NCBI RefSeq assembly: GCF_055900595.2 | Contig: NZ_CM148325.1 | Length of the DNA stretch: 64,000 nt | Reading direction: 5' to 3' (one strand) | Shown: positions 1-64,000 of the stretch, piece after piece | Layout of the letters: every line of letters begins with the position of its first letter | Position numbering within the stretch: the stretch's first letter is position 1 | Made by a program: the position numbers and the translations under genes | The notes under the pieces: generated by a model | Seen by the model: the letters and a program-made list of their open reading frames with translations, nothing else | What the model was told of the DNA's origin: nothing | The model's database searches: none

Positions 1-184
1 AGAGAATAAAGCGGTCGCGATCATACCAGGTTGGATCGGTGGGGTTATGTTTAAGAAAATCGTTCCACAGCACTTCGGCAATATCAGCCATGCCCATCGG
101 CGCGCCGGGATGACCAGAATTGGCTTTTTGTACCGCATCCATACTGAGCGCGCGAATCGCATTGGCAAGGTCTTTTCGGGACAT
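1..184 (-). CDS. tktB: transketolase 2, N-terminal fragment (gene continues past window start)
   Basis: Reverse complement of 1-184 translates [43 protein letters not shown]..., the recalled TktB N-terminus; ATG at 182-184; sits 19 bp downstream of talA as in the talA-tktB operon. Confidence 0.9.
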
Positions 185-203
185 ATAACACTCCGTGGCT
201 GGT

Positions 204-1154
204 TTATAGTTTGACGGCAAGAAGATCTTCCAGTTTGCGTTGATCAACGGCGAACAGGCGGATGCCTTCAGAGAGTTTTTCTACCGCCATTGCATCCTGA
301 TTGTGCTCCCAACGGAACTCCGCTTCGCTCATCGGGGCTGGGCGTGGGAACGTCTGAGAAGGCGGGATTAATTTACGCACTACTGGAGAAACTTTTTCCT
401 GCAGCTCCTTCAGCAAATTCGGCGCAATAGTCAGTCGATCGCAGCCGGTTAAGGCGAGGATTTGTTCGGTGCGACGGAAGCTCGCGCCCATTACAATGGT
501 TTCGTAGTGGTGTTGCTTATAGTAGTCGTAGATATTGCGCACTGACTTAACGCCCGGATCTTCTTCCACCACATACGGGTCCATCGGCTTACGCGCCTGA
601 TACCAGTCATAAATACGCCCGACAAACGGCGAAATCAGAAAAACGCCTGCTTCTGCACAGGCCCGCGCCTGAGCAAAAGAAAACAGTAGCGTCAGGTTGC
701 AGTTAATACCTTCTTTTTCCAGTTCTTCTGCCGCGCGAATTCCTTCCCAGGTTGAAGCCAGCTTGATCAGAATACGTGATTTCTCAACGCCTTGTTGCTG
801 ATACAAGTCCACCAAATGGCGCGCCTTCTCAATACTTTTTTCTTTATCAAAAGAGAGGCGTGCATCAACTTCTGTTGACACGCGACCGGGTACGATTTTG
901 AGAATTTCAGTACCGAAATTGACCGCCAGTTTGTCACATGCAGCGACCACCTGTTGTTCCTGGGTCTTGCCATTTTTTTTACCCCAGGCGATAGCATCGT
1001 CTATTAAATGCTCATATTGTGATAATCCGGCAGCCTTGAGTAACAGCGAAGGATTGGTGGTGGCATCCTGGGGATGATAATGGCGAATGGACTCAATATC
1101 GCCGCTGTCTGCCACGACAGTGGTGAACTGTTTGATGCCGTCTAACTCGTTCAT
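204..1154 (-). CDS. talA: transaldolase A
   Basis: 316-aa ORF in track; transaldolase sequence; position upstream of tktB and divergent from maeB. Confidence 0.93.
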
Positions 1155-1442
1155 AGGAAATACTCCTTGAAAAGTAAAGTGTTAGATGAGTGCGTTAATT
1201 CACACTTCTGAGAAATTTCGCTAAACGCATCAAAAAAGCATAGCAGACAGGCATGGTATTGCTGGATTAAGCAGGTAACATCAGTGTTATAGGATTATTA
1301 CCAAAACATTATATTAATGGTGAGAGTTTGGACTTGCTCAAAGTCTGTAGACTCCGGCAAGGTAATAATGTGCGCCACGTTGTGGGCAGGGGCTGTTGCC
1401 CACACACTTTATTTGTGAACGTTACGTGAAAGGAACAACCAA

Positions 1443-3722
1443 ATGGATGACCAGTTAAAACAAAGTGCACTTGATTTCCATGAATTTCCAGTTCCAGGGA
1501 AAATCCAGGTTTCTCCAACCAAGCCTCTGGCAACGCAGCGCGATCTGGCGCTGGCCTACTCACCAGGCGTTGCCGCACCTTGTCTAGAAATCGAAAAAGA
1601 CCCGTTAAAAGCCTACAAATATACCGCTCGTGGTAACCTGGTGGCGGTGATCTCTAACGGTACGGCGGTGCTGGGGTTAGGCAACATTGGCGCGCTGGCA
1701 GGCAAACCGGTGATGGAAGGCAAGGGCGTTCTGTTTAAGAAATTCGCCGGGATTGATGTATTTGACATTGAAGTTGATGAACTTGACCCGGACAAATTTA
1801 TTGAAGTTGTCGCTGCGCTCGAACCGACCTTCGGCGGCATCAACCTCGAAGACATTAAAGCGCCAGAATGTTTCTATATTGAACAGAAACTGCGCGAGCG
1901 GATGAATATTCCAGTATTCCACGACGATCAGCACGGCACGGCAATTATCAGCACTGCAGCCATCCTCAACGGATTGCGCGTGGTGGAGAAAAACATCTCC
2001 GACGTGCGGATGGTGGTTTCCGGCGCGGGTGCAGCAGCAATTGCCTGTATGAACCTGCTGGTGGCGCTGGGGCTGCAAAAACATAACATCGTGGTTTGTG
2101 ATTCAAAAGGCGTTATCTATCAGGGCCGTGAGCCAAATATGGCGGAAACCAAAGCCGCATATGCGGTGGTAGATGACGGCAAACGTACCCTCGATGATGT
2201 AATTGAAGGCGCGGATATTTTCCTGGGCTGTTCCGGCCCGAAAGTGCTGACCCAGGAAATGGTTAAGAAAATGGCTCGTGCGCCGATGATCCTGGCGCTT
2301 GCGAACCCGGAACCAGAAATTCTGCCGCCGCTGGCGAAAGAAGTGCGTCCGGATGCCATCATCTGTACCGGCCGTTCCGACTACCCGAACCAGGTTAATA
2401 ACGTGCTTTGCTTCCCATTCATCTTCCGTGGCGCGTTGGACGTTGGTGCAACAGCCATCAACGAGGAAATGAAACTGGCGGCGGTACGCGCGATTGCAGA
2501 ACTGGCCCATGCGGAACAGAGCGAAGTCGTTGCTTCGGCGTATGGCGATCAAGATCTGAGCTTCGGCCCGGAATACATCATTCCAAAACCGTTTGATCCG
2601 CGTTTGATCGTTAAGATCGCTCCTGCGGTCGCTAAAGCGGCGATGGAGTCGGGCGTGGCGACGCGTCCGATTGCTGATTTCGACGTCTACATCGACAAGC
2701 TGACTGAGTTCGTTTACAAAACCAACCTGTTTATGAAGCCGATTTTCTCCCAGGCCCGCAAAGCGCCGAAGCGCGTTGTTTTACCGGAAGGGGAAGAGGC
2801 ACGCGTTCTGCATGCTACTCAGGAACTGGTGACGCTGGGACTGGCGAAACCGATCCTTATCGGTCGTCCGAACGTGATCGAAATGCGCATTCAAAAACTG
2901 GGCTTGCAGATCAAAGCGGGCGTTGATTTTGAGATCGTCAATAACGAATCCGATCCGCGTTTTAAAGAATACTGGACCGAATACTTCCAGATCATGAAGC
3001 GCCGTGGTGTAACTCAGGAGCAGGCACAGCGGGCACTGATCAGTAACCCGACAGTGATCGGCGCGATCATGGTTCAGCGTGGCGAAGCCGATGCAATGAT
3101 TTGCGGTACGGTGGGCGATTATCATGAACACTTCAGCGTGGTGAAAAATGTCTTTGGTTATCGCGATGGCGTTCACACCGCAGGCGCAATGAACGCGCTG
3201 CTATTGCCGAGTGGTAACACTTTTATTGCCGATACCTACGTCAATGACGAGCCAGACGCAGAAGAGTTGGCGGAGATCACCTTGATGGCGGCAGAAACTG
3301 TTCGTCGTTTTGGTATTGAGCCGCGTGTGGCTCTGTTGTCACACTCCAACTTTGGTTCTTCTGACTGCCCGTCGTCGAGCAAAATGCGTCAAGCGCTGGA
3401 ACTGGTCAGGGAGCGTGCGCCAGAACTGATGATTGATGGTGAAATGCACGGCGATGCAGCGCTGGTGGAAGCGATTCGCAGCGATCGTATGCCGGACAGC
3501 CCTTTGAAAGGTTCCGCCAATATTCTGGTGATGCCGAACATGGAAGCTGCCCGTATTAGTTACAACTTACTGCGCGTTTCCAGCTCGGAAGGTGTGACTG
3601 TCGGTCCGGTGCTGATGGGTGTGGCGAAACCGGTTCACGTGTTAACACCAATCGCATCCGTACGTCGTATCGTCAACATGGTGGCGCTGGCCGTGGTTGA
3701 AGCGCAAACCCAACCGCTGTAA
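1443..3722 (+). CDS. maeB: NADP-dependent malic enzyme (malic enzyme domain fused to PTA-like domain)
   Basis: 759-aa ORF; N-terminal malic-enzyme and C-terminal phosphotransacetylase-like regions; K-12 synteny. Confidence 0.93.
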
Positions 3723-3740
3723 TTCATTCTTAACTCTCAC

Positions 3741-3775
3741 GCTTACCCTGAATATTCAGGGTAAGCGGTTTTACT
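3741..3775 (+). terminator. rho-independent terminator downstream of maeB
   Basis: Inverted repeat cgcttaccctg-aatatt-cagggtaagcg followed by a T-run, 19 bp after the maeB stop. Confidence 0.6.
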
Positions 3776-4013
3776 GCAATATATTAGTAAAGCTTATTAC
3801 TAAGTTTTCGAGTAATAAAAAAGCAGCATATAAACTATCTCGATATTATTTTATTTATATTCATGCGTTGCATATGAAAGTTTATGCATCACAGTAAATA
3901 TCTCTCCATTCTTAGTGATCTACCTCACCTTTTAAACGCGCTTGCCGAATTTTGTTATTTACTCTGACGAAAAATTGTCACGATACACGCAAGTTTTTCA
4001 CAGGCGGCGACTC

Positions 4014-4349
4014 ATGGATAAAGAACGCATCATTCAGGAATTTGTGCCCGGCAAACAGGTCACACTGGCGCATCTCATCGCGCATCCCGGCGAGGAACTG
4101 GCGAAGAAAATCGGCGTTCCGGATGCGGGCGCAATCGGCATTATGACGCTAACACCCGGCGAAACGGCGATGATCGCCGGTGATTTAGCGCTGAAAGCCG
4201 CCGATGTGCATATCGGTTTTCTCGACCGTTTTAGCGGCGCGCTGGTGATTTATGGCTCGGTGGGTGCAGTAGAAGAAGCGTTATCACAAACCGTCAGTGG
4301 TTTAGGTCGCTTATTAAATTATACGCTGTGTGAAATGACCAAAAGTTAA
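4014..4349 (+). CDS. eutS: ethanolamine utilisation microcompartment shell protein EutS
   Basis: Internal ATG of track ORF 3942-4349; product [15 protein letters not shown]... (111 aa), BMC shell family; first gene of eut operon. Confidence 0.88.
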
Positions 4350-4361
4350 TACGAGGCATTC

Positions 4362-4841
4362 ATGAAACGAATTGCGTTTGTGGGTACCGTCGGGGCAGGA
4401 AAAACAACGTTATTTAATGCGTTGCAGGGGAATTATACCCTCGCCAGAAAAACACAGGCCGTGGAATTTAATGATAAGGGCGATATTGATACGCCGGGTG
4501 AATATTTTAGCCATCCCCGCTGGTATCACGCCTTAATTACCACGCTACAGGATGTGGACATGCTGATTTATGTCCACGGCGCGAATGACCCGGAAAGCCG
4601 ATTGCCTGCCGGGTTGCTGGATATTGGTGCCAGCAAACGGCAAATCGCCGTCATCAGTAAAACGGACATGCCGGATGCTGACGTCGCAGCAACGCGAAAG
4701 TTATTGCTTGAAACTGGTTTTGAAGAGCCGATTTTCGAGCTAAACAGCCACGACCCGCAAAGCGTGCAGCAACTGGTGAATTATCTGGCATCTCTCACCG
4801 AACAGGAGGAAGCAGGTGAAAAAACTCATCACAGCGAATGA
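4362..4841 (+). CDS. eutP: ethanolamine utilisation GTPase/acetate kinase-like protein EutP
   Basis: 159-aa ORF with P-loop GTVGAGKTT; operon position. Confidence 0.9.
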   Translation: MKRIAFVGTVGAGKTTLFNALQGNYTLARKTQAVEFNDKGDIDTPGEYFSHPRWYHALITTLQDVDMLIYVHGANDPESRLPAGLLDIGASKRQIAVISKTDMPDADVAATRKLLLETGFEEPIFELNSHDPQSVQQLVNYLASLTEQEEAGEKTHHSE

Positions 4842-5517
4842 TATTCGTGAAGCACATGCGCGCGGCGAACAGGCAATGTCTGTGGTTCTGCGCGCCAGCA
4901 TTATTACCCCGGAAGCCCGCGAAGTGGCGGACTTGTTGGGGTTTACCATCACCGAATGCACTGAATCGACGCCAGTAGCGGCATCTGTTCCCGTCAGCGT
5001 GCCTGCCGATAAAACTGAAAGCCAGCGTATCCGCGAAACCATCATCGCCCAGCTGCCGGAAGGCCAGTTTACCGAAAGCCTGGTCGCGCAGCTGATGGAA
5101 AAAGTGATGAAGGAAAAACAGTCGCTGGAGCAGGGGGCAATGCAGCCGAGTTTTAAATCGGTGACCGGCAAAGGCGGCATCAAAGTTATTGATGGCAGCA
5201 GCGTGAAGTTTGGTCGTTTCGATGGCGCGGAACCGCACTGCGTAGGCTTGACTGATCTCGTGACCGGAGACGACGGCAGCAGCATGGCCGCCGGTTTTAT
5301 GCAGTGGGAGAACGCCTTCTTCCCGTGGACCCTGAACTACGACGAAATCGACATGGTACTGGAAGGGGAGCTTCATGTTCGCCATGAAGGCGAAACCATG
5401 ATCGCTAAAGCAGGCGACGTGATGTTTATCCCGAAAGGTTCCAGCATCGAATTTGGTACGACATCCAGTGTGAAATTCCTGTATGTCGCCTGGCCGGCTA
5501 ACTGGCAATCCCTATGA
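4816..5517 (+). CDS. eutQ: ethanolamine utilisation cupin protein EutQ
   Basis: 233-aa ORF; overlaps eutP 3' end by 26 nt; operon position. Confidence 0.9.
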   Translation: MKKLITANDIREAHARGEQAMSVVLRASIITPEAREVADLLGFTITECTESTPVAASVPVSVPADKTESQRIRETIIAQLPEGQFTESLVAQLMEKVMKEKQSLEQGAMQPSFKSVTGKGGIKVIDGSSVKFGRFDGAEPHCVGLTDLVTGDDGSSMAAGFMQWENAFFPWTLNYDEIDMVLEGELHVRHEGETMIAKAGDVMFIPKGSSIEFGTTSSVKFLYVAWPANWQSL

Positions 5518-6317
5518 AAGATTTCATCACCGAAGCATGGCTAAGAGCGAACCATACGCTCAGCGAAGGCGCAGAGATCCATCTCCCTGCGGACAGTCGC
5601 CTGACGCCCTCTGCCCGGGAGTTACTGGAAAGCCGCCATCTGCGCATCAAGTTTATTGACGAGCAGGGCCGCCTGTTTGTTGACGATGAACAGCAGCAGC
5701 TACAGCCCGTTCACGTGCTGACCAGTAGTGATGAACATCCGCAGGCGTGCTGCGAACTGTGTCACCAGCCAGTGGCGAAAAAGCCGGACACGCTGACTCA
5801 CCTGTCGGCGGAAAAAATGGTCGCCAAAAGCGATCCGCGCCTGGGTTTTCGCGCTGTTCTCGACAGCACCATTGCGCTGGTAGTGTGGCTGCAAATTGAG
5901 CTGACAGAACCGTGGCAGCCGTGGCTGGCGGATATCCGTTCGCGTCTTGGCAACATTATGCGTGCCGATGTGTTGGGCGAACCGATGGGCTGCCAGGCGA
6001 TTGTCGGGTTTTCTGACGAAGATCTGCATCGACTTTCTCACCAGCCACTGCGTTATCTCGACCACGATCATCTGGTGCCGGAAGCCAGCCACGGACGCGA
6101 TGCGGCGTTGCTGAATCTGCTACGCACCAAAGTGCGGGAAACCGAAACCGTCGCGGCGCAGGTGTTTATTACCCGTAGTTTTGAAGTATTACGCCCGGAC
6201 ATCTTGCAGGCGCTGAACCGCCTTTCCAGCACGGTTTACGTGATGATGATTTTGAGCGTAACGAAGCAGCCGCTAACGGTGAAGCAGATCCAACAACGAC
6301 TGGGGGAAACGCAATGA
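5514..6317 (+). CDS. eutT: ethanolamine utilisation corrinoid adenosyltransferase EutT
   Basis: 267-aa ORF; 4-nt overlap with eutQ; operon position. Confidence 0.9.
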
Positions 6318-7330
6318 TTATTGAACGTTGTCGTGAACTGGCGTTGCGAGCGCCCGCCAGAGTGGTTTTTCCTGATGCGTTAGACCAACGCGTGCTGAAA
6401 GCTGCGCAATATTTACATCAACAAGGTCTGGCAACGCCCATTCTGGTCGCCAATCCGTTTGAACTTCGTCAGTTTGCGCTCAGTCACGGCGTGGCGATGG
6501 ACGGGCTACAGGTGATAGATCCGCATGGCAACCTCGCAATGCGGGAAGAATTTGCTCTCCGCTGGCTGGCCCGTGCGGGCGAAAAAACGCCGCCGGATGC
6601 GCTGGAAAAACTCACCGATCCGCTGATGTTCGCTGCCGCAATGGTCAGCGCCGGGACAGCGGATGTCTGTATCGCGGGCAATCTCTCTTCCACGGCAAAT
6701 GTGCTGCGTGCCGGATTACGCATTATTGGCTTACAGCCAGGCTGTAAAACGCTCTCCTCCATTTTCCTGATGCTGCCACAGTACAGTGGCCCCGCGTTGG
6801 GCTTTGCCGATTGCAGCGTAGTGCCACAGCCGACGGCGGCACAACTGGCGGATATCGCGCTTGCCAGCGCCGAAACCTGGCGAGCCATCACCGGAGAAGA
6901 GCCGCGCGTGGCGATGTTGTCGTTCTCCAGTAACGGCAGCGCCCGTCACCCCTGCGTTGCCAACGTGCAGCAAGCGACAGAAATCGTCCGTGAGCGCGCA
7001 CCGCAGCTGGTCGTCGATGGCGAGTTGCAGTTTGACGCCGCCTTTGTGCCAGAAGTGGCGGCGCAAAAAGCGCCAGCCAGCCCGCTACAGGGCAAAGCCA
7101 ATGTGATGGTTTTTCCGTCGCTGGAGGCGGGAAATATTGGCTACAAAATCGCACAACGACTTGGCGGATATCGTGCCGTCGGGCCATTGATACAAGGACT
7201 TGCCGCGCCGATGCACGATCTCTCTCGTGGTTGTAGCGTGCAGGAAATTATCGAGCTGGCGCTGGTGGCAGCTGTGCCGCGTCAGACAGAAGTGAACCGC
7301 GAAAGCAGTTTACAAACACTGGTTGAATGA
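6314..7330 (+). CDS. eutD: ethanolamine utilisation phosphotransacetylase EutD
   Basis: 338-aa PTA-family ORF; 4-nt overlap with eutT. Confidence 0.9.
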
Positions 7331-7368
7331 ACGGTCCCGTTCTGGACCCTGATAAAGAGGAAAGCACA

Positions 7369-7662
7369 ATGGAAGCATTAGGAATGATCGAAACCCGGGG
7401 CCTGGTTGCACTGATTGAGGCTTCTGATGCGATGGTGAAAGCTGCGCGCGTCAAACTGGTTGGTGTTAAGCAGATTGGTGGCGGCCTGTGTACTGCCATG
7501 GTTCGCGGTGATGTTGCAGCCTGTAAAGCCGCGACCGATGCCGGTGCCGCAGCGGCACAGCGTATCGGTGAACTGGTATCCGTACATGTTATTCCGCGTC
7601 CGCACGGCGATCTGGAAGAGGTCTTCCCGATCGGCCTGAAAGGCGATAGCAGCAACCTGTAA
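7369..7662 (+). CDS. eutM: microcompartment shell protein EutM (BMC-H)
   Basis: Internal ATG of ORF 7327-7662; product [28 protein letters not shown]... (97 aa). Confidence 0.9.
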
Positions 7663-7767
7663 TCACCCTGTGTGACGTCGATCCGGGCGTCACGCTCTCT
7701 CCGTTTTCTTTTACCTTCCGCGGAGGGTAAGGAGAGCTTTTACCTGAAATACGCCACGGAGGCGGGT

Positions 7768-8055
7768 ATGAAACTGGCAGTCGTCACAGGACAAATTGTT
7801 TGTACCGTACGCCATCACGGACTGGCGCATGACAAATTGCTGATGGTGGAAATGATTGATCCACAAGGTAATCCTGATGGGCAATGTGCTGTCGCCATCG
7901 ACAATATTGGCGCGGGAACCGGGGAGTGGGTGTTGCTGGTGAGTGGCAGTTCCGCCCGCCAGGCGCATAAAAGCGAAACGTCACCGGTCGATCTGTGCGT
8001 AATTGGCATTGTCGATGAGGTGGTCTCTGGCGGTCAGGTAATTTTCCACAAATAA
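7768..8055 (+). CDS. eutN: microcompartment vertex protein EutN
   Basis: Internal ATG of ORF 7672-8055; product MKLAVVTGQIVCTVRHHGL... (95 aa). Confidence 0.88.
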   Translation: MKLAVVTGQIVCTVRHHGLAHDKLLMVEMIDPQGNPDGQCAVAIDNIGAGTGEWVLLVSGSSARQAHKSETSPVDLCVIGIVDEVVSGGQVIFHK

Positions 8056-8066
8056 GGCAGAACATC

Positions 8067-9470
8067 ATGAATCAACAGGATATTGAACAGGTGGTGAAAG
8101 CGGTACTGCTGAAAATGCAAAGCAGTGACACGTCGCCCGCCGCCGTTCATGAGATGGGCGTTTTTGCTTCCCTGGATGACGCCGTTGCGGCGGCCAAAAT
8201 TGCCCAGCAAGGGTTAAAAAGCGTGGCAATGCGCCAGTTAGCCATTGCTGCTATTCGTGAAGCAGGCGAAAAACACGCCAGAGATTTAGCGGAACTTGCC
8301 GTCAGTGAAACGGGTATGGGCCGCGTAGAAGATAAATTTGCCAAAAACGTCGCTCAGGCACGCGGTACGCCAGGCGTTGAGTGCCTCTCTCCACAGGTGC
8401 TGACCGGTGACAACGGCCTGACTTTAATTGAAAACGCGCCCTGGGGCGTGGTGGCTTCGGTGACGCCTTCCACTAACCCGGCGGCAACCGTAATTAATAA
8501 CGCCATCAGCCTGATTGCCGCGGGCAACAGCGTCATTTTTGCCCCGCATCCGGCGGCGAAAAAAGTCTCTCAACGGGCTATTACGTTGCTCAACCAGGCG
8601 ATTGTTGCCGCAGGCGGGCCGGAAAACTTACTGGTTACTGTGGCAAATCCAGATATCGAAACCGCGCAACGCTTATTCAAGTTTCCGGGCATCGGTCTGT
8701 TGGTGGTGACCGGCGGCGAAGCGGTGGTGGAAGCGGCGCGCAAACACACCAATAAACGTCTGATTGCCGCAGGTGCTGGCAACCCGCCGGTGGTGGTGGA
8801 TGAAACCGCCGACCTCGCCCGTGCCGCTCAGTCTATCGTCAAAGGCGCTTCTTTCGATAACAACATCATTTGTGCCGATGAAAAGGTACTGATTGTTGTT
8901 GATAGCGTAGCCGATGAACTGATGCGTCTGATGGAAGGCCAGCACGCGGTGAAACTGACCGCAGAACAGGCGCAGCGACTGCAACCGGTGTTGCTGAAAA
9001 ATATCGACGAGCGCGGAAAAGGCACCGTCAGCCGTGACTGGGTGGGGCGCGATGCGGCGAAAATCGCGGCGGCAATCGGCCTGAACGTGCCGCAAGAAAC
9101 GCGCTTGCTGTTTGTAGAAACCACCGAAGAACATCCGTTTGCCGTAACCGAATTGATGATGCCGGTGCTGCCGGTCGTGCGCGTCGCCAACGTGGAGGAT
9201 GCCATTGCGCTGGCGGTGAAACTGGAAGGCGGTTGCCACCACACGGCGGCAATGCACTCGCGCAATATCGAGAACATGAACCAAATGGCGAACGCCATTG
9301 ATACCAGTATTTTCGTTAAGAACGGACCGTGCATTGCCGGGCTGGGGCTGGGCGGGGAAGGCTGGACCACGATGACCATCACTACGCCAACCGGTGAAGG
9401 GGTAACCAGCGCGCGTACGTTTGTCCGTCTGCGTCGCTGTGTATTAGTCGATGCGTTTCGCATTGTTTAA
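8067..9470 (+). CDS. eutE: CoA-acylating acetaldehyde dehydrogenase EutE
   Basis: 467-aa aldehyde dehydrogenase family ORF; operon position. Confidence 0.92.
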   Translation: MNQQDIEQVVKAVLLKMQSSDTSPAAVHEMGVFASLDDAVAAAKIAQQGLKSVAMRQLAIAAIREAGEKHARDLAELAVSETGMGRVEDKFAKNVAQARGTPGVECLSPQVLTGDNGLTLIENAPWGVVASVTPSTNPAATVINNAISLIAAGNSVIFAPHPAAKKVSQRAITLLNQAIVAAGGPENLLVTVANPDIETAQRLFKFPGIGLLVVTGGEAVVEAARKHTNKRLIAAGAGNPPVVVDETADLARAAQSIVKGASFDNNIICADEKVLIVVDSVADELMRLMEGQHAVKLTAEQAQRLQPVLLKNIDERGKGTVSRDWVGRDAAKIAAAIGLNVPQETRLLFVETTEEHPFAVTELMMPVLPVVRVANVEDAIALAVKLEGGCHHTAAMHSRNIENMNQMANAIDTSIFVKNGPCIAGLGLGGEGWTTMTITTPTGEGVTSARTFVRLRRCVLVDAFRIV

Positions 9471-9480
9471 GGAGTAACCG

Positions 9481-10317
9481 ATGGCGCACGACGAACAATG
9501 GCTTACCCCGCGGCTGCAAACGGCGGCAACGCTGTGTAACCAGACGCCCGCCGCGTCGGAATCTCCGCTGTGGCTGGGGGTGGATCTGGGCACCTGCGAT
9601 GTGGTGTCGATGGTTGTCGACGGCGACGGTCAGCCGGTGGCGGTATGCCTCGACTGGGCCGATGTGGTCCGCGACGGCATCGTCTGGGATTTCTTCGGTG
9701 CTGTCACCATTGTTCGTCGCCATCTCGATACCCTTGAGCAGCAATTTGGTCGCCGTTTTAGCCATGCGGCGACCTCATTTCCTCCTGGTACGGACCCGCG
9801 TATTTCCATCAACGTGCTGGAGTCTGCCGGGCTGGAAGTGAGCCATGTGCTGGATGAGCCAACCGCAGTCGCGGATCTACTGCAACTGGATAACGCAGGC
9901 GTAGTGGATATTGGCGGCGGCACTACCGGAATTGCCATCGTGAAAAAGGGCAAGGTGACTTATTCAGCGGATGAAGCGACCGGCGGACATCACATTTCTC
10001 TGACTCTCGCCGGAAATCGCCGTATTTCGCTGGGAGAGGCAGAGCAGTACAAGCGCGGTCACGGTGACGAGATTTGGCCTGCGGTGAAGCCGGTGTACGA
10101 AAAAATGGCGGACATTGTTGCCCGACATATTGAAGGGCAGGGCATTACTGATTTATGGCTGGCGGGCGGCTCCTGTATGCAACCGGGCGTGGCGGAACTG
10201 TTTTGCAAACAATTCCCGGCGTTACAGGTGCATCTACCGCAGCACAGTTTGTTTATGACCCCGCTGGCGATCGCCAGTAGCGGGCGAGAGAAAGCGGAGG
10301 GGATCTATGCAAAATGA
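9481..10317 (+). CDS. eutJ: ethanolamine utilisation chaperone-like protein EutJ
   Basis: 278-aa ORF with actin/Hsp70-like ATPase motifs (DLGTCD, DIGGGTTG). Confidence 0.9.
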   Translation: MAHDEQWLTPRLQTAATLCNQTPAASESPLWLGVDLGTCDVVSMVVDGDGQPVAVCLDWADVVRDGIVWDFFGAVTIVRRHLDTLEQQFGRRFSHAATSFPPGTDPRISINVLESAGLEVSHVLDEPTAVADLLQLDNAGVVDIGGGTTGIAIVKKGKVTYSADEATGGHHISLTLAGNRRISLGEAEQYKRGHGDEIWPAVKPVYEKMADIVARHIEGQGITDLWLAGGSCMQPGVAELFCKQFPALQVHLPQHSLFMTPLAIASSGREKAEGIYAK

Positions 10318-11494
10318 ATTGCAGACCGCGCTCTTTCAGGCGTTCGATACCCTGAATCTGCAACGGGTAAAAACATTTAGCGTTCCACCGGTGACGCTTT
10401 GCGGCCCGGGCGCGGTGAGCAGTTGCGGACAGCAAGCACAAACGCGTGGGCTGAAACATCTGTTCGTGATGGCAGACAGCTTTTTGCATCAGGCGGGGAT
10501 GACCGCCGGGCTGACGCGCAGTCTGGCCGTTAAAGGCATCGCCATGACGCTCTGGCCATGTCCGGTGGGCGAACCGTGCATCACTGACGTGTGTGCCGCC
10601 GTGGCGCAACTGCGCGAATCAGGCTGTGACGGGGTGATCGCGTTTGGCGGTGGCTCGGTGCTGGATGCGGCAAAAGCCGTTGCGTTGCTGGTGACGAACC
10701 CCGACAGCACGCTGGCAGAAATGTCAGAAACCAGCGTTCTGCAACCGCGTCTGCCGCTGATTGCCATTCCAACTACCGCCGGAACCGGCTCTGAAACCAC
10801 CAATGTAACGGTGATTATCGACGCGGTGAGCGGGCGCAAGCAGGTGTTAGCACATGCCTCGTTGATGCCGGATGTGGCGATTCTCGATGCCGCGCTGACC
10901 GAAGGTGTGCCGTCGCATGTCACGGCAATGACCGGTATCGACGCGTTAACTCATGCCATTGAAGCGTACAGCGCGCTGAACGCTACACCGTTTACCGACA
11001 GTCTGGCGATTGGTGCCATTGCGATGATTGGCAAATCACTGCCGAAAGCAGTGGGCTACGGTCACGACCTTGCCGCGCGCGAGAGTATGTTGCTGGCTTC
11101 ATGCATGGCGGGAATGGCATTTTCCAGTGCCGGACTTGGGTTATGTCACGCGATGGCGCATCAGCCGGGGGCGGCGCTGCATATTCCGCACGGACTGGCG
11201 AACGCCATGCTGCTGCCCACGGTGATGGAGTTTAACCGGATGGTCTGTCGCGAACGCTTTAGTCAGATTGGTCGGGCGCTGCGAACTAAAAAATCCGACG
11301 ATCGTGATGCTATTAACGCGGTAAGTGAGCTGATTGCGGAAGTCGGGATTGGTAAACGACTGGGCGATGTTGGTGCGGCATCTGCGCATTACGGCGCATG
11401 GGCGCAGGCCGCGCTGGAAGATATTTGTCTGCGCAGCAACCCGCGTACCGCCAGCCTGGAGCAGATTGTCGGCTTGTACGCAGCGGCGCAATAA
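10307..11494 (+). CDS. eutG: iron-containing alcohol dehydrogenase EutG
   Basis: 395-aa Fe-ADH family ORF; overlaps eutJ by 11 nt. Confidence 0.9.
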   Translation: MQNELQTALFQAFDTLNLQRVKTFSVPPVTLCGPGAVSSCGQQAQTRGLKHLFVMADSFLHQAGMTAGLTRSLAVKGIAMTLWPCPVGEPCITDVCAAVAQLRESGCDGVIAFGGGSVLDAAKAVALLVTNPDSTLAEMSETSVLQPRLPLIAIPTTAGTGSETTNVTVIIDAVSGRKQVLAHASLMPDVAILDAALTEGVPSHVTAMTGIDALTHAIEAYSALNATPFTDSLAIGAIAMIGKSLPKAVGYGHDLAARESMLLASCMAGMAFSSAGLGLCHAMAHQPGAALHIPHGLANAMLLPTVMEFNRMVCRERFSQIGRALRTKKSDDRDAINAVSELIAEVGIGKRLGDVGAASAHYGAWAQAALEDICLRSNPRTASLEQIVGLYAAAQ

Positions 11495-11496
11495 AT

Positions 11497-11580
<84 letters not shown>

Positions 11581-11610
11581 ATAAATAACAACTAACAGGG
11601 AGTAAAGGCG

Positions 11611-12837
11611 ATGGGAATTAACGAAATCATCATGTACATCATGATGTTCTTTATGCTGATAGCTGCCGTGGACAGGATCCTGTCGCAGTTCGGCGGTTCT
11701 GCTCGTTTCCTCGGTAAGTTCGGTAAAAGTATCGAAGGATCCGGCGGCCAGTTCGAAGAAGGCTTTATGGCAATGGGCGCACTGGGCCTGGCGATGGTCG
11801 GTATGACCGCACTGGCACCAGTTCTGGCCCACGTACTTGGGCCGGTGATTATCCCGGTTTACGAAATGCTCGGTGCTAACCCATCGATGTTCGCCGGAAC
11901 ACTGCTGGCGTGCGACATGGGCGGCTTCTTCCTCGCGAAAGAGCTGGCGGGCGGCGATGTGGCAGCGTGGCTATACTCTGGGTTAATTCTCGGATCGATG
12001 ATGGGGCCAACGATTGTGTTTTCCATTCCGGTGGCGCTCGGCATTATCGAACCTTCTGACCGTCGTTATCTGGCGCTCGGCGTGCTGGCGGGCATTGTGA
12101 CCATTCCAATTGGCTGTATCGCTGGAGGTCTGGTAGCTATGTATTCCGGTGTGCAGATCAACGGGCAGCCGGTGGAATTCACCTTTGCGCTTATCCTGAT
12201 GAATATGATCCCGGTACTTATCGTCGCGGTACTGGTGGCGCTGGGGCTGAAATTCATCCCGGAAAAAATGATCAACGGCTTCCAGATCTTCGCCAAGTTC
12301 CTCGTTGCATTGATCACCCTCGGTCTTGCTGCCGCGGTAGTGAAATTCCTCCTTGGCTGGGAACTGATCCCCGGTCTTGATCCGATCTTTATGGCCCCTG
12401 GCGATAAACCCGGTGAAGTGATGCGCGCCATTGAAGTTATCGGTTCTATCTCCTGCGTGCTGTTAGGGGCGTATCCGATGGTGCTGCTGCTGACCCGCTG
12501 GTTTGAAAAACCGCTGATGAGCGTCGGTAAAGTGCTGAATATGAACAACATCGCGGCAGCCGGCATGGTGGCAACGCTTGCCAACAACATCCCGATGTTT
12601 GGCATGATGAAGCAGATGGATACCCGCGGCAAAGTCATCAACTGTGCCTTCGCCGTTTCCGCTGCTTTCGCCCTGGGTGACCACTTAGGCTTCGCCGCTG
12701 CCAACATGAACGCCATGATCTTCCCGATGATTGTCGGCAAGTTGATCGGCGGCGTAACGGCGATTGGCGTGGCGATGATGCTGGTGCCAAAAGAAGACGC
12801 GACCGCGGCTAAAACCGAAGCGGAGGCACAATCGTGA
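11611..12837 (+). CDS. eutH: ethanolamine permease EutH
   Basis: 408-aa polytopic membrane ORF; operon position. Confidence 0.92.
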   Translation: MGINEIIMYIMMFFMLIAAVDRILSQFGGSARFLGKFGKSIEGSGGQFEEGFMAMGALGLAMVGMTALAPVLAHVLGPVIIPVYEMLGANPSMFAGTLLACDMGGFFLAKELAGGDVAAWLYSGLILGSMMGPTIVFSIPVALGIIEPSDRRYLALGVLAGIVTIPIGCIAGGLVAMYSGVQINGQPVEFTFALILMNMIPVLIVAVLVALGLKFIPEKMINGFQIFAKFLVALITLGLAAAVVKFLLGWELIPGLDPIFMAPGDKPGEVMRAIEVIGSISCVLLGAYPMVLLLTRWFEKPLMSVGKVLNMNNIAAAGMVATLANNIPMFGMMKQMDTRGKVINCAFAVSAAFALGDHLGFAAANMNAMIFPMIVGKLIGGVTAIGVAMMLVPKEDATAAKTEAEAQS

Positions 12838-14237
12838 ACACTCGCCAGCTACTGAGCGTCGGTATCGATATCGGCACTACCACCACCCAGGTGATCTTCT
12901 CCCACCTGGAGCTGGTTAACCGTGCGGCGGTGTCGCAGGTGCCGCGCTACGAATTCATCAAACGCGAAATTAGCTGGCAAAGCCCGGTGTTCTTTACCCC
13001 TGTCGATAAACTGGGCGGTTTAAAAGAAGCGGAACTGAAAACCTTAATCCTCGAGCAATATCAGGCTGCGGGCATTGCGCCGGAAAGCGTTGATTCTGGT
13101 GCCATCATCATCACCGGTGAAAGCGCGAAAACCCGCAATGCTCGCCCGGCGGTGATGACGCTCTCCCAGTCGCTTGGCGATTTTGTCGTCGCCAGCGCCG
13201 GGCCGCATCTCGAATCCGTGATCGCCGGTCACGGTGCCGGGGCGCAAACCCTTTCTGAACAACGGCTGTGTCGGGTACTGAATATCGATATTGGCGGTGG
13301 CACCGCGAACTACGCTTTGTTCGATGCCGGAAAAATCAGCGGCACCGCTTGCCTCAACGTCGGCGGTCGCCTGCTGGAAACCGACAGCCAGGGGCGCGTG
13401 GTTTACGCTCATAAACCGGGGCAGATGATAGTGGATGAGTGCTTCGGTGCAGGCACTGACGCCCGTTCGCTGACTGGCGCGCAGCTGGTGCAGGTTACCC
13501 GGCGGATGGCGGAACTGATTGTCGAAGTGATTGACGGAACGCTCTCGCCGCTCGCGCAGGCATTGATGCAAACCGGTTTGCTGCCCGCAGGTGTTACGCC
13601 AGAAATCATTACGCTTTCTGGCGGCGTGGGCGAATGTTATCGCCACCAGCCCGCTGACCCGTTCTGTTTTGCCGATATTGGCCCGCTTCTGGCAACGGCG
13701 CTGCATGACCATCCGCGCCTGCGTGAGATGAACGTGCAGTTTCCGGCGCAAACCGTACGCGCCACGGTGATTGGCGCGGGCGCACATACCCTTTCGCTCT
13801 CTGGCAGCACAATCTGGCTGGAGGGGGTACAACTGCCGCTGCGCAATTTGCCGGTGGCGATCCCAATTGATGAAACGGATCTGGTGAGTGCCTGGCAACA
13901 AGCGCTAATTCAGCTGGATCTTTGCCCCAAAACTGACGCGTACGTGCTGGCGCTTCCCGCCTCGCTGCCTGTGCGTTACGCCGCGGTACTGACGGTCATC
14001 AACGCGCTGGTCGATTTCGTCGCGCGTTTTCCGAATCCGCATCCCCTGCTGGTGGTGGCCGGGCAGGATTTTGGTAAAGCTCTGGGCATGTTGTTGCGCC
14101 CACAGCTACAACAACTCCCGTTGGCAGTCATTGACGAAGTGATTGTCCGCGCGGGGGACTATATCGACATTGGTACGCCTCTTTTTGGCGGATCGGTTGT
14201 GCCGGTGACGGTGAAATCACTCGCATTTCCTTCCTGA
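12834..14237 (+). CDS. eutA: ethanolamine ammonia-lyase reactivase EutA
   Basis: 467-aa ORF; 4-nt overlap with eutH. Confidence 0.92.
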   Translation: MNTRQLLSVGIDIGTTTTQVIFSHLELVNRAAVSQVPRYEFIKREISWQSPVFFTPVDKLGGLKEAELKTLILEQYQAAGIAPESVDSGAIIITGESAKTRNARPAVMTLSQSLGDFVVASAGPHLESVIAGHGAGAQTLSEQRLCRVLNIDIGGGTANYALFDAGKISGTACLNVGGRLLETDSQGRVVYAHKPGQMIVDECFGAGTDARSLTGAQLVQVTRRMAELIVEVIDGTLSPLAQALMQTGLLPAGVTPEIITLSGGVGECYRHQPADPFCFADIGPLLATALHDHPRLREMNVQFPAQTVRATVIGAGAHTLSLSGSTIWLEGVQLPLRNLPVAIPIDETDLVSAWQQALIQLDLCPKTDAYVLALPASLPVRYAAVLTVINALVDFVARFPNPHPLLVVAGQDFGKALGMLLRPQLQQLPLAVIDEVIVRAGDYIDIGTPLFGGSVVPVTVKSLAFPS

Positions 14238-14248
14238 GGGAACGACTT

Positions 14249-15610
14249 ATGAAACTAAAGACCACATTGTTCGGCAATGTATATCAGTTTAAGGATGTAA
14301 AAGAGGTGCTGGCTAAAGCCAACGAACTGCGTTCGGGGGATGTGCTGGCGGGCGTTGCAGCGGCAAGTTCACAGGAGCGCGTGGCGGCAAAGCAGGTGTT
14401 GTCGGAAATGACCGTAGCGGACATCCGCAATAATCCGGTGATTGCCTATGAAGATGACTGCGTGACGCGGCTGATTCAGGACGACGTTAACGAAACGGCC
14501 TACAACCAGATTAAAAACTGGAGCATCAGCGAACTGCGTGAGTATGTGCTGAGTGATGAAACCAGCGTGGACGACATTGCCTTTACCCGCAAAGGGCTGA
14601 CCTCGGAAGTGGTCGCGGCGGTAGCGAAGATTTGCTCCAACGCGGACCTGATCTACGGCGCGAAGAAAATGCCGATTATCAAAAAGGCCAATACTACCAT
14701 CGGTATTCCGGGCACCTTTAGCGCCCGTTTGCAGCCGAACGATACCCGTGACGACGTGCAGAGTATCGCCGCGCAAATCTACGAAGGGCTTTCCTTCGGG
14801 GTAGGCGATGCGGTGATCGGCGTTAACCCGGTGACTGACGACGTGGAAAACTTAAGCCGCGTGCTGGATACCATCTATGGCGTGATCGACAAATTCAACA
14901 TTCCGACCCAGGGCTGCGTGCTGGCGCACGTTACTACCCAGATTGAAGCGATCCGTCGCGGCGCGCCGGGCGGGCTGATTTTCCAGAGCATCTGCGGCAG
15001 CGAAAAAGGGCTGAAAGAATTTGGCGTGGAGCTGGCGATGCTCGATGAAGCACGCGCAGTGGGCGCAGAGTTTAACCGTATCGCCGGGGAAAACTGCCTC
15101 TACTTCGAAACCGGGCAAGGTTCTGCGCTATCGGCGGGCGCTAACTTCGGCGCAGATCAGGTAACGATGGAAGCGCGTAACTACGGGCTGGCACGTCATT
15201 ACGATCCGTTTATCGTCAACACCGTAGTGGGCTTTATTGGGCCAGAGTATCTCTACAACGACCGGCAGATTATCCGTGCGGGCTTAGAAGATCACTTTAT
15301 GGGCAAACTGAGCGGCATTTCTATGGGCTGTGACTGCTGCTACACCAACCACGCTGACGCTGACCAGAACCTCAACGAAAACCTGATGATCCTGCTCGCC
15401 ACCGCAGGCTGCAACTACATCATGGGGATGCCGCTGGGTGATGACATCATGCTCAACTACCAGACCACCGCATTCCACGATACCGCCACTGTGCGTCAGT
15501 TACTCAACCTGCGCCCGTCACCGGAGTTTGAACGCTGGCTGGAAAGCATGGGCATTATGGCAAACGGTCGCCTGACCAAACGGGCGGGCGATCCGTCACT
15601 GTTCTTCTGA
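14249..15610 (+). CDS. eutB: ethanolamine ammonia-lyase heavy chain EutB
   Basis: 453-aa ORF starting 11 nt after eutA stop. Confidence 0.93.
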   Translation: MKLKTTLFGNVYQFKDVKEVLAKANELRSGDVLAGVAAASSQERVAAKQVLSEMTVADIRNNPVIAYEDDCVTRLIQDDVNETAYNQIKNWSISELREYVLSDETSVDDIAFTRKGLTSEVVAAVAKICSNADLIYGAKKMPIIKKANTTIGIPGTFSARLQPNDTRDDVQSIAAQIYEGLSFGVGDAVIGVNPVTDDVENLSRVLDTIYGVIDKFNIPTQGCVLAHVTTQIEAIRRGAPGGLIFQSICGSEKGLKEFGVELAMLDEARAVGAEFNRIAGENCLYFETGQGSALSAGANFGADQVTMEARNYGLARHYDPFIVNTVVGFIGPEYLYNDRQIIRAGLEDHFMGKLSGISMGCDCCYTNHADADQNLNENLMILLATAGCNYIMGMPLGDDIMLNYQTTAFHDTATVRQLLNLRPSPEFERWLESMGIMANGRLTKRAGDPSLFF

Positions 15611-15630
15611 TGACGCGGAGATAACACATC

Positions 15631-16518
15631 ATGGATCAAAAACAGATTGAAGAAATTGTACGCAGCGTGATGGCGTCAATGGGACAAGCGGCCCCCGCGC
15701 CGTCAGAAGCAAAATGCGCCACTACCACCTGTGCAGCACCGATGACCTCGGAAAGCTGCGCGCTGGATTTAGGTTCCGCAGAAGCAAAAGCGTGGATTGG
15801 CGTTGAAAACCCACATCGCGCAGACGTATTAACTGAACTGCGCCGCAGCACCGTGGCTCGCGTCTGTACCGGTCGTGCCGGTCCGCGTCCGCGTACCCAG
15901 GCGTTGCTGCGTTTCCTGGCCGATCACTCTCGTTCGAAAGACACCGTACTGAAAGAAGTGCCGGAAGAGTGGGTGAAAGCGCAGGGCTTGCTGGAGGTCC
16001 GCTCTGAAATTAGCGACAAAAATCTCTATCTGACTCGCCCGGATATGGGCCGCCGCTTGTGTGCAGAGGCTGTTGAAGCGCTGAAAGCGCAGTGTGTTGC
16101 CAATCCGGACGTACAGGTCGTTATTTCTGATGGCCTGTCAACTGATGCGATCACCGTGAACTACGAAGAGATCCTGCCACCGCTGATGGCGGGCCTGAAA
16201 CAGGCCGGGTTGAAAGTCGGCACACCGTTCTTTGTGCGTTACGGTCGCGTGAAGATTGAAGATCAGATTGGCGAACTTCTTGGCGCGAAAGTGGTGATCC
16301 TGCTGGTGGGGGAACGCCCAGGATTAGGGCAGTCAGAAAGCCTCTCCTGCTACGCCGTTTACTCGCCGCGTATGGCAACCACCGTTGAGGCCGATCGCAC
16401 CTGTATCTCTAACATTCACCAGGGCGGCACGCCGCCGGTTGAAGCCGCAGCCGTCATTGTGGATTTGGCGAAACGTATGCTGGAGCAGAAAGCATCCGGC
16501 ATCAACATGACCCGATAA
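15631..16518 (+). CDS. eutC: ethanolamine ammonia-lyase light chain EutC
   Basis: 295-aa ORF; operon position. Confidence 0.93.
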
Positions 16519-16527
16519 GGAGGCATC

Positions 16528-17187
16528 ATGCCAGCTTTAGATTTGATTCGACCGTCGGTAACCGCCATGCGGGTGATTGCCTCTGTCAACGCCGAATTTG
16601 CGCGTGAACTGAAATTGCCGCCGCATATTCGTAGCCTCGGGCTGATTTCTGCTGATTCCGATGACGTCACCTACATTGCGGCTGACGAAGCGACCAAGCA
16701 GGCGATGGTTGAAGTCGTGTATGGTCGCTCGCTGTATGCGGGAGCTGCACACGGGCCGTCACCGACTGCCGGTGAGGTGCTGATTATGCTTGGTGGGCCA
16801 AACCCGGCGGAAGTGCGTGCTGGTCTGGATGCGATGGTTGCGCATATTGAAAATGGCGCTGCTTTCCAGTGGGCTAATGATGCAGAAAACACAGCCTTCC
16901 TGGCGCATGTCGTTTCGCGTACCGGCTCTTATCTCTCATCAACCGCCGGGATCACGCTTGGCGATCCGCTGGCGTATCTGGTGGCACCGCCGCTGGAAGC
17001 GACCTACGGCATTGATGCAGCGTTGAAATCTGCCGACGTGCAGCTGGTGACCTATGTCCCGCCACCGTCTGAAACCAACTACTCGGCAGCATTTTTAACC
17101 GGTAGCCAGGCCGCGTGTAAAGCAGCCTGTAACGCCTTTACCGATGCAGTGCTGGAAATCGCGCGTAATCCAATCCAGCGTGCGTAA
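16528..17187 (+). CDS. eutL: microcompartment shell protein EutL (tandem BMC)
   Basis: 219-aa ORF; operon position. Confidence 0.92.
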
Positions 17188-17193
17188 CGGAGG

Positions 17194-17700
17194 TTGCCGA
17201 TGATCAATGCACTGGGATTGCTGGAAGTGGACGGCATGGTCGCCGCGATAGATGCAGCTGATGCCATGCTCAAAGCAGCTAACGTTCGTCTGCTCAGTCA
17301 CGAAGTGCTTGACCCTGGTCGCCTAACGCTGGTGGTGGAAGGCGATCTGGCGGCGTGTCGTGCGGCGCTGGACGCAGGTTGTGCTGCCGCGATGCGTACC
17401 GGGCGTGTCATCAGCCGTAAGGAGATCGGTCGGCCAGACGATGACACCCAGTGGCTGGTTACTGGCTTTAACCGCCAGCCGAAGCAACCCGTAAAGGAAC
17501 CCGACGCGCCAGTTATCGTCGCGGAATCTGCTGACGAGTTGTTGGCGCTGTTAACATCAGTACGTCAGGGAATGACGGCAGGAGAAGTGGCTGCCCACTT
17601 TGGCTGGCCGCTGGAAAAAGCCAGAAATGCGCTCGAACAGCTCTTTTCTGCCGGGACGTTACGTAAACGCAGTAGTCGTTATCGTCTCAAGCCCCATTAA
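17194..17700 (+). CDS. eutK: microcompartment shell protein EutK
   Basis: 168-aa ORF with BMC domain plus C-terminal basic tail; true start may be the ATG 6 nt downstream. Confidence 0.9.
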   Translation: MPMINALGLLEVDGMVAAIDAADAMLKAANVRLLSHEVLDPGRLTLVVEGDLAACRAALDAGCAAAMRTGRVISRKEIGRPDDDTQWLVTGFNRQPKQPVKEPDAPVIVAESADELLALLTSVRQGMTAGEVAAHFGWPLEKARNALEQLFSAGTLRKRSSRYRLKPH

Positions 17701-17745
17701 CCTGTCGGAGGTGCCGGGTGTCCTACAACACCCGGCATTAACATC

Positions 17746-18798
17746 ATGAAAAAGACCCGTACAGCTAATTTGCACCATCTTTATCATGAACCCTTACCCG
17801 AAAACCTGAAGCTAACGCCGAAGGTCGAAGTGGATAATGTTCATCAACGGCAAACAACGGATGTCTATGAACATGCTTTGACGATTACCGCCTGGCAGCA
17901 GATTTACGATCAGCTGCATCCGGGCAAATTTCATGGTGAATTTACGGAAATTCTGCTCGATGATATTCAGGTTTTCCGTGAATACACGGGGCTGGCGCTG
18001 CGTCAGTCGTGCCTGGTCTGGCCGAATTCGTTCTGGTTTGGCATTCCGGCGACGCGCGGTGAGCAGGGATTTATCGGTTCGCAATGTCTGGGAAGCGCAG
18101 AAATAGCGACGCGCCCTGGTGGAACCGAGTTTGAATTAAGTACGCCGGACGATTACACGATCCTTGGCGTGGTGCTTTCTGAAGATGTCATCACCCGGCA
18201 GGCTAACTTTTTGCATAACCCGGAAAGGGTGCTGCATATGTTACGTAACCAGTCGGCGCTGGAAGTGAAAGAGCAGCATAAAGCCGCGCTGTGGGGCTTT
18301 GTCCAACAGGCTCTGGCGACATTTTGCGAGAACCCGGAAAATCTCCATCAGCCTGCAGTGCGAAAAGTGCTGGGGGATAATTTGCTAATGGCGATGGGGG
18401 CGATGCTGGAAGAAGCGCAGCCAATGGTGACGGTGGAAAGCATCAGTCATCAGAGTTACCGTCGGTTGCTTTCCCGCGCCCGTGAATATGTGCTGGAAAA
18501 CATGTCCGAACCGGTGACGGTGCTGGACTTGTGTAATCAACTGCACGTCAGTCGCCGCACCTTGCAAAACGCATTTCACGCTATTTTGGGCATTGGCCCG
18601 AATGCGTGGCTGAAACGCATTCGCCTGAACGCCGTGCGCCGTGAACTGATTAGCCCGTGGTCGCAAAGTATGACGGTAAAAGACGCCGCCATGCAGTGGG
18701 GATTCTGGCATCTTGGGCAGTTTGCCACGGATTATCAGCAATTGTTTGCAGAAAAGCCTTCACTGACGCTGCATCAGCGGATGCAGGAACTGGAGTGA
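17746..18798 (+). CDS. eutR: AraC-family transcriptional activator of eut operon
   Basis: 350-aa ORF with C-terminal AraC-type HTH; last gene of operon. Confidence 0.92.
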
Positions 18799-18874
18799 GG
18801 GTGAGGGCCGGATGAGGATGGTGTTTGATCCGGTCCATAGTGAAGTTACAAATTACGTTGAATTGCTATGTATT

Positions 18875-19192
18875 TTATTGCCCAACGGGATAGGCGATAA
18901 ACAAACCGACAATTGTCAAAATACACGCCAGCAGGAATACCAACATACAATTTACGCGCTTTCGCGAAATTTTAAATAAATAGCAAAATAGTGTTGTTAC
19001 CACGATCACTACCGGGATAGTCATAAAATTAATAACGATGAGTGCTATCAATCCAAAACTTGCTCCTCCACCGTGGGGAATAAAAATGTGTTCTTCAAAA
19101 TAAACTTCTATAGCAAATGCCAGCACACATCCCAGAAAACTCATATCCAGATGAGGGTGCCATTTACTTTCTTTATGTGATGTGTCTGACAT
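18875..19192 (-). CDS. hypothetical small membrane protein (about three predicted TM segments), not recognised
   Basis: 105-aa ORF; hydrophobic stretches LGCVLAFAIEVYF, FGLIALIVINFMTIPVVIVVTTLFCYLF, MLVFLLACILTIVGLFIAYPV; SD-like gggag about 9 nt upstream of ATG; 40 bp downstream of the 420-aa ORF on same strand; AT-rich. Confidence 0.6.
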   Translation of the reverse strand: MSDTSHKESKWHPHLDMSFLGCVLAFAIEVYFEEHIFIPHGGGASFGLIALIVINFMTIPVVIVVTTLFCYLFKISRKRVNCMLVFLLACILTIVGLFIAYPVGQ

Positions 19193-19232
19193 TCTTAAAT
19201 GCTCCCGTGAGCAAACTGGCGCAAAATAATTT

Positions 19233-20495
19233 CTAAGATTGCTGATAAGACGTCGCTGTTGTCCGGCACTCCGGGCAGATAAACGCGTAAATTATCCCTT
19301 CGCCGTATTGTTCAATATCGGCATAATCCAGTTGCGCAAGAAACATCATTGTGTGGGAACATTGCGGACAGAGAGGATATTCCGCGTCCTGAATCCAGGT
19401 TGGATGCCCGCCAAGTTGCGAGAAAGAGACAGGTAAAAATGGGTCTGCGGCAAATAACGGTGACCTAAGGTTTCCCTGTCTCATGCTGTTTACAGGGAGT
19501 CGACGCCATTCCGATACATCATCCGGCAGCCAGGCAGGCGGGATATTTTTTGCAGACAAATGAGCGTTACCCTTTGAGTCCATGTAGCCGAAAATGGTGC
19601 TGTAGGCGGTGCAACATTCGCAAGTCACGACGCGAAAACTGCCGTTATCGCTAAGACCCGTTGCCTTCAGGTCAACGTCGAAAAGATTTGTTAGTGGCAA
19701 TGCGCAATTTGGACAGGTATCGTTGCGTTCATCAACAACACGCAAAGCTTCGCAAGACCCGGTGCTTTTCATCTCCAGATGAAAACATTGAGGAAAATAG
19801 AGATTACGCCTTTGATCTTCAGCGGTTAACTCCCAACCGGCCTCATGCGCATATTCTTCAGGCTCGATGTAAAGGGAGCTGCGCCACGGCGGTGGGCTAT
19901 TGCGCCAGTGGGCAAAACGTTCAACGACAACGTCATCCCCAATCCATGCCAGACATTGCAGAATACAATTTCTGTTTTCTGCATCATCCTCAACCCGTTC
20001 TAACAGCCTGTCGCGTACATCTGTGGGGGCGCGGTGGAAAGGCATATAAGAATCATTGTCCAAATCATCGTAAGAGATCCATTCTCTGAAATAGGCATTC
20101 AGATTCGCCTGGGTAAATGCCGCCAGACAAAGGCAAATCTCCTGAGCGAGCTTATATTCACCAGATGCAAAGCGTTCTGTGGCGTAATCAGCCATCAGCT
20201 GCGCTTGATCGGTGGTCAGTTGTTGATACAGGGCATCTGTGGGAACGGGGCAGGGAGTCCAGTCGATTAACGCATCGAATTTCCGCGGTTGGTGAATTAA
20301 TTTCAGCATGACAACCGGATCGCTTAACCCTGCAAACGCATTCACGATCTTTTTGTTTTTCTTGATATATTCGTCGTGCTCACGTTGCTGTTGGGCCTGC
20401 TCGCAGGGCATGCAGTATCCGTTAGTACGCGCTGCGGTTTCCGGAAGAATGGTTGATATACAAGCGGGGCTTTTACAGGGAATACGGTGAGTCAT
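19233..20495 (-). CDS. hypothetical cysteine-rich protein, unrecognised; C-terminal region resembles DUF1963/YwqG-type domain
   Basis: 420-aa ORF with aggag SD 7 nt upstream of ATG; three CxxC-containing pairs (CKSPAC/CMPC, CPNC/CECC, CPQC/CPEC); no signal peptide or TM segment; not in K-12 gene order between eutR and hemF. Confidence 0.8.
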   Translation of the reverse strand: MTHRIPCKSPACISTILPETAARTNGYCMPCEQAQQQREHDEYIKKNKKIVNAFAGLSDPVVMLKLIHQPRKFDALIDWTPCPVPTDALYQQLTTDQAQLMADYATERFASGEYKLAQEICLCLAAFTQANLNAYFREWISYDDLDNDSYMPFHRAPTDVRDRLLERVEDDAENRNCILQCLAWIGDDVVVERFAHWRNSPPPWRSSLYIEPEEYAHEAGWELTAEDQRRNLYFPQCFHLEMKSTGSCEALRVVDERNDTCPNCALPLTNLFDVDLKATGLSDNGSFRVVTCECCTAYSTIFGYMDSKGNAHLSAKNIPPAWLPDDVSEWRRLPVNSMRQGNLRSPLFAADPFLPVSFSQLGGHPTWIQDAEYPLCPQCSHTMMFLAQLDYADIEQYGEGIIYAFICPECRTTATSYQQS

Positions 20496-20633
20496 AGAGG
20501 CGCTCCTTGCCTGAGGATATTAAGTCGAAAGAGATTATTATTAGATATTAGGGTGTCACTATGGCACACAAATTAAAACAGCATTAATTTTATGCCACCA
20601 ACCGAGGGTTATTTTTCTTTTATTTTCATGATA

Positions 20634-21536
<903 letters not shown>

Positions 21537-22406
21537 TTACCGCTTTCTCGAGTGTGCTTTCTGGTTGTCAAACCAGTGGAAATAACTGATCACGCCTTCG
21601 GCAATGGCTGTGGCGATTTTCTGGCGAAATGCCGCCGTGCCTAACAGCCGCTCTTCTTCCGGGTTGGTGATAAAAGAAGTTTCCACCAGCACCGAAGGAA
21701 CAGATGGCGATTTCAACACTACAAACGCGGCTTGTTCGGTATTGCGGCTGTGCAGCTTATGCACCGGCTTAATCTTCTTCAGAATATGTGAGCCGAGCGT
21801 CAGGCTGTTTTTAATAGTATCGGTTTGTACCAGATCAAACAGCACTTGTTGCAATAGGTGATCCTTGTCAGTCGCTTTTTTACCGGCAACTTCATCAGCG
21901 CGGTTTTCGCGTTCAGACAGGTATTTCGCCATTGCGCTACTTGCCCCACGGTTAGAGAGAGCAAATACCGAAGCACCGGCAGCTTTCGGGTTGGTAAAGC
22001 CATCGGCATGAATTGACATAAACAGATCTGCGCCATGTTTATGGGCGATTTCAACGCGATCGTAAAGTGGGATAAACGTATCGCCAGAACGCGTTAAACG
22101 CGCATCAATGCCATGATTACGCAAAATGGAACGGACGTTTTTGGCAATTGCCAGCACCACATGTTTTTCTTTCGAACCGTTGCGACCAATCGCCCCGGTA
22201 TCAATCCCGCCGTGGCCTGGATCGAGAACAACGACACGTTTGCCGCCGTTTTTTTTTGCTTTCGGCTTGCTGTGTCCGTTGCTGGTTTTTAAAGGTTCTT
22301 CTTTGGCGATGGCTTGCGACATTCCTGACAACGTCAGGGCAGCCAATCCGGCTTTCAGCACCTGGCGGCGCGAAGTGAGTGTTTTTAGTGGTTTAAAAGT
22401 GCTCAT
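21537..22406 (-). CDS. amiA: N-acetylmuramoyl-L-alanine amidase A (Tat-exported)
   Basis: 289-aa ORF with twin-arginine signal SRRQVLKAG and amidase_3 domain; 3 bp upstream of hemF. Confidence 0.93.
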   Translation of the reverse strand: MSTFKPLKTLTSRRQVLKAGLAALTLSGMSQAIAKEEPLKTSNGHSKPKAKKNGGKRVVVLDPGHGGIDTGAIGRNGSKEKHVVLAIAKNVRSILRNHGIDARLTRSGDTFIPLYDRVEIAHKHGADLFMSIHADGFTNPKAAGASVFALSNRGASSAMAKYLSERENRADEVAGKKATDKDHLLQQVLFDLVQTDTIKNSLTLGSHILKKIKPVHKLHSRNTEQAAFVVLKSPSVPSVLVETSFITNPEEERLLGTAAFRQKIATAIAEGVISYFHWFDNQKAHSRKR

Positions 22407-22619
22407 ACGGCCTGAGTTGTAATAATAAAGTTCCAGATGTTATATCGTATCGCGTAATCCGTTACGACCGTTTGCTGTTGAGAATTGTTTTACTTTTCAT
22501 TTCAATAGTTGACAACTCCCCATTATGCCACTTTTTCAACCGATTTTCGTCAGATATTGGCTAATTCGACCGTTCACGCCATAATCAGCCTTTTAACCCG
22601 CAAAAAGGTAACGAATACC

Positions 22620-23045
22620 ATGGAGATACGCGTATTTCGCCAGGAAGATTTCGAAGAGGTCATCACCCTTTGGGAGCGTTGCGACTTGCTGCGTCCGTGG
22701 AACGATCCGGAAATGGACATCGAGCGTAAGATGAACCATGACGTCAGTTTGTTTCTGGTCGCTGAGGTAAACGGTGAAGTGGTCGGAACGGTGATGGGCG
22801 GTTATGACGGGCATCGCGGGTCTGCTTATTATCTTGGCGTGCATCCAGAGTTTCGTGGGCGTGGGATTGCTAATGCGTTGCTTAATCGGTTGGAGAAAAA
22901 GCTGATTGCTCGCGGCTGCCCGAAAATTCAGATCAACGTGCCGGAAGATAACGACATGGTGCTCGGAATGTATGAACGCCTGGGATATGAACACGCCGAC
23001 GTGCTGAGTCTGGGTAAGCGTTTGATTGAAGATGAAGAGTACTGA
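22620..23045 (+). CDS. ypeA: GNAT-family acetyltransferase
   Basis: Internal ATG of ORF 22509-23045; product [27 protein letters not shown]... (141 aa). Confidence 0.88.
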
Positions 23046-23481
23046 GTTTCATCCTGTCCATTATGATGCGCACGGTCGCCTGCGTTTACCCTTGCTCTTC
23101 TGGCTTGTGCTATTGCTTCAGGCGCGAACCTGGGTGCTGTTTGTCATTGCCGGTGCGTCGCGCGAGCAGGGTACTGCGCTGCTAAATCTGTTTTATCCCG
23201 ATCACGATAATTTCTGGCTGGGGTTGATTCCCGGTATTCCGGCGGTGCTGGCGTTTTTGTTGAGTGGTCGGCGGGCTTCATTTCCCCGTATCTGGCATGT
23301 GCTCTATTTTCTGTTGCTGTTGGCGCAGGTGGTTTTACTTTGCTGGCAACCGTGGCTGTGGCTGAACGGTGAATCCGTTAGCGGTATCGGTCTGGCGCTG
23401 GTGGTGGCGGATATTGTGGTGTTAATCTGGCTGCTGACCAATCGACGTTTACGCGCTTGTTTTAATGAAGAAAAAGAATAA
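23026..23481 (+). CDS. yfeZ: inner membrane protein YfeZ
   Basis: 151-aa hydrophobic ORF overlapping ypeA 3' end; start may be 6 nt downstream. Confidence 0.85.
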
Positions 23482-23541
23482 CGGCACTTTTTGGTGAATT
23501 TGCACTCCAAGCAACGTTATTGAATAACCAAAGGAAGTGAC

Positions 23542-24117
23542 ATGAAATCGCTGCGTTTAATGTTATGCGCTATGCCGTTGATGCTGACCGGCTGTTCCAC
23601 GATGTCGTCAGTTAACTGGTCTGCCGCTAACCCGTGGAACTGGTTTGGGTCGTCCACCAAAGTGAGCGAGCAGGGCGTTGGTGAATTAACGGCGTCCACA
23701 CCACTGCAAGAACAAGCCATTGCCGATGCGCTTGATGGCGATTATCGCCTGCGCAGCGGAATGAAAACCGCGAACGGCAACGTGGTGCGCTTTTTTGAAG
23801 TGATGAAAGGCGACAACGTGGCGATGGTAATTAACGGCGATCAGGGCACGATCAGCCGCATTGATGTGCTGGATAGCGATATTCCTGCTGACACCGGTGT
23901 TAAAATCGGTACACCGTTTAGCGACCTTTACAGCAAAGCATTTGGCAATTGCCAAAAAGCTGATGGTGATGATAATCGTGCCGTCGAATGTAAAGCCGAA
24001 GGCAGTCAACATATTAGCTACCAGTTCAGCGGGGAATGGAGTGGTCCTGAAGGGTTAATGCCTTCGGACGATACCCTGAAAAACTGGAAAGTCAGTAAAA
24101 TTATCTGGCGGCGTTAA
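23542..24117 (+). CDS. yfeY: lipoprotein YfeY
   Basis: 191-aa ORF with lipobox LMLTGC. Confidence 0.88.
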   Translation: MKSLRLMLCAMPLMLTGCSTMSSVNWSAANPWNWFGSSTKVSEQGVGELTASTPLQEQAIADALDGDYRLRSGMKTANGNVVRFFEVMKGDNVAMVINGDQGTISRIDVLDSDIPADTGVKIGTPFSDLYSKAFGNCQKADGDDNRAVECKAEGSQHISYQFSGEWSGPEGLMPSDDTLKNWKVSKIIWRR

Positions 24118-24128
24118 TTTGCGTCTGA

Positions 24129-25112
<984 letters not shown>

Positions 25113-25133
25113 GCGCTTCTGATTCGATGATTA

Positions 25134-25170
25134 AAGGCCAGCCAGTATCACAACTGACTGGCCTTTTTAT
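25134..25170. terminator. bidirectional rho-independent terminator between convergent yfeX and yfeW
   Basis: Hairpin ggccag...ctggcc followed by a T-run; located between the convergent stops. Confidence 0.6.
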
Positions 25171-26471
25171 TACTGCTTTAACGCCGCATACACCTGATCC
25201 ACCACCCAACCATAAGTTGCAATCGGTAACTGACCGCTTTCGAACATATTGGGATTTTTTTGTGGATCGGCAACTGGCGAATGTGGCTTGTTGCTTAACA
25301 TCACAATCGCCATATGATTGATAGGATCGATAACGGTCACCGTCCCGGTCCAGCCCGTGTGACCGTAGGTTTGCGGGCTTGCCAGCGTACCAAACGTCGG
25401 CGTCATGGTGGCATTACCATTCACGCGCCAGCCGAGGCCAAAAGTGGCGTCTTCCTTTGAGCTGGTGGTGAACATCTTAACCGTTTCCGCACTGAACAGC
25501 GTCACATCACCATAGCCGCCGCCGTTCAGCATCGTTTGCATTAACACCGCAATATCACCGGTATTGGAAAACAAACCTGCGTGCCCGGAAACGCCGCCCA
25601 TCGAATAGAATGCTTTTTCATCGTGCACCTGACCCCAGAGAGTGGAGGTGCGGATATTCGGGAAGTGAATCACGCCATCGCGGGTATTGCCGTTCAGTTC
25701 CGTGGCGGCAATTTGCTGTGGTTTAAAGCCTTTCAGCAGCGGATTAAACACCGTATGCGTCAGGCCGAGCGGGCGATAAATCGACTCTTCAACATAGCGG
25801 TCAAGCGGCTGACCAGTAACTGACTCGACGATAAATCCAAGCAGCATATAATCGACATCGCTGTAGATATGTTTGCTGCCGGGCTGATATTCCAGCGGCG
25901 TGCGCTTGATCATTTCCAGCGTCTGGCCTTTATCCTGGGAATATAACGCGCCCGCGACGGCTTTATTTGGGTATTGCGGGTCCGCCGGGAAACCGCCGCT
26001 GTGATGCAGCAGATCAGAAATCCGCAGCGTGTTTTTGCCTTTGATGGTGTCATTTGGACTGTCGGCAAATCCCGGAATATATTTCGCAATCAGATCGTCA
26101 GGATGTAGTTTGCCTTCGCTCATTAGCTTTTGTAGGGCGAAGTTAGTGGCGTACATTTTTGTGTTTGAGGCCAGGTCATACAGCGTCTCGGTGGTTGCTT
26201 TTACTGGCTGCTTCATTAACACGCTGCCATCGTACTTTTTCGCCGCGCCCCAGGCTTTGCGATACACAATCTGATTATCTTTTATAATCAGCAGGTTTAC
26301 GCCGGGATAACCATCATCAACTTGCTGGCTTATCCAGCGATCCATCTGGTTAAGCCGTTCCACATTGAACCCTGCTTTCTCTGGCGAACTTTCTGTCAGA
26401 ACAGGGTATTTTGCGGCGCTGACGCTACAGCTGACAGCCAGCAGAGAAAAATAGAGCATTGTCCGTTTCAT
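25170..26471 (-). CDS. yfeW: penicillin-binding protein 4B (class C beta-lactamase-like)
   Basis: 433-aa ORF with signal peptide and SxxK motif (ASNTK); K-12 synteny next to murP. Confidence 0.9.
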   Translation of the reverse strand: MKRTMLYFSLLAVSCSVSAAKYPVLTESSPEKAGFNVERLNQMDRWISQQVDDGYPGVNLLIIKDNQIVYRKAWGAAKKYDGSVLMKQPVKATTETLYDLASNTKMYATNFALQKLMSEGKLHPDDLIAKYIPGFADSPNDTIKGKNTLRISDLLHHSGGFPADPQYPNKAVAGALYSQDKGQTLEMIKRTPLEYQPGSKHIYSDVDYMLLGFIVESVTGQPLDRYVEESIYRPLGLTHTVFNPLLKGFKPQQIAATELNGNTRDGVIHFPNIRTSTLWGQVHDEKAFYSMGGVSGHAGLFSNTGDIAVLMQTMLNGGGYGDVTLFSAETVKMFTTSSKEDATFGLGWRVNGNATMTPTFGTLASPQTYGHTGWTGTVTVIDPINHMAIVMLSNKPHSPVADPQKNPNMFESGQLPIATYGWVVDQVYAALKQ

Positions 26472-26473
26472 AA

Positions 26474-27898
<1,425 letters not shown>

Positions 27899-27901
27899 GG
27901 G

Positions 27902-28798
27902 TTATTCCTTGTCTAAAACCTGACGAATAAAGCCGCCGTGTTGATCCAGGCGTTTTTTAGCTTCTGCGGCATCGAGATTTTTCAGCACCATCACAATGGC
28001 CGTTTTGCAGTTGCGCTCGCAAGCAATTAACGCCGCTTCCGCTTGTTCGGCGTTACATCCGGTGGCGTTTTTAACGATATTGACCTGGCGCACATGCAAT
28101 TTTTCGTTGGTGGCGACCACATCGACCATCAGGTTGCCAAACACTTTGCCGGATTTAATCATCAGCCCGGTAGAAAGCATATTGAGCACCAGTTTCTGCG
28201 CTGTGCCTGCTTTCATTCGCGAAGAACCGGTAACCACTTCGGCACCAACCACCGGAGTAATAGCAAACTCAGCGGTGGTTGAAACGGCGCTCCCCGGATT
28301 ACAGGAAATGCCCACTGTGCGGCAACCGAGTTGGCGTGCGTATTCCAGCCCGGCAATCACATACGGTGTGCGACCGCTGGCAGCAATACCAACCACCACA
28401 TCCTGTGCGGTTAAGCCGATATTTTTTAGATCGTTAACACCACCTTCCTGGCTATCTTCTGCGCCTTCCACCGCGTGCTGAATGGCATATTCACCGCCAG
28501 CAATCAAACCAACCACCAGGCCCGGTTTGACGCCGTAGGTCGGCGGACATTCGCTGGCATCAAGAATACCCAGACGACCGGAAGTCCCCGCACCGATGTA
28601 AATCAGTCGACCGCCGCCGCTTACCTGGGCGTGGATAACATCGATCGCTGCGGCGATATCCGGCAGTACACGCTCAACGGCAAGTGGTACGGTTTTATCT
28701 TCATCGTTGATAATCCGGCACATTTCCAGCGTTGATACGCGGTCAATTTCAGCCGAAGCGGCATTCGAGCCTTCGGTAATCATCTTTTCAAGTTGCAT
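27902..28798 (-). CDS. murQ: N-acetylmuramic acid 6-phosphate etherase
   Basis: 298-aa SIS-domain ORF; 3 bp upstream of murP. Confidence 0.92.
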
Positions 28799-28961
28799 CG
28801 GTGGTGACCTTACTATTTACGATCAAATAATTGCAGATGGATGGAATCATATATCCCGAATTGACAGACTTAAAGGAATCATTGAGTCTACACTCGCAGA
28901 GTGTGAAGAGCGTCATAAGAACTTAAGCGGAATTTTTGCTGCCAGCCCAGGAGAGTGGAAG
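28799..28961. promoter_or_regulatory. divergent murQ / murR promoter-operator region
   Basis: 163-bp intergenic region between divergent starts of murQ and murR; MurR operators expected here from published work, not individually resolved in sequence. Confidence 0.5.
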
Positions 28962-29819
28962 ATGTTGTACCTGACGAAAATACGCAATGCAGAAAGTGAA
29001 TTTACCGAGAACGAGCAAAAAATAGCTGACTTTCTGCAGGCTAAAGTGAGTGAGCTGAAATCCGTCTCTTCGCGCAAGATGGCGAAACAGCTCGGCATCA
29101 GCCAGTCGAGTATTGTGAAGTTTGCCCAGAAGCTCGGCGCGCAAGGATTTACTGAATTGCGTATGGCGTTAATTGGCGAATACAGTGCCAGCCGGGAGAA
29201 AACGAATGCCACGGCGCTGCACTTGCACAGTTCGATTACCAGTGATGATTCGCTGGAAGTGATTGCCCGCAAACTGAATCGCGAAAAAGAGCTGGCACTG
29301 GAGCAAACCTGCGCCTTACTCGATTACGCGCGGCTGCAAAAAATCATTGAGGTCATCAGTAAAGCGCCGTTTATCCAGATAACAGGCCTGGGCGGGTCGG
29401 CGCTGGTGGGGCGCGATCTTTCATTCAAACTGATGAAAATTGGTTATCGCGTGGCCTGTGAAGCCGACACGCACGTACAAGCTACCGTTTCCCAGGCGTT
29501 GAAAAAAGGTGATGTACAAATCGCTATCTCTTACAGCGGCAGTAAAAAAGAGATTTTGCTATGCGCCGAGGCAGCGCGAAAGCAGGGGGCAACGGTGATT
29601 GCCATTACTTCACTGACTGACTCTCCGCTGCGGCGGTTGGCACATTTCACCCTCGATACCGTTTCTGGTGAAACCGAATGGCGTAGCTCGTCGATGTCCA
29701 CCCGCACGGCGCAAAATTCGGTTACCGATTTACTGTTTGTTGGGCTGGTACAACTTAATGATGTCGAGTCATTGAAAATGATTGAGCGCAGCAGTGAGCT
29801 AACACAACGCCTGAAATGA
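28962..29819 (+). CDS. murR: RpiR-family repressor of murQP
   Basis: Internal ATG of track ORF 28707-29819; product [25 protein letters not shown]... (285 aa), HTH plus SIS domain. Confidence 0.9.
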
Positions 29820-29947
29820 TGCATAAAGCAGCGACTGGATTGAGATTTTCCTGAATTAGTGAGCTGATCCGCAGCAATATTTTGTTTATCCTGTATTTTC
29901 AGAGGGAATGGAGTGTAACGCTCTGTATTAACAAGGAGAGCATTAAA

Positions 29948-30739
29948 ATGGGTAAACTCACGGGCAAGACAGCACTGATTACGGGCGCATTGCAGGGAAT
30001 TGGCGAAGGAATTGCCAGAACTTTTGCGCGTCATGGCGCAAACCTAATCTTGCTGGATATCTCCCCTGAGATCGAAAAGCTGGCGGACGAACTGTGTGGT
30101 CGTGGTCATCGCTGTATGGCGGTTGTCGCCGATGTGCGTGACCCGGCGTCGGTAGCCGCAGCTATCAAGCGCGCAAAGGAAAAAGAAGGGCGCATTGATA
30201 TCCTGGTGAATAACGCAGGCGTTTGTCGTCTGGGCAGTTTCCTCGATATGAGCGATGAAGATCGCGATTTCCATATTGATATCAATATAAAAGGCGTATG
30301 GAACGTCACGAAGGCGGTGCTGCCGGAGATGATTGCCCGCAAAGATGGTCGCATTGTGATGATGTCTTCGGTCACTGGCGATATGGTGGCCGATCCGGGC
30401 GAAACGGCGTATGCCTTAACGAAAGCGGCGATTGTTGGCCTGACTAAATCGCTGGCGGTGGAGTACGCGCAGTCTGGTATTCGCGTTAACGCCATCTGCC
30501 CTGGATACGTTCGCACGCCAATGGCGGAAAGCATCGCGCGTCAGTCAAACCCGGAGGATCCGGAATCGGTGCTGACTGAAATGGCGAAAGCAATCCCGCT
30601 GCGTCGCCTCGCCGATCCGCTGGAAGTTGGCGAACTGGCGGCCTTCCTCGCATCCGATGAATCCAGCTATTTAACCGGTACACAGAATGTGATTGATGGC
30701 GGCAGCACACTGCCGGAGACGGTTAGCGTCGGCATCTGA
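29948..30739 (+). CDS. ucpA: short-chain dehydrogenase/reductase UcpA
   Basis: Internal ATG of ORF 29882-30739; product MGKLTGKTALITGALQGIGEG... (263 aa), Rossmann TGxxxGIG motif. Confidence 0.9.
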   Translation: MGKLTGKTALITGALQGIGEGIARTFARHGANLILLDISPEIEKLADELCGRGHRCMAVVADVRDPASVAAAIKRAKEKEGRIDILVNNAGVCRLGSFLDMSDEDRDFHIDINIKGVWNVTKAVLPEMIARKDGRIVMMSSVTGDMVADPGETAYALTKAAIVGLTKSLAVEYAQSGIRVNAICPGYVRTPMAESIARQSNPEDPESVLTEMAKAIPLRRLADPLEVGELAAFLASDESSYLTGTQNVIDGGSTLPETVSVGI

Positions 30740-31042
30740 TTCACCTCTGTTTCCTCCCTGTATTTGTGGGGAGGATTTCGTCTTGAACTAAGTTCACCAG
30801 GCTATTTTATTTGTCATTTTGGCCCCGGGCAGTGCTCGAAATCCTCACGTACTATGTGTACGCTCCGGTTTCTCCGCGCTGTTCGTGTCCAAACTGACTG
30901 CAACAATTACGCCTGTTGAACCAAGTTCTTATTCCCTTTTCAACTTCCAAATCACCAAACGGTATATAAAACCGTTACTCCTTTCACGTCCGTTATAAAT
31001 ATGATGACTAATAGAAAGTCATTTAATTAATAAGGGTGCGCA

Positions 31043-32059
31043 ATGGCCGTTAACTTACTGAAAAAGAACTCACTCGCGCTGGTCGCTTCTCTGCTGCTGG
31101 CGGGCCATGTACAGGCAACGGAACTGCTGAACAGTTCTTATGACGTCTCCCGCGAGCTCTTTGCCGCCCTGAATACCCCGTTTGAGCAACAATGGGCGAA
31201 AGATAACGGTGGCGACAAGCTAACGATTAAACAATCTCATGCCGGGTCATCAAAACAGGCGCTGGCGATTTTGCAGGGCTTAAAAGCAGACGTTGTCACT
31301 TATAACCAGGTGACCGACGTGCAGATCCTGCATGATAAAGGCAAGCTGATCCCGGCTGACTGGCAGTCGCGTCTGCCGAATAACAGCTCGCCATTTTACT
31401 CCACCATGGGCTTCCTGGTGCGTAAGGGCAACCCGAAGAATATCCATGACTGGAACGACCTGGTGCGCTCCGACGTGAAGCTGATCTTCCCGAACCCAAA
31501 AACCTCCGGTAACGCGCGTTATACCTATCTGGCGGCATGGGGTGCAGCGGATAAAGCTGACGGTGGCGATAAAGCCAAAACCGAACAGTTTATGACTCAG
31601 TTCCTGAAAAACGTGGAAGTGTTCGATACCGGCGGTCGTGGCGCAACTACCACCTTTGCCGAGCGCGGGCTGGGCGATGTGCTGATTAGCTTCGAATCGG
31701 AAGTGAACAACATCCGCAAGCAGTATGAAGCGCAGGGCTTTGAAGTGGTGATTCCGAAAACCAACATTCTGGCGGAATTCCCGGTAGCGTGGGTCGATAA
31801 AAACGTGCAGGCCAACGGCACGGAAAAAGCGGCAAAAGCTTACCTGAACTGGCTCTACAGCCCACAGGCGCAAACGATCATTACCGACTATTACTACCGC
31901 GTAAACAACCCGGAAGTCATGGACAAACTGAAAGACAAATTCCCGCAGACCGAGCTGTTTCGCGTGGAAGATAAATTTGGCTCCTGGCCGGAAGTGATGA
32001 AAACCCACTTCAACAGCGGCGGCGAGTTAGACAAGCTGTTAGCGGCGGGGCGTAACTAA
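31043..32059 (+). CDS. cysP: thiosulfate/sulfate-binding periplasmic protein
   Basis: 338-aa ORF with signal peptide; first of cysPUWA. Confidence 0.93.
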
Positions 32060-32892
32060 TGTTTGCAGTTTCTTCCAGACGCGTGCTGCCGGGCTTTACC
32101 TTAAGCCTCGGCACCAGTCTGCTGTTTGTGTGCCTGATTTTGCTGCTGCCGCTCTCCGCACTGGTGATGCAACTGGCTCAGATGAGCTGGGCGCAGTACT
32201 GGGAGGTGATCACCAACCCGCAGGTGGTCGCGGCCTATAAAGTGACGCTGCTGTCGGCGTTTGTGGCATCGATTTTTAACGGCGTTTTCGGCCTGCTTAT
32301 GGCGTGGATTTTAACCCGCTACCGCTTTCCGGGTCGCACGCTGCTCGATGCGTTGATGGATTTACCCTTTGCGCTGCCGACGGCGGTCGCAGGTTTGACG
32401 CTGGCCTCGCTCTTTTCCGTGAACGGTTTTTACGGCGAGTGGCTGGCGAAATTTGATATCAAAGTCACCTACACCTGGCTTGGTATTGCGGTGGCGATGG
32501 CCTTTACCAGCATTCCGTTTGTGGTGCGAACCGTGCAGCCGGTGCTGGAAGAGTTAGGCCCGGAATATGAAGAAGCGGCAGAAACGCTCGGCGCAACGCG
32601 CTGGCAGAGTTTCTGCAAAGTGGTGCTGCCGGAGCTTTCTCCGGCGCTGGTGGCGGGCGTGGCGCTGTCGTTTACCCGTAGTCTCGGTGAGTTTGGTGCG
32701 GTGATTTTTATCGCCGGGAACATCGCCTGGAAGACGGAAGTGACGTCGCTGATGATTTTTGTTCGCTTACAGGAGTTTGATTACCCGGCGGCGAGCGCAA
32801 TTGCTTCGGTGATCCTCGCGGCATCCCTGCTGCTGCTGTTCTCAATTAACACTCTGCAAAGTCGCTTTGGTCGGCGTGTGGTAGGTCATTAA
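32059..32892 (+). CDS. cysU: sulfate/thiosulfate ABC transporter permease
   Basis: 277-aa permease ORF; start overlaps cysP stop. Confidence 0.93.
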   Translation: MFAVSSRRVLPGFTLSLGTSLLFVCLILLLPLSALVMQLAQMSWAQYWEVITNPQVVAAYKVTLLSAFVASIFNGVFGLLMAWILTRYRFPGRTLLDALMDLPFALPTAVAGLTLASLFSVNGFYGEWLAKFDIKVTYTWLGIAVAMAFTSIPFVVRTVQPVLEELGPEYEEAAETLGATRWQSFCKVVLPELSPALVAGVALSFTRSLGEFGAVIFIAGNIAWKTEVTSLMIFVRLQEFDYPAASAIASVILAASLLLLFSINTLQSRFGRRVVGH

Positions 32893-33767
32893 TGGCGGAA
32901 GTTACCCAATTGAAGCGTTATGACACGCGCCCAATTAACTGGGGCAAATGGTTTCTGATTGGCACCGGAATGCTGGTTTCGGCGTTCATCCTGCTGGTGC
33001 CGATGATTTACATTTTCGTGCAGGCATTCAGCAAAGGGCTGATGCCGGTGTTACAGAATCTGGCCGATCCGGACATGCTGCACGCCATCTGGCTGACGGT
33101 GATGATCGCGCTGATTGCCGTACCGGTAAACCTGGTGTTCGGGATTCTGCTGGCCTGGCTGGTGACGCGCTTTAACTTCCCCGGACGCCAGTTGCTGCTG
33201 ACGCTGCTGGACATTCCGTTTGCCGTGTCGCCGGTGGTTGCCGGTCTGGTCTATCTGCTTTTCTACGGCTCTAACGGCCCGCTCGGCGGCTGGCTGGATG
33301 AACATAATCTGCAAATTATGTTCTCCTGGCCGGGAATGGTGCTGGTCACCATCTTCGTGACCTGTCCGTTTGTGGTGCGCGAGCTGGTGCCGGTGATGTT
33401 AAGCCAGGGCAGCCAGGAAGACGAAGCGGCGATTTTGCTTGGCGCGTCTGGCTGGCAGATGTTCCGCCGCGTCACGCTGCCGAACATCCGCTGGGCTCTG
33501 CTTTATGGCGTGGTGCTGACCAACGCCCGTGCGATTGGCGAGTTTGGCGCGGTGTCGGTGGTTTCCGGCTCGATTCGCGGTGAAACACTTTCGCTGCCGT
33601 TACAGATTGAATTGCTGGAGCAGGACTACAACACCGTCGGCTCCTTTACCGCCGCGGCGCTGTTGACGCTGATGGCGATTATCACCCTGTTTTTAAAGAG
33701 TATGTTGCAGTGGCGCCTGGAGAATCAGGAAAAACGCGCGCAACAGGAGGAACATCATGAGCATTGA
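32892..33767 (+). CDS. cysW: sulfate/thiosulfate ABC transporter permease
   Basis: 291-aa permease ORF; start overlaps cysU stop. Confidence 0.93.
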
Positions 33768-34854
33768 GATTGCCAATATTAAGAAGTCGTTTGGTCGCAC
33801 CCAGGTGCTGAACGATATCTCACTGGATATTCCTTCTGGTCAGATGGTCGCATTGCTGGGGCCGTCCGGTTCCGGGAAAACCACGCTGCTGCGGATTATC
33901 GCCGGGCTGGAGCATCAAACCAGCGGGCATATTCGTTTCCACGGCACCGACGTCAGCCGCCTTCACGCGCGCGATCGTAAAGTCGGTTTCGTGTTTCAGC
34001 ATTACGCCCTGTTCCGCCATATGACGGTGTTCGACAATATCGCCTTCGGCCTGACGGTGCTGCCGCGTCGCGAGCGCCCGAATGCCGCAGCCATCAAAGC
34101 GAAAGTGACAAAATTGCTGGAAATGGTGCAGCTTGCGCATCTGGCGGATCGTTATCCGGCCCAGCTTTCCGGCGGCCAGAAACAGCGTGTGGCGCTGGCG
34201 CGGGCGCTGGCTGTCGAACCGCAAATTCTGCTGCTTGATGAACCGTTTGGCGCGCTGGATGCGCAGGTGCGTAAAGAGCTGCGTCGTTGGCTGCGTCAGT
34301 TGCATGAAGAGCTGAAATTCACCAGCGTGTTCGTGACCCACGACCAGGAAGAAGCGATGGAAGTCGCCAACCGCGTGGTGGTCATGAGCCAGGGCAATAT
34401 CGAACAGGCCGATGAACCGGATCAGGTCTGGCGCGAGCCGGCGACCCGTTTTGTGCTGGAGTTTATGGGCGAAGTGAACCGCTTGCAGGGAACGATTCGC
34501 GGTGGGCAGTTCCACGTTGGTGCGCACCGCTGGCCGCTGGGATACACCCCTGCGTATCAGGGGCCGGTGGATCTCTTCCTGCGCCCGTGGGAAGTGGATA
34601 TCAGCCGCCGCACCAGCCTCGATTCGCCGCTGCCGGTGCAGGTGCTGGAAGCCAGCCCGAAAGGTCACTACACCCAATTAGTCGTGCAGCCGCTGGGGTG
34701 GTATGAAGATCCGCTCACCGTGGTAATGCGTGGTGATGATGCGCCGGTGCGCGGCGATCGTTTGTTCGTCGGGCTGCAACATGCGCGGCTGTATAACGGC
34801 GACGAGCGTATTGAAACCCGCGATGAGGAACTTGCTCTCGCACAAAGCGCCTGA
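33757..34854 (+). CDS. cysA: sulfate/thiosulfate ABC transporter ATP-binding protein
   Basis: 365-aa ORF with Walker [10 protein letters not shown] and ABC signature LSGGQKQR. Confidence 0.93.
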
Positions 34855-34875
34855 TAGGTTGAGTGAATGTTAAAC

Positions 34876-34908
34876 GCCCGGAGGCGCTTCCCGCGATCCG
34901 GGCTTTTT
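34876..34908 (+). terminator. rho-independent terminator after cysA
   Basis: Stem gcccgga / tccgggc followed by ttttt, 22 bp after the cysA stop. Confidence 0.6.
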
Positions 34909-34929
34909 AATGGCAAGGTTTTGTAACCT

Positions 34930-34970
34930 GTAGGCCTGATAAGACGCGTAAACGTCGCATCAGGCAACAC
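34930..34970. repeat. REP element
   Basis: gtaggcctgataagacgcg...cgtcgcatcaggca palindromic REP consensus. Confidence 0.7.
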
Positions 34971-34988
34971 CACGTATGGACAGAAATC

Positions 34989-35900
34989 GTGAGTACATTA
35001 GAACAAACAATAGGCAATACGCCTCTGGTGAAATTACAACGAATGGGGCCGGATAACGGCAGTGAAGTGTGGTTAAAGCTGGAAGGCAATAATCCGGCCG
35101 GTTCGGTGAAAGATCGTGCGGCGCTTTCGATGATCGTCGAGGCGGAAAAGCGCGGGGAAATTAAACCGGGTGATGTGTTAATCGAAGCCACCAGTGGTAA
35201 CACCGGGATTGCGCTGGCAATGATCGCTGCGCTAAAAGGCTATCGCATGAAATTGCTGATGCCCGATAACATGAGCCAGGAGCGTCGCGCGGCGATGCGT
35301 GCCTACGGTGCGGAGCTGATTCTGGTCACCAAAGAGCAGGGCATGGAAGGTGCGCGCGATCTGGCGCTGGAGATGGCGAATCGTGGCGAAGGCAAGCTGC
35401 TCGATCAGTTTAATAATCCCGATAATCCTTATGCGCATTACACCACCACCGGGCCGGAAATCTGGCAGCAAACCGGCGGTCGCATTACCCATTTTGTCTC
35501 CAGCATGGGGACGACCGGTACGATTACCGGCGTGTCGCGCTTTATGCGCGAGCAATCCAAACCGGTGGCGATTGTTGGTCTGCAGCCGGAAGAGGGCAGC
35601 AGCATTCCCGGCATTCGTCGCTGGCCTGAGGAATATCTGCCAGGCATCTTCAACGCTTCGCTGGTGGATGAGGTGCTGGATATTCATCAGCGTGATGCGG
35701 AAAACACCATGCGCGAACTGGCAGTGCGGGAAGGGATTTTCTGCGGTGTAAGTTCCGGTGGCGCGGTTGCCGGAGCACTGCGGGTGGCAAAAGCCAACCC
35801 CGGCGCTGTAGTGGTGGCGATCATCTGCGATCGCGGCGATCGCTACCTTTCTACCGGGGTGTTTGGGGAAGAGCACTTTAGTCAGGGGGCGGGGATTTAA
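34989..35900 (+). CDS. cysM: cysteine synthase B (O-acetylserine sulfhydrylase B)
   Basis: 303-aa PLP-enzyme ORF with lysine motif SVKDR. Confidence 0.93.
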   Translation: MSTLEQTIGNTPLVKLQRMGPDNGSEVWLKLEGNNPAGSVKDRAALSMIVEAEKRGEIKPGDVLIEATSGNTGIALAMIAALKGYRMKLLMPDNMSQERRAAMRAYGAELILVTKEQGMEGARDLALEMANRGEGKLLDQFNNPDNPYAHYTTTGPEIWQQTGGRITHFVSSMGTTGTITGVSRFMREQSKPVAIVGLQPEEGSSIPGIRRWPEEYLPGIFNASLVDEVLDIHQRDAENTMRELAVREGIFCGVSSGGAVAGALRVAKANPGAVVVAIICDRGDRYLSTGVFGEEHFSQGAGI

Positions 35901-35937
35901 GGATTAATAGCATTGGAGGCTGATGACAAACGCAAAA

Positions 35938-36038
35938 CTGCCTGATGCGCTACGCTTATCAGGCCTACAAGGTTCCTGTAATATATTGAATTAGCAATAT
36001 TTTGTAGGCCGAATAAGGCGTTTACGCTGCATCTGGCA
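35938..36038. repeat. BIME (two inverted REP units)
   Basis: tgcctgatgcgctacgcttatcaggcctaca and inverted tgtaggccgaataaggcgtttacgctgcatctggca. Confidence 0.7.
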
Positions 36039-36104
36039 TAAACAAAGTGCACTTTGTCAATAATCTGCTTTGTCGGCAGTTGTTGCTGCCGACAAATGCA
36101 GTTT

Positions 36105-36839
36105 TTAATTTTCGTGTGGAAACGTAGTAAGGTCATCAATCATTTTTTGAAGTATTGGTGAGTCCTGACCATCACCCCATTGAAGAATTTTTGCGGTAAG
36201 CTGATGACGGGCTAGTGCATTGAGTCCCATCTTTTTAAGTTTATGGGAGATTTTACCCATGACTTTAATCTGACCGAATGCAGTTGCGTAGGTAATCATA
36301 TTGCTCTGGATAGTGCTCATTTCATCGGCTAGTAATTGCGCACGAATATCCTCTTCAAGAATACTTTCCATAGCGATATATTTCATACCCCAGATAGTTT
36401 CAATTAACATTTGAGGGAAATCAGCACAATCTAGATCCGGCTCTTTACGCAGGCTATTTTCAAGAACGTTTAGAGCATCAGCACCTTCATCGCTGCCAAA
36501 AGGAGATTCTTCATCCCAGCAACACACATAAAGTGGATCAGTAAAATGGCACTGGAAGTTTGGGTGTGACGTTTTAACATGTAACCCAATTTCTTCATCA
36601 TCAAAATAGTAGCGATCCATGTAGTTAAAGTTTGGATCTTCTTGATAGCCTTTCTTCATTTTTGCGGCAATCAATTTACTGGCTTCTTTCAGACACTGTT
36701 CTTCATTATCGAACTCTTTTGTCTGGAATTTACCAATACTACCTACCTTGCCATAGTTGATGGCTAAACTATCCCCTTCGTAATCTATCCACCAAAATTT
36801 ATTCGATTTTTCATCGTTATAAATAAAGCATTTTTTCAT
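36105..36839 (-). CDS. yfeS: WGR-domain protein YfeS
   Basis: 244-aa ORF MKKCFIYNDEKSNKFWWIDYEGDSL...; K-12 synteny. Confidence 0.88.
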   Translation of the reverse strand: MKKCFIYNDEKSNKFWWIDYEGDSLAINYGKVGSIGKFQTKEFDNEEQCLKEASKLIAAKMKKGYQEDPNFNYMDRYYFDDEEIGLHVKTSHPNFQCHFTDPLYVCCWDEESPFGSDEGADALNVLENSLRKEPDLDCADFPQMLIETIWGMKYIAMESILEEDIRAQLLADEMSTIQSNMITYATAFGQIKVMGKISHKLKKMGLNALARHQLTAKILQWGDGQDSPILQKMIDDLTTFPHEN

Positions 36840-36871
36840 GTTACCTCCTGTAAATGCCTTGCCAAAGCGGA

Positions 36872-37246
36872 TTAATTCCCTTCCGCAGGCACCGTTTTAT
36901 CCGTCTGCGCAATTAACGCATGTAAAAAAGGTTGCGCGTTTTCATCGCTCTTACCGGGCATCTTCACGATATACGGCTTCCCGGTAATCGATGATGACGA
37001 AGCAACCTTATCAATAAATTGCTCAGCAGTATCAATGCGATTACGGGTATTGCCCAGCTTCAGACGCAAATGGGAAACCGCTTCATCGCAGGTATGTTCA
37101 TCGCCGTTGCGCACAAATATCAAATCCTTTTTCTGTGCTAATCCCTCCAGCATGGCGTTGATGCGGGCTTCTTCGTGGGCGGTTAACTTCGCGTAAGCGG
37201 GGAGTGTCATTAGCAGCGTAATGACCAGACAAATGATTTTCTTCAT
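36872..37246 (-). CDS. yfeK: exported protein YfeK
   Basis: 124-aa ORF with signal peptide; synteny. Confidence 0.85.
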
Positions 37247-37271
37247 TGAATTACCTTATCCTTGTTTTGTG

Positions 37272-37337
<66 letters not shown>

Positions 37338-37350
37338 GAGAAAAAATTAA

Positions 37351-38202
37351 ATGAGTAGTTTGTTGTTGTTTAACGATAAGAGCAGGGCATTGCAGGCGGA
37401 TATCGTCGCCGTGCAGTCGCAGGTAGTGTACGGCAGCGTAGGCAACAGCATTGCCGTGCCTGCTATCAAACAGAACGGCCTGAATGTCTTTGCCGTGCCG
37501 ACGGTATTGCTGAGCAATACGCCGCATTATGACACTTTCTACGGTGGTGCGATTCCGGACGAATGGTTTAGCGGTTATTTGCGTGCGCTTCAGGAGCGTG
37601 ATGCGCTGCGCCAGCTGCGCGCTGTCACCACGGGCTATATGGGAACGGCATCGCAAATCAAAATCCTTGCCGAGTGGCTGACTGCGCTACGCAAAGACCA
37701 TCCTGACTTATTGATTATGGTCGATCCGGTGATTGGCGATATTGATAGCGGAATTTATGTCAAACCTGACCTTCCTGAGGCATACCGACAATATTTACTG
37801 CCTCTGGCGCAGGGTATTACGCCTAATATCTTTGAGCTGGAAATCCTGACCGGTAAAGATTGCCGCGATCTCGACAGTGCCATTGCCGCAGCAAAAAGTC
37901 TGCTTTCAGACACCTTAAAATGGGTGGTCATTACCAGCGCCTCCGGTAACGAAGAAAATCAGGAGATGCAGGTGGTGGTGGTCAGTGCCGACAGCGTGAA
38001 TGTCATTTCCCATTCTCGGGTAAAGACGGATCTTAAAGGAACAGGCGATCTGTTTTGCGCCCAGCTTATCAGTGGCTTGTTGAAAGGTAAGGAATTAACT
38101 GACGCGGTACATAGCGCGGGATTACGCGTGCTGCAGGTGATGCGCTATACCCAGCAGCATGGTAGTGATGAATTGATTTTGCCGCCCCTGACGGAAGCAT
38201 AA
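37351..38202 (+). CDS. pdxK: pyridoxal/pyridoxine/pyridoxamine kinase
   Basis: 283-aa ORF; ribokinase-like PdxK sequence; synteny next to crr. Confidence 0.92.
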
Positions 38203-38231
38203 AAAAATGGCGCCCATCGGCGCCATTTTTC
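38201..38231. terminator. bidirectional terminator between convergent pdxK and crr
   Basis: Perfect hairpin atggcgcc-catc-ggcgccat flanked by an A-run on one side and a T-run on the other. Confidence 0.7.
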
Positions 38232-38244
38232 ACTGCGGCAAGAA

Positions 38245-38754
38245 TTATTTCTTGATGCGAATAACCGGAGTTTCACCCACAGTCACGCTACCGGACAGTT
38301 TGATCAGTTCTTTGATTTCGTCCATGTTGGAGATAACAACCGGAGTCAGGGTAGACTTGGCTTTCTCTTCCAGCAGCGGCAGATCGAATTCAATCACAGT
38401 ATCGCCAACTTTCACGCGCTGACCTTCTTCAGCAATACGCTTGAAGCCTTCGCCTTTCAGTTCAACAGTGTCGATACCGAAGTGAACGAACAACTCAACG
38501 CCGCTATCAGATTCGATAGAGAACGCGTGGTTGGTTTCAAAGATTTTACCAATGGTGCCGTCTACAGGCGCGACCATTTTGTTACCAGTTGGTTTGATAG
38601 CAATACCATCACCAACGATTTTTTCCGCAAAAACGACATCCGGCACGTCTTCGATATTGACGATCTCGCCAGAGAGCGGAGCAATGATCTCAATAGTTCC
38701 GGTATCCTTCTTGTCGTCGGAAACCAGAGATTTCAGTTTATCGAACAAACCCAT
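38245..38754 (-). CDS. crr: PTS glucose-specific EIIA (EIIA-Glc)
   Basis: 169-aa [42 protein letters not shown]... Confidence 0.95.
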
Positions 38755-38794
38755 GATCTTCTCCTAAGCAGTAAATTGGGCCGCATCTCGTGGA

Positions 38795-40522
38795 TTAGCA
38801 GATTGTTTTTTCTTCAATGAACTTGTTAACCAGCGTCATTAACTCGTCCGTTGTCGGTTGAGCAAGAGCCTGCTCTGCTAACACCTTCGCATCTTCGAAG
38901 TTCGTGTTACGGATAATCTTCTTAATGCGCGGGATAGAAATGGCGCTCATAGAGAATTCGTCCAGACCCATCCCCAGCAACAGAAGTGTAGCACGTTCAT
39001 CGCCAGCAAGCTCACCACACATGCCAGTCCATTTGCCTTCAGCATGAGAAGCATCAATAACTTGCTTGATCAAGTTCAGCACGGACGGTGACATTGGCTG
39101 GTAAAGGTGTGAAATCATATCATTACCACGGTCAACTGCCAGAGTGTACTGCGTTAAATCATTGGTGCCGATACTAAAGAAATCAACTTCTTTGGCTAAA
39201 TGACGTGCAATTGTTGCGGCCGCTGGTGTTTCCACCATTACGCCGATTTCAATTGACTCGTCAAACGCTTTACCTTCGTCGCGCAGTTCCTGTTTGTAGA
39301 TTTCGATCTCTTTGCGCAGTGCACGCACTTCTTCAACAGAGATGATCATCGGGAACATGATGCGCAATTTACCGAAAGCAGAGGCACGCAGGATAGCGCG
39401 GAGCTGATCGCGCAGGATCTCTTTACGATCCATCGCGATACGGATAGCGCGCCAGCCGAGGAACGGGTTCTCTTCTTTCGGGAAGTTCATGTATGGCAGC
39501 TCTTTGTCGCCGCCGATGTCCATGGTACGAACGATAACCGCTTGTGAGCCACACGCTTCAGCTACTGCTTTGTAAGCAGCAAACTGTTCTTCTTCAGTGG
39601 GCAGCGCGTCGCGGTCCATGAACAGGAACTCAGTACGATACAGACCAACGCCTTCAGCGCCGTTACGCTCTGCACCTTCAACGTCACGAACCGTACCGAT
39701 GTTAGCGCACACTTCTACCTGGTGACCGTCCAGCGTAATAGCTGGCAGATCTTTCAGTTTAGCAAGCTCTGCTTTTTCAGAAGCCACTTGCTCCTGAACA
39801 GCGCGCATTTTATCAATAACTTCGTTGGTTGGATTGACGTAAACCTGATTATTTACGGCATCCAGAATCAGATAGTCGTCATTTTTCACCTGAGAGGTGA
39901 CGCTACCGGTACCCACGATAGCAGGCAGTTCCAGAGAACGCGCCATGATAGAGGTGTGGGAAGTACGGCCACCCGCGTCGGTGATGAAACCCAGCACCTT
40001 CTTCAGGTTCAGCTGTGCGGTTTCGGACGGCGTCAGATCAGCGGCAACCAGAATGACTTCATCCTGAATGGCGCTCAGGTCGATAATCTTCAGGCCCAGG
40101 ATGTTGCGCAGCAGGCGCTTACCGATATCACGTACGTCAGCCGCACGCTCTTTCAGGTATTCATCATCCAGCTCTTCCAGGGCAGAAGCCTGACCTTCGA
40201 TAACTTCATGAGCAGCTGCGTCAGCTGTCATGTGCTTATCTTTAATCAGGGCTATGATTTCCTGCTCCAGCTCCTCATCTTCGAGTAGCATAATATGCCC
40301 TTCAAAGATGGCTTCTTTTTCTTCACCGAACGTTTCACCAGCTTTCGTTTTGATCGTTTCCAGCTGGGCTGATGCCTTGGCACGACCGCTCAGAAAACGT
40401 TCAACTTCCTGATCAACCTGGTCGGCAGAAATTTTTTTCCGGTCAATGACAATTTCGTCTTCTTTCAGAAGCAGAGCTTTACCGAAAGCGATACCCGGGG
40501 ATGCTAAAATGCCTGAAATCAT
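38795..40522 (-). CDS. ptsI: PTS enzyme I
   Basis: 575-aa [28 protein letters not shown]... Confidence 0.95.
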
Positions 40523-40566
40523 AACCCTACCTTACTTGTGACTGATTTTTAAAAGAACCCGGGAAA

Positions 40567-40824
40567 TTACTCGAGTTCCGCCATCAGTTTAACCAGATGT
40601 TCAACCGCTTTCTGTTCGTCTTCGCCTTCTGCGGAGATAGTCACAACGGTACCTTGAGTCAGGCCCAGAGTCTGCAGTTTAAACAGGCTTTTCGCGCTGG
40701 CGCTTTTGCCGTTGGAAGTCACAGTAATTTCAGAAGTGAAGCCCTTAGCTTCTTTTACAAACTGGGCAGCAGGGCGGGTGTGCAGACCGTTCGGAGCGGT
40801 AATGGTAACTTCTTGCTGGAACAT
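40567..40824 (-). CDS. ptsH: PTS phosphocarrier protein HPr
   Basis: 85-aa [32 protein letters not shown]... with active-site His15. Confidence 0.95.
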
Positions 40825-41156
40825 TGTATTTCCCCAACTTATAGGTTTAGTGTTGTGGAACTAAAGTCTAGCCTGGCGGTTCGACTTTAGCCTGTATTGT
40901 TAGCGCCAGTTTTTAACAGACGCGACGCACGAAGAGCGCAATACAGTCCTTTGCTGGCGGGTGTTGACCGCTGACGTTTCGTACGTCATTAAACATTATG
41001 CCGCTAAAGGAAGAATTGAACCAAATCATAAAATCGATTCAGCTATGGCTTTTCCTGTAACGATTAATTTCGCGCATCAAAATAATTAGTCTGGTTAAAT
41101 ACCAGTTCCGACAGGCTGAATCAATGCCAGGAGGGGCGAAAGTTTGAAGCAGGCCA

Positions 41157-41187
41157 CAAAAAAGCACCTGAAAAGGTGCTTTTTTAC
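41157..41187. terminator. rho-independent terminator downstream of cysK
   Basis: Hairpin agcacctg-aa-aaggtgct flanked by A- and T-runs, 20 bp beyond the cysK stop. Confidence 0.65.
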
Positions 41188-41207
41188 GCATTTTTAACAA
41201 GCTGGCA

Positions 41208-42179
41208 TTACTGTTGCAATTCTTTCTCAGTGAAGAGATCGGCAAACAATGCGGTGCTTAAATAACGCTCACCCGATGACGGTAGAATAACCACAATATT
41301 CTTGTTGGTAAAGCTTTCATCTTCTTGTAGTTTCAACGCTGCAGCAACAGCCGCTCCAGAAGAGATACCTGCAAGAATACCTTCCTCTTCCATCAGACGA
41401 CGCGCGGTAGAAATAGCTTCTTCATTGGTGATGCCAATGACTTTATCGACCAGCTTGAGATCAAGATTAGCCGGGATAAAACCAGCGCCAATCCCCTGAA
41501 TTTTATGCGGGCCAGGTTTAATCTCTTCACCTGCCAGCGCCTGGGCGATAACCGGAGAATCGGTTGGCTCCACGGCGACAGAGATGAGATCAGTCTTGCC
41601 TTTAGTGCCTTTAATGTAGCGGCTGACGCCGGTCAGCGTACCGCCAGTCCCAACACCAGCAATAAATACATCAACCTGACCGTCGGTATCTTCCCAGATC
41701 TCCGGACCGGTGGTTTTTTCGTGAATTTCAGGGTTTGCCGGATTGCTGAATTGTTGCAGCAGTAGGTATTTCTCTGGATTGCTGGCGACAATTTCTTCTG
41801 CTTTTTGGATTGCGCCTTTCATGCCTTTAGCACCTTCGGTCAGCACCAGGTTTGCACCTAACGCTTTCAGCAGCTTGCGGCGTTCAATACTCATGGTTTC
41901 TGGCATGGTCAGGGTGAGTTTGTAACCGCGAGCGGCAGCCACATAGGCCAGTGCAATCCCGGTATTACCGCTGGTTGGTTCAACCAGTTCAACGCCTGGT
42001 TTCAGCACGCCGCGCTTTTCGGCATCCCAAATCATATTGGCACCGATACGGCACTTAACGCTGAAGCTGGGGTTACGAGATTCCACCTTCGCCAGAATGC
42101 GTCCGTTACCGATGCGATTCAGGCGAACCAGCGGTGTGTGACCGATAGTCAGCGAGTTATCTTCAAAAATCTTACTCAT
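41208..42179 (-). CDS. cysK: cysteine synthase A (O-acetylserine sulfhydrylase A)
   Basis: 323-aa [27 protein letters not shown]... Confidence 0.95.
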
Positions 42180-42363
42180 GGCCTGTCCTTAACTGTATGA
42201 AATTGGGATACAACAGGTAGCATACCCGCTCAGAGAATATGCGGAAGTAAGGATTTAGCATATCTATATACAGAAGGGAAATAATGACATGCAAGATGGA
42301 ATAAGGGGTGGCATAAGCCACCCCTGTTTCACACAAACGGTTTACAAAATAACCGGTAGATTG

Positions 42364-43125
42364 TTACCGCCACATCGCGTGTTTATCGCGATAGCAATCG
42401 ACCCACATCGCCGTCGCGCCACAAACGGCAACGGGCATAATGAACAGATTAAGCAGCGGGATCATCGTAAACAGGCTGGTTAAAGCACCAAACTGCATAT
42501 TGGTGATTTTGCGTGTGCGCAGGGCGGTGCGCATCTCTTTAAACGGCACTTTGTGGTTATCGAAGGGGTAATCGCAATACTGGATGGCTAACATCCAGGC
42601 GCTAAACAGGAACCACAGTACCGGTGCGACGGTTTGCCCAATGCCAGGGATGAAGTAAAGAATTAGCAATACAATTGCGCGCGGCAGATACCAGGCAAAT
42701 TTTTGCCATTCGCGTTTCATGATTCGCGGCACATCTTTCATGATACCGAAAATTCCGGTATCTGGCGGTGTAGCGCCAGTCAGTCTTGCTTCCAGTTGTT
42801 CAGCCAATAAACCGTTGAACGGAGCAGCAATCCAGTTAGCAATCGTTGAGAAGAAATAGCCAAACACTAACAGCACAGAGATGACAGCCAGGGGCCACAA
42901 CAGATAGCTCAGCCATTGTAACCAGTCCGGAACATAACTCATGAGAGTCGGGATCCAGACATCGAGTTGCGTAAAGAGCCACCAGAATGCGCCCCCCATC
43001 AACAAAATATTGACCAACAGCGGTAAAATAACAAAACGCCGAATCCCAGGTTGCGAGACGAGCTTCCAGCCTTGCGCAAAATAGTAAAAACCGCTGCGTG
43101 GGGCAGATGTGAATGATGAAACCAT
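42364..43125 (-). CDS. cysZ: sulfate transporter CysZ
   Basis: 253-aa membrane ORF; synteny between cysK and zipA. Confidence 0.9.
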
Positions 43126-43354
43126 AATCAGGATGAGCTCCTTTTGACCAATCCCAGGAAAATTCTGCGTATTTTACCGGGTAATTGCGCAATGGACAGT
43201 TAGGATATGTTCGAAAAAACAGCAAAAAGCACGATTTCATCTATCTTTGTGCTGTGAAAGTTAATAGTGCACTTGCACTTGAGGTAATCGGCAAATACTC
43301 TTAGTGAGTAAATGTTTGCCGTGGTGGCAAGGTGTTAGAACAACAGAGAATATA

Positions 43355-44353
43355 ATGATGCAGGATTTGCGTCTGATATTAATCATTGTTGGCGCGATCG
43401 CCATAATCGCTTTACTGGTACATGGTTTCTGGACCAGCCGTAAAGAACGATCTTCTATGTTCCGCGATCGGCCATTAAAACGAATGAAGTCAAAACGTGA
43501 CGACGATTCTTATGACGAGGATGTCGAAGATGATGAGGGCGTTGGTGAGGTTCGTGTTCACCGCGTGAATCATGCCCCGGCTAACGCCCAGGAGCATGAG
43601 GCTGCTCGTCCGTCGCCGCAACACCAGTACCAACCGCCTTATGCGTCTGCGCAGCCGCGTCAACCGGTCCAGCAGCCGCCTGAAGCGCAGGTACCGCCGC
43701 AACATGCTCCGCGTCCAACGCAGCCGGTGCAGCAACCCGTGCAGCAGCCTGCCTATCAGCCTCAGCCTGAACAGCCGTTGCAGCAGCCAGTTTCGCCACA
43801 GGTCGCGTCAGCGCCGCAGCCAGTGCATTCAGCACCGCAACCGGCACAACAGGCTTTCCAGCCTGCAGAACCTGTAGCGGCACCACAGCCTGAGCCTGTA
43901 GCGGAACCGGCTCCAGTTATGGATAAACCGAAGCGCAAAGAAGCGGTGATTATCATGAACGTCGCGGCGCATCATGGTAGCGAGTTAAACGGTGAACTGC
44001 TTCTTAACAGCATTCAACAAGCGGGCTTTATTTTTGGCGATATGAACATTTACCATCGTCATCTTAGCCCGGATGGCAGCGGCCCGGCGTTATTCAGCCT
44101 GGCGAATATGGTGAAACCGGGAACCTTCGATCCTGAAATGAAGGATTTCACTACTCCGGGTGTCACTATCTTTATGCAGGTACCGTCTTACGGTGACGAG
44201 CTGCAGAACTTTAAGCTGATGCTGCAATCTGCGCAGCATATTGCCGATGAAGTGGGCGGTGTAGTGCTTGACGATCAGCGCCGTATGATGACTCCGCAGA
44301 AATTGCGCGAGTACCAGGACATCATCCGCGAAGTCAAAGACGCCAACGCCTGA
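43355..44353 (+). CDS. zipA: cell division protein ZipA
   Basis: Internal ATG of ORF 43304-44353; product [31 protein letters not shown]..., N-terminal TM anchor, P/Q-rich linker, C-terminal FtsZ-binding domain. Confidence 0.92.
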
Positions 44354-44414
44354 TACACTTAAGGCAAATTAACTTATCTTCGAACCCCCGCTTGTCGGGG
44401 GTTTTTAGCATTGA

Positions 44415-46439
<2,025 letters not shown>

Positions 46440-46440
46440 G

Positions 46441-46659
46441 ATGGAAAAAGAGCAGCTGATTGAAATAGCCAATACGATAATGCCGTTTGGCAAATACAAA
46501 GGGCGTCGCTTAATCGACCTGCCGGAGGAGTATCTTCTGTGGTTTGCCCGCAAAGATGAGTTCCCGGCAGGGAAGCTCGGTGAGCTAATGCAAATCACGC
46601 TGCTGATTAAAACCGAGGGGCTGACGCAACTGGTCCAGCCCCTGAAACGCCCACTTTAA
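46441..46659 (+). CDS. ypeB: small protein YpeB (DUF3820-like)
   Basis: Internal ATG of ORF 46348-46659; product MEKEQLIEIANTIMPFGKYKGRRLIDLPEEYLLWFARK... (72 aa); starts 2 nt after ligA stop. Confidence 0.8.
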   Translation: MEKEQLIEIANTIMPFGKYKGRRLIDLPEEYLLWFARKDEFPAGKLGELMQITLLIKTEGLTQLVQPLKRPL

Positions 46660-47654
46660 GCTTTATCGGCGCTGCTTTCCTGCTGCGCCTGTAACTGTTC
46701 GGTCTGGCGTTTGTATCGACGCGCCAGCACCGCACAGACCATCAATTGGATCTGATGGAAAATCATCAGAGGCAGCACCATCATACCGATCACCGATGTG
46801 GGGAACAGAATGTTTGCCATCGGGATGCCATTTGCCAGACTCTTTTTCGAACCACAAAAGACGATAGTAATTTCATCTGCCTTATTGAAGCCCAGTCGGC
46901 GTGCCATAAAGACGTTAACTACAATCACGATAGCCAGAAGAACGCAGCTGACCACCACGATAAACAGCAATGATCCCCAGCCAACTTTATGCCAGATGCC
47001 GTTAACGACGGCTTCGCTGAATGCCGTATAAACCACCAACAGAATGGACGTCTGGTCAGTTTTCGCAATCCATTTTTTATTACGCGACACCCAGTTGCCA
47101 ATCCAAGGGCGGGAAAGATGCCCCAACACAAATGGCAGCAACAGTTGCAGCATAATTTTACCGACCTGCTCAAGGCTGCCCCCTGCACCGTGAACATTCA
47201 TCACCAGACCAACCAGCAATGGTGAAAGGAAAATCCCCAGTAGGCTGGATGCCGACGCAGAACAAACCGCCGCCGCGACGTTACCGCCCGCCATTGACGT
47301 GAAGGCGATTGCAGACTGCACGGTAGCAGGAAGAATGCACAAGTAGAGAAAACCGGAATAGAGCATCGGGTCGACATTTACCGGTTTCCACCAGGCAAAC
47401 AGCACGCCCAAAATTGGGAACAGCACGAAGGTGCTACACATCACCCATAAATGCAGTCGCCAATGACCACCGCCTGCAATAATGGCCTCTCGCGATAACT
47501 TCGCACCGTGCATAAAGAACAGCAGGGCAATAGCTGCGGTAGTCAGATTTTCAAAGAAGGGAACGAAATCGCCCCTGGCCGGAAAGAAAGAGGCCAGCAA
47601 CACCACCGTGATCAGGGTTAAGGTGAAAGGATCGAGGATACGAAAAAGTTTCAT
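46656..47654 (-). CDS. yfeH: bile acid:sodium symporter-family membrane protein YfeH
   Basis: 332-aa polytopic membrane ORF; 3' end overlaps ypeB 3' end by 4 nt. Confidence 0.88.
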   Translation of the reverse strand: MKLFRILDPFTLTLITVVLLASFFPARGDFVPFFENLTTAAIALLFFMHGAKLSREAIIAGGGHWRLHLWVMCSTFVLFPILGVLFAWWKPVNVDPMLYSGFLYLCILPATVQSAIAFTSMAGGNVAAAVCSASASSLLGIFLSPLLVGLVMNVHGAGGSLEQVGKIMLQLLLPFVLGHLSRPWIGNWVSRNKKWIAKTDQTSILLVVYTAFSEAVVNGIWHKVGWGSLLFIVVVSCVLLAIVIVVNVFMARRLGFNKADEITIVFCGSKKSLANGIPMANILFPTSVIGMMVLPLMIFHQIQLMVCAVLARRYKRQTEQLQAQQESSADKA

Positions 47655-47743
47655 AAAGACTCCAGATGATCGATGGTTCTATTGTGCTTCTTCCAGTTTG
47701 AGAAATAAAATCGATTTATTGCATCCATTCATGAAGAAAACAG

Positions 47744-48670
47744 ATGAATTATTCTTTAAAGCAATTAAAGGTTTTCGTCACAGTAGCGCAGGAGAAAAGT
47801 TTTAGTCGTGCAGGAGAGCGTATCGGCCTGAGCCAGTCGGCAGTGAGTCACAGTGTGAAGGAGCTGGAAAATCATACTGGTGTTCGCCTGCTGGACAGAA
47901 CCACGCGTGAAGTGGTGCTTACAGATGCAGGGCAGCAGTTGGCTTTGCGTCTTGAGCGACTGCTGGATGAACTTAACAGCACGTTGCGCGATACCGGGCG
48001 TATGGGGCAACAACTGAGCGGAAAAGTTCGGGTCGCTGCCAGCCAGACCATTTCCGCGCATCTTATTCCGCAATGCATTGCTGAAAGCCATCGCCGCTAT
48101 CCAGATATTCAGTTTGTCCTGCACGATCGTCCGCAGCAGTGGGTGATGGAAAGTATTCGCCAGGGAGATGTCGATTTTGGCATCGTCATCGATCCAGGCC
48201 CAGTGGGCGATCTGCAATGTGAAGCGATTCTTTCCGAGCCTTTCTTTCTGCTTTGCCATCGCGATAGCGCTTTGGCCGTGGAAGATTATGTACCCTGGCA
48301 GGCATTACAGGGAGCGAAATTGGTGTTGCAGGATTACGCGTCAGGCAGCCGACCGCTGATTGACGCAGCGCTGACGCGCAATGGTATTCAGGCGAATATT
48401 GTGCAGGAGATTGGTCATCCGGCGACGCTGTTCCCGATGGTAGCCGCAGGCATCGGCATCAGTATTCTTCCCGCACTGGCGCTACCATTGCCTGAAGGTA
48501 GCCCACTGGTGGTAAAGCGCATTACGCCGGTGGTTGAACGCCAGTTGATGCTGGTGCGCAGGAAGAACCGTTCACTTTCCACCGCCGCTGAAGCGTTATG
48601 GGACGTAGTACGAGACCAGGGCAATGCGCTAATGGCTGGGCGGGAAGGGGATCCGTTGTATCAGATATAG
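47744..48670 (+). CDS. yfeR: LysR-family transcriptional regulator YfeR
   Basis: 308-aa ORF with N-terminal LysR HTH; divergent from yfeH. Confidence 0.88.
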
Positions 48671-48708
48671 AGTGAATTCATACTGCCGGGAGCTCCGGCA
48701 GTAATCAA

Positions 48709-49473
48709 TCAGAAATTAAATTTGATGGAGTAGATTATCGCATCCTGGTAAAAATCTTCGCCCAGTTTGTCATCCGCATAACGATACTGAATCCCTGTGG
48801 TGATGTGTGAAGTTGCATTCCACCAAAGTGCGACGGCACCGTTCAGACCTTCTTTGCCGCCATTACCTGCCGCGTAGGTGGCATCACGATCAAACTCGTA
48901 CTCGTTCCAGTTGGTGAGGGTGAATTTCTCACTGCCCAGCATAAAGCTGTAACCTGCAACCCAACCGGCGACATAACCGTTATCGCCGGTATAATAGGTT
49001 TGGTCTGTATAGCGTTTTGCAAAGAACGGTTTGAACCACCAACCGCTGCCGGTGAAATTGTAGCCGATCCCGTAAAGGAACATATCGTCATGGAAATTCA
49101 CACGATTCGCAGAACCGTAGGTGCCATACGCATGCAAGTAGAGATTAAATCCGGTGTCACCCAGGTAAATACGGTTGGTATTTTTAAATGTATAACGCTG
49201 CTCGCTACCCTGTTTATCATGACGATCATTATAAAAGTTTTCCCAGTCGAAGAACCCGTACATTTCTCCCCAACTAAAGTTAGCGCCGCCTTCCAGTTCC
49301 AGATATCCAAAATCATCTTTGTGTGATTTGGTCGACGATTTCTCAGTGGTTCTGCTAGTCCAGTCAAGATAATGAATACCTATATCAGCAAAACCGCCTT
49401 TAAATTCTGCATGGGATACTGCTGGTATCGCCAATACAAAAGAGAGTGTCAGAGTAAAAAGATGTTTTTTCAT
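48709..49473 (-). CDS. yfeN: outer-membrane beta-barrel protein YfeN
   Basis: 254-aa ORF with signal peptide and C-terminal aromatic residue (F); synteny. Confidence 0.85.
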   Translation of the reverse strand: MKKHLFTLTLSFVLAIPAVSHAEFKGGFADIGIHYLDWTSRTTEKSSTKSHKDDFGYLELEGGANFSWGEMYGFFDWENFYNDRHDKQGSEQRYTFKNTNRIYLGDTGFNLYLHAYGTYGSANRVNFHDDMFLYGIGYNFTGSGWWFKPFFAKRYTDQTYYTGDNGYVAGWVAGYSFMLGSEKFTLTNWNEYEFDRDATYAAGNGGKEGLNGAVALWWNATSHITTGIQYRYADDKLGEDFYQDAIIYSIKFNF

Positions 49474-49721
49474 AGCATAATTCCCTATGCCGATCGTTAT
49501 TAGTTGATTGCTTAATAAAAAGGTTGATTAAAAGCGGCATATTGTTAATGCAAGGGAAAGGAGAGTACCAATACAGTTTTTTCAGCCTATTAATAGTGAA
49601 AAAATATAAATATATCGATATCGAATAACTATCGGATACATGAAAAAAGTGTATTGGTATGAGGTAGGGCAATCTCGTTATAAAAAGGCGTTAGATTCCA
49701 CCCTACAAAAAAAGGATATAT

Positions 49722-50555
49722 ATGTATCAGGCTCAGTTTTCTCATAACCCACTGTATTGCGTAGATATTATCAAGACTTATAAACCTGATTTCACGCCAC
49801 GAGTGGCCTTTATTTTAGGTTCCGGGCTGGGCGCGCTGGCCGATCAGATTGAGAACGCGGTCGCAATTTCCTACGAAAAGCTGCCTGGGTTCCCGGTAAG
49901 TACCGTACACGGTCATGCGGGTGAGCTGGTGCTGGGTTATCTCCAGGGGGTGCCAGTGGCGTGCATGAAAGGTCGCGGACATTTCTACGAAGGTCGTGGG
50001 ATGACCATCATGACGGATGCAATCCGTACCTTTAAGTTGCTGGGCTGCGAGTTGCTGTTCTGCACCAATGCGGCTGGCTCACTGCATCCTGAAGTGGGGG
50101 CCGGCAGTCTGGTCGCATTGAAAGATCACATCAACACCATGCCGGGAACGCCGATGGTGGGTCTTAATGATGAACGTTTTGGTGAGCGCTTCTTCTCGCT
50201 GGCGAATGCCTACGATGCGGAATACCGCGCACTGTTACAAAAAGTGGCGAAAGAAGAGGGGTTCCCTCTGACGGAGGGCGTGTTCGTCTCGTATCCGGGG
50301 CCGAATTTCGAGACTGCGGCGGAAATTCGCATGATGCAAATTATTGGTGGGGATGTTGTTGGTATGTCTGTGGTGCCTGAGGTTATTTCAGCTCGCCATT
50401 GCGAACTTAAAGTCGTTGCGGTCTCTGCGATTACCAACATGGCGGAAGGTCTGAGTGACGTGAAGCTTTCTCATGCCCAAACGCTGGCAGCAGCGGAACT
50501 CTCAAAGCAAAACTTTATTAATCTTATTTGCGGCTTTCTGCGCAAAATTGCCTGA
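49722..50555 (+). CDS. xapA: xanthosine phosphorylase (purine nucleoside phosphorylase II)
   Basis: 277-aa PNP-family ORF; xapAB-xapR synteny. Confidence 0.92.
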   Translation: MYQAQFSHNPLYCVDIIKTYKPDFTPRVAFILGSGLGALADQIENAVAISYEKLPGFPVSTVHGHAGELVLGYLQGVPVACMKGRGHFYEGRGMTIMTDAIRTFKLLGCELLFCTNAAGSLHPEVGAGSLVALKDHINTMPGTPMVGLNDERFGERFFSLANAYDAEYRALLQKVAKEEGFPLTEGVFVSYPGPNFETAAEIRMMQIIGGDVVGMSVVPEVISARHCELKVVAVSAITNMAEGLSDVKLSHAQTLAAAELSKQNFINLICGFLRKIA

Positions 50556-50615
50556 GTAAAACAACAATAAACGGCCTCACTGAGTGAGGCCATATGATGC
50601 GACAAGGAAACGATT

Positions 50616-51872
50616 ATGAGCATCGCTTTGCGCTTAAAGGTAATGTCCTTTTTGCAATATTTTATCTGGGGGAGCTGGCTGGTTACCCTCGGTTCTTACA
50701 TGATTAATACCCTTCATTTCACCGGCGCTAATGTTGGCATGGTTTACAGTTCCAAAGGGATCGCCGCGATTATTATGCCTGGTATAATGGGGATCATCGC
50801 AGACAAATGGCTGCGTGCAGAACGTGCATACATGCTGTGTCACCTGGTGTGTGCGGGCGTACTTTTTTATGCGGCATCCGTAACTGATCCGGATATGATG
50901 TTTTGGGTGATGTTAGTCAATGCGATGGCGTTTATGCCGACTATTGCGTTATCGAACAGCGTCTCTTATTCCTGTCTTGCCCAGGCAGGGCTTGACCCGG
51001 TGACCGCTTTCCCGCCCATTCGCGTTTTTGGTACGGTGGGGTTCATTGTCGCCATGTGGGCAGTAAGCCTGCTGCATCTGGAATTGAGTAGTCTGCAACT
51101 GTATATCGCGTCCGGTGCGTCATTGCTGCTGTCGGCTTATGCGCTGACTTTGCCGAAGATTCCGGTTGCGGAGAAAAAAGCGACTACATCGCTTGCCAGC
51201 AAGCTGGGTCTGGATGCCTTCGTGCTGTTTAAAAATCCACGCATGGCTATCTTTTTCCTCTTCGCCATGATGCTGGGTGCGGTGCTGCAAATTACCAACG
51301 TTTTTGGCAACCCGTTCCTGCATGATTTCGCCCGTAATCCTGAGTTTGCTGATAGCTTCGTGGTGAAATATCCGTCCATTTTACTGTCAGTTTCACAGAT
51401 GGCTGAAGTCGGTTTCATTCTGACGATACCGTTCTTTTTGAAGCGTTTCGGTATTAAAACCGTCATGCTGATGAGTATGGTGGCGTGGACGCTGCGCTTT
51501 GGCTTCTTTGCCTATGGCGATCCATCACCAACCGGGTTTATTTTGCTGTTGCTGTCGATGATTGTTTACGGTTGTGCATTCGATTTCTTCAATATTTCTG
51601 GTTCGGTCTTTGTCGAACAGGAAGTTGATTCCAGCATTCGTGCCAGCGCCCAGGGCCTTTTTATGACGATGGTAAATGGCGTCGGCGCATGGGTTGGCTC
51701 GATTCTGAGCGGTATGGCAGTGGATTACTTCTCGGTGGATGGCGTAAAAGATTGGCATACCATTTGGCTGATGTTTGCAGGGTATGCTCTTTTCCTCGCA
51801 GTGATATTTTTCTTTGGGTTTAAATATAACCATGACCCTGAAAAGATAACGCATCGTTCAGTTACACATTAA
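50616..51872 (+). CDS. xapB: xanthosine:H+ symporter (MFS)
   Basis: 418-aa MFS ORF. Confidence 0.92.
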   Translation: MSIALRLKVMSFLQYFIWGSWLVTLGSYMINTLHFTGANVGMVYSSKGIAAIIMPGIMGIIADKWLRAERAYMLCHLVCAGVLFYAASVTDPDMMFWVMLVNAMAFMPTIALSNSVSYSCLAQAGLDPVTAFPPIRVFGTVGFIVAMWAVSLLHLELSSLQLYIASGASLLLSAYALTLPKIPVAEKKATTSLASKLGLDAFVLFKNPRMAIFFLFAMMLGAVLQITNVFGNPFLHDFARNPEFADSFVVKYPSILLSVSQMAEVGFILTIPFFLKRFGIKTVMLMSMVAWTLRFGFFAYGDPSPTGFILLLLSMIVYGCAFDFFNISGSVFVEQEVDSSIRASAQGLFMTMVNGVGAWVGSILSGMAVDYFSVDGVKDWHTIWLMFAGYALFLAVIFFFGFKYNHDPEKITHRSVTH

Positions 51873-51924
51873 AAGGATTCGCAGCTCTGTTCCTTGGGGC
51901 TGCTTTTATGATAAAGGTTAATTA

Positions 51925-52083
51925 GTGAAAGATATTTTATTTTCTTCTGGCGTTGGTTTTGGCATTGGTGCTTTGTTTACAATCGTGCGATTACCTATTC
52001 CTGTTCCAAATGTATTGCCGGGTATATTATCCATCGTGTTTATGTATGTCGGATATCTGGTGGTGAAATACTTTATGCCATGA
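51925..52083 (+). CDS. xapX: putative small hydrophobic protein (XapX-like), GTG start
   Basis: 52-codon ORF from GTG at 51925 to TGA at 52081-52083, absent from track (under 60 aa, non-ATG start); aagg SD-like about 9 nt upstream; product VKDILFSSGVGFGIGALFTIVRLPIPVPNVLPGILSIVFMYVGYLVVKYFMP is one predicted TM helix; location matches recalled XapX family downstream of xapB. Confidence 0.45.
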   Translation: MKDILFSSGVGFGIGALFTIVRLPIPVPNVLPGILSIVFMYVGYLVVKYFMP

Positions 52084-52123
52084 TAATTTAATATGATGTA
52101 TTTTTTATATGGAGCACTTAATT

Positions 52124-53008
52124 ATGGAACGCGTATATAGAACAGATCTTAAGTTGCTCCGTTATTTTCTTGCCGTAGCGGAAGAGTTGCATTTTGGTCG
52201 CGCAGCAGCGCGTTTAAATATGTCTCAGCCTCCGCTCAGTATTCATATTAAAGAGCTGGAAAATCAACTCGGCACGCAGCTTTTTATTCGCCATTCGCGC
52301 AGCGTCGTACTGACACACGCGGGCAAAATCTTGATGGAAGAATCGCGTCGATTGCTGGTGAATGCAAATAATATATTGGCTCGGGTTGAACAAATAGGTC
52401 GGGGAGAAGCAGGGCGGATTGAACTCGGGGTTGTGGGAACGGCAATGTGGGGACGGATGCGCCCGGTTATGCGGCGATTCCTTAGAGAAAATCCTAACGT
52501 TGAAGTTCTGTTTCGCGAAAAGATGCCCGCGATGCAAATGGCCTTGCTGGAACGCCGCGAACTTGATGCCGGGATCTGGCGAATGGCGACAGAACCACCG
52601 ACTGGTTTTACCAGCTTACGGTTGCATGAATCGGCGTTTCTGGTGGCGATGCCTGAAGAGCATCATCTCTCATCATTTTCCACCGTCCCGCTGGAAGCGC
52701 TACGTGACGAGTATTTCGTTACAATGCCGCCCGTGTACACTGACTGGGATTTTTTGCAGCGAGTTTGCCAGCAGGTGGGATTTTCACCGGTTGTTATTCG
52801 CGAAGTTAATGAACCGCAAACGGTACTCGCCATGGTCAGTATGGGTATTGGTATCACATTGATAGCGGACAGCTACGCGCAGATGAACTGGCCCGGTGTC
52901 ATATTCCGTCCGCTCAAAGAACGCATCCCGGCAGACTTATATATTGTTTATGAAACGCAGCAGGTGACGCCCGCGCTGGTTAAACTGCTGGCGGCGTTGG
53001 CGCAGTAG
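52124..53008 (+). CDS. xapR: LysR-family activator of xapAB
   Basis: Internal ATG of ORF 52109-53008; product MERVYRTDLKLLRYFLAVAEELHFGRAAARL... (294 aa). Confidence 0.9.
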   Translation: MERVYRTDLKLLRYFLAVAEELHFGRAAARLNMSQPPLSIHIKELENQLGTQLFIRHSRSVVLTHAGKILMEESRRLLVNANNILARVEQIGRGEAGRIELGVVGTAMWGRMRPVMRRFLRENPNVEVLFREKMPAMQMALLERRELDAGIWRMATEPPTGFTSLRLHESAFLVAMPEEHHLSSFSTVPLEALRDEYFVTMPPVYTDWDFLQRVCQQVGFSPVVIREVNEPQTVLAMVSMGIGITLIADSYAQMNWPGVIFRPLKERIPADLYIVYETQQVTPALVKLLAALAQ

Positions 53009-53078
53009 ATGAGAGGCACGGGAACTGCCGGACATAGTTGGTCTGATAAGCGAAGCGCATCAGGCAATTTCGCAAATT

Positions 53079-53135
53079 GCAGATAGCAAAAAAGCGCCTT
53101 TAGGGCGCTTTTTTACATTGGTGGGTCGTGCAGGA
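53079..53135. repeat. 57-bp direct repeat copy 1: terminator hairpin plus 3'-terminal fragment of tRNA-Lys
   Basis: Identical to 53235-53291 (gcagatagcaaaaaagcgcctttagggcgcttttttacattggtgggtcgtgcagga); diverges after tgcagga. Confidence 0.8.
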
Positions 53136-53234
53136 TGACTCGCTTCGCTCGCCCTTCGGGCCGTCGCCGCGAGCGGCTCCGTTGTTTCGCTGCGCTCAAC
53201 TCGAACCTGCTGCAGGTTCGAATCTTTGAGTATC

Positions 53235-53291
53235 GCAGATAGCAAAAAAGCGCCTTTAGGGCGCTTTTTTACATTGGTGGGTCGTGCAGGA
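53235..53291. repeat. 57-bp direct repeat copy 2 (terminator plus authentic 3' end of lysV)
   Basis: Identical to 53079-53135; overlaps the 3' 17 nt of lysV. Confidence 0.8.
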
Positions 53292-53350
53292 TTCGAACCT
53301 GCGACCAATTGATTAAAAGTCAACTGCTCTACCAACTGAGCTAACGACCC
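53275..53350 (-). tRNA. lysV: tRNA-Lys (anticodon UUU)
   Basis: Reverse complement reads GGGTCGTTAGCTCAGTTGGTAGAGCAGTTGACTTTTAATCAATTGGTCGCAGGTTCGAATCCTGCACGACCCACCA. Confidence 0.95.
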
Positions 53351-53354
53351 GAAG

Positions 53355-53430
53355 TGGTGGGTGATGACGGGATCGAACCGCCGACCCCCTCCTTGTAAGG
53401 GAGGTGCTCTCCCAGCTGAGCTAATCACCC
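53355..53430 (-). tRNA. valY: tRNA-Val (anticodon UAC)
   Basis: Reverse complement reads GGGTGATTAGCTCAGCTGGGAGAGCACCTCCCTTACAAGGAGGGGGTCGGCGGTTCGATCCCGTCATCACCCACCA. Confidence 0.93.
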
Positions 53431-53476
53431 ACTTCGGTACTTCACATTTTTACAAGAAATCTAGCTGGCGAGAAAG

Positions 53477-53552
53477 TGGTGGGTGATGACGGGATCGAAC
53501 CGCCGACCCCCTCCTTGTAAGGGAGGTGCTCTCCCAGCTGAGCTAATCACCC
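53477..53552 (-). tRNA. valX: tRNA-Val (anticodon UAC)
   Basis: Same 76-nt sequence as valY. Confidence 0.93.
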
Positions 53553-53596
53553 ACTTCTCAATTTCTTGCTACACGGCGGAGACTACATAAAGTAGT

Positions 53597-53672
53597 TGGT
53601 GGGTGATGACGGGATCGAACCGCCGACCCCCTCCTTGTAAGGGAGGTGCTCTCCCAGCTGAGCTAATCACCC
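53597..53672 (-). tRNA. valU: tRNA-Val (anticodon UAC)
   Basis: Same 76-nt sequence; promoter-proximal copy of the cluster. Confidence 0.93.
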
Positions 53673-53930
53673 CCGCTGTGTGGAGTCGCATTATAGGGAG
53701 AGTTCAAAATGAGTCAACGCATTTTCTAAAGAAATTGTTCGTTCGTCGTAAATTTAAGCAAGATGATCGCAAAACAGACCGTGTTGCGCAATTTGTCAAC
53801 GAAAACAATAATGCGTAAGGTTGCAACCCGAACTACATTGAGGAATCAGGCGGGAGTGATAGAATATCGCCCACTCAATTTTTCCAGGATTTGCCGGTTG
53901 TCGGCATCTTTCTAAACGTAAGGCCATTTC

Positions 53931-55346
53931 ATGAAAATCAAAACTCGCTTCGCGCCAAGCCCAACAGGCTATCTGCACGTTGGCGGCGCGCGTACTGCTC
54001 TTTACTCCTGGCTTTTTGCACGTAACCACGGCGGTGAGTTCGTGCTGCGTATTGAAGACACCGATCTTGAGCGTTCCACGCCGGAAGCTATCGAAGCCAT
54101 TATGGATGGTATGAACTGGCTGAGCCTGGAGTGGGATGAAGGTCCGTACTTCCAGACCAAACGTTTTGATCGCTACAACGCGGTGATCGATCAGATGCTG
54201 GAAGAGGGCACTGCCTATAAATGCTACTGCTCCAAAGAGCGTCTGGAAGCGCTGCGTGAAGAGCAAATGGCAAAAGGTGAGAAACCACGTTATGACGGTC
54301 GCTGCCGCCACAGTCATGAGCATCACGCTGATGATGAGCCGTGTGTCGTACGTTTTGCTAACCCGCAGGAAGGTTCTGTTGTTTTTGACGATCAGATCCG
54401 TGGTCCGATCGAGTTCAGCAACCAGGAGCTGGATGATCTGATTATCCGCCGTACCGATGGTTCCCCAACCTATAACTTCTGTGTGGTTGTCGATGACTGG
54501 GATATGGAAATCACCCACGTTATACGTGGCGAAGACCATATCAACAACACACCGCGCCAGATTAACATTCTGAAAGCGCTGAAAGCACCGGTACCGGTTT
54601 ACGCGCACGTTTCTATGATCAACGGCGATGACGGTAAAAAACTGTCCAAACGACACGGGGCGGTCAGCGTCATGCAGTATCGTGACGACGGTTATCTGCC
54701 AGAAGCATTGCTGAACTATCTGGTGCGTCTGGGCTGGTCCCACGGCGATCAGGAAATCTTCACTCGTGAAGAGATGATCAAATACTTCACTCTGAATGCC
54801 GTCAGCAAATCTGCCAGTGCGTTCAACACCGACAAGCTGCTGTGGCTGAACCATCACTACATTAACGCGTTGCCGCCGGAGTATGTTGCTACTCATTTAC
54901 AGTGGCACATTGAGCAGGAAAATATCGATACCCGTAACGGCCCGCAGCTGGCTGATCTGGTGAAACTGCTGGGCGAACGCTGCAAGACGCTGAAAGAGAT
55001 GGCACAGAGCTGCCGTTATTTCTACGAAGATTTTGCTGAGTTCGATGCTGACGCCGCGAAAAAACATCTGCGTCCGGTTGCGCGTCAGCCGCTGGAAGTG
55101 GTTCGTGACAAACTGACTGCGATTACTGACTGGACCGCTGAAAACGTTCATCACGCTATTCAGGCGACGGCGGATGAGCTGGAAGTGGGTATGGGTAAAG
55201 TTGGTATGCCGCTGCGTGTCGCCGTAACCGGTGCGGGGCAGTCTCCGGCGCTGGATGTTACCGTTCACGCAATCGGTAAGACCCGCAGTATCGAGCGTAT
55301 CAACAAAGCGCTGGCTTTTATTGCTGAACGCGAAAATCAGCAGTAA
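53931..55346 (+). CDS. gltX: glutamyl-tRNA synthetase
   Basis: 471-aa [30 protein letters not shown]... with HIGH-type and KMSKS-type (KLSKR) motifs. Confidence 0.95.
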
Positions 55347-55363
55347 TTAGCGCATAAAAGATA

Positions 55364-55396
55364 AACGGCAGGAGAGATCCCCCTGCCGTTTTTTAT
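55364..55396. terminator. terminator between convergent gltX and yfeD
   Basis: Hairpin cggcagg...cctgccg followed by a T-run immediately after the gltX stop. Confidence 0.65.
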
Positions 55397-55789
55397 TTAT
55401 TCTGATTCATCTATGTCGAGACGAGCAAGGAAATGACGAATTCCTTCACGTGACAAAAATTGCGCAACTTTTTCCTGCTCACTGTGAGTCATGTTGTCTA
55501 TTGCGCTGATGATTTGCCGATAAGCGGGAGTGCGAATCCCCGGTGCATATTCGGCAAGCGGTTCTTCGGCTTCCAGAAGCATCGGCGTGTTATGGAAGGC
55601 TGGCGTGTTCTGAATAAACTCGCAAACTTGCGTATCGACCAGAATAAGTCTGGCACGACCGCCTTTCACGCCGGGAAATTTTTCCGTTTTCCAGCCTTTC
55701 TCTCTGATCCAACGGTTAACAGTTTGTTTAGCCACACCGAGGCATTCCGCCAGTTCTTCGGTGGTCATTTTATTGCGTAATCTTTTCAT
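55397..55789 (-). CDS. yfeD: DNA-binding protein YfeD
   Basis: 130-aa ORF with HTH (EELAECLGVAKQTVNRWIRE); paralogous to adjacent yfeC. Confidence 0.85.
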   Translation of the reverse strand: MKRLRNKMTTEELAECLGVAKQTVNRWIREKGWKTEKFPGVKGGRARLILVDTQVCEFIQNTPAFHNTPMLLEAEEPLAEYAPGIRTPAYRQIISAIDNMTHSEQEKVAQFLSREGIRHFLARLDIDESE

Positions 55790-55790
55790 A

Positions 55791-56135
55791 TTATTTGCTA
55801 TCGCGAATCCCTAAGCGTTGTAATAACCCGATAATCCCTTCCCGCAGAAGCAAGGATGTAAACTGTTTTTGTTCAACTGGCGTCATCTCTTTCGCCAGTG
55901 TCACAAGCAACACTTCAAGCGGCGCATCACCAGAAAGGGCTGGCGCTTCTCCCTGACCTTCTGGACGTTCAGCATTGCGAATATATTCACGAACCTGTTC
56001 ATTGACGTGAACCAGTCGAGCTTTGCCACCCTGGACGCCTGGTTTTGGTGATGTCGTCCAGCCTTCCTTGCGTACCCATTTATTAATGGTCTGACGGCTA
56101 TAACCGGTCAGTCTGGCAAGTTCATCTGGCGTCAT
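55791..56135 (-). CDS. yfeC: DNA-binding protein YfeC
   Basis: ORF 55791-56150; the 114-aa form starting MTPDELARLTGYSRQTINKWVRKEG... preferred, alternative ATG at 56150. Confidence 0.83.
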   Translation of the reverse strand: MTPDELARLTGYSRQTINKWVRKEGWTTSPKPGVQGGKARLVHVNEQVREYIRNAERPEGQGEAPALSGDAPLEVLLVTLAKEMTPVEQKQFTSLLLREGIIGLLQRLGIRDSK

Positions 56136-56370
56136 CCTCTCCTTGAACATAACAATTCCCTGAATGTATGTAGGTCTATTAGCGGTTCATTTTATAACAC
56201 CACTTTACAGGAAACCGTGACATGAATAACTACTGAATGCGAGCGGTTTTCCAAAATTGTTCATTTGCCTGATTTTTCAGCGATTGAAACTACACGCTGC
56301 AATTTGCCGTTGACACATTCGGGCGGAATTCATATGATGCCGCCCGTCAACTCGACAAGCTTTACGTGAT

Positions 56371-56446
<76 letters not shown>

Positions 56447-56485
56447 AATTTTGCACCCAGCAAATTTGGTACGTAAACGACTCGT

Positions 56486-56561
<76 letters not shown>

Positions 56562-56570
56562 AATTTCAAA

Positions 56571-56597
56571 CCCTCGCTGTAAAGCGGGGGTTTTTTG
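56571..56597 (+). terminator. terminator after tRNA-Ala pair
   Basis: Imperfect GC-rich hairpin ccctcgc-tgtaa-agcgggg followed by tttttt. Confidence 0.55.
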
Positions 56598-56768
56598 TCT
56601 CTGCTTTTTGCCGCTTTTGTAATACAGTCTACGTCCGGGTCAGCGCCGCCTGGTGAAAGCATCATTGGATGAAAAATCGGCAACAGGCTGGCCTCTGTTT
56701 GCTTCGCGATGCGAATAAACTTATTATTTGTGTGCCTGAAAACCCCGATCAGTGAGAGTAGTGTACTC

Positions 56769-58958
56769 ATGTTTGTGGAGCATAACCTGATAAAAAATAT
56801 CAAGATATTCACACTAGCGTTTACGCTCACCGTGGTACTTATTCAGCTATCCCGTTTTATTTCGCCACTTGCCGTTATCCATTCCAGTTATATCTTTTTG
56901 GCGTGGATGCCACTGTGCGTAATGCTGGCAATCTTGTTTATCTTTGGCTGGCGCGGTGTCGTTCCTGTTTTAGGCGGGATGTTTTGCACCAATCTGTGGA
57001 ATTTTCATCTCTCTTTTTTACAGAACTCCGTCATGCTCGGCAGCCAGACGTTTGCAGTCCTGTGTGCCTGTGCAATATTACGCTGGCAATTGGGAACGCG
57101 TTGGCGTTATGGTTTGACCAGCCGATACGTCTGGCAACGTCTCTTCTGGCTTGGTTTGGTGGCACCGATTGGCATCAAATGCAGCATGTATCTTGTGGGG
57201 AATTTCTTTGATTTTCCGCTAAAGATATCTACCTTTTTCGGCGATGCGGATGCCATTTTCACGGTCGTTGATTTGCTAAGCCTTTTCACCGCAGTGCTGA
57301 TTTACAACATGCTGTTTTACTATCTCACCCGCATGATTGTAAGTCCCCACTTTGCGCAGATACTGTGGCGCAGGGATATCGCTCCGTCGTTGAGCAAAGA
57401 GAAACGCGTATTTACCTTAAGCTGGCTGGCAGCTCTTAGCGTGCTGCTACTTCTGATGTGTACACCGTATGAAAATGACTTCATTGCCGGTTACCTGGTA
57501 CCTGTTTTCTTTATCATCTTTACCCTCGGGGTCGGTAAGCTTCGCTATCCGTTTTTAAATCTCACCTGGGCTGTTTCAACGCTTTGCCTTCTGAATTACA
57601 ACCAGAACTTTTTGCAAGGGGTACTAACCGAATATTCGCTGGCATTTATTCTCGCGGTGCTGATTTCCTTTAGTGTTTGCCTGCTCTATATGGTGCGCAT
57701 TTATCATCGTAGTGAATGGCTTAACCGACGCTGGCATTTGCAGGCGCTGACCGATCCGTTAACGCTCTTACCCAACTTTCGCGCGTTGGAACAAGCACCA
57801 GAGCAAGAGGCTGGCAAGAGTTTTTGCTGCCTGCGTATTGATAACCTTGAGTTTATGAGTCGTCATTACGGGTTAATGATGCGCGTTCACTGTATCCGCT
57901 CAATTTACCGTACGTTAATGCCGCTGATGCAGGAAAACGAAAAGTTGTATCAATTGCCGGGGAGTGAACTGCTATTAGTACTGAGCGGGCCGGAAACGGA
58001 AGGGCGACTCCAGCATATGGTTAACATCCTGAATAGTCGGCAAATTCACTGGAACAATACCGGGCTGGATATGGGCTATGGTGCCGCCTGGGGGCATTTC
58101 GATGGAAATCAGGAAACCCTGCAACCCTTGTTGGGGCAGTTAAGCTGGCTGGCGGAGCAATCCTGCGCACATCATCATGTGCTGGCGCTGGATAGCAGAG
58201 AGGAGATGGTTTCCGGGCAAACCACTAAACAGGTGCTATTGCTGAATACCATTCGCACGGCGTTAGATCAGGGTGATTTGCTGCTCTACGCCCAGCCAAT
58301 TCGCAACAAAGAGGGTGAAGGTTATGATGAGATCCTCGCGCGACTGAAGTATGACGGCGGCATTATGACCCCGGATAAGTTTCTGCCCCTTATTGCTCAG
58401 TTTAACCTTAGCGCGCGTTTTGATTTGCAAGTGCTGGAATCCTTGTTGAAGTGGCTGGCAACACACCCTTGCGACAAAAAAGGTCCGCGCTTTTCAGTCA
58501 ATTTAATGCCGCTCACGCTGCTGCAAAAAAATATCGCCGGGCGGATTATTCGTCTGTTTAAGCGTTATCACATCTCCCCGCAGGCGGTCATTCTTGAGAT
58601 CACCGAGGAACAGGCGTTTTCTAACGCAGAAAGCAGTATGTACAACATCGAGCAGCTGCATAAGTTTGGTTTCCGGATTGCGATTGATGATTTTGGCACC
58701 GGCTATGCCAACTACGAACGGCTAAAGCGTTTGCAGGCTGATATCATCAAAATTGATGGCGTCTTTGTGAAAGATATCGTCACGAACACGCTGGATGCGA
58801 TGATTGTGAGATCAATTACCGATCTGGCGAAAGCGAAGTCATTGAGTGTGGTCGCGGAGTTTGTCGAGACGCCACAGCAGCAGGCGCTATTGCATAAGCT
58901 CGGGGTGCAATATCTGCAAGGGTATTTGATTGGTCGCCCTCAGCCATTAACTGATTAA
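56769..58958 (+). CDS. pdeA: membrane-anchored c-di-GMP phosphodiesterase-type protein (EAL domain; GGDEF-like region without GGDEF motif)
   Basis: Internal ATG of ORF 56709-58958; product MFVEHNLIKNIKIFTLAFTL... (729 aa); multi-TM N-terminus; C-terminal EAL-domain motifs (YAQPI, DDFGTGYANYERL). Confidence 0.88.
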   Translation: MFVEHNLIKNIKIFTLAFTLTVVLIQLSRFISPLAVIHSSYIFLAWMPLCVMLAILFIFGWRGVVPVLGGMFCTNLWNFHLSFLQNSVMLGSQTFAVLCACAILRWQLGTRWRYGLTSRYVWQRLFWLGLVAPIGIKCSMYLVGNFFDFPLKISTFFGDADAIFTVVDLLSLFTAVLIYNMLFYYLTRMIVSPHFAQILWRRDIAPSLSKEKRVFTLSWLAALSVLLLLMCTPYENDFIAGYLVPVFFIIFTLGVGKLRYPFLNLTWAVSTLCLLNYNQNFLQGVLTEYSLAFILAVLISFSVCLLYMVRIYHRSEWLNRRWHLQALTDPLTLLPNFRALEQAPEQEAGKSFCCLRIDNLEFMSRHYGLMMRVHCIRSIYRTLMPLMQENEKLYQLPGSELLLVLSGPETEGRLQHMVNILNSRQIHWNNTGLDMGYGAAWGHFDGNQETLQPLLGQLSWLAEQSCAHHHVLALDSREEMVSGQTTKQVLLLNTIRTALDQGDLLLYAQPIRNKEGEGYDEILARLKYDGGIMTPDKFLPLIAQFNLSARFDLQVLESLLKWLATHPCDKKGPRFSVNLMPLTLLQKNIAGRIIRLFKRYHISPQAVILEITEEQAFSNAESSMYNIEQLHKFGFRIAIDDFGTGYANYERLKRLQADIIKIDGVFVKDIVTNTLDAMIVRSITDLAKAKSLSVVAEFVETPQQQALLHKLGVQYLQGYLIGRPQPLTD

Positions 58959-59017
58959 CAGGCGTAAAAAAAGCAGGGAATTATCCCCGGCTTTTGTGGC
59001 TGATGACAAACAGAAAA

Positions 59018-59049
59018 ATGCCTGATGCGCTACGCTTATCAGGCCTACA
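59018..59049. repeat. REP element between pdeA and nupC
   Basis: tgcctgatgcgctacgcttatcaggcctaca, same unit as at 35938-35969. Confidence 0.7.
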
Positions 59050-59100
59050 TGGAATTGAAGCCGGGGAATTATCCCCGGCTTTTTAATTAATGAATTGGAC

Positions 59101-60303
59101 TTACAGCACCAGTGCTGCGATTGACGCAGACAGCACACTCACCAGAGTAGAGCCGTAAACCAGTTTCAGACCGAAGCGAGAAACCACGTTACCTTGTTCT
59201 TCATTCAGGCCTTTAACCGCACCGGCGATAATCCCGATAGAAGAGAAGTTAGCGAAGGAAACCAGGAACACAGAGATGATGCCTTCAGCACGCGGAGAGA
59301 GCGTGGAAGCAATTTTCTGCAGATCCATCATTGCAACGAACTCGTTGGAAACCAGTTTGGTCGCCATAATACTGCCCACCTGCAGTGCTTCACTGGAAGG
59401 AACACCCATCACCCACGCAACCGGATAGAAGATGTAGCCCAGGATGCCCTGGAAGGAGATGCTGTAGCCAAACCAGCCAGTCACAGTGGCAAACAGTGCG
59501 TTCAGCGCAGCGATCAGGGCGATAAAGCCGATCAGCATCGCGGCAACGATAATAGCAACTTTGAAACCTGCCAGAATGTATTCACCCAGCATTTCGAAGA
59601 AGCTCTGACCTTCGTGCAGGTTGGACATCTGAATGTTTTCTTCACTGGCATCAACACGGTAAGGGTTGATCAGTGACAGCACGATAAAGGTGCTGAACAT
59701 GTTCAGTACCAGCGCCGCAACGACGTATTTCGGCTCCAGCATCGTCATGTATGCACCAACGATGGACATCGACACGGTGGACATCGCCGTAGCTGCCATG
59801 GTGTACATACGATTGCGGGAGATTTTGCCGAGGATATCTTTATAGGCAATAAAGTTTTCAGACTGACCCAGAATCAGAGAGCTGACGGCGTTGAAGGATT
59901 CCAGTTTGCCCATACCGTTGACTTTGGAGAGCAGGAAACCAATTGCGCGGATAATCACCGGCAACACGCGAATGTGCTGGAGAATACCAATCAGCGCAGA
60001 GATAAAGACGATTGGGCACAGCACTTTCAGGAAGAAGAATGCCAGGCCTTGATCATTCATGCTACCAAAGACGAAGTTAGTCCCTTCGTTGGCAAATCCG
60101 AGCAGTTTCTCAAACATTTCGGAGAAGCCTTTCACGAAGCCCAAACCAACGTCGGAGTTCAGGAAGAACCACGCCAGTAACACTTCGATAACAAGCAGTT
60201 GAATAACATAACGGATACGAATTTTTTTGCGGTCGCTGCTTACCAGCAGTGCGAGAATCGCAACAACGGCAAGTGCCAGTACAAAATGAAGGACGCGGTC
60301 CAT
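59101..60303 (-). CDS. nupC: nucleoside:H+ symporter NupC
   Basis: Internal ATG of ORF 59101-60342; product [24 protein letters not shown]... (400 aa). Confidence 0.92.
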
Positions 60304-60567
60304 ATTTGCTCCAAATATGAGGCAGGTTAAATTTCCGTGCACATTCTATGTAACATGGTTAAGGAAAACGAGATCTGACACACACTATAATGACGTCCTG
60401 TGACAAGCTTCAAAAATAGTGAGCTGTCATACATTTCTGCTATGTTGTGTATGGAAGCTGAAAGTTATGTAAATGTGCTAACATTAAACATAATCACAAC
60501 ATTCAAGTCATCAATCTTTTCGTCGTCATAGTTCTGGTCTTTCAAAGAAATCATCACAATCCATTTA

Positions 60568-60589
60568 AATGAATTTGATAATCATTCTC
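60568..60589. promoter_or_regulatory. Fur box-like operator upstream of mntH
   Basis: aatgaatttgataatcattctc resembles Fur consensus GATAATGATAATCATTATC; about 50 bp upstream of mntH start. Confidence 0.6.
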
Positions 60590-60604
60590 GTTTGACATAG
60601 CATG

Positions 60605-60626
60605 AAACATAGCAAAGGCTATGTTT
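60605..60626. promoter_or_regulatory. MntR operator (perfect palindrome) upstream of mntH
   Basis: aaacatagc-aaag-gctatgttt, 9-bp perfect inverted repeat ending 12 bp upstream of mntH ATG. Confidence 0.7.
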
Positions 60627-60629
60627 TAG

Positions 60630-61877
<1,248 letters not shown>

Positions 61878-61905
61878 TTCAACTGGCGTCGTACCAGGCA
61901 TCACT

Positions 61906-61995
61906 GGCGGATGCGGCGTAAAACGCCTTATCCGCCCTACGCGTTAAAGAGCCGGTTTGTAGGCCTGATAAGACGCGCTAGCGTCGCATCAGGCA
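61906..61995. repeat. BIME (two inverted REP units) between mntH and ypeC
   Basis: ggcggatgcggcgtaaaacgccttatccgcc and gtaggcctgataagacgcgctagcgtcgcatcaggca. Confidence 0.7.
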
Positions 61996-62018
61996 TTGTG
62001 CTCCAGTGGCGAATGTGT

Positions 62019-62345
62019 TTAATGGCGATGCCCATGTCCGCGGCCCTTTCCGCGATGATCATCACGATCGCGCCAGCCTTCACGATAGCCACGCTCATAG
62101 GCTTTACGCTTATCCCAGCCACGGTGGTAGCCATTATCATGACGCCACCAGCGGTTCTTACGCCATTCATAATTGCGATGCCAGTAGTCACGGTCGCGCC
62201 AGTGACCACCGTCCCAGTAATTACCGTAATGATCGCGATCGCCAATTTGTAATTTGATTGATGGCAGTAGGGTGATTTCACCTGCGTTTGCCGCAAGCGG
62301 GGTAAATGCCATCAGGGCGGCCGCCAGAAACAGTGACCTGAACAT
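62019..62345 (-). CDS. ypeC: periplasmic W/R/H/D-rich protein YpeC (DUF2502)
   Basis: 108-aa ORF with signal peptide and repetitive WxxRD/YxRxW composition; synteny. Confidence 0.85.
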
Positions 62346-62459
62346 TGTTATTCTCCTTCACGATCGAAGCCGTCAGCGGCCTGTTAACGCAATATTACGG
62401 GGAGGTAAAGCCCCGTATCATCGCCATAACTCTTAAATCATAAAGGAGAGCATTTTTTG

Positions 62460-63716
62460 CTAAACGTTATCGTGGGGTGGCTGTTGCTTCGGACGATTGA
62501 CCATCATCATCGGCTTACCGGCTAATAACAGCCATGCAGGAAGCATGACGATACAGAGCAGCGGTAGCAATGTGGTGTTAGGGACAACAACCGCAGCCAT
62601 AAATAGACTTAACCAGCCATCGCGTGTTACCACCAGCACGATGCCGAGAATAGCGCAGGAAACGGTTATTGCCGCCGGGACAGCGGGAACGTGCTCATGT
62701 AGCATCAATCCTAATGCCACGCCGACAAACACTGCCGGGAAGATTCGCCCACCGCGAAAGCCGCTGGCGGCAGCAACCACGAGAGCGGCAAGTTTAATCA
62801 CTGCCAGCAAAAAGTAATCGCTGGTGCTGAAAGCCTGATTTGCCACCATCTGCTGCATCTCATCCAGCCCTTTAAATAGCGAAACCGGTCCAGCAATAAC
62901 CCCCAGAATACCGAGAATAAATCCGCCCACTCCCAGCATTAGCACCGGATTTTTAATCTGATGCATCATCGCGTGCAACCGTGGCAGACACCATACGGCA
63001 ACCATCCCTGCTGCGATGGCAATCGCCGCCACAATTGCACCGCTGAGAATATCGGTCATCTCCATCTGCCCATAATGCGCAATGGGCAGTGAAAAATGAG
63101 GATGGAAAAATAATCCGGTAGTAAGTGCACCAGCTGCTGCGGCCATTAACGGCGCAAAGAGACGGTCCCATAGCGGAACCTCATTACTGCCATTTAAGGT
63201 TTGCGAAAATATCAACGCCGCCGCAACAGGTGTGCCAAACAGCGCGCCGATGGTTCCGGCAGAGGCTAAAATAGTCCACTCCATTCGGTTGACGCGCGGT
63301 AACAGACGAGCGCCAATGGCGACGGCAAGGGCGATATTGACGGTCATGATCGGATGTTCCGGCCCCAGGCTGACGCCGCCAGCAAGACCGAGAATTAATG
63401 CTACGATAAGTCCTGGTAGCGCAGAGGGCGGAACGGGTGCGCCGATCAGCGGTTCACAGGCGGGGTCTGGTCCAGCATGCCCCTGGCTGAAACGGATAAC
63501 CAACCCCACCGCAATACCCGTTAGCGTTAATATGGCGATGATCCAGAAAGGTGAATCCTGGGCTATTCCCAGAGTTCCCGGCAGTCGTTGCCAGAGCAGA
63601 GTCTGTAATACCGAGGCGATTTTCATCACCACAATCAGAATAAGACTGGACGCAATCCCAATTGCCACGGCGGGGAGTGATAATAACAACATGGTTCTGG
63701 CTCGCGGATGGAGCAT
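62460..63716 (-). CDS. yfeO: ClC-type chloride channel-family membrane protein YfeO
   Basis: 418-aa polytopic membrane ORF; synteny next to glk. Confidence 0.88.
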
Positions 63717-63919
63717 GGTCTATTCCTTATGCGGGGTCAGATACTTAGTTTGCCCAGCTTGCAAAAAGGCATCGCTGCAATTGGTGCTGAAACGATAAAG
63801 TAATTGTGTGACCCAGATCGATATTTACAGGGAGCCTGCCTTTCCGGCGTTGTTGTTATGCCCCCAGGTATTTACAGTGTGAGAAAGAATTATTTTGACT
63901 TTAGCGGAGCAGTTGAAGA

Positions 63920-64000
63920 ATGACAAAGTATGCATTAGTCGGTGATGTGGGCGGCACCAACGCACGTCTTGCTCTGTGTGATATTGCCAGTGGTGAAATC
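63920..64000 (+). CDS. glk: glucokinase, N-terminal fragment (continues past window end)
   Basis: ATG at 63920; translation MTKYALVGDVGGTNARLALCDIASGEI matches recalled Glk N-terminus. Confidence 0.9.
   Translation, partial: MTKYALVGDVGGTNARLALCDIASGEI

Follow-up and report, generated by a model that had tools for sequence, protein, structure and literature searches.

The zipA gene of the window, as we call the whole 64,000-nt stretch of contig NZ_CM148325.1 analyzed here, carries the 332-aa allele of the cell division protein ZipA, one of two alleles of this gene that predominate in E. coli. The allele is not private to the window strain; it is common (about 40% of sequenced E. coli), long catalogued and already known. 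According to the best explanation, which we consider very likely, this common allele lies one 12-nt unit apart from that of K-12 at a repeat-prone site of the proline- and glutamine-rich (P/Q) linker, probably preserves an older two-unit state, and amounts to what is expected to be a neutral change in the tether.

The zipA gene and the architecture of its product

The gene order cysZ (divergent)–zipA–ligA, read from the open reading frames of the window, agrees with the annotation of K-12 MG1655 and of E200086 (NZ_CM128605.1; Mali, human stool), a genome to which the window is 99.97-99.98% identical. The zipA gene of E200086, annotated as a CDS of the same 999 nt, shows 100% identity to that of the window, and RefSeq records the product as WP_001305210.1, 'cell division protein ZipA'. 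An alternative GTG start at 43304, which would yield a 349-aa ORF, was dropped, as both reference genomes annotate the ATG at 43355 (MMQDLRL...).

ZipA is a bitopic inner-membrane protein, and its P/Q domain was reportedly described as an unstructured tether by Ohashi et al. in 2002. In K-12 numbering, the protein is laid out as a transmembrane helix (7-28), a charged region (29-85), the PQ domain (86-185) and a globular domain (186-328) (PMC6904479). The PQ domain is predicted to be intrinsically unstructured and to serve as a flexible tether, while the globular domain binds the FtsZ C-terminal peptide; the linker conformation has been argued to be restricted and possibly more compact than a free coil (PMC6904479). 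The corresponding features of the window are as follows:

43355..44353, + strand: zipA coding sequence, ATG start, TGA stop, 999 nt including the stop, 332 aa
43367..43432, + strand: hydrophobic N-terminal membrane-anchor segment, about residues 5-26, read from the translation and identical to K-12
43610..43921, + strand: P/Q-rich disordered linker, residues 86-189 (86-185 in K-12 numbering), from composition, with limits taken from PMC6904479
43943..44350, + strand: C-terminal FtsZ-binding globular domain, from Pfam PF04354 and PDB fragments, protein identical to K-12

The hydrophobic stretch is predicted to be the single N-terminal transmembrane anchor (bitopic, N-out) that characterizes ZipA. 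Between this anchor and the globular domain lie a charged segment and then a low-complexity P/Q-rich linker, again as in ZipA; residues 86-189 comprise 31 P and 26 Q among 104 residues (55% P+Q), with a G+C content of 63-69%. The Pfam profile ZipA_C (PF04354) matched residues 198-321 over profile positions 2-126 of 128 (E=3.2e-46; 156.8 bits, cut-off 23). Among PDB entries, the full-length ZipA chain 9iue was aligned over its residues 1-328 to residues 1-332 of the window protein (E=1.2e-212), the C-terminal fragments 1f46, 1f47 and 1f7w were aligned to residues 189/193-332 (E 1e-88 to 6e-93), and 1y2f gave a further match to the FtsZ-binding domain. The window gene is zipA, encoding the essential membrane tether of the FtsZ division ring. 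Binding of the FtsZ C-terminal peptide and a role in division would be expected of its product from the 100% identity of residues 153-332 with K-12 ZipA.

The difference from K-12

A sequence-only reading of this DNA had set a 332-aa ZipA call against roughly 328 aa for K-12, had placed the difference most likely in the QPVQQP repeats of the P/Q linker, and had suggested pairwise alignment to the K-12 protein as the check. Both lengths are borne out by the ORF and by the K-12 MG1655 annotation (b2412, NP_416907.1; 987 nt, 328 aa), and the alignment, at 332 versus 328 aa, confirms that they are not identical. In pairwise protein and DNA alignments, the sole length difference was one in-frame gap of 12 nt, i.e., four codons, in K-12. 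This 4-residue indel lies within QPVQQP-type repeats and accounts for the whole difference; the motif itself starts at residues 103, 123 and 127. The two units concerned are:

43727..43738, + strand: first 12-nt unit, GTGCAGCAACCC, absent from K-12, from the DNA alignment with K-12 in codon view
43739..43750, + strand: second 12-nt unit, GTGCAGCAGCCT, kept in K-12, with 2 synonymous differences from the first

The window reads CAG CCG GTG CAG CAA CCC GTG CAG CAG CCT GCC, and K-12 reads CAG CCG GTG CAG CAG CCT GCC at the junction. Since GTGCAGCA also opens the following unit, the gap can be placed in nine equivalent ways, from 43727-43738 to 43735-43746. At the protein level, the gap falls opposite window residues 123-126, where K-12 reads AQPVQQPA.

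Apart from the missing unit, the two zipA genes differ by 15 nucleotide substitutions (97.3% DNA identity, counting the gap), and the proteins by three amino-acid substitutions from the window to K-12, R120H, T122A and S152P, all of them in the linker (H120, A122 and P148 in K-12 numbering). Residues 1-119 and 153-332 are identical in the protein alignment. Relative to K-12 ZipA (Swiss-Prot ZIPA_ECOLI), the window thus has the same cysZ–zipA–ligA context and an identical anchor, charged domain and FtsZ-binding domain, the K-12 protein having one 12-nt unit (4 aa) fewer in its linker.

Frequency of the two alleles

Only one of 5,426 complete E. coli genomes lacked zipA. Short junction queries, evaluated at a coverage of at least 80% and designed so that a 28-nt seed word could come from the intended allele alone, detected the two-unit junction in 2,024 of the 5,426 genomes and the K-12 one-unit junction in 3,036. 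About 365 genomes were matched by neither query, probably on account of nearby SNPs. When 60 of the ranked matches were sampled at regular intervals, 25 genes were 999 nt long and 33 were 987 nt long. Among the matches listed, the 999-nt form was carried by O25b:H4-ST131, several O157:H7 strains and APEC IMT5155, and the 987-nt form by K-12 derivatives, HB101, O111:H8 and ETEC strains.

The exact window protein was found on at least 1,000 contigs in a collection of 15 billion proteins. Its UniRef name has the Swiss-Prot entry ZIPA_ECOL6 as representative, i.e., the 332-aa ZipA of CFT073; this match is by name, and it indicates no difference at the protein level.

These counts bear directly on whether the length difference could be an artefact of sequencing or assembly in low-complexity sequence. 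Repetitive, G+C-rich sequence is error-prone, and one RefSeq record does carry an error-ridden zipA copy of 992 nt. The indel of the window is, however, in frame, and the 2,024 genomes with the identical junction are independent and complete. Together with the exact protein on at least 1,000 contigs, this count refutes an assembly error as the cause of the extra unit, and we regard error of any kind as extremely improbable. K-12 is not the sole standard for ZipA length, and a 4-aa difference from it is no annotation anomaly.

Micro-repeats and recurrent indels in the linker

The two adjacent 12-nt units match at 10 of 12 positions and are accompanied by dispersed imperfect copies: GTGCAGCA recurs at 12-nt spacing (8 nt exact), and related 20-nt copies lie at 43721, 43733 and 43772. 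Tandem Repeats Finder, applied to positions 43300-44400 with a minimum score of 30, reported no tandem array. Because the repeat is so short and imperfect, with only two units at 10/12, the site is a micro-repeat hotspot and not a phase-variable array like those of true contingency loci.

Independent events recur at this site, the registers of K-12 and GMM076 representing distinct 12-nt deletions. The zipA gene of GMM076 (987 nt, 328 aa) carries its deletion in a register unlike that of K-12 and retains CAACCC, with the junction GCG CAA CCC GTG CAG CAG CCT; the allele otherwise lies 15 sites from K-12. Two further genes have lost longer segments. In SW07163, zipA is identical to K-12 except for a further 39-nt deletion with its end points in TGCAGCAGCC repeats, and in EM10-18-28 the gene lacks 111 nt of the window allele, with CAGCAGCC at both ends of the deletion. 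The zipA genes of all three strains are annotated as intact CDSs. The two shorter ones were located as follows:

SW07163, positions 348-1295 of the retrieved locus: zipA, 315 aa
EM10-18-28, positions 301-1188 of the retrieved locus: zipA, 295 aa

Seven Escherichia ZipA sequences, 320-332 aa in length, were aligned. The gap columns were all located within window residues 122-166, and substitutions were almost entirely limited to the linker. The ZipA proteins of other Escherichia measured 331 aa in E. albertii, 326 aa in E1V33, 321 aa in MOD1-EC7003 and 320 aa in SCPM-O-B-8794. Among the natural linker alleles, no indel lies outside the P/Q linker, and the indels begin and end within QPVQQP-type or CAGCAGCC repeats; the alleles differ in the number and position of units lost or gained, and that of the window is the common two-unit form.

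The linker had been described from the outset as prone to slippage, and the indels agree with this description, as they comprise whole units, are flanked by direct repeats, stay in frame and recur. Since they are repeat-bounded, in frame and recurrent, we infer slippage or microhomology-mediated deletion as their mechanism. One of two adjacent GTGCAGCARCCY units in the linker makes up the length difference from K-12, and the short direct repeats (8 nt exact at 12-nt spacing, together with dispersed CAGCAGCC) would promote either of these processes, slippage during replication or deletion through microhomology.

Direction of the change

The comparison of the units suggests that the two-unit state is the older one and that the K-12 form arose by a 12-nt deletion, a direction that we hold to be probable; one unit would thus have been lost in K-12-type strains, and K-12 itself probably bears a derived deletion. 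Removing 12 nt from the window yields the K-12 junction exactly, with no further change. The opposite course, in which slippage duplicated the 12-nt PVQQ unit in the window lineage from a K-12-like one-unit ancestor, is less direct: the units differ at 2 of 12 positions, both synonymous (CAA CCC in the first, CAG CCT in the second), so that, had the K-12 unit been duplicated, two substitutions would have had to follow. For this reason, a deletion in K-12 appears likelier than an expansion in the window.

Outgroups were collected with a wobble-degenerate DNA pattern for a 12-residue peptide among assembled-genome contigs, which returned four Escherichia loci; this is a small outgroup sample, E. 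fergusonii, Salmonella and the main E. coli representative not being among the matches to the degenerate pattern. Over about 10 kb, identity to the window was 90.7% for E. albertii, 91.5% for E1V33, 93.0% for SCPM-O-B-8794, 95.5% for MOD1-EC7003 and 96.7% for K-12. In E. albertii, SCPM-O-B-8794 and E1V33, the number of QPVQQP-type units is two or three; CAA stands in the first of these and CAG in the final one, ahead of the A-Y codons. This CAA...CAG arrangement, shared with the window by other Escherichia lineages, again makes a deletion in K-12 the likelier event. The two-unit form moreover occurs in lineages as unlike as ST131 and O157:H7, and GMM076 provides a one-unit form that is itself derived from the two-unit form. 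Phylogroup assignments of the strains named are general knowledge.

An expansion would be in keeping with the ability of slippage to gain units as well as lose them, and E1V33, with its three QPVQQP units, indicates that gains happen at this site. A single unit is also found in the close outgroup MOD1-EC7003, where it keeps CAA and looks like a separate loss. Because this close outgroup has one unit, the site must have changed several times and parsimony is weak here. Expansion in the window lineage is possible but less parsimonious than the K-12 deletion, and we judge it unlikely.

Expected effect on ZipA function

The flexible tether is the only part of the protein altered by the change. The four residues make up about 4% of the 104-residue linker and would correspond to an estimated contour length of roughly 1.5 nm; for a coil, the mean end-to-end distance is estimated to change by less than this. 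The extra unit is expected to be functionally neutral, because neither the anchor nor the FtsZ-binding domain is affected, both alleles are frequent, and there are intact alleles that lack 13 and 33 residues relative to K-12. The initial reading of the variant as a benign polymorphism fits its frequency of about 37-42%, the ZIPA_ECOL6 naming and the intact 315- and 295-aa genes, and the allele is almost certainly benign. The intact natural series of 332, 328, 315 and 295 aa constitutes evidence that the linker of an essential division protein tolerates sizeable shortening. The significance of the 4-aa difference as such is very small.

It could be argued that linker length is tuned by selection, the 332- and 328-aa alleles giving a slightly different membrane–FtsZ distance or tether dynamics and being kept by lineages. 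Both alleles are indeed frequent and seemingly follow lineages; within the genus, the linker differs in length between domains that hardly vary at all; and the restricted, compact conformation reported for the linker (PMC6904479) would allow length to have some effect. A lineage association is, however, also predicted by simple inheritance, a change of 4 in 104 residues is very small, and isolates occur with intact genes shortened by as much as 33 residues relative to K-12. Engineered large truncations of the ZipA linker reportedly still support division (Schoenemann, Vega and Margolin, J Bacteriol 2020). We consider such tuning very unlikely. A wider version, in which the linker is a length-tuned element whose 332- and 328-aa alleles, along with the rarer 315- and 295-aa alleles, alter Z-ring tethering geometry or division timing, and whose variation is supplied by the QPVQQP micro-repeats, appears highly improbable.

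Other features near zipA and in the wider window

A hairpin was predicted in the zipA–ligA spacer, 29 nt past the zipA stop (-19.2 kcal/mol, z=-1.9):

44382..44406, + strand: G+C-rich hairpin with a 9-bp stem (GAACCCCCG/CGGGGGUUU) and a 5-nt loop, running into a U tract, from RNA folding

From its predicted fold, the hairpin looks like a putative intrinsic terminator or attenuator ahead of ligA. A promoter/terminator consensus scan returned no promoter and did not call the hairpin after zipA. Across the P/Q linker, at 43490-43956, four ORFs of 64-101 aa were noted in alternative frames or antisense, on both strands. They were set aside as by-products of stop-poor, G+C-rich codons of the CAG/CCG type within a conserved, annotated essential gene.

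A plasmid-borne second zipA was also considered and rejected. Of two matches labelled 'plasmid', the one examined, pZ0117EC0005-3 (NZ_CP098226.1; 50,485 bp), carries pdxK-crr-ptsIH-cysKZ-zipA-ligA-yfeH-yfeR-yfeN with almost every gene frameshifted, zipA measuring 992 nt, and looks like an unpolished duplicate chromosomal contig.

Close as the window is to E200086, three differences stand out. E200086 has an IS3-family insertion in pdxK and an IS421 insertion in the pdeA–nupC spacer, upstream of nupC, both absent from the window (at about 37917-37922 and 59064-59075, respectively). At 49036, the window has C where E200086 has T; yfeN is intact in the window and is annotated in E200086 as a pseudogene with an internal stop.

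Between eutR and hemF, the window contains a two-gene islet (18875-20495, - strand) that encodes a 420-aa protein, DUF1963 domain-containing in relatives and Cys-rich with CxxC motifs, and a 105-aa hydrophobic protein. Of 5,426 complete E. coli genomes, only 28 carried the islet DNA; the match reached 99% or more in nine of them and 92% in EPEC E2348/69. K-12, in which eutR presumably adjoins hemF directly, is not among the twelve islet matches listed.

An Rfam scan of the window returned the expected tRNA genes and an RtT element only. Three tRNA-Val genes and one tRNA-Lys gene (named after the E200086 annotation) form a cluster at 53119-53672 (- strand), upstream of gltX and adjacent to the RtT element, and two tRNA-Ala genes lie at 56371-56558 (+ strand). 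The eut operon of the window is uninterrupted, eutA adjoining eutB at the position of the CPZ-55 prophage in K-12.

Follow-up and report, generated by a model that had tools for sequence, protein, structure and literature searches.

A conserved stem-loop in the xapA-xapB spacer, possibly a stability element of the sense-strand mRNA

The xapA-xapB spacer and its hairpin

The DNA analysed here is a stretch of 64,000 nucleotides (contig NZ_CM148325.1 of NCBI RefSeq assembly GCF_055900595.2), hereafter called the window. In its list of open reading frames, xapA, encoding a xanthosine phosphorylase of 277 amino acids, occupies positions 49722-50555 on the + strand and ends with a TGA stop codon at 50553-50555. 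The gene that follows on the same strand, at 50616-51872, was identified from the open reading frame list and the annotation of matching genomes as xapB, encoding a xanthosine/proton symporter of 418 amino acids. A 271-nt stretch that runs from the 3′ end of xapA through the spacer into xapB was 100% identical to E. coli FDAARGOS_536, where the two genes are annotated as xapA and xapB. The two genes are described as a single operon under activation by XapR and xanthosine (PMC7205307, citing Seeger 1995). Right behind xapB, a scan detected a terminator-like hairpin with a T-run at 51881-51913 on the + strand (GCAGCTCTGTTCCTTGGGGCTGC followed by TTTTATGATA), and this is likely the end of the xapAB transcript. 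Between xapB and xapR lies a 52-codon open reading frame (51925-52083, + strand), which is annotated in RefSeq as 'DUF1427 family protein' and gave no Pfam match at E ≤ 0.001. Two tRNA genes on the - strand (53278-53350 and 53358-53430) converge on the 3′ end of xapR. Beside them, at 53046-53430 on the - strand, are RtT-like repeats with perfect AAAAGCGC… hairpins; an RtT copy is annotated in a K-12 derivative, and none is annotated in the strain identical to the window.

The spacer between xapA and xapB is 60 nt long. A first-pass annotation had described a perfect palindrome at 50573-50591, 24 nt before xapB, and the sequence bore this out in every particular. The + strand hairpin reads GGCCTCAC-TGA-GTGAGGCC, with arms at 50573-50580 and 50584-50591 and a 3-nt loop at 50581-50583; it is a perfect 8-bp stem containing 6 G-C pairs. 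Seventeen nucleotides separate the xapA TGA from the hairpin, and 24 separate the hairpin from the xapB ATG. Between the stop codon and the hairpin is an A-rich tract, GTAAAACAACAATAAAC (50556-50572, + strand), and a Shine-Dalgarno-like AAGGAA of xapB is found at 50604-50609 on the same strand, with the hairpin 12 nt upstream and the ATG 6 nt downstream. The hairpin was recovered in both the minimum free energy (MFE) and the centroid fold of the spacer RNA, and the Shine-Dalgarno sequence lay outside the stem and was unpaired alongside the hairpin in the MFE fold. The + strand of a 91-nt region folded at -22.4 kcal/mol (z = -2.3 versus shuffles), and the 8-pair + strand stem-loop was assigned about -13.4 kcal/mol.

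No Rfam 15 family matched any sequence overlapping 50556-50615 at E-values up to 10; elsewhere in the scanned region, the matches were to tRNAs, to RtT, or by chance. A REP/BIME repeat was rejected, given that the window held a single match even when 3 mismatches were allowed; the hairpin sequence does not resemble the REP consensus. A processing site for RNase III was likewise rejected, inasmuch as RNase III substrates have stems far longer than 8 bp. A sigma-54 promoter in the spacer was also rejected as the explanation of the palindrome, because the relevant promoter, xapBp3, maps inside xapA at 50200-50216. The latter is a non-canonical sigma-54 promoter with the sequence TGGCAA-N6-ACGAT (PMC12316311). 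In the window, TGGCGAATGCCTACGAT at 50200-50216 on the + strand has one mismatch to xapBp3, and the K-12 allele matches it exactly; this site could be an internal xapB promoter that would transcribe through the hairpin. A match near xap in a paper on riboswitch entropy was found to lie on the xapB-xapR side, outside the xapA-xapB spacer. Searches of the available papers turned up no discussion of the xapA-xapB hairpin, which is apparently an undescribed member of a well-known kind.

Conservation and covariation of the stem-loop

One genome per species was scanned with XapA, yielding 80 loci, and E. coli alleles, including that of a K-12 derivative, were added. Every xapA-xapB spacer was extracted from these loci, and 41 loci were found to have spacers of 45-80 nt. 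Nearly all of these 41 contained a GC-rich hairpin (weakened in L002 and L015), situated 5-20 nt past the stop codon (typically 13-17 nt) and 14-29 nt before the ATG (typically 20-27 nt). The same position was occupied in Escherichia, Citrobacter, Klebsiella, Enterobacter, and about six further genera, but the stem sequences differed. The stem of this window, GGCCTCAC/GTGAGGCC, is also that of Pseudocitrobacter; the K-12 hairpin is GGCCTCG-CGGG-TGAGGCC, and another E. coli lineage (L003) has the stem ATGGCCTCG/CGGGGCCAT. The C. freundii and K. oxytoca groups and Silvania have GACCCCGC/GCGGGGTC, and Enterobacter has GTGGCCC/GGGCCAC. Further variants included GGCTCC/GGAGCC, AGCCCC/GGGGCT, CCGCTCCG/CGGGGCGG, and GCCTCGC/GCGGGGC, among others.

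Pairing was quantified in a MAFFT alignment of 37 distinct spacers, using an explicit 10-pair structure for the pair counts. Over the 10-pair helix, 82.6% of cells were paired, compared with just 34-51% in slid controls in which the partner was moved by 1-3 columns. Changes on both sides were found in 9 of the 10 pairs. Cells changed on both sides numbered 42, versus 14.4 ± 3.5 in column shuffles, and none of 500 shuffles reached as high a count. The AAGGA of xapB was nearly invariant in this alignment. When RNAalifold was run on the plain MAFFT alignment, only 4 pairs were recovered, because stems of unequal length are out of register there. Given that 9 of 10 pairs have changed on both sides, it is the structure rather than the sequence that is conserved; the stem-loop is therefore under selection and a functional RNA element. 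The conservation on which the first-pass annotation had let its proposal depend was thus found, with the stem-loop kept in about ten genera through compensatory changes.

These data also bear on whether the palindrome might have arisen by chance, or might be a protein-binding site at the DNA level with no role in RNA. In first-order Markov simulations, perfect stems that were 8 bp or longer and had 6 or more G/C bases in each arm arose at a rate of ~1.7 per 64 kb, so that one perfect GC-rich 8-bp stem per window is unremarkable; for one given 60-nt spacer, the expectation was ~0.002. What argues for function is that the stem is kept across genera through compensatory changes, not that it is rare. 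A genomic SELEX (gSELEX) peak for RpoN holoenzyme and NtrC has been placed at the xapB/xapA spacer (PMC8743547), as a DNA site would predict, but inspection by eye revealed no sigma-54-type GG-N10-GC element in the spacer. Moreover, the retention of complementarity while the sequence is replaced is the signature of a base-paired structure. We therefore give almost no credence to chance or to a DNA site, both of which are essentially excluded by the covariation.

Spacers outside the 45-80-nt class were organized in other ways. Those of Buttiauxella and Cedecea were 28-43 nt long and had no hairpin; since these spacers lack one, the hairpin is dispensable for the operon. Yersinia spacers were 140-160 nt long and had other structures. 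In Yersinia and Budvicia (L057-L073), the 140-160-nt spacer after the xapA homologue contained a long imperfect hairpin, e.g. GTCCCCTA…TAGGGGC, together with a second small conserved hairpin, CCTCTGAAGAGGG, and no T-run preceded the xapB-like gene. In Limnobaculum and Pragia (L019, L022, and L034), xapA-xapB spacers of 98-116 nt contained AGGAGACAG-N3-ATG followed by a short open frame, and a small ORF may replace the hairpin there. An IS1A insertion was observed near the 3′ end of xapA in E. coli strain E1 (L085, 744-1441), with the spacer hairpin and xapB intact.

The locus itself was found to be variable among E. coli genomes. When the window was compared with the K-12 derivative HST04, the yfeN-xapA-xapB stretch (48650-52050) contained mosaic patches just 83-93% identical, and the flanks (yfeR, most of xapR, and the tRNA genes) were 97-100% identical. 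A search of 5426 complete E. coli genomes with the 271-nt query gave at least 99% identity in 1275 records and 80-95% identity in about 2800; the query was absent or undetected in about 1350 of the 5426 genomes. The XapA of the window was 97% identical to that of Pseudocitrobacter vendiensis, versus 90% to one E. coli representative. This pattern suggests recombination or horizontal exchange at the xap locus.

Terminator signals and helix evidence on the two strands

In the window, the hairpin is followed on the + strand by ATATGATGCGAC, and a T-run is absent. The first-pass annotation's remark that no T-run is present thus held for the + strand, but it failed for the other strand, where a T-rich run follows the hairpin. 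Read on the - strand (50593 to 50571), the stem comprises 10 pairs, 6 of them G-C, with an extra A-U pair and a U·G pair, and then continues into GTTTATTGTTGTTTTAC. This T-run is the complement of the A-rich 17 nt that separate the xapA stop codon from the stem. A GC-rich stem-loop followed by a U-rich tract (TTATTGTTGT), the sequence features of an antisense terminator, was accordingly found on the - strand. In a consensus scan, the hairpin was the top terminator-like site of a 4-kb region, and it was flagged on the - strand only. The - strand fold of the region was -26.3 kcal/mol (z = -3.1), and the hairpin in the window was slightly more stable on the - strand than on the + strand (-15.7 versus -14.9 kcal/mol). 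The orthologous hairpins of Enterobacter and K-12 were also called on the - strand only, and that of Citrobacter werkmanii was called on both strands. Across distinct orthologous spacers, the 12 nt located 5′ of the hairpin contained 61% A, 22% T, and 5% G, in contrast to a balanced 3′ flank. When tails were scored in the manner of TransTermHP with a threshold of -2.5, the - strand tail in the window scored -3.37, within the top 4% of all window positions. Scores of -2.5 or below were obtained on the - strand in 31 of the 41 loci versus 16 of 41 on the + strand, and Enterobacter, E. albertii, and L003 had - strand scores reaching -4.5 to -6.0.

The strand asymmetry of the flanks, the rank of the - strand site in the region, and its recurrence among orthologues are all in keeping with a terminator of antisense transcription, a reading that we consider possible but rather unlikely. 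It holds that the hairpin and its T-rich tail GUUUAUUGUUGUUUU stop xapB-antisense transcription before it reaches xapA and its promoter, and that the sense mRNA merely tolerates a hairpin lacking U residues. Antisense transcription does enter the far (xapR) end of the locus, because a Rho termination region has been mapped antisense to xapR at K-12 position 2521597 (Adams 2021, Supplementary file 2). From its position, we infer that this region marks read-through of the highly transcribed valU-lysV tRNA operon, which converges on xapR and whose tRNA genes occupy 53278-53430 on the - strand of the window. However, it is at the xapR end only that antisense transcription is documented, and read-through from the tRNA operon would have to survive as 2.5 kb of untranslated antisense RNA without being terminated by Rho. 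The curated K-12 Term-seq table (Adams 2021; LB and M63 glucose) contained no antisense transcript and no 3′ end at xapA or xapB on either strand. Because the operon is uninduced in those media, this absence is silent on sense ends, and it counts weakly against an abundant antisense RNA. The TRS supplements, which were also searched for RNA ends, gave no match.

Nor did the scan detect a consensus - strand promoter within xapB. Matches reached just 8 of 12 positions, at +43 and elsewhere. The weak, putative promoter element at +43 consists of a -10 sequence TAAAAT (50658-50663, ending 43 nt into xapB) and a -35 sequence GTAACC with a 16-nt spacer. It occupies the same position in most genera examined, yet it lies within conserved coding sequence. 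If this element were active, the hairpin could terminate a cis-antisense RNA of ~90 nt covering the start codon and Shine-Dalgarno sequence of xapB, that is, a dedicated antisense regulator of transporter synthesis. We regard such a regulator as very improbable.

A different picture emerged from the + strand tails of certain lineages. In the C. freundii and K. oxytoca groups, which mainly account for the passing + strand scores, the hairpin is followed by TTACTTTTTT or TTACTTTAAT and was flagged as a + strand terminator; Silvania carries …GGGGTCATTTTTTG. Carrying a + strand T-run, the hairpins of the C. freundii and K. oxytoca groups look bidirectional. Such tails would suit a leaky forward terminator, i.e. 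an attenuator that stops a fraction of polymerases after xapA, so that, in E. coli as well, xapB would be transcribed less than xapA. The upstream A-tract fits this reading too, since canonical terminators frequently include one. In the window, however, the + strand tail ATATGATG has 3 T in 8 positions and scored -2.27 against the threshold of -2.5; together with the tails of K-12 (AAATGATG) and Enterobacter (ACACTGCG), it fell in the range of -1.7 to -2.3, and all three were unflagged. The stem-loop itself has the form of an intrinsic terminator (at least 5 pairs and a loop of 3-8 nt), but the U-rich 3′ tract is missing on the sense strand, and of the two tracts of a bidirectional terminator (A-tract 5′ and U-tract 3′), the A-tract alone is present in the window. 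Moreover, the essential U-tract is less conserved than the optional A-tract. Partial attenuation of xapB, as raised in the first-pass annotation, is thus weakly supported in this genome, in that the + strand tail AUAUGAUG fails as a terminator tail in the window and in K-12. Taken as a general account, a leaky forward terminator seems doubtful to us; it is plausible for Citrobacter and Klebsiella and poorly supported for E. coli.

The helix, in contrast to the flanks, favoured the sense RNA. G·U pairs in the + strand stem, which correspond to C·A mismatches on the - strand, were found in L003, L002, L032, L052, L054, and L051, and the reverse was found in L036 only. These mismatches tell against termination on the - strand in the lineages concerned. 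The mean difference dG(+) minus dG(-) was -0.5 kcal/mol (Wilcoxon p = 0.016, with lineages that are not independent). The + strand loops were GCCA, GCGA, GUCA, and GUGA (GNNA/GNRA-type) in Enterobacter and CUUG in Citrobacter and Klebsiella, both of which are stable tetraloop classes. The wobble pairs and loop types thus favour a structure formed in sense RNA, and the strand evidence from flanks and helix runs in opposite directions.

A paralogous gene cluster provided a further comparison. Its products are a XapA-like phosphorylase (68-70% identity), an MFS_1 transporter of 399-401 amino acids, and a LysR regulator, and xapB is absent; the order of enzyme, transporter, and regulator is the same as at xap. 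The cluster was found in L056 and L059-L080 (e.g. L060, 2971-6053), including Kluyvera, Citrobacter, Yokenella, Lelliottia, Pluralibacter, and others. Its spacer contains a hairpin, GGCGGG…CCCGCC or GACGGA…TCCGTC, located 11-13 nt past the stop codon and abutting the Shine-Dalgarno sequence (A/T/C)GGAGA. A T-rich run was absent on both strands. The + strand again contained G·U pairs (L066, L070, L071, L079, and L080), and L079 had a UUCG loop. Because the paralogue keeps a hairpin at the same place that cannot terminate in either direction, a role in the sense mRNA is favoured, and the antisense-terminator explanation is weakened correspondingly.

The paralogue also raised the question of whether the hairpin serves the downstream gene. 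Its stem abuts the Shine-Dalgarno sequence (…GCCCGCC AGGAGA), suggesting a link to initiation of that gene; in the window, the stem is immediately preceded by a single-stranded A/U-rich tract, and the xapB Shine-Dalgarno sequence is left unpaired by the hairpin. After endonuclease cleavage in the A-rich tract, the hairpin might become a 5′-terminal stem-loop protecting xapB mRNA, or it might shield the ribosome-binding site of xapB from RNA folding and moving ribosomes upstream. The spacing argues otherwise. Hairpin and start codon are separated by ~24 nt in Escherichia, by 14-27 nt in other lineages, and by ~13 nt in the paralogue, whereas the separation from the stop codon is more constant, at about 11-17 nt. 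We therefore consider a role on the xapB side improbable.

A sense-strand stability element and its relatives

The explanation that we tentatively prefer, and to which we give nearly an even chance, is that the sense-strand stem-loop blocks 3′ exonucleases and stabilizes the xapA portion of the operon mRNA, and that it causes little termination in E. coli. As to its kind, the hairpin would most likely be an ordinary within-operon mRNA stability element, with nothing new about it. XapR with xanthosine would give rise to a single transcript across xapA, the spacer, and xapB. The 8-bp GC-rich stem would fold about 17 nt beyond the xapA stop codon, just far enough downstream to escape the footprint of a terminating ribosome, and it would leave the ribosome-binding site of xapB free. 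With no U-tract in E. coli, RNA polymerase would mostly continue into xapB; such read-through is expected because the + strand tail falls short of a terminator tail in the window, K-12, and Enterobacter. Should the transcript be cleaved, or end early, downstream of the stem, 3′-to-5′ exonucleases would stall at the stem base. The xapA segment would then outlive the xapB segment, and the soluble enzyme would exceed the membrane transporter. In the C. freundii and K. oxytoca groups, where the U-run is kept, the hairpin would probably also terminate some transcripts, and the A-rich 5′ flank would make it a canonical terminator for any antisense transcription.

The covariation, the spacing, and the G·U asymmetry place a structure under sense-RNA selection just 3′ of the upstream cistron, which is what characterizes the class of stabilizing stem-loops. 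Of the stability or processing element put forward in the first-pass annotation, the part that stands is a functional sense-strand RNA element consistent with stability, in view of the covariation, the wobble asymmetry, and the loop types. The A-rich, G-poor 5′ flank (61% A), which is better conserved than the 3′ flank, goes unexplained by a pure stability hairpin, and for this reason the antisense-terminator reading stays alive. The two readings are compatible and not mutually exclusive.

If the stem-loop sets the ratio of XapA to XapB, the operon would be another case in which within-operon stoichiometry, here of a soluble enzyme and a membrane transporter, is set post-transcriptionally. The xap circuit has been modelled as a bistable xanthosine switch (PMC7205307), for which the XapA:XapB ratio is important. 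The comparative series, in addition, amounts to a natural experiment on the evolution of terminator direction, as tails are found on both sides in Citrobacter and Klebsiella, on the antisense side alone in Escherichia and Enterobacter, and on neither in the paralogous operon. To a specialist, neither would come as a surprise.

Among known systems, intrinsic terminators, including bidirectional ones, share with the xap hairpin a GC-rich stem of 7-10 bp, a loop of 3-6 nt, and an A-rich 5′ flank. The likeness extends to the T-rich tail on the - strand and to the T-runs on both sides in the Citrobacter and Klebsiella orthologues. Unlike them, the xap hairpin lacks the defining U-tract on the sense strand here, and it lies inside an operon whose downstream gene needs to be transcribed. 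A second relative is the intergenic terminator-like site between lacZ and lacY of the lac operon, which Murakawa et al. reportedly described in 1991 and which is said to give a discrete mRNA species of the upstream gene and reduced expression of the distal gene. Both structures lie between the enzyme and permease genes of an inducible catabolic operon; there is no sequence relationship between them, however, and a like effect in xapAB is a prediction.

Intercistronic stem-loops that stabilize mRNA are exemplified by the REP hairpins between malE and malF in E. coli and by the hairpins of the Rhodobacter puf operon. As in those systems, the first of two co-transcribed cistrons is followed immediately at xap by a stable GC-rich stem-loop without a U-tract. 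Here too, a soluble protein is encoded upstream and a membrane protein downstream, and a barrier to 3′ exonucleases would be expected. The xap hairpin differs from REP elements in being single-copy and locus-specific and from the puf hairpins in being much shorter, and its effect on mRNA stability is a predicted one.

Follow-up and report, generated by a model that had tools for sequence, protein, structure and literature searches.

The spacer between xapB and xapR in the Escherichia coli xanthosine locus almost certainly holds a genuine protein-coding gene of the XapX family, located at positions 51925 to 52083 on the + strand of the window. The window is the whole stretch of 64,000 nucleotides that was analyzed (contig NZ_CM148325.1). 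The explanation that we favor as a whole is very likely correct. It describes xapX as a real, optional gene, whose product is predicted to fold as a hairpin and would serve the xap module as an accessory in the membrane.

Organization of the xap locus

Gene names for the locus were taken from the RefSeq record of E. coli strain E200086, and the xapB-xapR junction of the window is 100% identical to that of this strain over 801 bp. The xapA gene of the window is also 100% identical to its counterpart in the RefSeq record with the matching junction. All features described here lie on the + strand. The first gene of the module, xapA (49722 to 50555; RefSeq annotated), is a 277-aa ORF for xanthosine phosphorylase. 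It is followed by the annotated xapB (50616 to 51872), a 418-aa ORF encoding the xanthosine/H+ symporter, an NHS-type MFS protein. Farther downstream lies xapR (52124 to 53008, with the RefSeq start), the 294-aa ORF of the LysR-type activator of xapAB.

The xapB stop (51872) and the xapR ATG (52124) are separated by a spacer of 251 bp. A preliminary description of this DNA had placed in it an ORF running from a GTG at 51925 to a TGA at 52081, and we verified these coordinates. The frame comprises 52 codons, ends with TGA at 52081 to 52083, and encodes a small membrane protein of the XapX/DUF1427 family with the sequence MKDILFSSGVGFGIGALFTIVRLPIPVPNVLPGILSIVFMYVGYLVVKYFMP. The Shine-Dalgarno (SD)-like motif that had been described ahead of the GTG was recovered by sequence inspection as AAAGG at 51913 to 51917, 7 nt 5' of the start. 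An in-frame TAA lies two codons 5' of GTG 51925 and the next in-frame start is M40, which leaves GTG 51925 as the sole plausible start of xapX. The stop codon is followed by an AT-rich xapX-xapR spacer of 40 nt (52084 to 52123), with the xapR ribosome-binding site GGAG at 52111 to 52114. Only the final ~22 nt of this spacer resemble the region upstream of xapR in loci that carry no xapX.

By itself, the length of the reading frame carries no significance: when the 251-bp spacer was shuffled with its dinucleotides preserved, 18% of the shuffles contained a complete ORF of 52 codons or more. The case for xapX therefore rests on its conservation and on its family match.

Family assignment and annotation status

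The peptide matched the NCBIfam model TIGR03510 ("XapX") with 64.2 bits (E = 5.8e-18), and residues 4 to 50 aligned with profile positions 2 to 48 of 49. This score is well past the cutoff of 27.8 bits and bears out the XapX-like assignment that had been proposed. The peptide also has the size and hydrophobicity of TIGR03510 members, being 52 aa long with a GRAVY of 1.31 and two predicted hydrophobic helices. All 45 of the relatives that we collected matched TIGR03510, and 34 of the 45 additionally matched Pfam PF07235 (DUF1427) at E ≤ 0.1. A Pfam scan of the xapX peptide itself returned no family at E ≤ 1, so its family membership rests on NCBIfam. The XapX family takes its name from the position of a gene between xapB and xapR, and the same position is occupied by xapX in six further genera. 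The xapX locus is the type locus of the XapX/TIGR03510 family, which overlaps DUF1427. A possible link of the family to the HpxX oxalurate genes of Klebsiella was considered as well; it was unsupported, as TIGR03510 alone was matched.

In RefSeq, the automatic (PGAP) entry for xapX is WP_000651752.1, a "DUF1427 family protein" present in E200086 and K-12 MC4100. The exact protein sequence occurs on at least 1,000 contigs, where it is named either DUF1427 or XapX domain protein. The curated record of E. coli K-12 MG1655 (NC_000913.3) has no gene in the xapB-xapR interval, which is consistent with the ORF having been described as unlisted. Because the family is catalogued in public libraries and automatic RefSeq annotation lists the ORF, xapX is already known, and finding it is no discovery. 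A search for functional studies of XapX, DUF1427, or TIGR03510 in the searchable literature yielded none, the mentions being confined to a gene table and a 2005 domain survey. That survey described DUF1427 as confined to plant-associated proteobacteria (PMC554113), whereas the members found here extend to Enterobacterales, archaea, and viruses.

Coding selection and decay

Between the window and K-12, 7 of the 159 positions of xapX differ. None of the seven changes alters the protein; all are synonymous. For comparisons across genera, codons were aligned for seven genomes from six genera, namely, two Escherichia alleles, Salmonella, Enterobacter, Citrobacter, Entomohabitans, and Chimaeribacter. 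Cross-genus pS values ranged from 0.49 to 0.83 and pN values from 0.08 to 0.21, corresponding to dN/dS of about 0.05 to 0.30. These ratios fall within the range obtained for xapA, xapB, and xapR and exceed those of all three in some pairs. The variable alignment columns were distributed over codon positions 1, 2, and 3 as 19, 12, and 45. In the five other frames, including a 38-codon antisense ORF, stops appear in other genera.

The gene start is either GTG or ATG, at the same codon, and varies among orthologues. Six other genomes have a purine-rich SD-like motif in the corresponding place, such as AAGGAGG in Chimaeribacter or GAAGGA in Citrobacter. Intact orthologues are all 52 aa long, including those of Pseudocitrobacter, Phytobacter, Pragia, and Limnobaculum, and this length is constant across three families: Enterobacteriaceae, Yersiniaceae, and Budviciaceae. 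The preliminary description had made its proposal depend on whether related genomes conserve the reading frame. They do, as seen in the synonymous bias, the codon-position pattern, and the constant length. Where it is kept, xapX is under strong purifying selection. Decay was visible in Citrobacter sp. Cu233, in which the start has become GTA, 2 bp have been deleted, and many substitutions have accumulated; a close relative carries an intact copy. Searchable ribosome-profiling papers and their supplements contained no xap entries.

We also asked whether divergence from K-12 is unusually high over the locus as a whole. This was rejected, as the identities of 95.6% for xapX and 96.4% for xapR come close to the 96.9% of gltX. 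Divergence was raised in yfeN and xapA only.

Distribution of xapX

The order xapA-xapB-xapX-xapR is shared by Salmonella, Enterobacter, Citrobacter, Entomohabitans, and Chimaeribacter. In Chimaeribacter, the cassette occupies another chromosomal site, between metG and the rha genes. In every xapX-bearing locus examined, xapX lies directly 3' of xapB. In Pragia and Limnobaculum, a 268-aa ORF precedes xapR, and xapX extends over its start, with an overlap of 16 nt; deoxyribose-phosphate-aldolase-like motifs were identified in this ORF by eye. Given this overlap with a deoC-like ORF before xapR, xapX is internal to a catabolic operon in these two genera.

To survey the module, a XapB-anchored scan was run with one genome per GTDB species, giving 43 xapA-xapB-xapR loci. 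The gene was present in 10 of the 43, one of them as a pseudogene. The 33 loci lacking xapX have a xapB-xapR spacer of just 37 to 101 bp and include those of E. albertii, most Citrobacter, Klebsiella, most Enterobacter, Buttiauxella, and Cedecea. Since three quarters of the xapABR loci do without xapX, it cannot be required for XapB function. Co-occurrence with XapB orthologues at 10 of 43 loci is not the pattern of an obligate XapB subunit. No xapX was found at any of 37 more distant or incompletely sampled loci of XapB/NupG-like genes, among them those of Listeria, Gilliamella, Proteus, Serratia, and Paenibacillus.

Loci with and without xapX are interleaved on a rough neighbor-joining tree of XapB, which points to an ancestral xapX with several independent losses. 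Within E. coli, the xapB-xapX-xapR region was present in 4,086 of 5,426 complete genomes and xapA in 4,073 of them, so that xapX comes and goes with the xap locus. An allele without xapX that resembles that of E. albertii was found in 17 E. coli genomes, and one strain carries an IS1-associated deletion. The xanthosine module thus has xapX as an optional fourth gene, inherited with the cassette and lost or decayed in many lineages.

Predicted structure of XapX

The preliminary description had called the product a single-TM peptide. AlphaFold2, run with a 45-sequence alignment, instead gave two helices (residues 2 to 20 and 31 to 50) at a pLDDT of 92, so the single-TM reading is unsupported. 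Codons 2 to 20 (51928 to 51984) correspond to the first predicted hydrophobic helix, which contains the glycines G9, G11, G13, and G15. Codons 21 to 30 (51985 to 52014) are nonhelical in the model and, judged from model and alignment, form a proline-rich connecting loop with the sequence V-R-L-P-I-P-V-P-N-V. The second predicted hydrophobic helix spans codons 31 to 50 (52015 to 52074) and carries the conserved residues G33, I37, and G43. XapX is thus predicted to be a two-helix hairpin with the RLPIPxPNVL loop as its connector.

Conservation among the 45 family members is concentrated in this framework. G11, G15, L23, P24, P26, P28, I37, and G43 vary little or not at all, and G33 is almost constant within a subset of 33 members. 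The family signature of the loop is LP[IV]PAP, and GxxxG or glycine-zipper-like patterns occur on both helices. Even the loop is fairly hydrophobic. The few charges of XapX are K2, D3, R22, and K48, and longer relatives have basic C-terminal tails. Together, these charges and the basic tails of the longer relatives suggest an N-in/C-in topology, in which both termini would probably be cytoplasmic. Neither fold nor sequence searches of solved structures gave a match for XapX. As a probe of self-association, an artificial XapX-linker-XapX fusion was modeled by AlphaFold; the pLDDT was 55, with no confident packing.

Expression signals

A consensus scan detected a terminator-like element at 51881 to 51909 between the xapB stop and the SD motif of xapX. 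It consists of a stem-loop at 51881 to 51903 with nine pairs (five of them G-C) and a loop of 5, followed by TTTTAT. Folding of the window sequence gives a minimum free energy of -13.1 kcal/mol and that of the K-12 sequence one of -15.2 kcal/mol; the z-scores are modest. Escherichia, Salmonella, Pseudocitrobacter, Enterobacter, and Citrobacter all retain the GCAGC/GCUGC stem base and the U-run, and the alignment contains one compensatory pair and several wobble changes. Comparable hairpins occur 3' of xapB in loci without xapX. We infer from these features that the hairpin may act as a partial intrinsic terminator, or as an attenuator, after xapB.

If so, xapX could be reached by read-through past the hairpin, which would make its expression xanthosine inducible. 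Alternatively, it might be transcribed from a promoter shared with xapR. Translation would start from its own SD-GTG on the xapB read-through transcript, on a xapX-xapR transcript, or on both. A scan of the + strand near xapX and xapR found no consensus sigma-70 promoter. An RpoN gSELEX peak has been reported in the xapB-xapR spacer (PMC8743547). No TGGCAC-N5-TTGCW-like site with three or fewer mismatches was found on the + strand from 51870 to 52124. A sigma-54 promoter was rejected, given that the + strand of the spacer holds no such site and that matches across the window occur at chance level. According to the passage of PMC7205307 that cites Seeger et al. 1995, xapR is constitutive and not autoregulated.

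Relatives of XapX and their genomic neighborhoods

The family extends far beyond the enterobacterial module. An exhaustive HMMER search returned 77 family representatives at 50% clustering, and a profile search returned at least 1,514 clusters at 90%. Paralogs of XapX stand in tandem pairs beside FmdA/AmdA amidases and an AraC-FmdA fusion regulator in Afipia, in Pandoraea, and in a compost bacterium. A similar pair lies beside a GntR regulator on an actinobacterial-type contig; no amidase was called on this contig, which is short. One relative overlaps the stop codon of a gene for FMN reductase. On a Halomarina plasmid, another overlaps the stop codon of a nucleoside hydrolase gene that lies next to an ECF transporter.

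Among viruses, a large phage lineage (at least 571 IMG/VR contigs) has XapX within a module of PolIII-alpha, MazG, RecA, and PD-(D/E)XK genes. XapX is also encoded by Geobacillus virus E3 and by haloarchaeal virus HCTV-1, the annotation of which names it "XapX." The loop motif is conserved whatever the neighbor, which argues for an intrinsic function over a XapB-specific one.

As a side observation, the tandem paralog pairs of Afipia, Pandoraea, and other organisms can be taken as a hint that XapX forms oligomers.

Proposed function and competing explanations

Several small inner-membrane proteins bind a larger transporter or enzyme and modulate it, among them AcrZ (with AcrB), KdpF (KdpABC), MgtS (MgtA), and CydX (CydAB). 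Most proteins of this type have a single helix and are poorly conserved outside close relatives. XapX resembles them in being short, hydrophobic, encoded 3' of a transporter gene, and dispensable in many lineages. It differs from them in its predicted two-helix hairpin and in a motif that is kept across domains of life and in unrelated neighborhoods.

By our favored explanation, XapX would insert in the inner membrane, where its hairpins may self-associate through their glycine motifs. It would then act as a dispensable modulator of xanthosine uptake or catabolism, most simply on or beside XapB. We put the chances that XapX works in the membrane as an accessory of the xap module at about even. 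A direct partnership with XapB is a tentative proposal and rather doubtful. Distant relatives stand beside soluble enzymes or in phage replication modules, not beside MFS transporters, and this argues against the reading of XapX as an accessory of XapB. The hairpin and U-run between xapB and xapX, with no consensus promoter found by the scans, also count against the favored explanation. So do the omission of xapX from the curated MG1655 record, its absence from the searchable ribosome-profiling papers and supplements, and the low confidence of the fused-dimer model.

The main rival is that XapX forms an autonomous small pore or channel, a glycine-zipper homo-oligomer (or, with two paralogs, a hetero-oligomer) that works independently of XapB and passes small polar solutes such as a nucleobase, a nucleoside, a short amide, or products of these. 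It accommodates the partner-independent loop and the paralog pairs better than does a role as xap accessory. The core motif persists in bacteria, archaea, and viruses alike, regardless of which gene lies beside it, and the GxxxG and glycine-zipper patterns on both helices would suit such an assembly. The tandem pairs beside FmdA/AmdA amidases and the Halomarina copy, with its translational coupling to a nucleoside hydrolase beside an ECF transporter, point the same way. So does the lack of xapX at most xapABR loci, from which it follows that XapX is not an obligate XapB subunit. However, XapX matches no solved channel in structure or sequence, the fused-dimer model is not confident, and no substrate is common to xanthosine phosphorolysis, amidases, FMN reductase, and phage replication modules. 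On balance, we consider a channel unlikely. Its broadest form is less probable still: the XapX/DUF1427 hairpin might represent an ancient and widespread class of minimal channels or facilitators, built as glycine-zipper oligomers of a two-helix unit with an LPxPAP loop and present in bacteria, haloarchaea, tailed phages, and archaeal viruses, that would let small nitrogenous solutes (nucleobases, nucleosides, or short amides) in or out. If this were true, XapX of E. coli would shape xanthosine or xanthine flux and, hence, the behavior of the xapAB induction switch. Two-TM holins or pinholins and glycine-zipper pore formers share with XapX the two hydrophobic helices and the GxxxG-type motifs, and XapX has many phage homologues. 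In contrast to holins and pinholins, XapX copies lie outside lysis cassettes and have no PHROG match, and the cellular copies reside in catabolic operons.

A toxic small hydrophobic peptide, type I toxin-like or holin-like, would have the size and hydrophobicity of XapX. Weak matches to LydA holin in 4 of the 45 relatives and to SpoVAB in 8 of the 45, as well as the abundance of relatives in phages, could be read in this sense. Nevertheless, neither an Rfam RNA in or around the ORF nor a conserved antisense frame was found, PADLOC and PHROG searches gave no match, and E. coli XapX is without any Pfam match. Phage copies belong to replication and recombination modules rather than lysis cassettes, and cellular copies are translationally coupled to catabolic enzymes. 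XapX therefore lacks the antisense partner, the lysis-cassette context, and the model match of such peptides, and we hold a toxin or holin to be highly improbable. Nearly as improbable is a leader or upstream ORF, the translation of which, not the peptide, would tune xapR by coupling or by protecting the transcript past the xapB terminator. The layout is suggestive, with the xapX stop 40 nt before xapR, the terminator-like hairpin just upstream, and no separate consensus xapR promoter in the 40-nt spacer; the constitutive, nonautoregulated expression attributed to xapR in the passage of PMC7205307 cited above would also fit. Yet a leader peptide would be expected to be unconstrained in sequence and always to abut the regulated gene. 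The XapX peptide itself is strongly constrained, homologues occur in unrelated contexts, a deoC-like gene intervenes between xapX and xapR in Budviciaceae, and 33 of the 43 loci express xapR without such an ORF. A coupling effect on xapR could exist alongside a function of the XapX protein. That xapX is a chance noncoding ORF in a regulatory spacer is the least credible reading of all. The shuffle frequency, the omission from the curated MG1655 annotation, and the lack of expression entries in the searchable ribosome-profiling literature and supplements would agree with it. They are outweighed by the seven of seven synonymous changes between the window and K-12, the dN/dS far below 1 across genera, and the excess of variation at third codon positions. 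The 52-aa length retained through ATG/GTG start switching, the TIGR03510 match far above cutoff, the at least 1,514 homologue clusters, and the decay in Citrobacter Cu233, where selection lapsed, speak against it as well. Codon-level conservation effectively refutes this reading.

Implications for the xanthosine module

Strong purifying selection across three enterobacterial families supports adding xapX to the curated MG1655 record, from which it is absent. Models of the xapAB/xapR xanthosine switch, like experiments on it, assume three genes, and a fourth component in the membrane might influence uptake or induction. With at least 1,514 clusters and members in archaea and on at least 571 viral contigs, the family is large, and it is entirely uncharacterized; E. 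coli offers an easy genetic entry to it. What is added here is codon-level proof of selection, a revision of the helix count from one to two, the distribution of an accessory gene that was repeatedly lost, the terminator-like hairpin upstream, and the wide reach of the family, into phages and archaea among others.

Nucleoside catabolism recurs, although not universally, among the neighborhoods of XapX. It is represented by the enterobacterial xap module, by the deoC-like neighbor in Budviciaceae, and by the hydrolases of haloarchaea.

Sequence divergence, loss, and decay of the xap locus

The nucleotide identity between the window and K-12 alleles was lowest at yfeN (90.7%), in the yfeN-xapA spacer (83.5%), and at xapA (92.1%; dS, 0.35), which together span the divergence peak at window positions 48709 to 50555. 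Divergence was lower at xapR and gltX, where the two alleles share 96 to 97% identity. This pattern suggests that the surroundings of the xapA promoter region are a local hotspot, either of allelic divergence or of recombination.

The xap locus (window 49722 to 53008) was examined across E. coli genomes. In approximately 1,340 of the 5,426 complete genomes, about a quarter, neither xapA nor the xapB-xapX-xapR junction had a megablast match. A divergent allele lacking xapX, which resembles the alleles of E. albertii and Citrobacter, was found in 17 E. coli genomes, such as CE10. In E. coli RM14721, xapA, xapB, and xapX are deleted, and IS1 adjoins a truncated yfeN. Decay was also found in the Citrobacter comparison (collected loci L042:4300-4524 versus L036:4300-4525). 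The xapX gene of Citrobacter sp. Cu233 has GTA in place of the GTG start, numerous substitutions, and a deletion of 2 bp, whereas that of its close relative Citrobacter sp. On2M is intact. The Cu233 copy is a gene loss in progress.

Among the binding peaks that a genomic SELEX study reported for the RpoN holoenzyme is one in the spacer between xapB and xapR (PMC8743547; old K-12 coordinate 2,520,564). No sigma-54 consensus was visible on the coding strand of the corresponding window spacer, 51873 to 52123. Downstream, at window positions 53060 to 53700, near-identical short ORFs (MISSAGRAPPLQGGGRRFDPV...) recur on both strands. They were rejected as genes, being translation artefacts of the valU-valX-valY-lysV tandem tRNA genes and the RtT-like repeat that RefSeq annotates in this interval.

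Genomic contexts of XapX homologs

On a plasmid of the haloarchaeon Halomarina sp. BND7 (L023:4012-5159), a DUF1427/XapX gene shares 4 nt with the end of a nucleoside hydrolase gene, overlapping its stop codon. The S, T, and A components of an ECF transporter and a second nucleoside hydrolase lie immediately before this pair. This locus is a second, independent tie of the XapX domain to nucleoside catabolism. The xap cassettes of Pragia and Limnobaculum (L048:4365-5314 and L041:4365-5314) hold an additional 268-aa ORF with deoxyribose-phosphate-aldolase-like motifs, the start of which overlaps the 3' end of xapX by 16 nt, giving the order xapA-xapB-xapX-deoC-xapR, with deoC assigned by motifs.

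Tandem pairs of XapX paralogs, of 70 to 85 aa and 63 to 64 aa, occur in Afipia, Pandoraea, a compost bacterium, and an actinobacterial-type contig (L015:5001-5457, L018:5001-5460, L020:5001-5455, and L014:1384-1839). Because the paralogs are paired in tandem, XapX hetero-oligomers are suggested. An FmdA/AmdA amidase gene adjoins the pair in the first three, and the Afipia and Pandoraea loci additionally encode an AraC regulator with a fused FmdA-like domain.

Among phages, one XapX-domain subfamily, with the motif FKLP[IV]PAPPVFAG.MGIVGLWIGY, is common: it is present in at least 571 IMG/VR contigs (subfamily loci L106:6001-6162 and, from IMG/VR, L109 to L188). The best 80 of these at least 571 loci form a single syntenic lineage, in which the XapX gene is flanked by RecA and small ORFs on one side and a PD-(D/E)XK nuclease on the other, with PolIII-alpha and MazG upstream. 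Copies are also carried by haloarchaeal virus HCTV-1 (gp136, annotated "XapX"; L024:2992-3153) and Geobacillus virus E3.

Follow-up and report, generated by a model that had tools for sequence, protein, structure and literature searches.

The lysV gene is the last member of a tRNA operon, valU-valX-valY-lysV, that runs on the minus strand from 53672 down to 53275 in the window, by which we mean the whole 64,000-nt stretch of DNA that was analysed. On one side of the operon, gltX is divergently oriented, with its start at 53932. On the other side, xapR is encoded on the plus strand, convergent with the tRNA genes, and its stop codon is located at 53008. The region between lysV and xapR contains a direct repeat in which the end of the tRNA gene and its terminator are found twice. 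The features of the locus, together with those of the related elements discussed below, are collected in Table 1.

Table 1. Features at the lysV locus and in related elements. Positions refer to the window unless a locus (L) is named.
Feature	Position	Strand	Basis or remark
gltX promoter-like site	53838-53865	+	promoter scan
valU promoter-like site, TTGACT-16-TATAAT, 11/12	53717-53690	-	fits a transcription start site (TSS) 9 nt upstream of valU
valY, valX, valU, three tRNA-Val(UAC) genes, upstream in the lysV operon	53355..53672	-	ARAGORN, Rfam
lysV, tRNA-Lys(UUU), source of the copied 3′ end	53275-53350	-	ARAGORN; Rfam tRNA, 79.2 bits
Proximal 61-nt copy (lysV end, AUGU linker, hairpin, 12 nt)	53232..53292	-	repeat search, sequence
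Proximal terminator hairpin	53244..53270	-	MFE fold; coincides with the end of the 438-nt transcript
RtT body, 95 nt	53137..53231	-	Rfam alignment; alignment with tyrT, lysT-operon and lysQ units
Palindrome UCGAACCUGC-A-GCAGGUUCGA, 10+10 nt	53201..53221	-	sequence; 11-bp hairpin in fold
Conserved 64-nt core GUUGAGCG...GGCCCGAAGGGCGAGCGAAGCGAGUC	53137..53200	-	placed exactly at the T-loop junction 58|59 of the copied tRNA-Lys
Distal 61-nt copy (tRNA-Lys 3′ fragment 53119-53136, linker, second hairpin, 12 nt)	53076..53136	-	repeat search
Distal terminator hairpin (putative)	53088..53114	.	identical to proximal; faces convergent xapR
Non-tRNA repeat elements with an RtT-type core	L120-L123, L060-L062, L013-L015, L052-L054		Rhodanobacteraceae, Thioalkalivibrio, MAGs
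TIR-bounded element, with core	L065 6515-6728; L074 10551-10768; L032 150-389		
TIR-bounded element, without core	L133 1501-1653		E. coli qseE-qseG

The surroundings of the repeat vary between strains. A 4.4-kb xap block, extending from 48672 to about 53072, is a presence/absence segment that comprises yfeN, xapA, xapB, a small DUF1427 ORF, xapR and a REP-like palindromic element (…GCCGGACATAGTTGGTCTGATAAGCGAAGCGCATCAGGCA…, 53030-53066) located past the xapR stop codon and ahead of the distal terminator. In place of the block, strains 492, SL112 and NEBExpress have a 396-bp segment that codes for an FlxA-like protein. Homology resumes in the xap-less strains at about 53065-53073, a few nucleotides from the distal repeat. 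The block has neither flanking direct repeats nor an integrase. Within the valU operon, the BW25113 assembly NZ_CP122319.1 (L001) contains two tRNA-Val genes, not three, and an 8-nt versus a 46-nt spacer is seen between two Val genes in SL112 (L011). Either the identical tRNA genes vary here in number or spacing, or the assemblies have collapsed.

The repeat unit at the 3′ end of lysV

A repeat search of the window identified two direct copies of 61 nt that are 98% identical. Their sole mismatch is T at 53078 versus C at 53234, so that the perfect stretch measures 58 nt. The period is 156 bp start-to-start, with 95 bp separating the copies, and the occurrence of such a repeat inside 2.5 kb is far beyond chance. 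The preliminary description of this region had given the duplicated segment as 57 bp; the duplication is real and its coordinates were right to within 3 nt, but the length was slightly underestimated. The tRNA portion, previously taken as 17 nt, is 18 nt according to the placement of lysV by both ARAGORN and Rfam.

Each copy consists of the last 18 nt of tRNA-Lys (ATCCTGCACGACCCACCA), an AUGU linker, the terminator hairpin and 12 further nucleotides, the repeat extending 43 nt beyond the tRNA. The 18 nt occupy 53275-53292 in lysV; their second copy, in the distal repeat, spans T-loop position 59 to the CCA. The proximal copy belongs to the real lysV gene and its terminator, while the distal one is a fragment: a truncated tRNA-Lys 3′ remnant, ending in the last 18 nt of lysV, that was duplicated together with the terminator, as had been proposed. 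Read along the tRNA strand, the order is lysV, terminator, 95-nt RtT body (identified below), 18-nt copy of the lysV 3′ end and second terminator copy. The direct repeat reported earlier thus represents the two edges of one repeat unit.

The RtT body is composed, in this order, of a degenerate 5′ strand, an inverted T-arm copy, the 5′ half of a sense T-arm, and a conserved 64-nt core. The inverted copy of the tRNA-Lys T-arm and the sense T-arm half (positions 49-58) that follows it make up the palindrome listed in Table 1. The T-arm-like motif ggttcgaatc (plus strand, 53215-53224), correctly noticed before between the copies, is an arm of this palindrome. The core is a run of small hairpins, including GCCC-GAA-GGGC and GC-GAA-GC, and the core pattern is found once in the window, at 53148-53160.

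The terminator hairpin, AAAAAAGCGCC-TTTAG-GGCGCTTTTTT (AAAAAAGCGCC-CUAAA-GGCGCUUUUUU in its minus-strand RNA form), is identical in the two copies. It forms 13 bp in the minimum-free-energy (MFE) fold, where a GCGCC/GGCGC stem is extended by A6/U6 in both copies. The end of the transcription unit is thus marked by a G+C-rich hairpin with a U-run, as in intrinsic terminators, the distal copy being a putative terminator judged by sequence and fold. Neither A6/T6 hairpin was called by a consensus terminator scan, and the hairpins are therefore taken as terminators by their fold and sequence and by the transcript size reported in the literature.

The full-length transcript of the valU operon in K-12 is 438 nt long by Northern analysis and starts 9 nt upstream of valU; RNase P cleaves 2-3 nt past the lysV CCA and so removes the terminator, and lysV and lysQ have identical terminators (Agrawal, Mohanty and Kushner 2014, PMC4176162). 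The distance in the window from the TSS at 53681 to the proximal U-run at 53244 is exactly 438 nt, and it would be 594 nt to the distal U-run. The agreement with the published size indicates that the main valU-operon transcript ends at the proximal hairpin. Since the RtT unit is located behind a terminator that ends most transcripts, RNA of the RtT body and the distal hairpin would be produced by read-through only. The A6-stem-T6 hairpin is symmetric, and the distal copy could therefore plausibly end the convergent xapR transcript. It is, plausibly, a candidate terminator for xapR and a back-up for lysV read-through. The most likely present-day effect of the lysV unit, as far as its structure and position suggest, would be to separate a very strong tRNA operon from the convergent xapR, as a spare terminator that acts in both directions.

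RtT family membership and copy-number variation in E. coli

The preliminary description had read the duplication as a truncated tRNA remnant. The remnant is there, but this view missed that the 95 bp between the copies form the body of RtT (Rfam RF00391), an element that is already catalogued and that PGAP annotates at this site. The full length of the model (1-130/130) matches the minus strand at 53119..53244 with 51.6 bits (E=4e-07 for the 64-kb window), only just above the gathering score of 45 bits; the match was repeated in a local covariance-model search of the lysV unit. Many RefSeq genomes carry a PGAP ‘RtT sRNA’ at this position, among them K-12 BW25113 and strain AST215, which is 100% identical to the window. 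The curated K-12 MG1655 record has no annotation in the lysV-side spacer, so the K-12 reference leaves this RtT blank. The PGAP label ‘processed from tyrT transcript’ is a homology label and is misleading for a unit located behind the lysV terminator. Among the literature that we found, no paper deals with the lysV unit or with host-specific RtT ends.

The lysV unit resembles other RtT units in being located 3′ of a tRNA gene on the same strand and in ending, at 53119, with the last 18 nt of that tRNA, including the CCA. The outer helix of RF00391 is degenerate, with 5 of its 9 pairs non-canonical in the Rfam alignment, and its place in the MFE fold of the unit is taken by the T-arm palindrome hairpin. 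As a result, folding and processing of the lysV unit may differ from those of the tyrT rtT RNA.

Related units are present at several tRNA loci of K-12. Rfam recognizes four at tyrT/tyrV (133-137 bits; the classical 178-bp repeats), five in the lysT operon, where one unit is found behind every Lys gene, and one at lysV. The 3′ flank of lysQ in K-12 has the arrangement terminator-RtT-18-nt tRNA-Lys end-terminator and is 1 nt off the K-12 lysV unit. Three further units, of a short form, are located in the arg operon; they fall below the Rfam gathering score and are thus unannotated RtT relatives. In this operon (L132, K-12 NC_000913.3 2816500-2820000), the argV-argY and argZ-argQ spacers are 198 nt long and the argY-argZ spacer is 62 nt long. 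The longer spacers correspond to the 62-nt spacer plus a 136-nt short-form RtT that ends in the last 18 nt of tRNA-Arg, and argQ, too, has a short-form unit behind it. Each K-12 unit finishes with the 3′-terminal nucleotides of the tRNA that it follows (Tyr, ATCCTTCCCCCACCACCA; Lys, ATCCTGCACGACCCACCA; Arg, ATCCTCCCGGATGCACCA).

The number of units changes by whole units at both lysV and lysQ, as seen in a population sample of 5426 complete E. coli genomes, from which alleles were inspected using a spread listing. The lysV alleles contain no unit (536, NEBExpress), one unit (the window, K-12, strain 492) or two units (VE-F10), each further unit adding exactly 156 bp. At lysQ, two units are present in strain LP-26-E1-261. 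Two-copy alleles are documented by examples only, as a core-repeat-core query did not separate one-copy from two-copy genomes. Three flank haplotypes were each observed with two different copy numbers. The xapR-side flank is present in 4087 of the 5426 genomes, at least 1910 of which (at least 47%) have one or more units at lysV, and a complete unit is found at lysV and/or lysQ in at least 3239 of the 5426 genomes; these figures are minimum values, as divergent flanks may escape megablast. The unit is missing from about half of the strains and is thus dispensable.

The site is therefore polymorphic across E. coli, not universally invariant. The comparison of this spacer between genomes, which had been proposed as a check, does reveal variation, yet in copy number and not in the form of island insertion. 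The suggestion that the repeat is the scar of a tRNA-cluster rearrangement is borne out in the form of tandem-repeat dynamics, with alleles of zero, one and two units. Judging from the structure of the alleles, whole units would be gained and lost by homologous recombination or replication slippage between the 61-nt repeats, and units may also be exchanged between the lysV and lysQ loci. The lysV unit is, as such, a source of assembly and typing differences between strains. Overall, the lysV feature is very probably an already-catalogued RtT unit with recombinational copy-number variation and not the att scar of an integrase-mediated insertion. Recombination by itself leaves the origin of the first lysV unit unexplained.

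The conserved core in other tRNA operons and repeat elements

A scan for the core pattern, using one genome per species, yielded at least 120 loci, all of them in Gammaproteobacteria. The 18 nt that begin with ‘ATCC’ are identical to the last 18 nt of the nearest upstream tRNA in 92 of the 151 core matches listed, and the tRNA hosts among these matches include Lys, Tyr, Ser, Arg, Gln, Pro and Asp. All 78 analysable tRNA-linked units among the matches listed, which come from many genera, have host identity starting exactly at 58|59 (left extension 0-1 nt). The extent of the copied tRNA end depends on the position of the unit. Among the matches listed, internal units, i.e. those followed by a tRNA, have repeats that stop at the CCA (18-20 nt), and in terminal units, seen behind Tyr, Lys, Pro, Gln, Ser and Asp tRNAs, the repeat continues through the terminator of the host itself and reaches 53-83 nt or more. 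The architecture at lysV is thus the standard terminal form of the family. Units behind Pro, Ser and Gln tRNAs are recognized by the Rfam RtT model.

An inverted T-arm-like segment is located upstream of the core in most units among the matches listed. The idea that this segment was copied from the host each time, which is striking by eye, was not retained: when scored among the matches listed, the unit's own host had the top score, without ties, in 42 of 71 units; the margins were small, and about zero for the lysV-type Lys units, so that the host-specificity is real but modest. A more complete tRNA copy is seen in Citrobacter (L020 384-521; L039), where the core sits exactly at 58|59 of a full-length tRNA-Tyr-like pseudogene that lies between functional tRNA-Tyr genes.

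The core itself has a recurring hairpin architecture. Hairpin hpA is present in 76 of 96 cores among the matches listed, with 42 distinct stems, and compensatory pairs are found in hpC. The folding z-scores of the cores are modest (median -1.3, matches listed). RNAalifold, applied to a MAFFT alignment of 40 cores, reported two hairpins only because the length-variable stems misalign.

Cores are also found in repeat elements unrelated to tRNA genes (Table 1), for which Rfam has no family at gathering score. In three of these loci (L120, L121 and L123), a 69-nt core interrupts one arm of an inverted repeat (AGCCGTCATTCCCGCGAAGGCGGGA|core|ATCCAGTGAC), and the uninterrupted partner arm of this 35-nt inverted repeat was found in L120 and L121. 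A second, TIR-bounded element of ~210 nt (TAAGAGCCTATCCCATTAGGC…GCCTACTGGGATAGGCTCTAA) contains the core in Pluralibacter, Edwardsiella and Photorhabdus. Its homologue in the E. coli qseE-qseG intergenic region lacks exactly the core; it is unannotated and present in about four copies per genome, and it possibly corresponds to the repeat called ‘RSA’ in earlier publications. The core is thus precisely present or absent at homologous or paralogous sites, as expected of a mobile element, in the inverted-repeat arms, in the qseE-qseG element and in the arg spacers.

The junction of the core among the matches listed always reads ...GA^(A)ATCC..., with neither target duplication nor inverted ends, although the right-flank consensus is partly a product of construction because the search pattern forced ‘ATCC’. 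The extra-genic tRNA 3′ fragments in the loci listed are directly preceded by the 3′ end of the core in 124 of 135 cases, and none of them has an intact T-loop; this lack of ‘empty’ fragments is biased, as the loci had been selected by the core. The only candidates for ‘empty’ tRNA 3′ fragments with an intact T-loop in the loci listed were ARAGORN antisense or contig-edge artefacts.

These observations bear on the origin of the unit, at a level that is compatible with its RtT identity. Conceivably, the 64-nt core is or was a miniature mobile element with GA^ATCC as its insertion site, the T-loop position 58|59 of tRNA gene copies included, and with neither target duplication nor TIRs. The tRNA 3′ fragment, together with the terminator at operon ends, would be duplicated in the course of insertion or so that an intact tRNA is restored. 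We regard this origin as a serious possibility that still falls somewhat short of even chances. The fixed 58|59 junction of the 78 tRNA-linked units and the agreement of 92 of the 151 matches listed with the end of the nearest upstream tRNA, across seven host types, argue for it, as do the Citrobacter pseudogene, the inverted repeat with one arm interrupted by the core and its partner whole, and the TIR-bounded element from whose E. coli counterpart the core is precisely absent. Filled (198-nt) and empty (62-nt) spacers occur side by side in the K-12 arg operon, and the tRNA 3′ fragments in the loci listed mostly follow directly behind the core (124/135). However, ATCC was forced by the pattern and the loci were chosen by the core, the non-tRNA cases could represent precise deletion rather than insertion, and no within-species polymorphism of the core alone was seen, the variation in E. 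coli being that of whole 156-bp units.

In our view, there is moderate evidence that the core represents, or at one time represented, a small mobile module. A more comprehensive model is offered tentatively, with somewhat less confidence than the insertion mechanism above: the RtT core of ~60-79 nt may be a discrete, structured and possibly mobile module at GA^ATCC, found at T-loop position 58|59 of partial tRNA copies in at least seven amino-acid tRNA families across the Gammaproteobacteria and as a precise indel in two unrelated repeat elements, and the lysV duplication may be the footprint that it leaves on colonizing tRNA-operon trailers. Two other ideas were rejected: an RNA-templated origin, from position 59 to the transcript 3′ end, does not account for the lysV repeat running 12 nt past the U-run, and a hammerhead-like motif (GAUGAG...GUC|A) lacks the essential C3 and U4 and has no Rfam hit.

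The wider pattern, consisting of the last 18 nt of the unit's own host, the 58|59 junction and the precise indel in non-tRNA repeats, is of more interest than the lysV unit. Should it be confirmed, RtT would cease to be an unexplained curiosity of E. coli and become a widespread element whose origin is open to test. A mobile core, if true, would explain the origin of the tyrT repeats, which were sequenced in 1978 and for which, to our knowledge, no explanation has been given since.

Alternative readings and comparison with known systems

The unit could also be a functional sRNA gene or a cis-regulatory RNA similar to tyrT rtT, i.e. a read-through product whose tRNA-like 3′ end is matured and which acts on tRNA processing or the stringent response. 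For tyrT, Bosl and Kersten (1991; cited in PMC3318445 and in a 2024 mobilome preprint) are reported to have described an rtT RNA that is released by processing and influences relA-dependent growth. Membership in the RtT family and the core hairpin architecture, kept across many stem sequences (hpA and hpC, matches listed), are consistent with such a role. In addition, the distal tRNA 3′ end and its AUGU linker recreate the RNase P cleavage context that has been described for lysV (PMC4176162). However, the full-length transcript of 438 nt is terminated before it reaches the unit, about half of the E. coli strains do without the unit on otherwise identical flanks, its outer helix is degenerate in the lysV copy, and the folding z-scores of the cores are modest among the matches listed. 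A functional RNA at lysV therefore seems unlikely.

Integrase scars are classically recognized by a direct repeat containing a tRNA 3′ fragment (Reiter 1989; Williams 2002; both cited in PMC9897764), and the preliminary description had considered integration or excision at the tRNA 3′ end, by which the lysV repeat would be an attL/attR-type scar of an integrase-mediated element that was later lost. The 61-nt direct repeat with its 18 nt of lysV and the variable 4.4-kb xap block adjoining the distal copy would fit such a history, but we consider it highly improbable, because the repeats enclose only 95 bp, without integrase or cargo, in every allele examined; because the repeat runs 43 nt past the tRNA; because the identical architecture recurs at lysQ and related units occur between co-transcribed tRNA genes inside operons; and because direct repeats do not flank the xap block and the presence of RtT does not depend on that of xap, all four combinations being found. 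It had been correctly observed that the site has neither integrase nor cargo now, and no integrase or element genes were found between the repeats in the alleles sampled among the 5426 genomes, a sampling that rare island-bearing strains could escape. The search for a matching att core also speaks against integration: the unit has no match among 50,697 phage records, and its 23 hits in a plasmid collection are all non-mobilizable and mostly Mb-sized mislabelled chromosomes. The lysV feature is already known as a PGAP-annotated Rfam RtT, and it should be regarded neither as an integration scar nor as a new element.

Compared with integrase attL/attR repeats, the lysV feature shares a direct repeat with a tRNA 3′ end and a boundary in the T-loop region. 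It differs from them in that integrase, cargo and attP are absent, the repeat includes the terminator, a conserved 64-nt core is present at the T-loop junction, and the arrangement recurs inside operons.

A close relative is the 3′ flank of lysQ, which has the same unit architecture and, as at lysV, one or two copies depending on the strain. The two loci differ in the end of the distal repeat, which stops 5 nt past the U-run at lysQ and 12 nt past it at lysV, and in the flanking gene, which is nadA at lysQ and xapR at lysV.

The RtT (RF00391) units of tyrT/tyrV, i.e. the 178-bp repeats (rttR, tpr), share with the lysV unit a full-length covariance-model match above the cut-off, a location 3′ of a tRNA on the same strand, the tRNA's own end including the CCA, the ability to be tandemly repeated, and the core ...ACG-CCCGAAGGG-GA...GAGTM|ATCC. 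In contrast to the tyrT RtT, the lysV unit has tRNA-Lys instead of tRNA-Tyr as its host and a much lower score (51.6 versus 133-137 bits), and a T-arm palindrome replaces the outer helix, which is degenerate. It also includes the terminator and is located behind the functional terminator of the operon, has a period of 156 bp instead of 178 bp, and is devoid of a tpr-like ORF.

As for the core, miniature elements of the IS200/IS605 type (PATEs) and REP elements are small and hairpin-rich, have neither TIRs nor target duplication, and use a short specific target sequence. The core resembles these elements in each of these properties, but differs in that the conserved part of its putative target appears to lie on the 3′ side (ATCC).

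What the first reader, a model, noticed from the sequence alone, without database searches (positions are those of the whole stretch)
58974..59085. Pair of ggaattatccccggctttt direct repeats flanking the REP between pdeA and nupC
Seen in sequence: the 19-nt motif ggaattatccccggctttt appears at 58977-58995 and 59065-59083. The second copy forms a clean hairpin (gccgggga-atta-tccccggc) followed by a T-run, i.e. a rho-independent terminator; the first is imperfect. The spacer between convergent pdeA and nupC therefore holds a REP bracketed by duplicated terminator-like hairpins.
Basis: seen in the sequence. Interest (0 to 1): 0.2.

Follow-up and report, generated by a model that had tools for sequence, protein, structure and literature searches.

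The report
Terminator hairpin duplicated around REP remnant
The spacer between two converging E. coli genes holds a broken copy of a common repeat element (BIME-1/REP) sitting inside the genes' shared transcription-stop hairpin, with a copy of the whole hairpin on each side; the same footprint recurs at other copies of this element and hints at how it spreads.

Summary
GGGAATTATCCCCGGCTTTT occurs exactly twice, at 58976-58995 and 59064-59083, 88 bp apart. The two copies flank a Y-type REP between convergent pdeA and nupC.

Most E. coli and three other Escherichia lineages have one perfect bidirectional terminator hairpin in a 49-bp spacer. The window allele occurs in 17 of 5,426 complete E. 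coli genomes and carries an 88-bp insertion.

E. whittamii has a complete ~150-bp BIME-1 at the same junctions, flanked by both hairpin copies. The window form matches it apart from one ~90-105-bp internal deletion, which leaves the left flank motif, the Y REP and a few linker bases.

So the repeat is a duplication of the whole terminator palindrome around a BIME-1. Termination itself is inferred, not shown.

The pattern is general:
- Five loci have filled/empty allele pairs with 17-30-bp whole-palindrome duplications.
- 10 of about 28 BIME-1 loci exceed the 99th percentile of a cross-locus null (permutation 0/20,000).

IS200/IS605-type enzymes, the presumed mobilisers, make no target duplication, and how REP/BIME elements spread is unknown. 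I found no report of this footprint, but could not read Bachellier 1997.

The hairpin is also a recurrent IS186 target.

The parts
56769..58958 (+). pdeA coding sequence (bifunctional diguanylate cyclase/phosphodiesterase); stop TAA at 58956-58958
   Evidence: ORF list. RefSeq annotation of a genome 100% identical over 58700-59400.
58966..58995 (.). Hairpin copy 1 (decayed): A7 - GCAGGGA - ATTA - TCCCCGGC - T4. On the - strand it reads hairpin + U7. On the + strand it reads hairpin + UUUUG.
   Evidence: Sequence. Inverted repeat I3. Folds of -11.4 (+) and -12.6 (-) kcal/mol. It gave both terminator-like hits of the consensus scan, both on the - strand (two overlapping calls).
58976..58995 (+). 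Exact 20-nt direct repeat, copy 1 (GGGAATTATCCCCGGCTTTT)
58996..59019 (+). Left flank ('A') motif of BIME-1: GTGGCTGATGACAAACAGAAAAAT. Consensus at other loci is GAGRCTGATGACAAACGCAAAAYT.
   Evidence: 88-94% matches to 52-59 nt of flank plus REP at many other E. coli loci. Alignment by eye with BIME-1 copies at six loci. BIME-1 profile hits.
59020..59049 (+). Y-type REP (palindromic unit) GCCTGATGCGCTACGCTTATCAGGCCTACA; CTAC tetranucleotide at 59045-59048
   Evidence: The identical 30-mer occurs in BIME-1 copies elsewhere. Fold -13.2 kcal/mol.
59050..59058 (+). Remnant of the BIME-1 linker (TGGAAT) joined to the last bases of the BIME-1 right end (TGA). This is the scar of a ~90-105-bp internal deletion that removed the IHF-site linker, the Z1 REP and the right flank motif.
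   Evidence: Alignment with the complete BIME-1 of E. whittamii at the same site.
59058..59084 (.). Hairpin copy 2 (intact): AAGCCGGGGA - ATTA - TCCCCGGCTT + TTT. On the + strand it reads hairpin + U5. On the - strand it reads hairpin + UUCAAUU. It contains GGGG-N6-CCCC.
   Evidence: Inverted repeat I4, 10/10 complementary. Folds -20.4 (+) and -20.2 (-) kcal/mol, z about -5.1. IS186 is inserted in this copy in strain Z0117EC0005.
59064..59083 (+). Exact 20-nt direct repeat, copy 2
58996..59083 (+). The 88 bp that are extra relative to the single-hairpin allele of typical E. coli. This is one of several equivalent placements, because of the duplication.
   Evidence: Comparison with L001 (49-bp spacer) and with EC42405.
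59101..60303 (-). nupC coding sequence (nucleoside permease); stop codon at 59101-59103

Best explanation
Shown: pdeA and nupC converge on a single palindromic intrinsic terminator in most Escherichia (AAAAAAGCCGGGGAATTATCCCCGGCTTTTTT). Read on either strand it is a GC-rich hairpin followed by a U-tract. In the window allele a BIME-1 element (a REP doublet, also called RIP, RIB or REPIN) sits at this hairpin, and the whole palindrome is present on both sides of it. The complete version (flank-Y REP-IHF linker-Z1 REP-flank, about 150 bp) survives in E. whittamii. In the window one internal deletion has removed everything between the start of the linker and the last three bases of the element, leaving the left flank motif and the Y REP.

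Inferred: the duplication arose at insertion. Two symmetric nicks, one on each strand a few bases 3' of the hairpin foot inside the A/T tract, would give 3' overhangs that each carry the full palindrome. Joining the element and filling in would then duplicate the palindrome. This explains why the length of the duplication tracks the size of the target palindrome (17-30 bp at five loci) rather than being fixed.

Inferred function: both copies still act as intrinsic terminators, and the good U-tracts are on the outer sides. pdeA transcripts should partly pass the weak copy 1, include the REP, and end after copy 2. nupC transcripts meet the strong copy 2 with a poor U-tract and then copy 1 with U7. 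The REP in the 3' UTRs could act as a barrier to 3' exonucleases. Copy 1 is decaying, as is one copy at most other duplicated loci.
For: Repeat and hairpins.

Single-hairpin allele: typical E. coli, Escherichia sp. MOD1-EC7003, 'E. coli' SCPM-O-B-8794 and Escherichia sp. E1V33.

Frequency: the window allele is in 17 of 5,426 complete E. coli genomes.

Complete BIME-1 between both hairpin copies in E. whittamii: same junctions (..GGC(A/T)TTT|G(A/T)GGCTGATGAC and ..TGA|AGCCGGGG), same orientation, same start of the linker (CATGG(G)AAT).

The insert is BIME-1-derived.

Independent filled/empty allele pairs with the same architecture:
- artJ-rlmC
- alx-ygjR
- pbp4b-yfeX and the fbp downstream terminator

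Survey of about 28 distinct full-length BIME-1 loci: flank-to-flank similarity exceeds the 99th percentile of cross-locus pairs at 10 loci and the 95th at 12. No permutation of 20,000 reached the observed mean (subset). In the 22-locus subset, 17 have a strong hairpin abutting an element end.

Folding energies: ancestral -29.5/-25.0, copy 2 -20.4/-20.2, copy 1 -11.4/-12.6 kcal/mol.
Against: - No transcript data, so termination and REP effects are inferred.
- The nicking model is pure inference. The enzyme is unknown, and the presumed mobiliser family (IS200/IS605-like Y1 transposases) is described as making no target duplication.
- The flanks of the window allele are ordinary E. coli: 97-97.5% identical to K-12 but 88% to E. 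whittamii in pdeA. The shared insertion therefore needs an old polymorphism with many losses, a second hit at a hot spot, or a short-patch transfer.
- About half of the BIME-1 loci sampled show no flank duplication, and a few have no abutting hairpin.
- The sample of loci comes from one pattern scan of metagenome contigs and is not unbiased.
Confidence: 0.8

Rival explanations
1. Polarity reversed. The BIME-1 flanked by two hairpins is the old state of the pdeA-nupC spacer in Escherichia. The single hairpin of most E. coli arose, repeatedly or once with spread by recombination, through deletion between the two 20-27-bp direct repeats. The window allele is then a relic, not a lineage-specific gain. 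The duplication would still have been made when the element first arrived.
For: The same insertion is in E. whittamii and in E. coli genomes whose flanks are E. coli-like right up to the spacer. Direct repeats of this length are good substrates for deletion. The single-hairpin allele of Escherichia sp. E1V33 is ATGCC..GGCTT, exactly the chimera expected from recombination between whittamii copy 1 (ATGCC..GGCAT) and copy 2 (AAGCC..GGCTT). The L014 allele of artJ-rlmC equals the K-12 allele minus a 24-bp stretch containing the left copy.
Against: 5,409 of 5,426 E. coli genomes lack it, and four of the five other Escherichia lineages examined show no BIME-1 there: three have the single hairpin, and E. 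albertii has an unrelated insertion in it. This history therefore needs many losses or a sweep. At alx-ygjR none of the 5,426 genomes is filled, which looks like a recent gain.
Confidence: 0.25
2. Two unrelated events. The terminator was first duplicated in tandem, for example by replication slippage at the palindrome, and a REP/BIME later inserted between the copies.
For: Palindromes stall replication and provoke slippage (general knowledge). The end product would look the same.
Against: No allele with two hairpins and no element was seen at any of the five polymorphic loci. The coincidence would have to recur at 10 or more BIME-1 loci. The duplicated copies always abut the element ends precisely.
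Confidence: 0.05
3. Footprint of IS186. The hairpin is an IS186 target, and the repeats would be what remains after an IS186 insertion and imprecise excision.
For: IS186 is inserted in this very hairpin in K-12 and in 474 of 5,426 genomes with the same junction. It also occurs in the other orientation and in copy 2 of the duplicated allele.
Against: The IS186 duplication here is only about 10 bp (GGAATTATCC) inside the hairpin, not the whole 24-27-bp palindrome. The sequence between the repeats has no IS186 similarity and is 88-94% identical to BIME-1 copies.
Confidence: 0.02
4. Chance resemblance of two GC-rich hairpins.
For: Intrinsic terminators share a general composition. The best cross-locus flank pair in the null scored 33.
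Against: 20 of 20 bases are identical, including the non-palindromic loop AATTAT. No shuffle of 100 gave two matches. The single-copy allele in other genomes has the same sequence.
Confidence: 0.01

Closest known systems
BIME-1 (also called RIP, RIB or REPIN): the Y REP - IHF linker - Z1 REP doublet of E. coli
   Same: The insert has the BIME-1 left flank motif and a 30-nt Y REP identical to those of BIME-1 copies at other loci. The orthologous site in E. whittamii holds a complete BIME-1. Presence/absence polymorphism of BIME-1 among isolates is known (Bachellier 1997 as cited in PMC1187871).
   Different: Here the element is truncated: no IHF linker, no Z1 REP, no right flank. It is also bracketed by a duplication of the target terminator. 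I found no description of this; a review states that REP sequences do not show MITE signatures (PMC3184786).
Bidirectional intrinsic (Rho-independent) terminators between convergent genes
   Same: The ancestral hairpin is a perfect palindrome with A6 on one side and T6 on the other, placed 8-12 nt after each stop codon. It folds at -29.5/-25.0 kcal/mol.
   Different: In the window it is split into two copies. Each retains only the outer A- or T-tract, so neither copy is a good bidirectional terminator on its own.
MITEs (miniature inverted-repeat transposable elements) with terminal inverted repeats and target-site duplications
   Same: BIME-1 ends are inverted repeats of each other: SAGAYTGMTGACAAA at the left end and its complement at the right end. 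In about a third of loci the element is flanked by direct repeats that are single in empty alleles.
   Different: The duplication is long (17-30 bp), varies in length, and always equals a whole palindrome. DDE-transposase MITEs have a fixed, short duplication.
IS200/IS605 family and the REP-associated Y1 transposase (TnpA-REP, RAYT)
   Same: These enzymes recognise DNA hairpins and cut at a set distance from the hairpin foot on single strands. TnpA-REP cuts at C|T next to REP hairpins in vitro (PMC3333891). A terminator hairpin followed by T's resembles such a site.
   Different: This family is described as making no flanking target repeats. A duplication of the target palindrome is not predicted by peel-and-paste insertion into one strand.
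IS186 insertion hot spots (G-run, short spacer, C-run; SaiSree et al. 2001, consensus recalled from memory)
   Same: The hairpin contains GGGG-AATTAT-CCCC. IS186 is found in it in both orientations in many genomes.
   Different: This concerns a second, independent mobile element that uses the same hairpin. It does not explain the repeat pair.
Mobile elements that home to intrinsic terminator hairpins (bacterial class C group II introns; from memory, Robart et al. 2007)
   Same: Insertion is immediately next to a terminator stem-loop, apparently guided by structure rather than sequence.
   Different: The element is unrelated and the mechanism is RNA-based. No duplication of the hairpin is described.

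Membership tests
Intrinsic (Rho-independent) terminator | GC-rich stem-loop | tested here: met
   Copy 2 has a 10-bp perfect stem, -20.4/-20.2 kcal/mol, with no shuffle of 200 folding as well. Copy 1 is imperfect, -11.4/-12.6 kcal/mol.
Intrinsic (Rho-independent) terminator | U-rich tract directly after the stem on the transcribed strand | tested here: inconclusive
   Met for copy 2 on + (UUUUUAAUU) and copy 1 on - (UUUUUUU). Weak for copy 1 on + (UUUUG) and copy 2 on - (UUCAAUU). The consensus scan flagged only copy 1 on the - strand. My reading is that its greedy stem extension uses up the T's of copy 2.
Intrinsic (Rho-independent) terminator | Lies downstream of a stop codon in the direction of transcription | tested here: met
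   Copy 1 starts 8 nt after the pdeA stop. Copy 2 ends 16 nt before the nupC stop.
Intrinsic (Rho-independent) terminator | Transcript 3' ends at the U-tract | not testable with these tools
   No transcriptome data are available here.
REP (palindromic unit), Y type | Imperfect palindrome of about 30-35 nt with the conserved Y sequence and a terminal GTAG/CTAC | tested here: met
   GCCTGATGCGCTACGCTTATCAGGCCTACA at 59020-59049 with CTAC at 59045-59048. It is identical to the Y REPs of BIME-1 copies at six other loci.
REP (palindromic unit), Y type | Extragenic and present in many copies per genome | tested here: met
   It lies between two stop codons. A genome has 7-46 matching places.
BIME-1 (complete element) | Y REP and Z1 REP in inverted orientation separated by the long IHF-site linker, with left and right flank motifs | tested here: not met
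   Only the left flank motif, the Y REP and about 6 nt of linker are present. The Z1 REP, linker and right flank are missing. It is therefore filed as a truncated derivative. The ortholog in E. whittamii is complete.
Transposable-element insertion with target-site duplication | Direct repeats abutting the element ends that are single in an empty allele | tested here: met
   Filled alleles with two copies are. The same holds at four other loci.
Transposable-element insertion with target-site duplication | Observed transposition, or a known enzyme making the staggered cut | not testable with these tools
The literature says the dissemination mechanism is unknown (PMC8266576; PMC3333891).
IS200/IS605-type (Y1, RAYT-mediated) peel-and-paste insertion | No duplication of target sequence on insertion | tested here: not met
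   Duplications of 17-30 bp flank BIME-1 at 10-12 of about 28 loci.
IS186 target hot spot | G-run, 3-6 nt, C-run (consensus from memory) with actual IS186 insertions at the site | tested here: met
   GGGGAATTATCCCC is in copy 2. IS186 is at this site in K-12, in 474 of 5,426 genomes, and in copy 2 of the duplicated allele. Copy 1 has only GGG.

The most novel reading that the evidence does not exclude
BIME-1 elements (REP doublets) integrate at palindromic intrinsic terminators by a structure-guided reaction that cuts both strands symmetrically at the feet of the hairpin. This duplicates the whole palindrome, giving a variable-length (17-30 bp) target duplication. BIME-1 therefore has the hallmarks of a transposable element: inverted terminal repeats plus target duplication. 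Its insertions also copy terminators. The footprint would be the first sequence-level clue to the unknown mechanism by which REP/BIME elements spread, and it argues against simple single-strand peel-and-paste by the REP-associated Y1 transposase.
Probability: 0.35. Interest if true: 0.7.

Novelty: new variant of a known kind. Interest (0 to 1): 0.45.

Why it matters
For this window alone the result is modest: a rare allele of one intergenic spacer is explained. The wider point concerns REP/BIME elements. They are among the most abundant repeats of enterobacterial genomes, yet papers from the groups that study them still say their dissemination mechanism is unknown.

Filled/empty allele pairs in which the whole target terminator is duplicated give a concrete, testable footprint of insertion:
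- They identify terminator hairpins as preferred targets.
- They show how an insertion can hand each of two convergent genes its own terminator copy.
- They explain why so many BIME-1 copies abut a terminator-like hairpin.

The same hairpin is also used by IS186, and by an unidentified element in E. albertii. Palindromic terminators may therefore be general landing pads for mobile DNA.

Tried and rejected
- Chance: rejected by shuffles.
- IS186 footprint: rejected, because the IS186 duplication is about 10 bp and the insert is BIME-derived.
- A donor locus for the 64-nt insert: no locus matches the whole insert. The best other loci match 52-59 nt at 88-94% because they are BIME-1 copies. A simple copy from one identifiable locus is therefore not supported.
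- Known RNA families: three Rfam matches, all far below their gathering scores (24.9 against 49.5, 24.7 against 75, 14.4 against 97).
- Recombination tract from E. whittamii: sliding identity shows E. coli-like flanks up to the spacer, so no tract was detected. nupC is too conserved to be informative.
- rhlE-ybiA as a test of a one-sided locus: the alternative alleles have different downstream genes, so there is no clean empty site.
- pgm locus: the BIME-1 in BL21 follows the terminator T-run without duplication, and other strains have a different neighbour.
- E. albertii insertion: ORFs downstream of the broken hairpin gave no lead.
- Literature: searches found nothing on duplication of terminators by BIME/REP insertion. 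Three key older papers are not in the held library: Bachellier et al. 1997 Genetics, Gilson et al. 1991 NAR, SaiSree et al. 2001. Prior description cannot be excluded.

Full report
**1. The observation**

The window reads, from the pdeA stop (58956-58958) to the nupC stop (59101-59103, - strand):

TAA CAGGCGT AAAAAAA GCAGGGA ATTA TCCCCGGC TTTT | GTGGCTGATGACAAACAGAAAAAT GCCTGATGCGCTACGCTTATCAGGCCTACA TGGAATTGA | AGCCGGGGA ATTA TCCCCGGC TTTTT AATTAATGAATTGGAC TTA.

The exact repeat is 20 nt (58976-58995 and 59064-59083, spacing 88).
- None of 100 shuffles gives two matches, even with three mismatches allowed.
- Copy 2 is a perfect 10-bp stem with a 4-nt loop. Copy 1 has a damaged left arm.
- The sequence between them contains a Y-type REP.
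- A RefSeq genome identical over 58700-59400 annotates the two genes as pdeA and nupC, convergent.

**2. What other genomes have at this site**

- Typical E. coli has a 49-bp spacer holding one hairpin, AAAAAAGCCGGGGAATTATCCCCGGCTTTTTT. Read on either strand this is a hairpin followed by six U. It folds at -29.5 and -25.0 kcal/mol. It is a bidirectional intrinsic terminator in form.
- Escherichia sp. MOD1-EC7003, 'E. coli' SCPM-O-B-8794 and Escherichia sp. E1V33 also have a single hairpin.
- The window allele is rare, found in 17 genomes: 10 identical over 171 nt, 2 with the common downstream sequence, and 5 whose alignment breaks at query position 136, inside copy 2, which in the one read (Z0117EC0005) is an IS186 insertion (read).
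- Relative to the single-hairpin allele, the window has 88 extra bases plus a 5-bp difference near nupC.

**3. What the insert is**

The 64 nt between the hairpin copies match many other E. coli loci at 88-94% over 52-59 nt. Reading six of those loci shows the full unit:

GAGRCTGATGACAAACGCAAAAYT - Y REP - linker with TGCAATATATTGAATTTGCA - Z1 REP - ..GCACTTTGTCAGCAATCTGA

This is BIME-1, the REP doublet with the IHF-site linker. That naming is mine: it rests on the Y/Z1/long-linker definition quoted.

The window has only the left flank motif, the Y REP and a few bases more. I predicted that it derives from a complete BIME-1 flanked by both hairpins, and E. whittamii has exactly that:

..AAAAATGCCGGGGAATTATCCCCGGCATTT | GAGGCTGATGAC..(complete BIME-1)..CAACAAACTGA | AGCCGGGGAATTATCCCCGGCTTTTTT

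The alignment shows that the window form is the whittamii form minus one internal block of about 90-105 bp, running from CATGG(G)AAT to TGAAGCC.

**4. Is the duplication a general property of BIME-1 insertions?**

Five loci have both filled and empty alleles.

| Locus | Empty allele | Filled allele |
|---|---|---|
| pdeA-nupC | as above | as above |
| artJ-rlmC | CAGAAAGCCGCACCTGCGGCTTTTTT | AAGCCGCAACCGCGGCTT \| BIME-1 \| AAGCCGCACATGCGGCTT |
| alx-ygjR | AAAGGAATACGCAGACGTATTCCTTTTTT | the same hairpin on both sides; the inner arm of the left copy has decayed. No complete E. coli genome is filled. |
| pbp4b-yfeX | one 29-30-nt hairpin | that hairpin on both sides, in 1,401 genomes including K-12 types |
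| fbp downstream terminator | one hairpin (loop inverted) | an exact 23-nt duplication, AACGCCGGATTGCTCCGGCGTTT |

In every case the left copy ends with stem plus one to three T just before the element's GAGAC/CAGAC. The right copy starts with one to three A plus stem just after ..CTG(A). The duplicated unit is thus a symmetric palindrome. Its length follows the size of the hairpin (17-30 bp).

For a statistical test I took BIME-1 copies from 120 metagenome contigs and from all other DNA fetched, found with a profile. I collapsed them to about 28 distinct loci. Then I aligned the 32 nt left of each element with the 32 nt right of it.

- The null was left flanks paired with right flanks of other loci: mean score 10.2, 99th percentile 18.
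- 10 loci exceed the 99th percentile and 12 exceed the 95th.
- No permutation of 20,000 reaches the observed mean (subset of 22 loci).
- In the 22-locus subset, 17 have a strong hairpin abutting at least one end of the element.
- Where both copies are recognisable, one is usually intact and the other decayed. In whittamii pdeA-nupC and K-12 artJ-rlmC, both between convergent genes, both copies are still strong.
- The L014 allele of artJ-rlmC equals the K-12 allele minus 24 bp containing the left copy. One-sided loci can therefore descend from two-sided ones.

**5. How it most likely works**

Shown:
- The ancestral hairpin is single.
- The element is BIME-1-derived.
- The palindrome is on both sides.
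- The window copy is internally deleted.

Inferred (mechanism of duplication): a cut on each strand a few bases 3' of the hairpin foot, symmetric because the target is a palindrome, gives 3' overhangs that each hold the full palindrome. Joining an element between them and filling in duplicates the palindrome. This fits the symmetric boundaries and the variable length, which a fixed-stagger transposase would not give. A hairpin-recognising single-strand nuclease acting on both strands would do this. TnpA-REP cuts at C|T beside REP hairpins in vitro, and a terminator stem followed by T's looks similar. However, this enzyme family is said to make no target repeats, so the link is speculative. A replication template switch is an alternative.

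Inferred (function):
- Copy 2 on the + strand (-20.4 kcal/mol, then U5) and copy 1 on the - strand (-12.6 kcal/mol, then U7) are the better terminators.
- Copy 1 on the + strand (U4 then G) and copy 2 on the - strand (UUCAAUU) are weaker.
- Each mRNA should therefore often extend through the REP to the distal hairpin.
- The whole spacer RNA can also pair copy 1 with copy 2 around the REP hairpin (minimum free energy -49.7, against -46.8 kcal/mol for three local hairpins).

**6. History of the window allele**

The window's pdeA and nupC ends are 97-97.5% identical to K-12. They are only 88% (pdeA) identical to E. whittamii, right up to the spacer. Yet the insertion shares junctions, orientation and linker start with whittamii. 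Three histories remain open:
- an old polymorphism with many losses by recombination between the hairpin copies;
- a second hit on a hot spot;
- a short-patch transfer.

One hint for loss is the single hairpin of Escherichia sp. E1V33. It is ATGCC..GGCTT, with a T-T mismatch, which is the exact chimera of whittamii copy 1 (ATGCC..GGCAT) and copy 2 (AAGCC..GGCTT).

**7. Other users of the hairpin**

- K-12 carries IS186 in the single hairpin with a ~10-bp duplication, GGAATTATCC.
- The same junction is in 474 of 5,426 genomes.
- One strain's alignment extends only through the first ~25 nt of the IS end, which suggests IS186 in the other orientation; I did not read that locus.
- In the duplicated allele IS186 chose the intact copy 2, which has GGGG-N6-CCCC, and not copy 1, which has GGG.
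- This fits the published IS186 target consensus as I recall it (SaiSree et al. 2001; the paper was not readable here).
- E. albertii has an unidentified insertion starting in the loop.

**8. Comparison with what is known**

- REPs, BIME-1, their location at 3' ends of transcription units, and presence/absence polymorphism of BIME-1 among isolates are all known.
- A review states that REP sequences lack MITE signatures.
- Recent papers state that the dissemination mechanism is unknown.
- I found no description of terminator duplication at BIME-1 insertions. The most relevant older paper (Bachellier et al. 1997) could not be read, so priority is uncertain.

**9. Verdict**

Locally it is a truncated BIME-1 in a duplicated terminator, a rare allele and otherwise ordinary. 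Its value is as an entry point to a recurrent, statistically solid footprint of BIME-1 insertion.

Noticed in passing
window 25125-25170 (- strand), spacer between pbp4b (yfeW) and yfeX: The window carries the empty allele here: a single hairpin, AAAGGCCAGTCAGTTGTGATACTGGCTGGCCTTT. In 1,401 of 5,426 E. coli genomes, including K-12 types, this terminator holds a BIME-1 bracketed by a 29-30-bp duplication of the hairpin. Another strain has IS200C next to the hairpin.
   Followed up: yes
window 59058-59084, and L002/L005 (K-12 W3110, Z0117EC0005): The pdeA-nupC hairpin is a recurrent IS186 target. IS186 occurs with a ~10-bp duplication in K-12, and the same junction is in 474 of 5,426 genomes. 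It is in the opposite orientation in Z0117EC0005 (L005), where it sits in the intact copy 2 of the duplicated allele.
   Followed up: partly
L018 (E. albertii NBRC 107761), just after the pdeA stop: The same hairpin is interrupted in its loop (GGGGAAT|ATTCTCTAATGCCGATCAG...) by an unrelated insertion of at least 1.5 kb. nupC is not adjacent. The ORFs gave no lead.
   Followed up: partly
window ~35915-36067: A complete BIME-1 lies after the ORF ending at 35900. It has no hairpin on its left. In the orthologous metagenome contig, a long hairpin (TTTGTCGGCAG..CTGCCGACAAA) abuts its right end.
   Followed up: partly
window ~52990-53110 (- strand): A terminator-like hairpin, AAAAAAGCGCCCTAAAGGCGCTTTTTT, is followed about 22 nt later by a single Y-type REP. 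This is another terminator-REP pairing.
   Followed up: no
window 11497-11590, 34934-34965, 61920-61994: Other REP pairs or singlets of the Z/Y types lie in intergenic spacers. They were not analysed.
   Followed up: no
window 58980-59009 (- strand): There is a sigma-70-like match, TTGTCA - 18 nt - GATAAT (10 of 12). It is formed by the BIME flank motif and the loop of hairpin copy 1, and points back into pdeA. It is probably chance.
   Followed up: no
L048 and L151 (terminator downstream of fbp): The loop of the hairpin is inverted between alleles (ATTGCT against AGCAAT) while the stems are identical. At L132 the two copies flanking a BIME-1 also have mutually inverted loops (GCAA against TTGC). 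Loop flipping of terminator hairpins appears to be common.
   Followed up: no
L006 (E. coli EC42405), pdeA stop: The pdeA stop TAA is changed to GAA. This extends the protein by three codons to the TAA just before the A-tract of hairpin copy 1.
   Followed up: no
L016 and L019 (E. whittamii, Escherichia sp. E1V33): Whittamii copy 1 is ATGCC..GGCAT and copy 2 is AAGCC..GGCTT; each is a perfect palindrome. The single hairpin of E1V33 is the mismatched chimera ATGCC..GGCTT. This is either an excision footprint or a sign that inner arms are templated on outer arms.
   Followed up: partly

Follow-up and report, generated by a model that had tools for sequence, protein, structure and literature searches.

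A Fur operator cluster and an MntR inverted repeat in the control region of Escherichia coli mntH

Fur and MntR sites upstream of mntH

Positions 60565 to 60626 of the window, by which we mean the whole 64-kb stretch of E. coli DNA that was analyzed, can be assigned with a probability of about 93% as the operator region of the mntH promoter, comprising Fur and MntR sites. The Fur/MntR (and OxyR) control region of mntH is already known and is encountered here in a minority E. coli haplotype. Indeed, the initial annotation had called the arrangement a textbook case and not novel, correctly so, as dual repression of mntH by Fur and MntR is stated in the literature (PMC8632737). That repression is taken from published work; the presence of the sites, the degree to which they exceed chance, their scores, and their conservation come from the present analysis.

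The control region corresponds to the nupC–mntH intergenic segment, which is 397 bp long and 100% identical to that of E. coli strain Z0117EC0005. Of 5426 complete E. coli genomes, 5424 have the segment, in most cases at 95 to 99% identity. According to the ORF list, the neighborhood consists of pdeA/yfeA (56709-58958, + strand), nupC (59101-60303, −), mntH (60639-61877, +), ypeC (62019-62345, −), and yfeO (62460-63716, −). The identity of the 412-aa regulated gene, read as mntH in the initial annotation, is confirmed by the matching E. coli RefSeq records, in which it bears this name and its product is an Nramp-family divalent metal transporter. A Shine-Dalgarno sequence, GAGG (60629-60632, +), can be read 6 nt before the ATG at 60639 and is conserved in alignments. 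Beyond the 3' end of nupC, strain Z0117EC0005 has an IS421 transposase gene where the window has pdeA (junction at about 58958-59101), so the window does not derive from the arrangement of that assembly. The genes pdeA and nupC are convergent, with a perfect GC-rich inverted repeat (59058-59081), probably a bidirectional terminator, between them. Elsewhere in the window, two identical copies of a 27-nt hairpin, AAAAAAGCGCCTTTAGGGCGCTTTTTT, occur at 53088-53114 and 53244-53270, at a distance of 156 bp.

The MntR site is the inverted repeat AAACATAGC-aaag-GCTATGTTT at 60605-60626, composed of aaacatagc (60605-60613), aaag (60614-60617), and gctatgttt (60618-60626). A repeat search found the 9-nt arms to be 100% complementary, in a 9-4-9 arrangement with an ATAGC-N4-GCTAT core, and the 3' end of the palindrome falls 12 nt before the mntH ATG. 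The pattern AAACATAGC-N4-GCTATGTTT has no other occurrence in the window even when three mismatches are allowed (0.03 expected). To score the site without circularity, we took the dps, mntS/rybA, mntR, and mntP regions of K-12 and searched them for ATAGC-N4-GCTAT, which occurs upstream of dps, overlapping the 5' end of rybA/mntS, and twice upstream of mntP. These four sites were used to build a symmetrised matrix from which mntH was left out. Of the genes concerned, mntS, mntH, and mntP are regulated by MntR, and dps is presumably also a member of the MntR regulon. The training sites were chosen by their similarity to the palindrome, near genes regarded as MntR targets, so the matrix does not depend on mntH orthology but does depend on the motif. 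With it, the mntH palindrome scored 29.1 bits, as high as any of the training sites. The next hit in the window reached 12.8 bits, and in 200 Markov-1 random 64-kb sequences the maximum averaged 11.5 bits, with a highest value of 22.5. The perfect 9-bp repeat noted in the initial annotation is therefore present exactly where it had been placed, and it passes the matrix scan that had been suggested as a check. A full-text literature search with the palindrome string returned unrelated papers only, but published work does state that MntR:Mn represses mntH (PMC4361602) and that, in both E. coli and Salmonella, MntR acts through an inverted repeat of the mntH promoter (PMC3327659). The mntR gene itself is located outside the window and is present in 5421 of the 5426 complete E. 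coli genomes. On the strength of its perfect repeat, its matrix score, and its conservation (see below), we designate the palindrome an MntR operator.

Upstream of the palindrome, the Fur-like string aatgaatttgataatcattctc occupies 60568-60589. It contains a core Fur box, GAATTTGATAATCATTCTC, at 60571-60589, which agrees with the consensus GATAATGATAATCATTATC at 15 of 19 positions, and it overlaps a 7-1-7 unit, TGATAATcATTCTCg, at 60576-60590. The bare consensus count is not discriminating, because the score of 15/19 is tied with two other positions in the window, 44472 and 49368; for this reason we replaced it with a matrix. For the training set of the Fur matrix, which excluded mntH, we used the 11 E. 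coli regions with DNase footprints that are given in Table 3 of Chen et al. 2007 (PMC2189734). The coordinates of these regions were converted to NC_000913.3, and recognizable Fur boxes were confirmed in them. With this matrix, 60571-60589 was the top site of the 64-kb window at 17.85 bits, a score for which 0.07 equally good sites are expected per random 64 kb. Genuine footprinted Fur sites gave leave-one-out scores of 7.6 to 22.3 bits, which puts the mntH site in the middle of the range. Moreover, the 19-mers starting at 60565, 60571, and 60577 scored 10.9, 17.85, and 14.3 bits, respectively, and this 6-bp phasing is typical of E. coli Fur clusters (Chen et al., PMC2189734). Judged by these three overlapping 19-mers in a 6-bp register, 60565-60595 is a Fur operator cluster.

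The position also agrees with an earlier prediction. In K-12, the information-theory scan of Chen et al. gave mntH, as its strongest Fur site, one of 19.9 bits made up of two walkers over 25 bp; it lies at −56 relative to the start codon, at K-12 coordinate 2510784 (PMC2189734). Coordinate 2510784 is window position 60583, the exact center of the 7-1-7 unit. The claim of a Fur box-like site upstream of mntH is thus borne out by its first rank in the matrix scan, which had also been proposed as a check, and by its match to the published −56 site. In Table 4 of Chen et al., mntH carries neither a footprint nor a gel-shift flag (PMC2189734); Fur represses an mntH promoter-lacZ fusion, and mntH is counted among the known Fur targets (PMC4676285).

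The second-best match to the Fur matrix in the window, GATAATGAATACCTATATC at 49368-49386 (16.1 bits), has weaker neighbors at 49215-49242 and 49302-49320, in a stretch that appears AT-rich. An ORF of 254 aa (48709-49473, −), divergent from one of 277 aa, contains this match in its 5' part.

Predicted promoter geometry and the OxyR-like block

A consensus promoter scan predicted a −35 hexamer, TTGATA (60575-60580, +), and a −10 hexamer, TAGCAT (60598-60603, +), with a spacing of 17 and 9/12 matches in total. The TTGATA lies within the Fur site and is invariant in 79 aligned promoters, the promoter itself being a prediction. Across genera, T1, A2, and T6 of the −10 hexamer are invariant and the middle varies (TAGCAT, TAACAT, TAATAT, TAGCTT), the pattern that would be expected of a real −10 element. 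Counting from this hexamer, the predicted +1 is at about 60610-60611. On the predicted geometry, the Fur cluster would extend from about −46 to −16, over the −35 element, and the MntR repeat from about −6 to +16, over the start site. A gap of 9 nt lies between the two sites. Fur and MntR repress mntH independently (PMC8632737), and the absence of overlap between their sites fits this reported independence.

These positions suggest how repression might operate. Under iron sufficiency, Fe2+-Fur dimers would bind the overlapping Fur boxes at 60565-60595, centered on the core at 60571-60589, and since the cluster contains the TTGATA, RNA polymerase would be excluded. Under manganese sufficiency, Mn2+-MntR, a dimer of the DtxR family, would bind the inverted repeat at 60605-60626; because the repeat starts just past the −10 hexamer and covers the predicted +1, either open-complex formation or promoter escape would be blocked. 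The −35, −10, and +1 positions are predictions, and so the steric mechanism that follows from them is a prediction as well.

The K-12 transcription start table of Kim et al. 2012 lists weak mntH starts with 5' UTRs of 147 and 186 nt (PMC3415461), which correspond to window positions 60492 (5 reads) and 60453 (11 reads). There is no start near 60610 in that K-12 table (PMC3415461); the cultures were probably grown in conditions that repress the regulated promoter. For the Klebsiella mntH orthologue, the accessible portion of the Kim et al. 2012 data holds no start. The same study reports a K-12 start in the nupC direction at window position 60651 (−), with a 348-nt UTR and 13 reads (PMC3415461). 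This start is inside the first mntH codons, and its transcript would cross the entire operator region in the antisense direction. A proximal nupC start is found at 60336 (−), with a 33-nt UTR (PMC3415461).

Two further motifs in this interval were considered and set aside. A perfect TTGACA hexamer at 60592-60597, in the −35/−10 spacer, is created by the strain-specific A at 60595, is not conserved in other genera, and by inspection has no −10-like hexamer 16 to 18 bp downstream. The same A creates a third half-site, ACATAGC (60595-60601), which is likewise not conserved in other genera and is direct rather than inverted. Both are regarded as incidental.

The OxyR tetrad consensus is ATAGnTnnnAnCTAT-N7-ATAGnTnnnAnCTAT. 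By a hand count against this consensus, the segment 60528-60564, ATAGttctggtCTTTcaaagaaATCAtcacaatCCAT, matches 14 of the 20 specified positions, which points to an OxyR-like site; it would span −83 to −47 and abuts the promoter. A conserved block at about 60527-60553 in the 79 aligned promoters overlaps it. An OxyR site would have four ATAG/CTAT-type elements at a spacing of 10 to 11 bp next to the −35 hexamer; of the corresponding elements here, the first three are conserved and the fourth is not. The initial annotation made no mention of this block. A review describes separate MntR, Fur, and OxyR sites in the mntH promoter, which is induced by H2O2 (PMC8632737), and the OxyR-like site would account for that induction. 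Relative to K-12, the block has five substitutions (60531, 60533, 60541, 60545, and 60554), such that the first element reads ATAG, against ATAA in K-12, and the second CTTT, against CTAT.

Conservation, ypeD, and alternative readings

To place the two sites in a wider context, we collected 80 mntH loci, one genome per species, from Escherichia, Citrobacter, Salmonella, Enterobacter, Klebsiella, Kluyvera, Buttiauxella, Raoultella, Atlantibacter, and others. An alignment was made of 79 non-redundant 200-nt upstream regions representing about 25 genera, and mean column conservation was calculated. It was 0.60 in the far upstream region (60439-60540), 0.98 in the Fur core (60575-60589), 0.83 in the −35/−10 spacer (60590-60597), 0.93 in the −10 hexamer (60598-60603), and 0.976 in the MntR repeat (60605-60626). 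At all 80 orthologous loci the MntR matrix gave at least 27.5 bits, with the site starting 31 to 35 nt before the ATG, except at one locus with a local duplication (−50). The best Fur score over the 80 loci had a median of 19.1 bits, and the offset of the Fur site from the MntR site was fixed at 27/28 or 33/34 nt. A modest addition to what is known emerges from this comparison. The perfect dyad is lineage-specific, being confined to Escherichia, Citrobacter, Salmonella, and Kluyvera, with most of the others having GCTATATTT or GCTATATCT as the right arm. The left half-site and the 4-nt spacer, on the other hand, are essentially invariant across the roughly 25 genera, with one spacer substitution. 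Conservation is also moderate in another block between nupC and mntH, GAAAGTTATGTAAATGTGCTAAC at 60459-60482, which may have a part in the regulation of nupC.

Among E. coli genomes, 5246 of 5426 have an exact match to a 28-mer that spans the palindrome. In five E. coli haplotypes compared, SNPs occur within and upstream of the OxyR-like block and in the spacer at 60590-60597, and one of the five has two outer Fur box changes (60573 and 60587). None of these five haplotypes has a SNP in the palindrome, the −10 hexamer, or TTGATAATCATT.

The same DNA overlaps a small ORF. In K-12 and O157, ypeD (b4819 and 29 aa in K-12) is annotated at the equivalent of window positions 60569-60658 (+). In the window, a TGA at codon 9 (60593-60595), due to the A at 60595, ends the frame early and leaves a remnant at 60569-60595 (+); a second stop, TAA, follows at 60644-60646. 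The A allele, in the exact 30-mer context of the window, is carried by 288 of 5426 E. coli genomes, and the G allele by 3363. The codons of ypeD are the operators themselves: ATG-AAT-TTG-ATA-ATC-ATT-CTC, within the Fur box, gives MNLIIIL, and AAA-CAT-AGC-AAA-GGC-TAT-GTT, within the palindrome, gives KHSKGYV. Across the 79 orthologous loci, the frame reaches mntH in 35, meets an early stop in 35, and has no ATG in 9. In the 44 loci with a broken or ATG-less frame, the DNA motifs are intact.

YpeD has been detected by ribosome profiling and is reported to be conserved in Salmonella and Citrobacter, so that its homologues, together with its annotation in K-12 and O157, could suggest that purifying selection on the overlapping peptide, rather than on operators, maintains this DNA. 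The broken or missing frame in 44/79 loci with the motifs unharmed, the codon-9 stop in the window, and the truncating allele in 288 E. coli genomes are difficult to square with that idea, which we consider barely credible. The conserved peptides MNLIIIL and KHSKGYV are merely translated operators. Indeed, given that the frame is broken or absent in so many loci while its codons coincide with the operators, the amino-acid conservation of YpeD may be explained by operator constraint alone, which is a second modest addition of this work.

A different proposal would have both functions coexist. The ypeD start codon lies upstream of the predicted regulated mntH promoter, and ypeD could then be expressed only from the weak upstream starts at 60453 and 60492. 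The operators would double as translated ypeD coding sequence, Fur and MntR would additionally serve as roadblocks on read-through transcripts, and translation of ypeD, whose frame has a 20-nt overlap with the mntH start, could couple to or tune translation of mntH. We regard this arrangement as improbable. If it were true, the TGA allele of the window would be a natural ypeD knock-out with both operators intact.

The remaining rival readings accept the motifs and dispute what they do. The palindrome might function at the RNA level, as a hairpin of the mntH leader that, for instance, serves as an attenuator or masks translation, instead of as a DNA operator. If fully transcribed, the segment would fold into an 11-pair hairpin (−14 kcal/mol, z = −4.5), and the weak upstream starts in K-12 would transcribe it. 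Nevertheless, the 51 distinct orthologous sequences contain no compensatory changes; seven of the nine pairs are invariant, and the two variable pairs are broken in 36/51 and 9/51 sequences. The 4-nt loop is conserved as strongly as the arms. It is the sequence that is conserved, and not the pairing, which argues for a protein operator. Moreover, a scan of the region found no terminator-like site, and a search of Rfam matched no family, the sole hit being a chance snoRNA (E = 0.2). The conserved −10 hexamer puts +1 in the left arm, so that one half of the stem would be missing from the main transcript, and the palindrome motif also occurs upstream of unrelated MntR-regulated genes. The hairpin reading is accordingly given very little weight. 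That the palindrome is an operator for some regulator other than MntR has next to no probability, since its core is shared with the upstream regions of dps, mntS, and mntP, the latter two being MntR-controlled according to the literature (PMC4361602), and the inverted repeat has been assigned to MntR (PMC3327659).

The Fur-like block, for its part, could have been kept only as a −35 or upstream promoter element, with iron regulation being indirect or exerted elsewhere. The TTGATA lies within it and part of its conservation could stem from that hexamer; the consensus match is just 15/19, the table of Chen et al. has no direct-binding flag for mntH (PMC2189734), and some predicted high-scoring Fur sites are unoccupied in vivo (Beauchene et al.). 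Conservation, however, runs 9 nt past TTGATA, through ATCATTCTC, in the dyad TGATAAT-c-ATTCTC, and the block combines the top matrix score in the window with phased sites. In addition, Fur represses mntH promoter-lacZ fusions, and mntH is one of the known Fur targets (PMC4676285). A purely promoter-related role is thus very unlikely, and we retain the assignment of adjacent Fur and MntR operators.

Comparison with known Fur and MntR systems

The mntH region is established as a point at which iron, manganese, and peroxide signals are integrated to set manganese import, a control relevant to oxidative-stress survival and virulence in enterobacteria. In addition, it is useful as a calibration or positive control: the initial annotation had located two genuine operators, already studied by experiment, by eye and to the nucleotide.

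The closest known system is the mntH promoter of E. coli K-12 and Salmonella, reportedly described by Patzer and Hantke in 2001 and by Kehres et al. in 2000 and 2002; the primary papers with binding experiments are said to be Patzer and Hantke 2001, Kehres 2002, and Waters 2011. It shares with the window the gene, its neighbors (nupC, ypeC, and yfeO), the Fur box, and the MntR inverted repeat. Over 60565-60638 the sole difference from K-12 is position 60595, an A here, in the −35/−10 spacer. Outside that interval the window has a synonymous T at 60644 and the five substitutions in the OxyR-like block. All of these differences leave the Fur core and the palindrome untouched.

The K-12 sites of mntS/rybA, mntP, and dps have the same ATAGC-N4-GCTAT core and match mntH at 14 to 15 of 18 arm positions, with different spacer sequences; only the mntH site is a perfect 9+9 palindrome. 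The mntS site overlaps its promoter and the annotated 5' end of RybA, a geometry comparable to that predicted for mntH, and mntS is likewise repressed by MntR (PMC4361602). The two mntP sites, in contrast, are about 360 to 420 bp upstream of the mntP start codon, and the MntP exporter, unlike mntH, is induced and not repressed by MntR (PMC4361602). As for Fur, the classical boxes of iron-uptake promoters (entC, fhuF, fepD-entS, sodA, fur, and others) belong to the same 19-bp GATAATGATAATCATTATC family and show the same 6-bp overlaps; they also overlap the promoter, as is predicted for mntH. Compared with these classical boxes, the mntH box has a degenerate left third (GAATTT for GATAAT), and at 17.85 bits it is not among the strongest.
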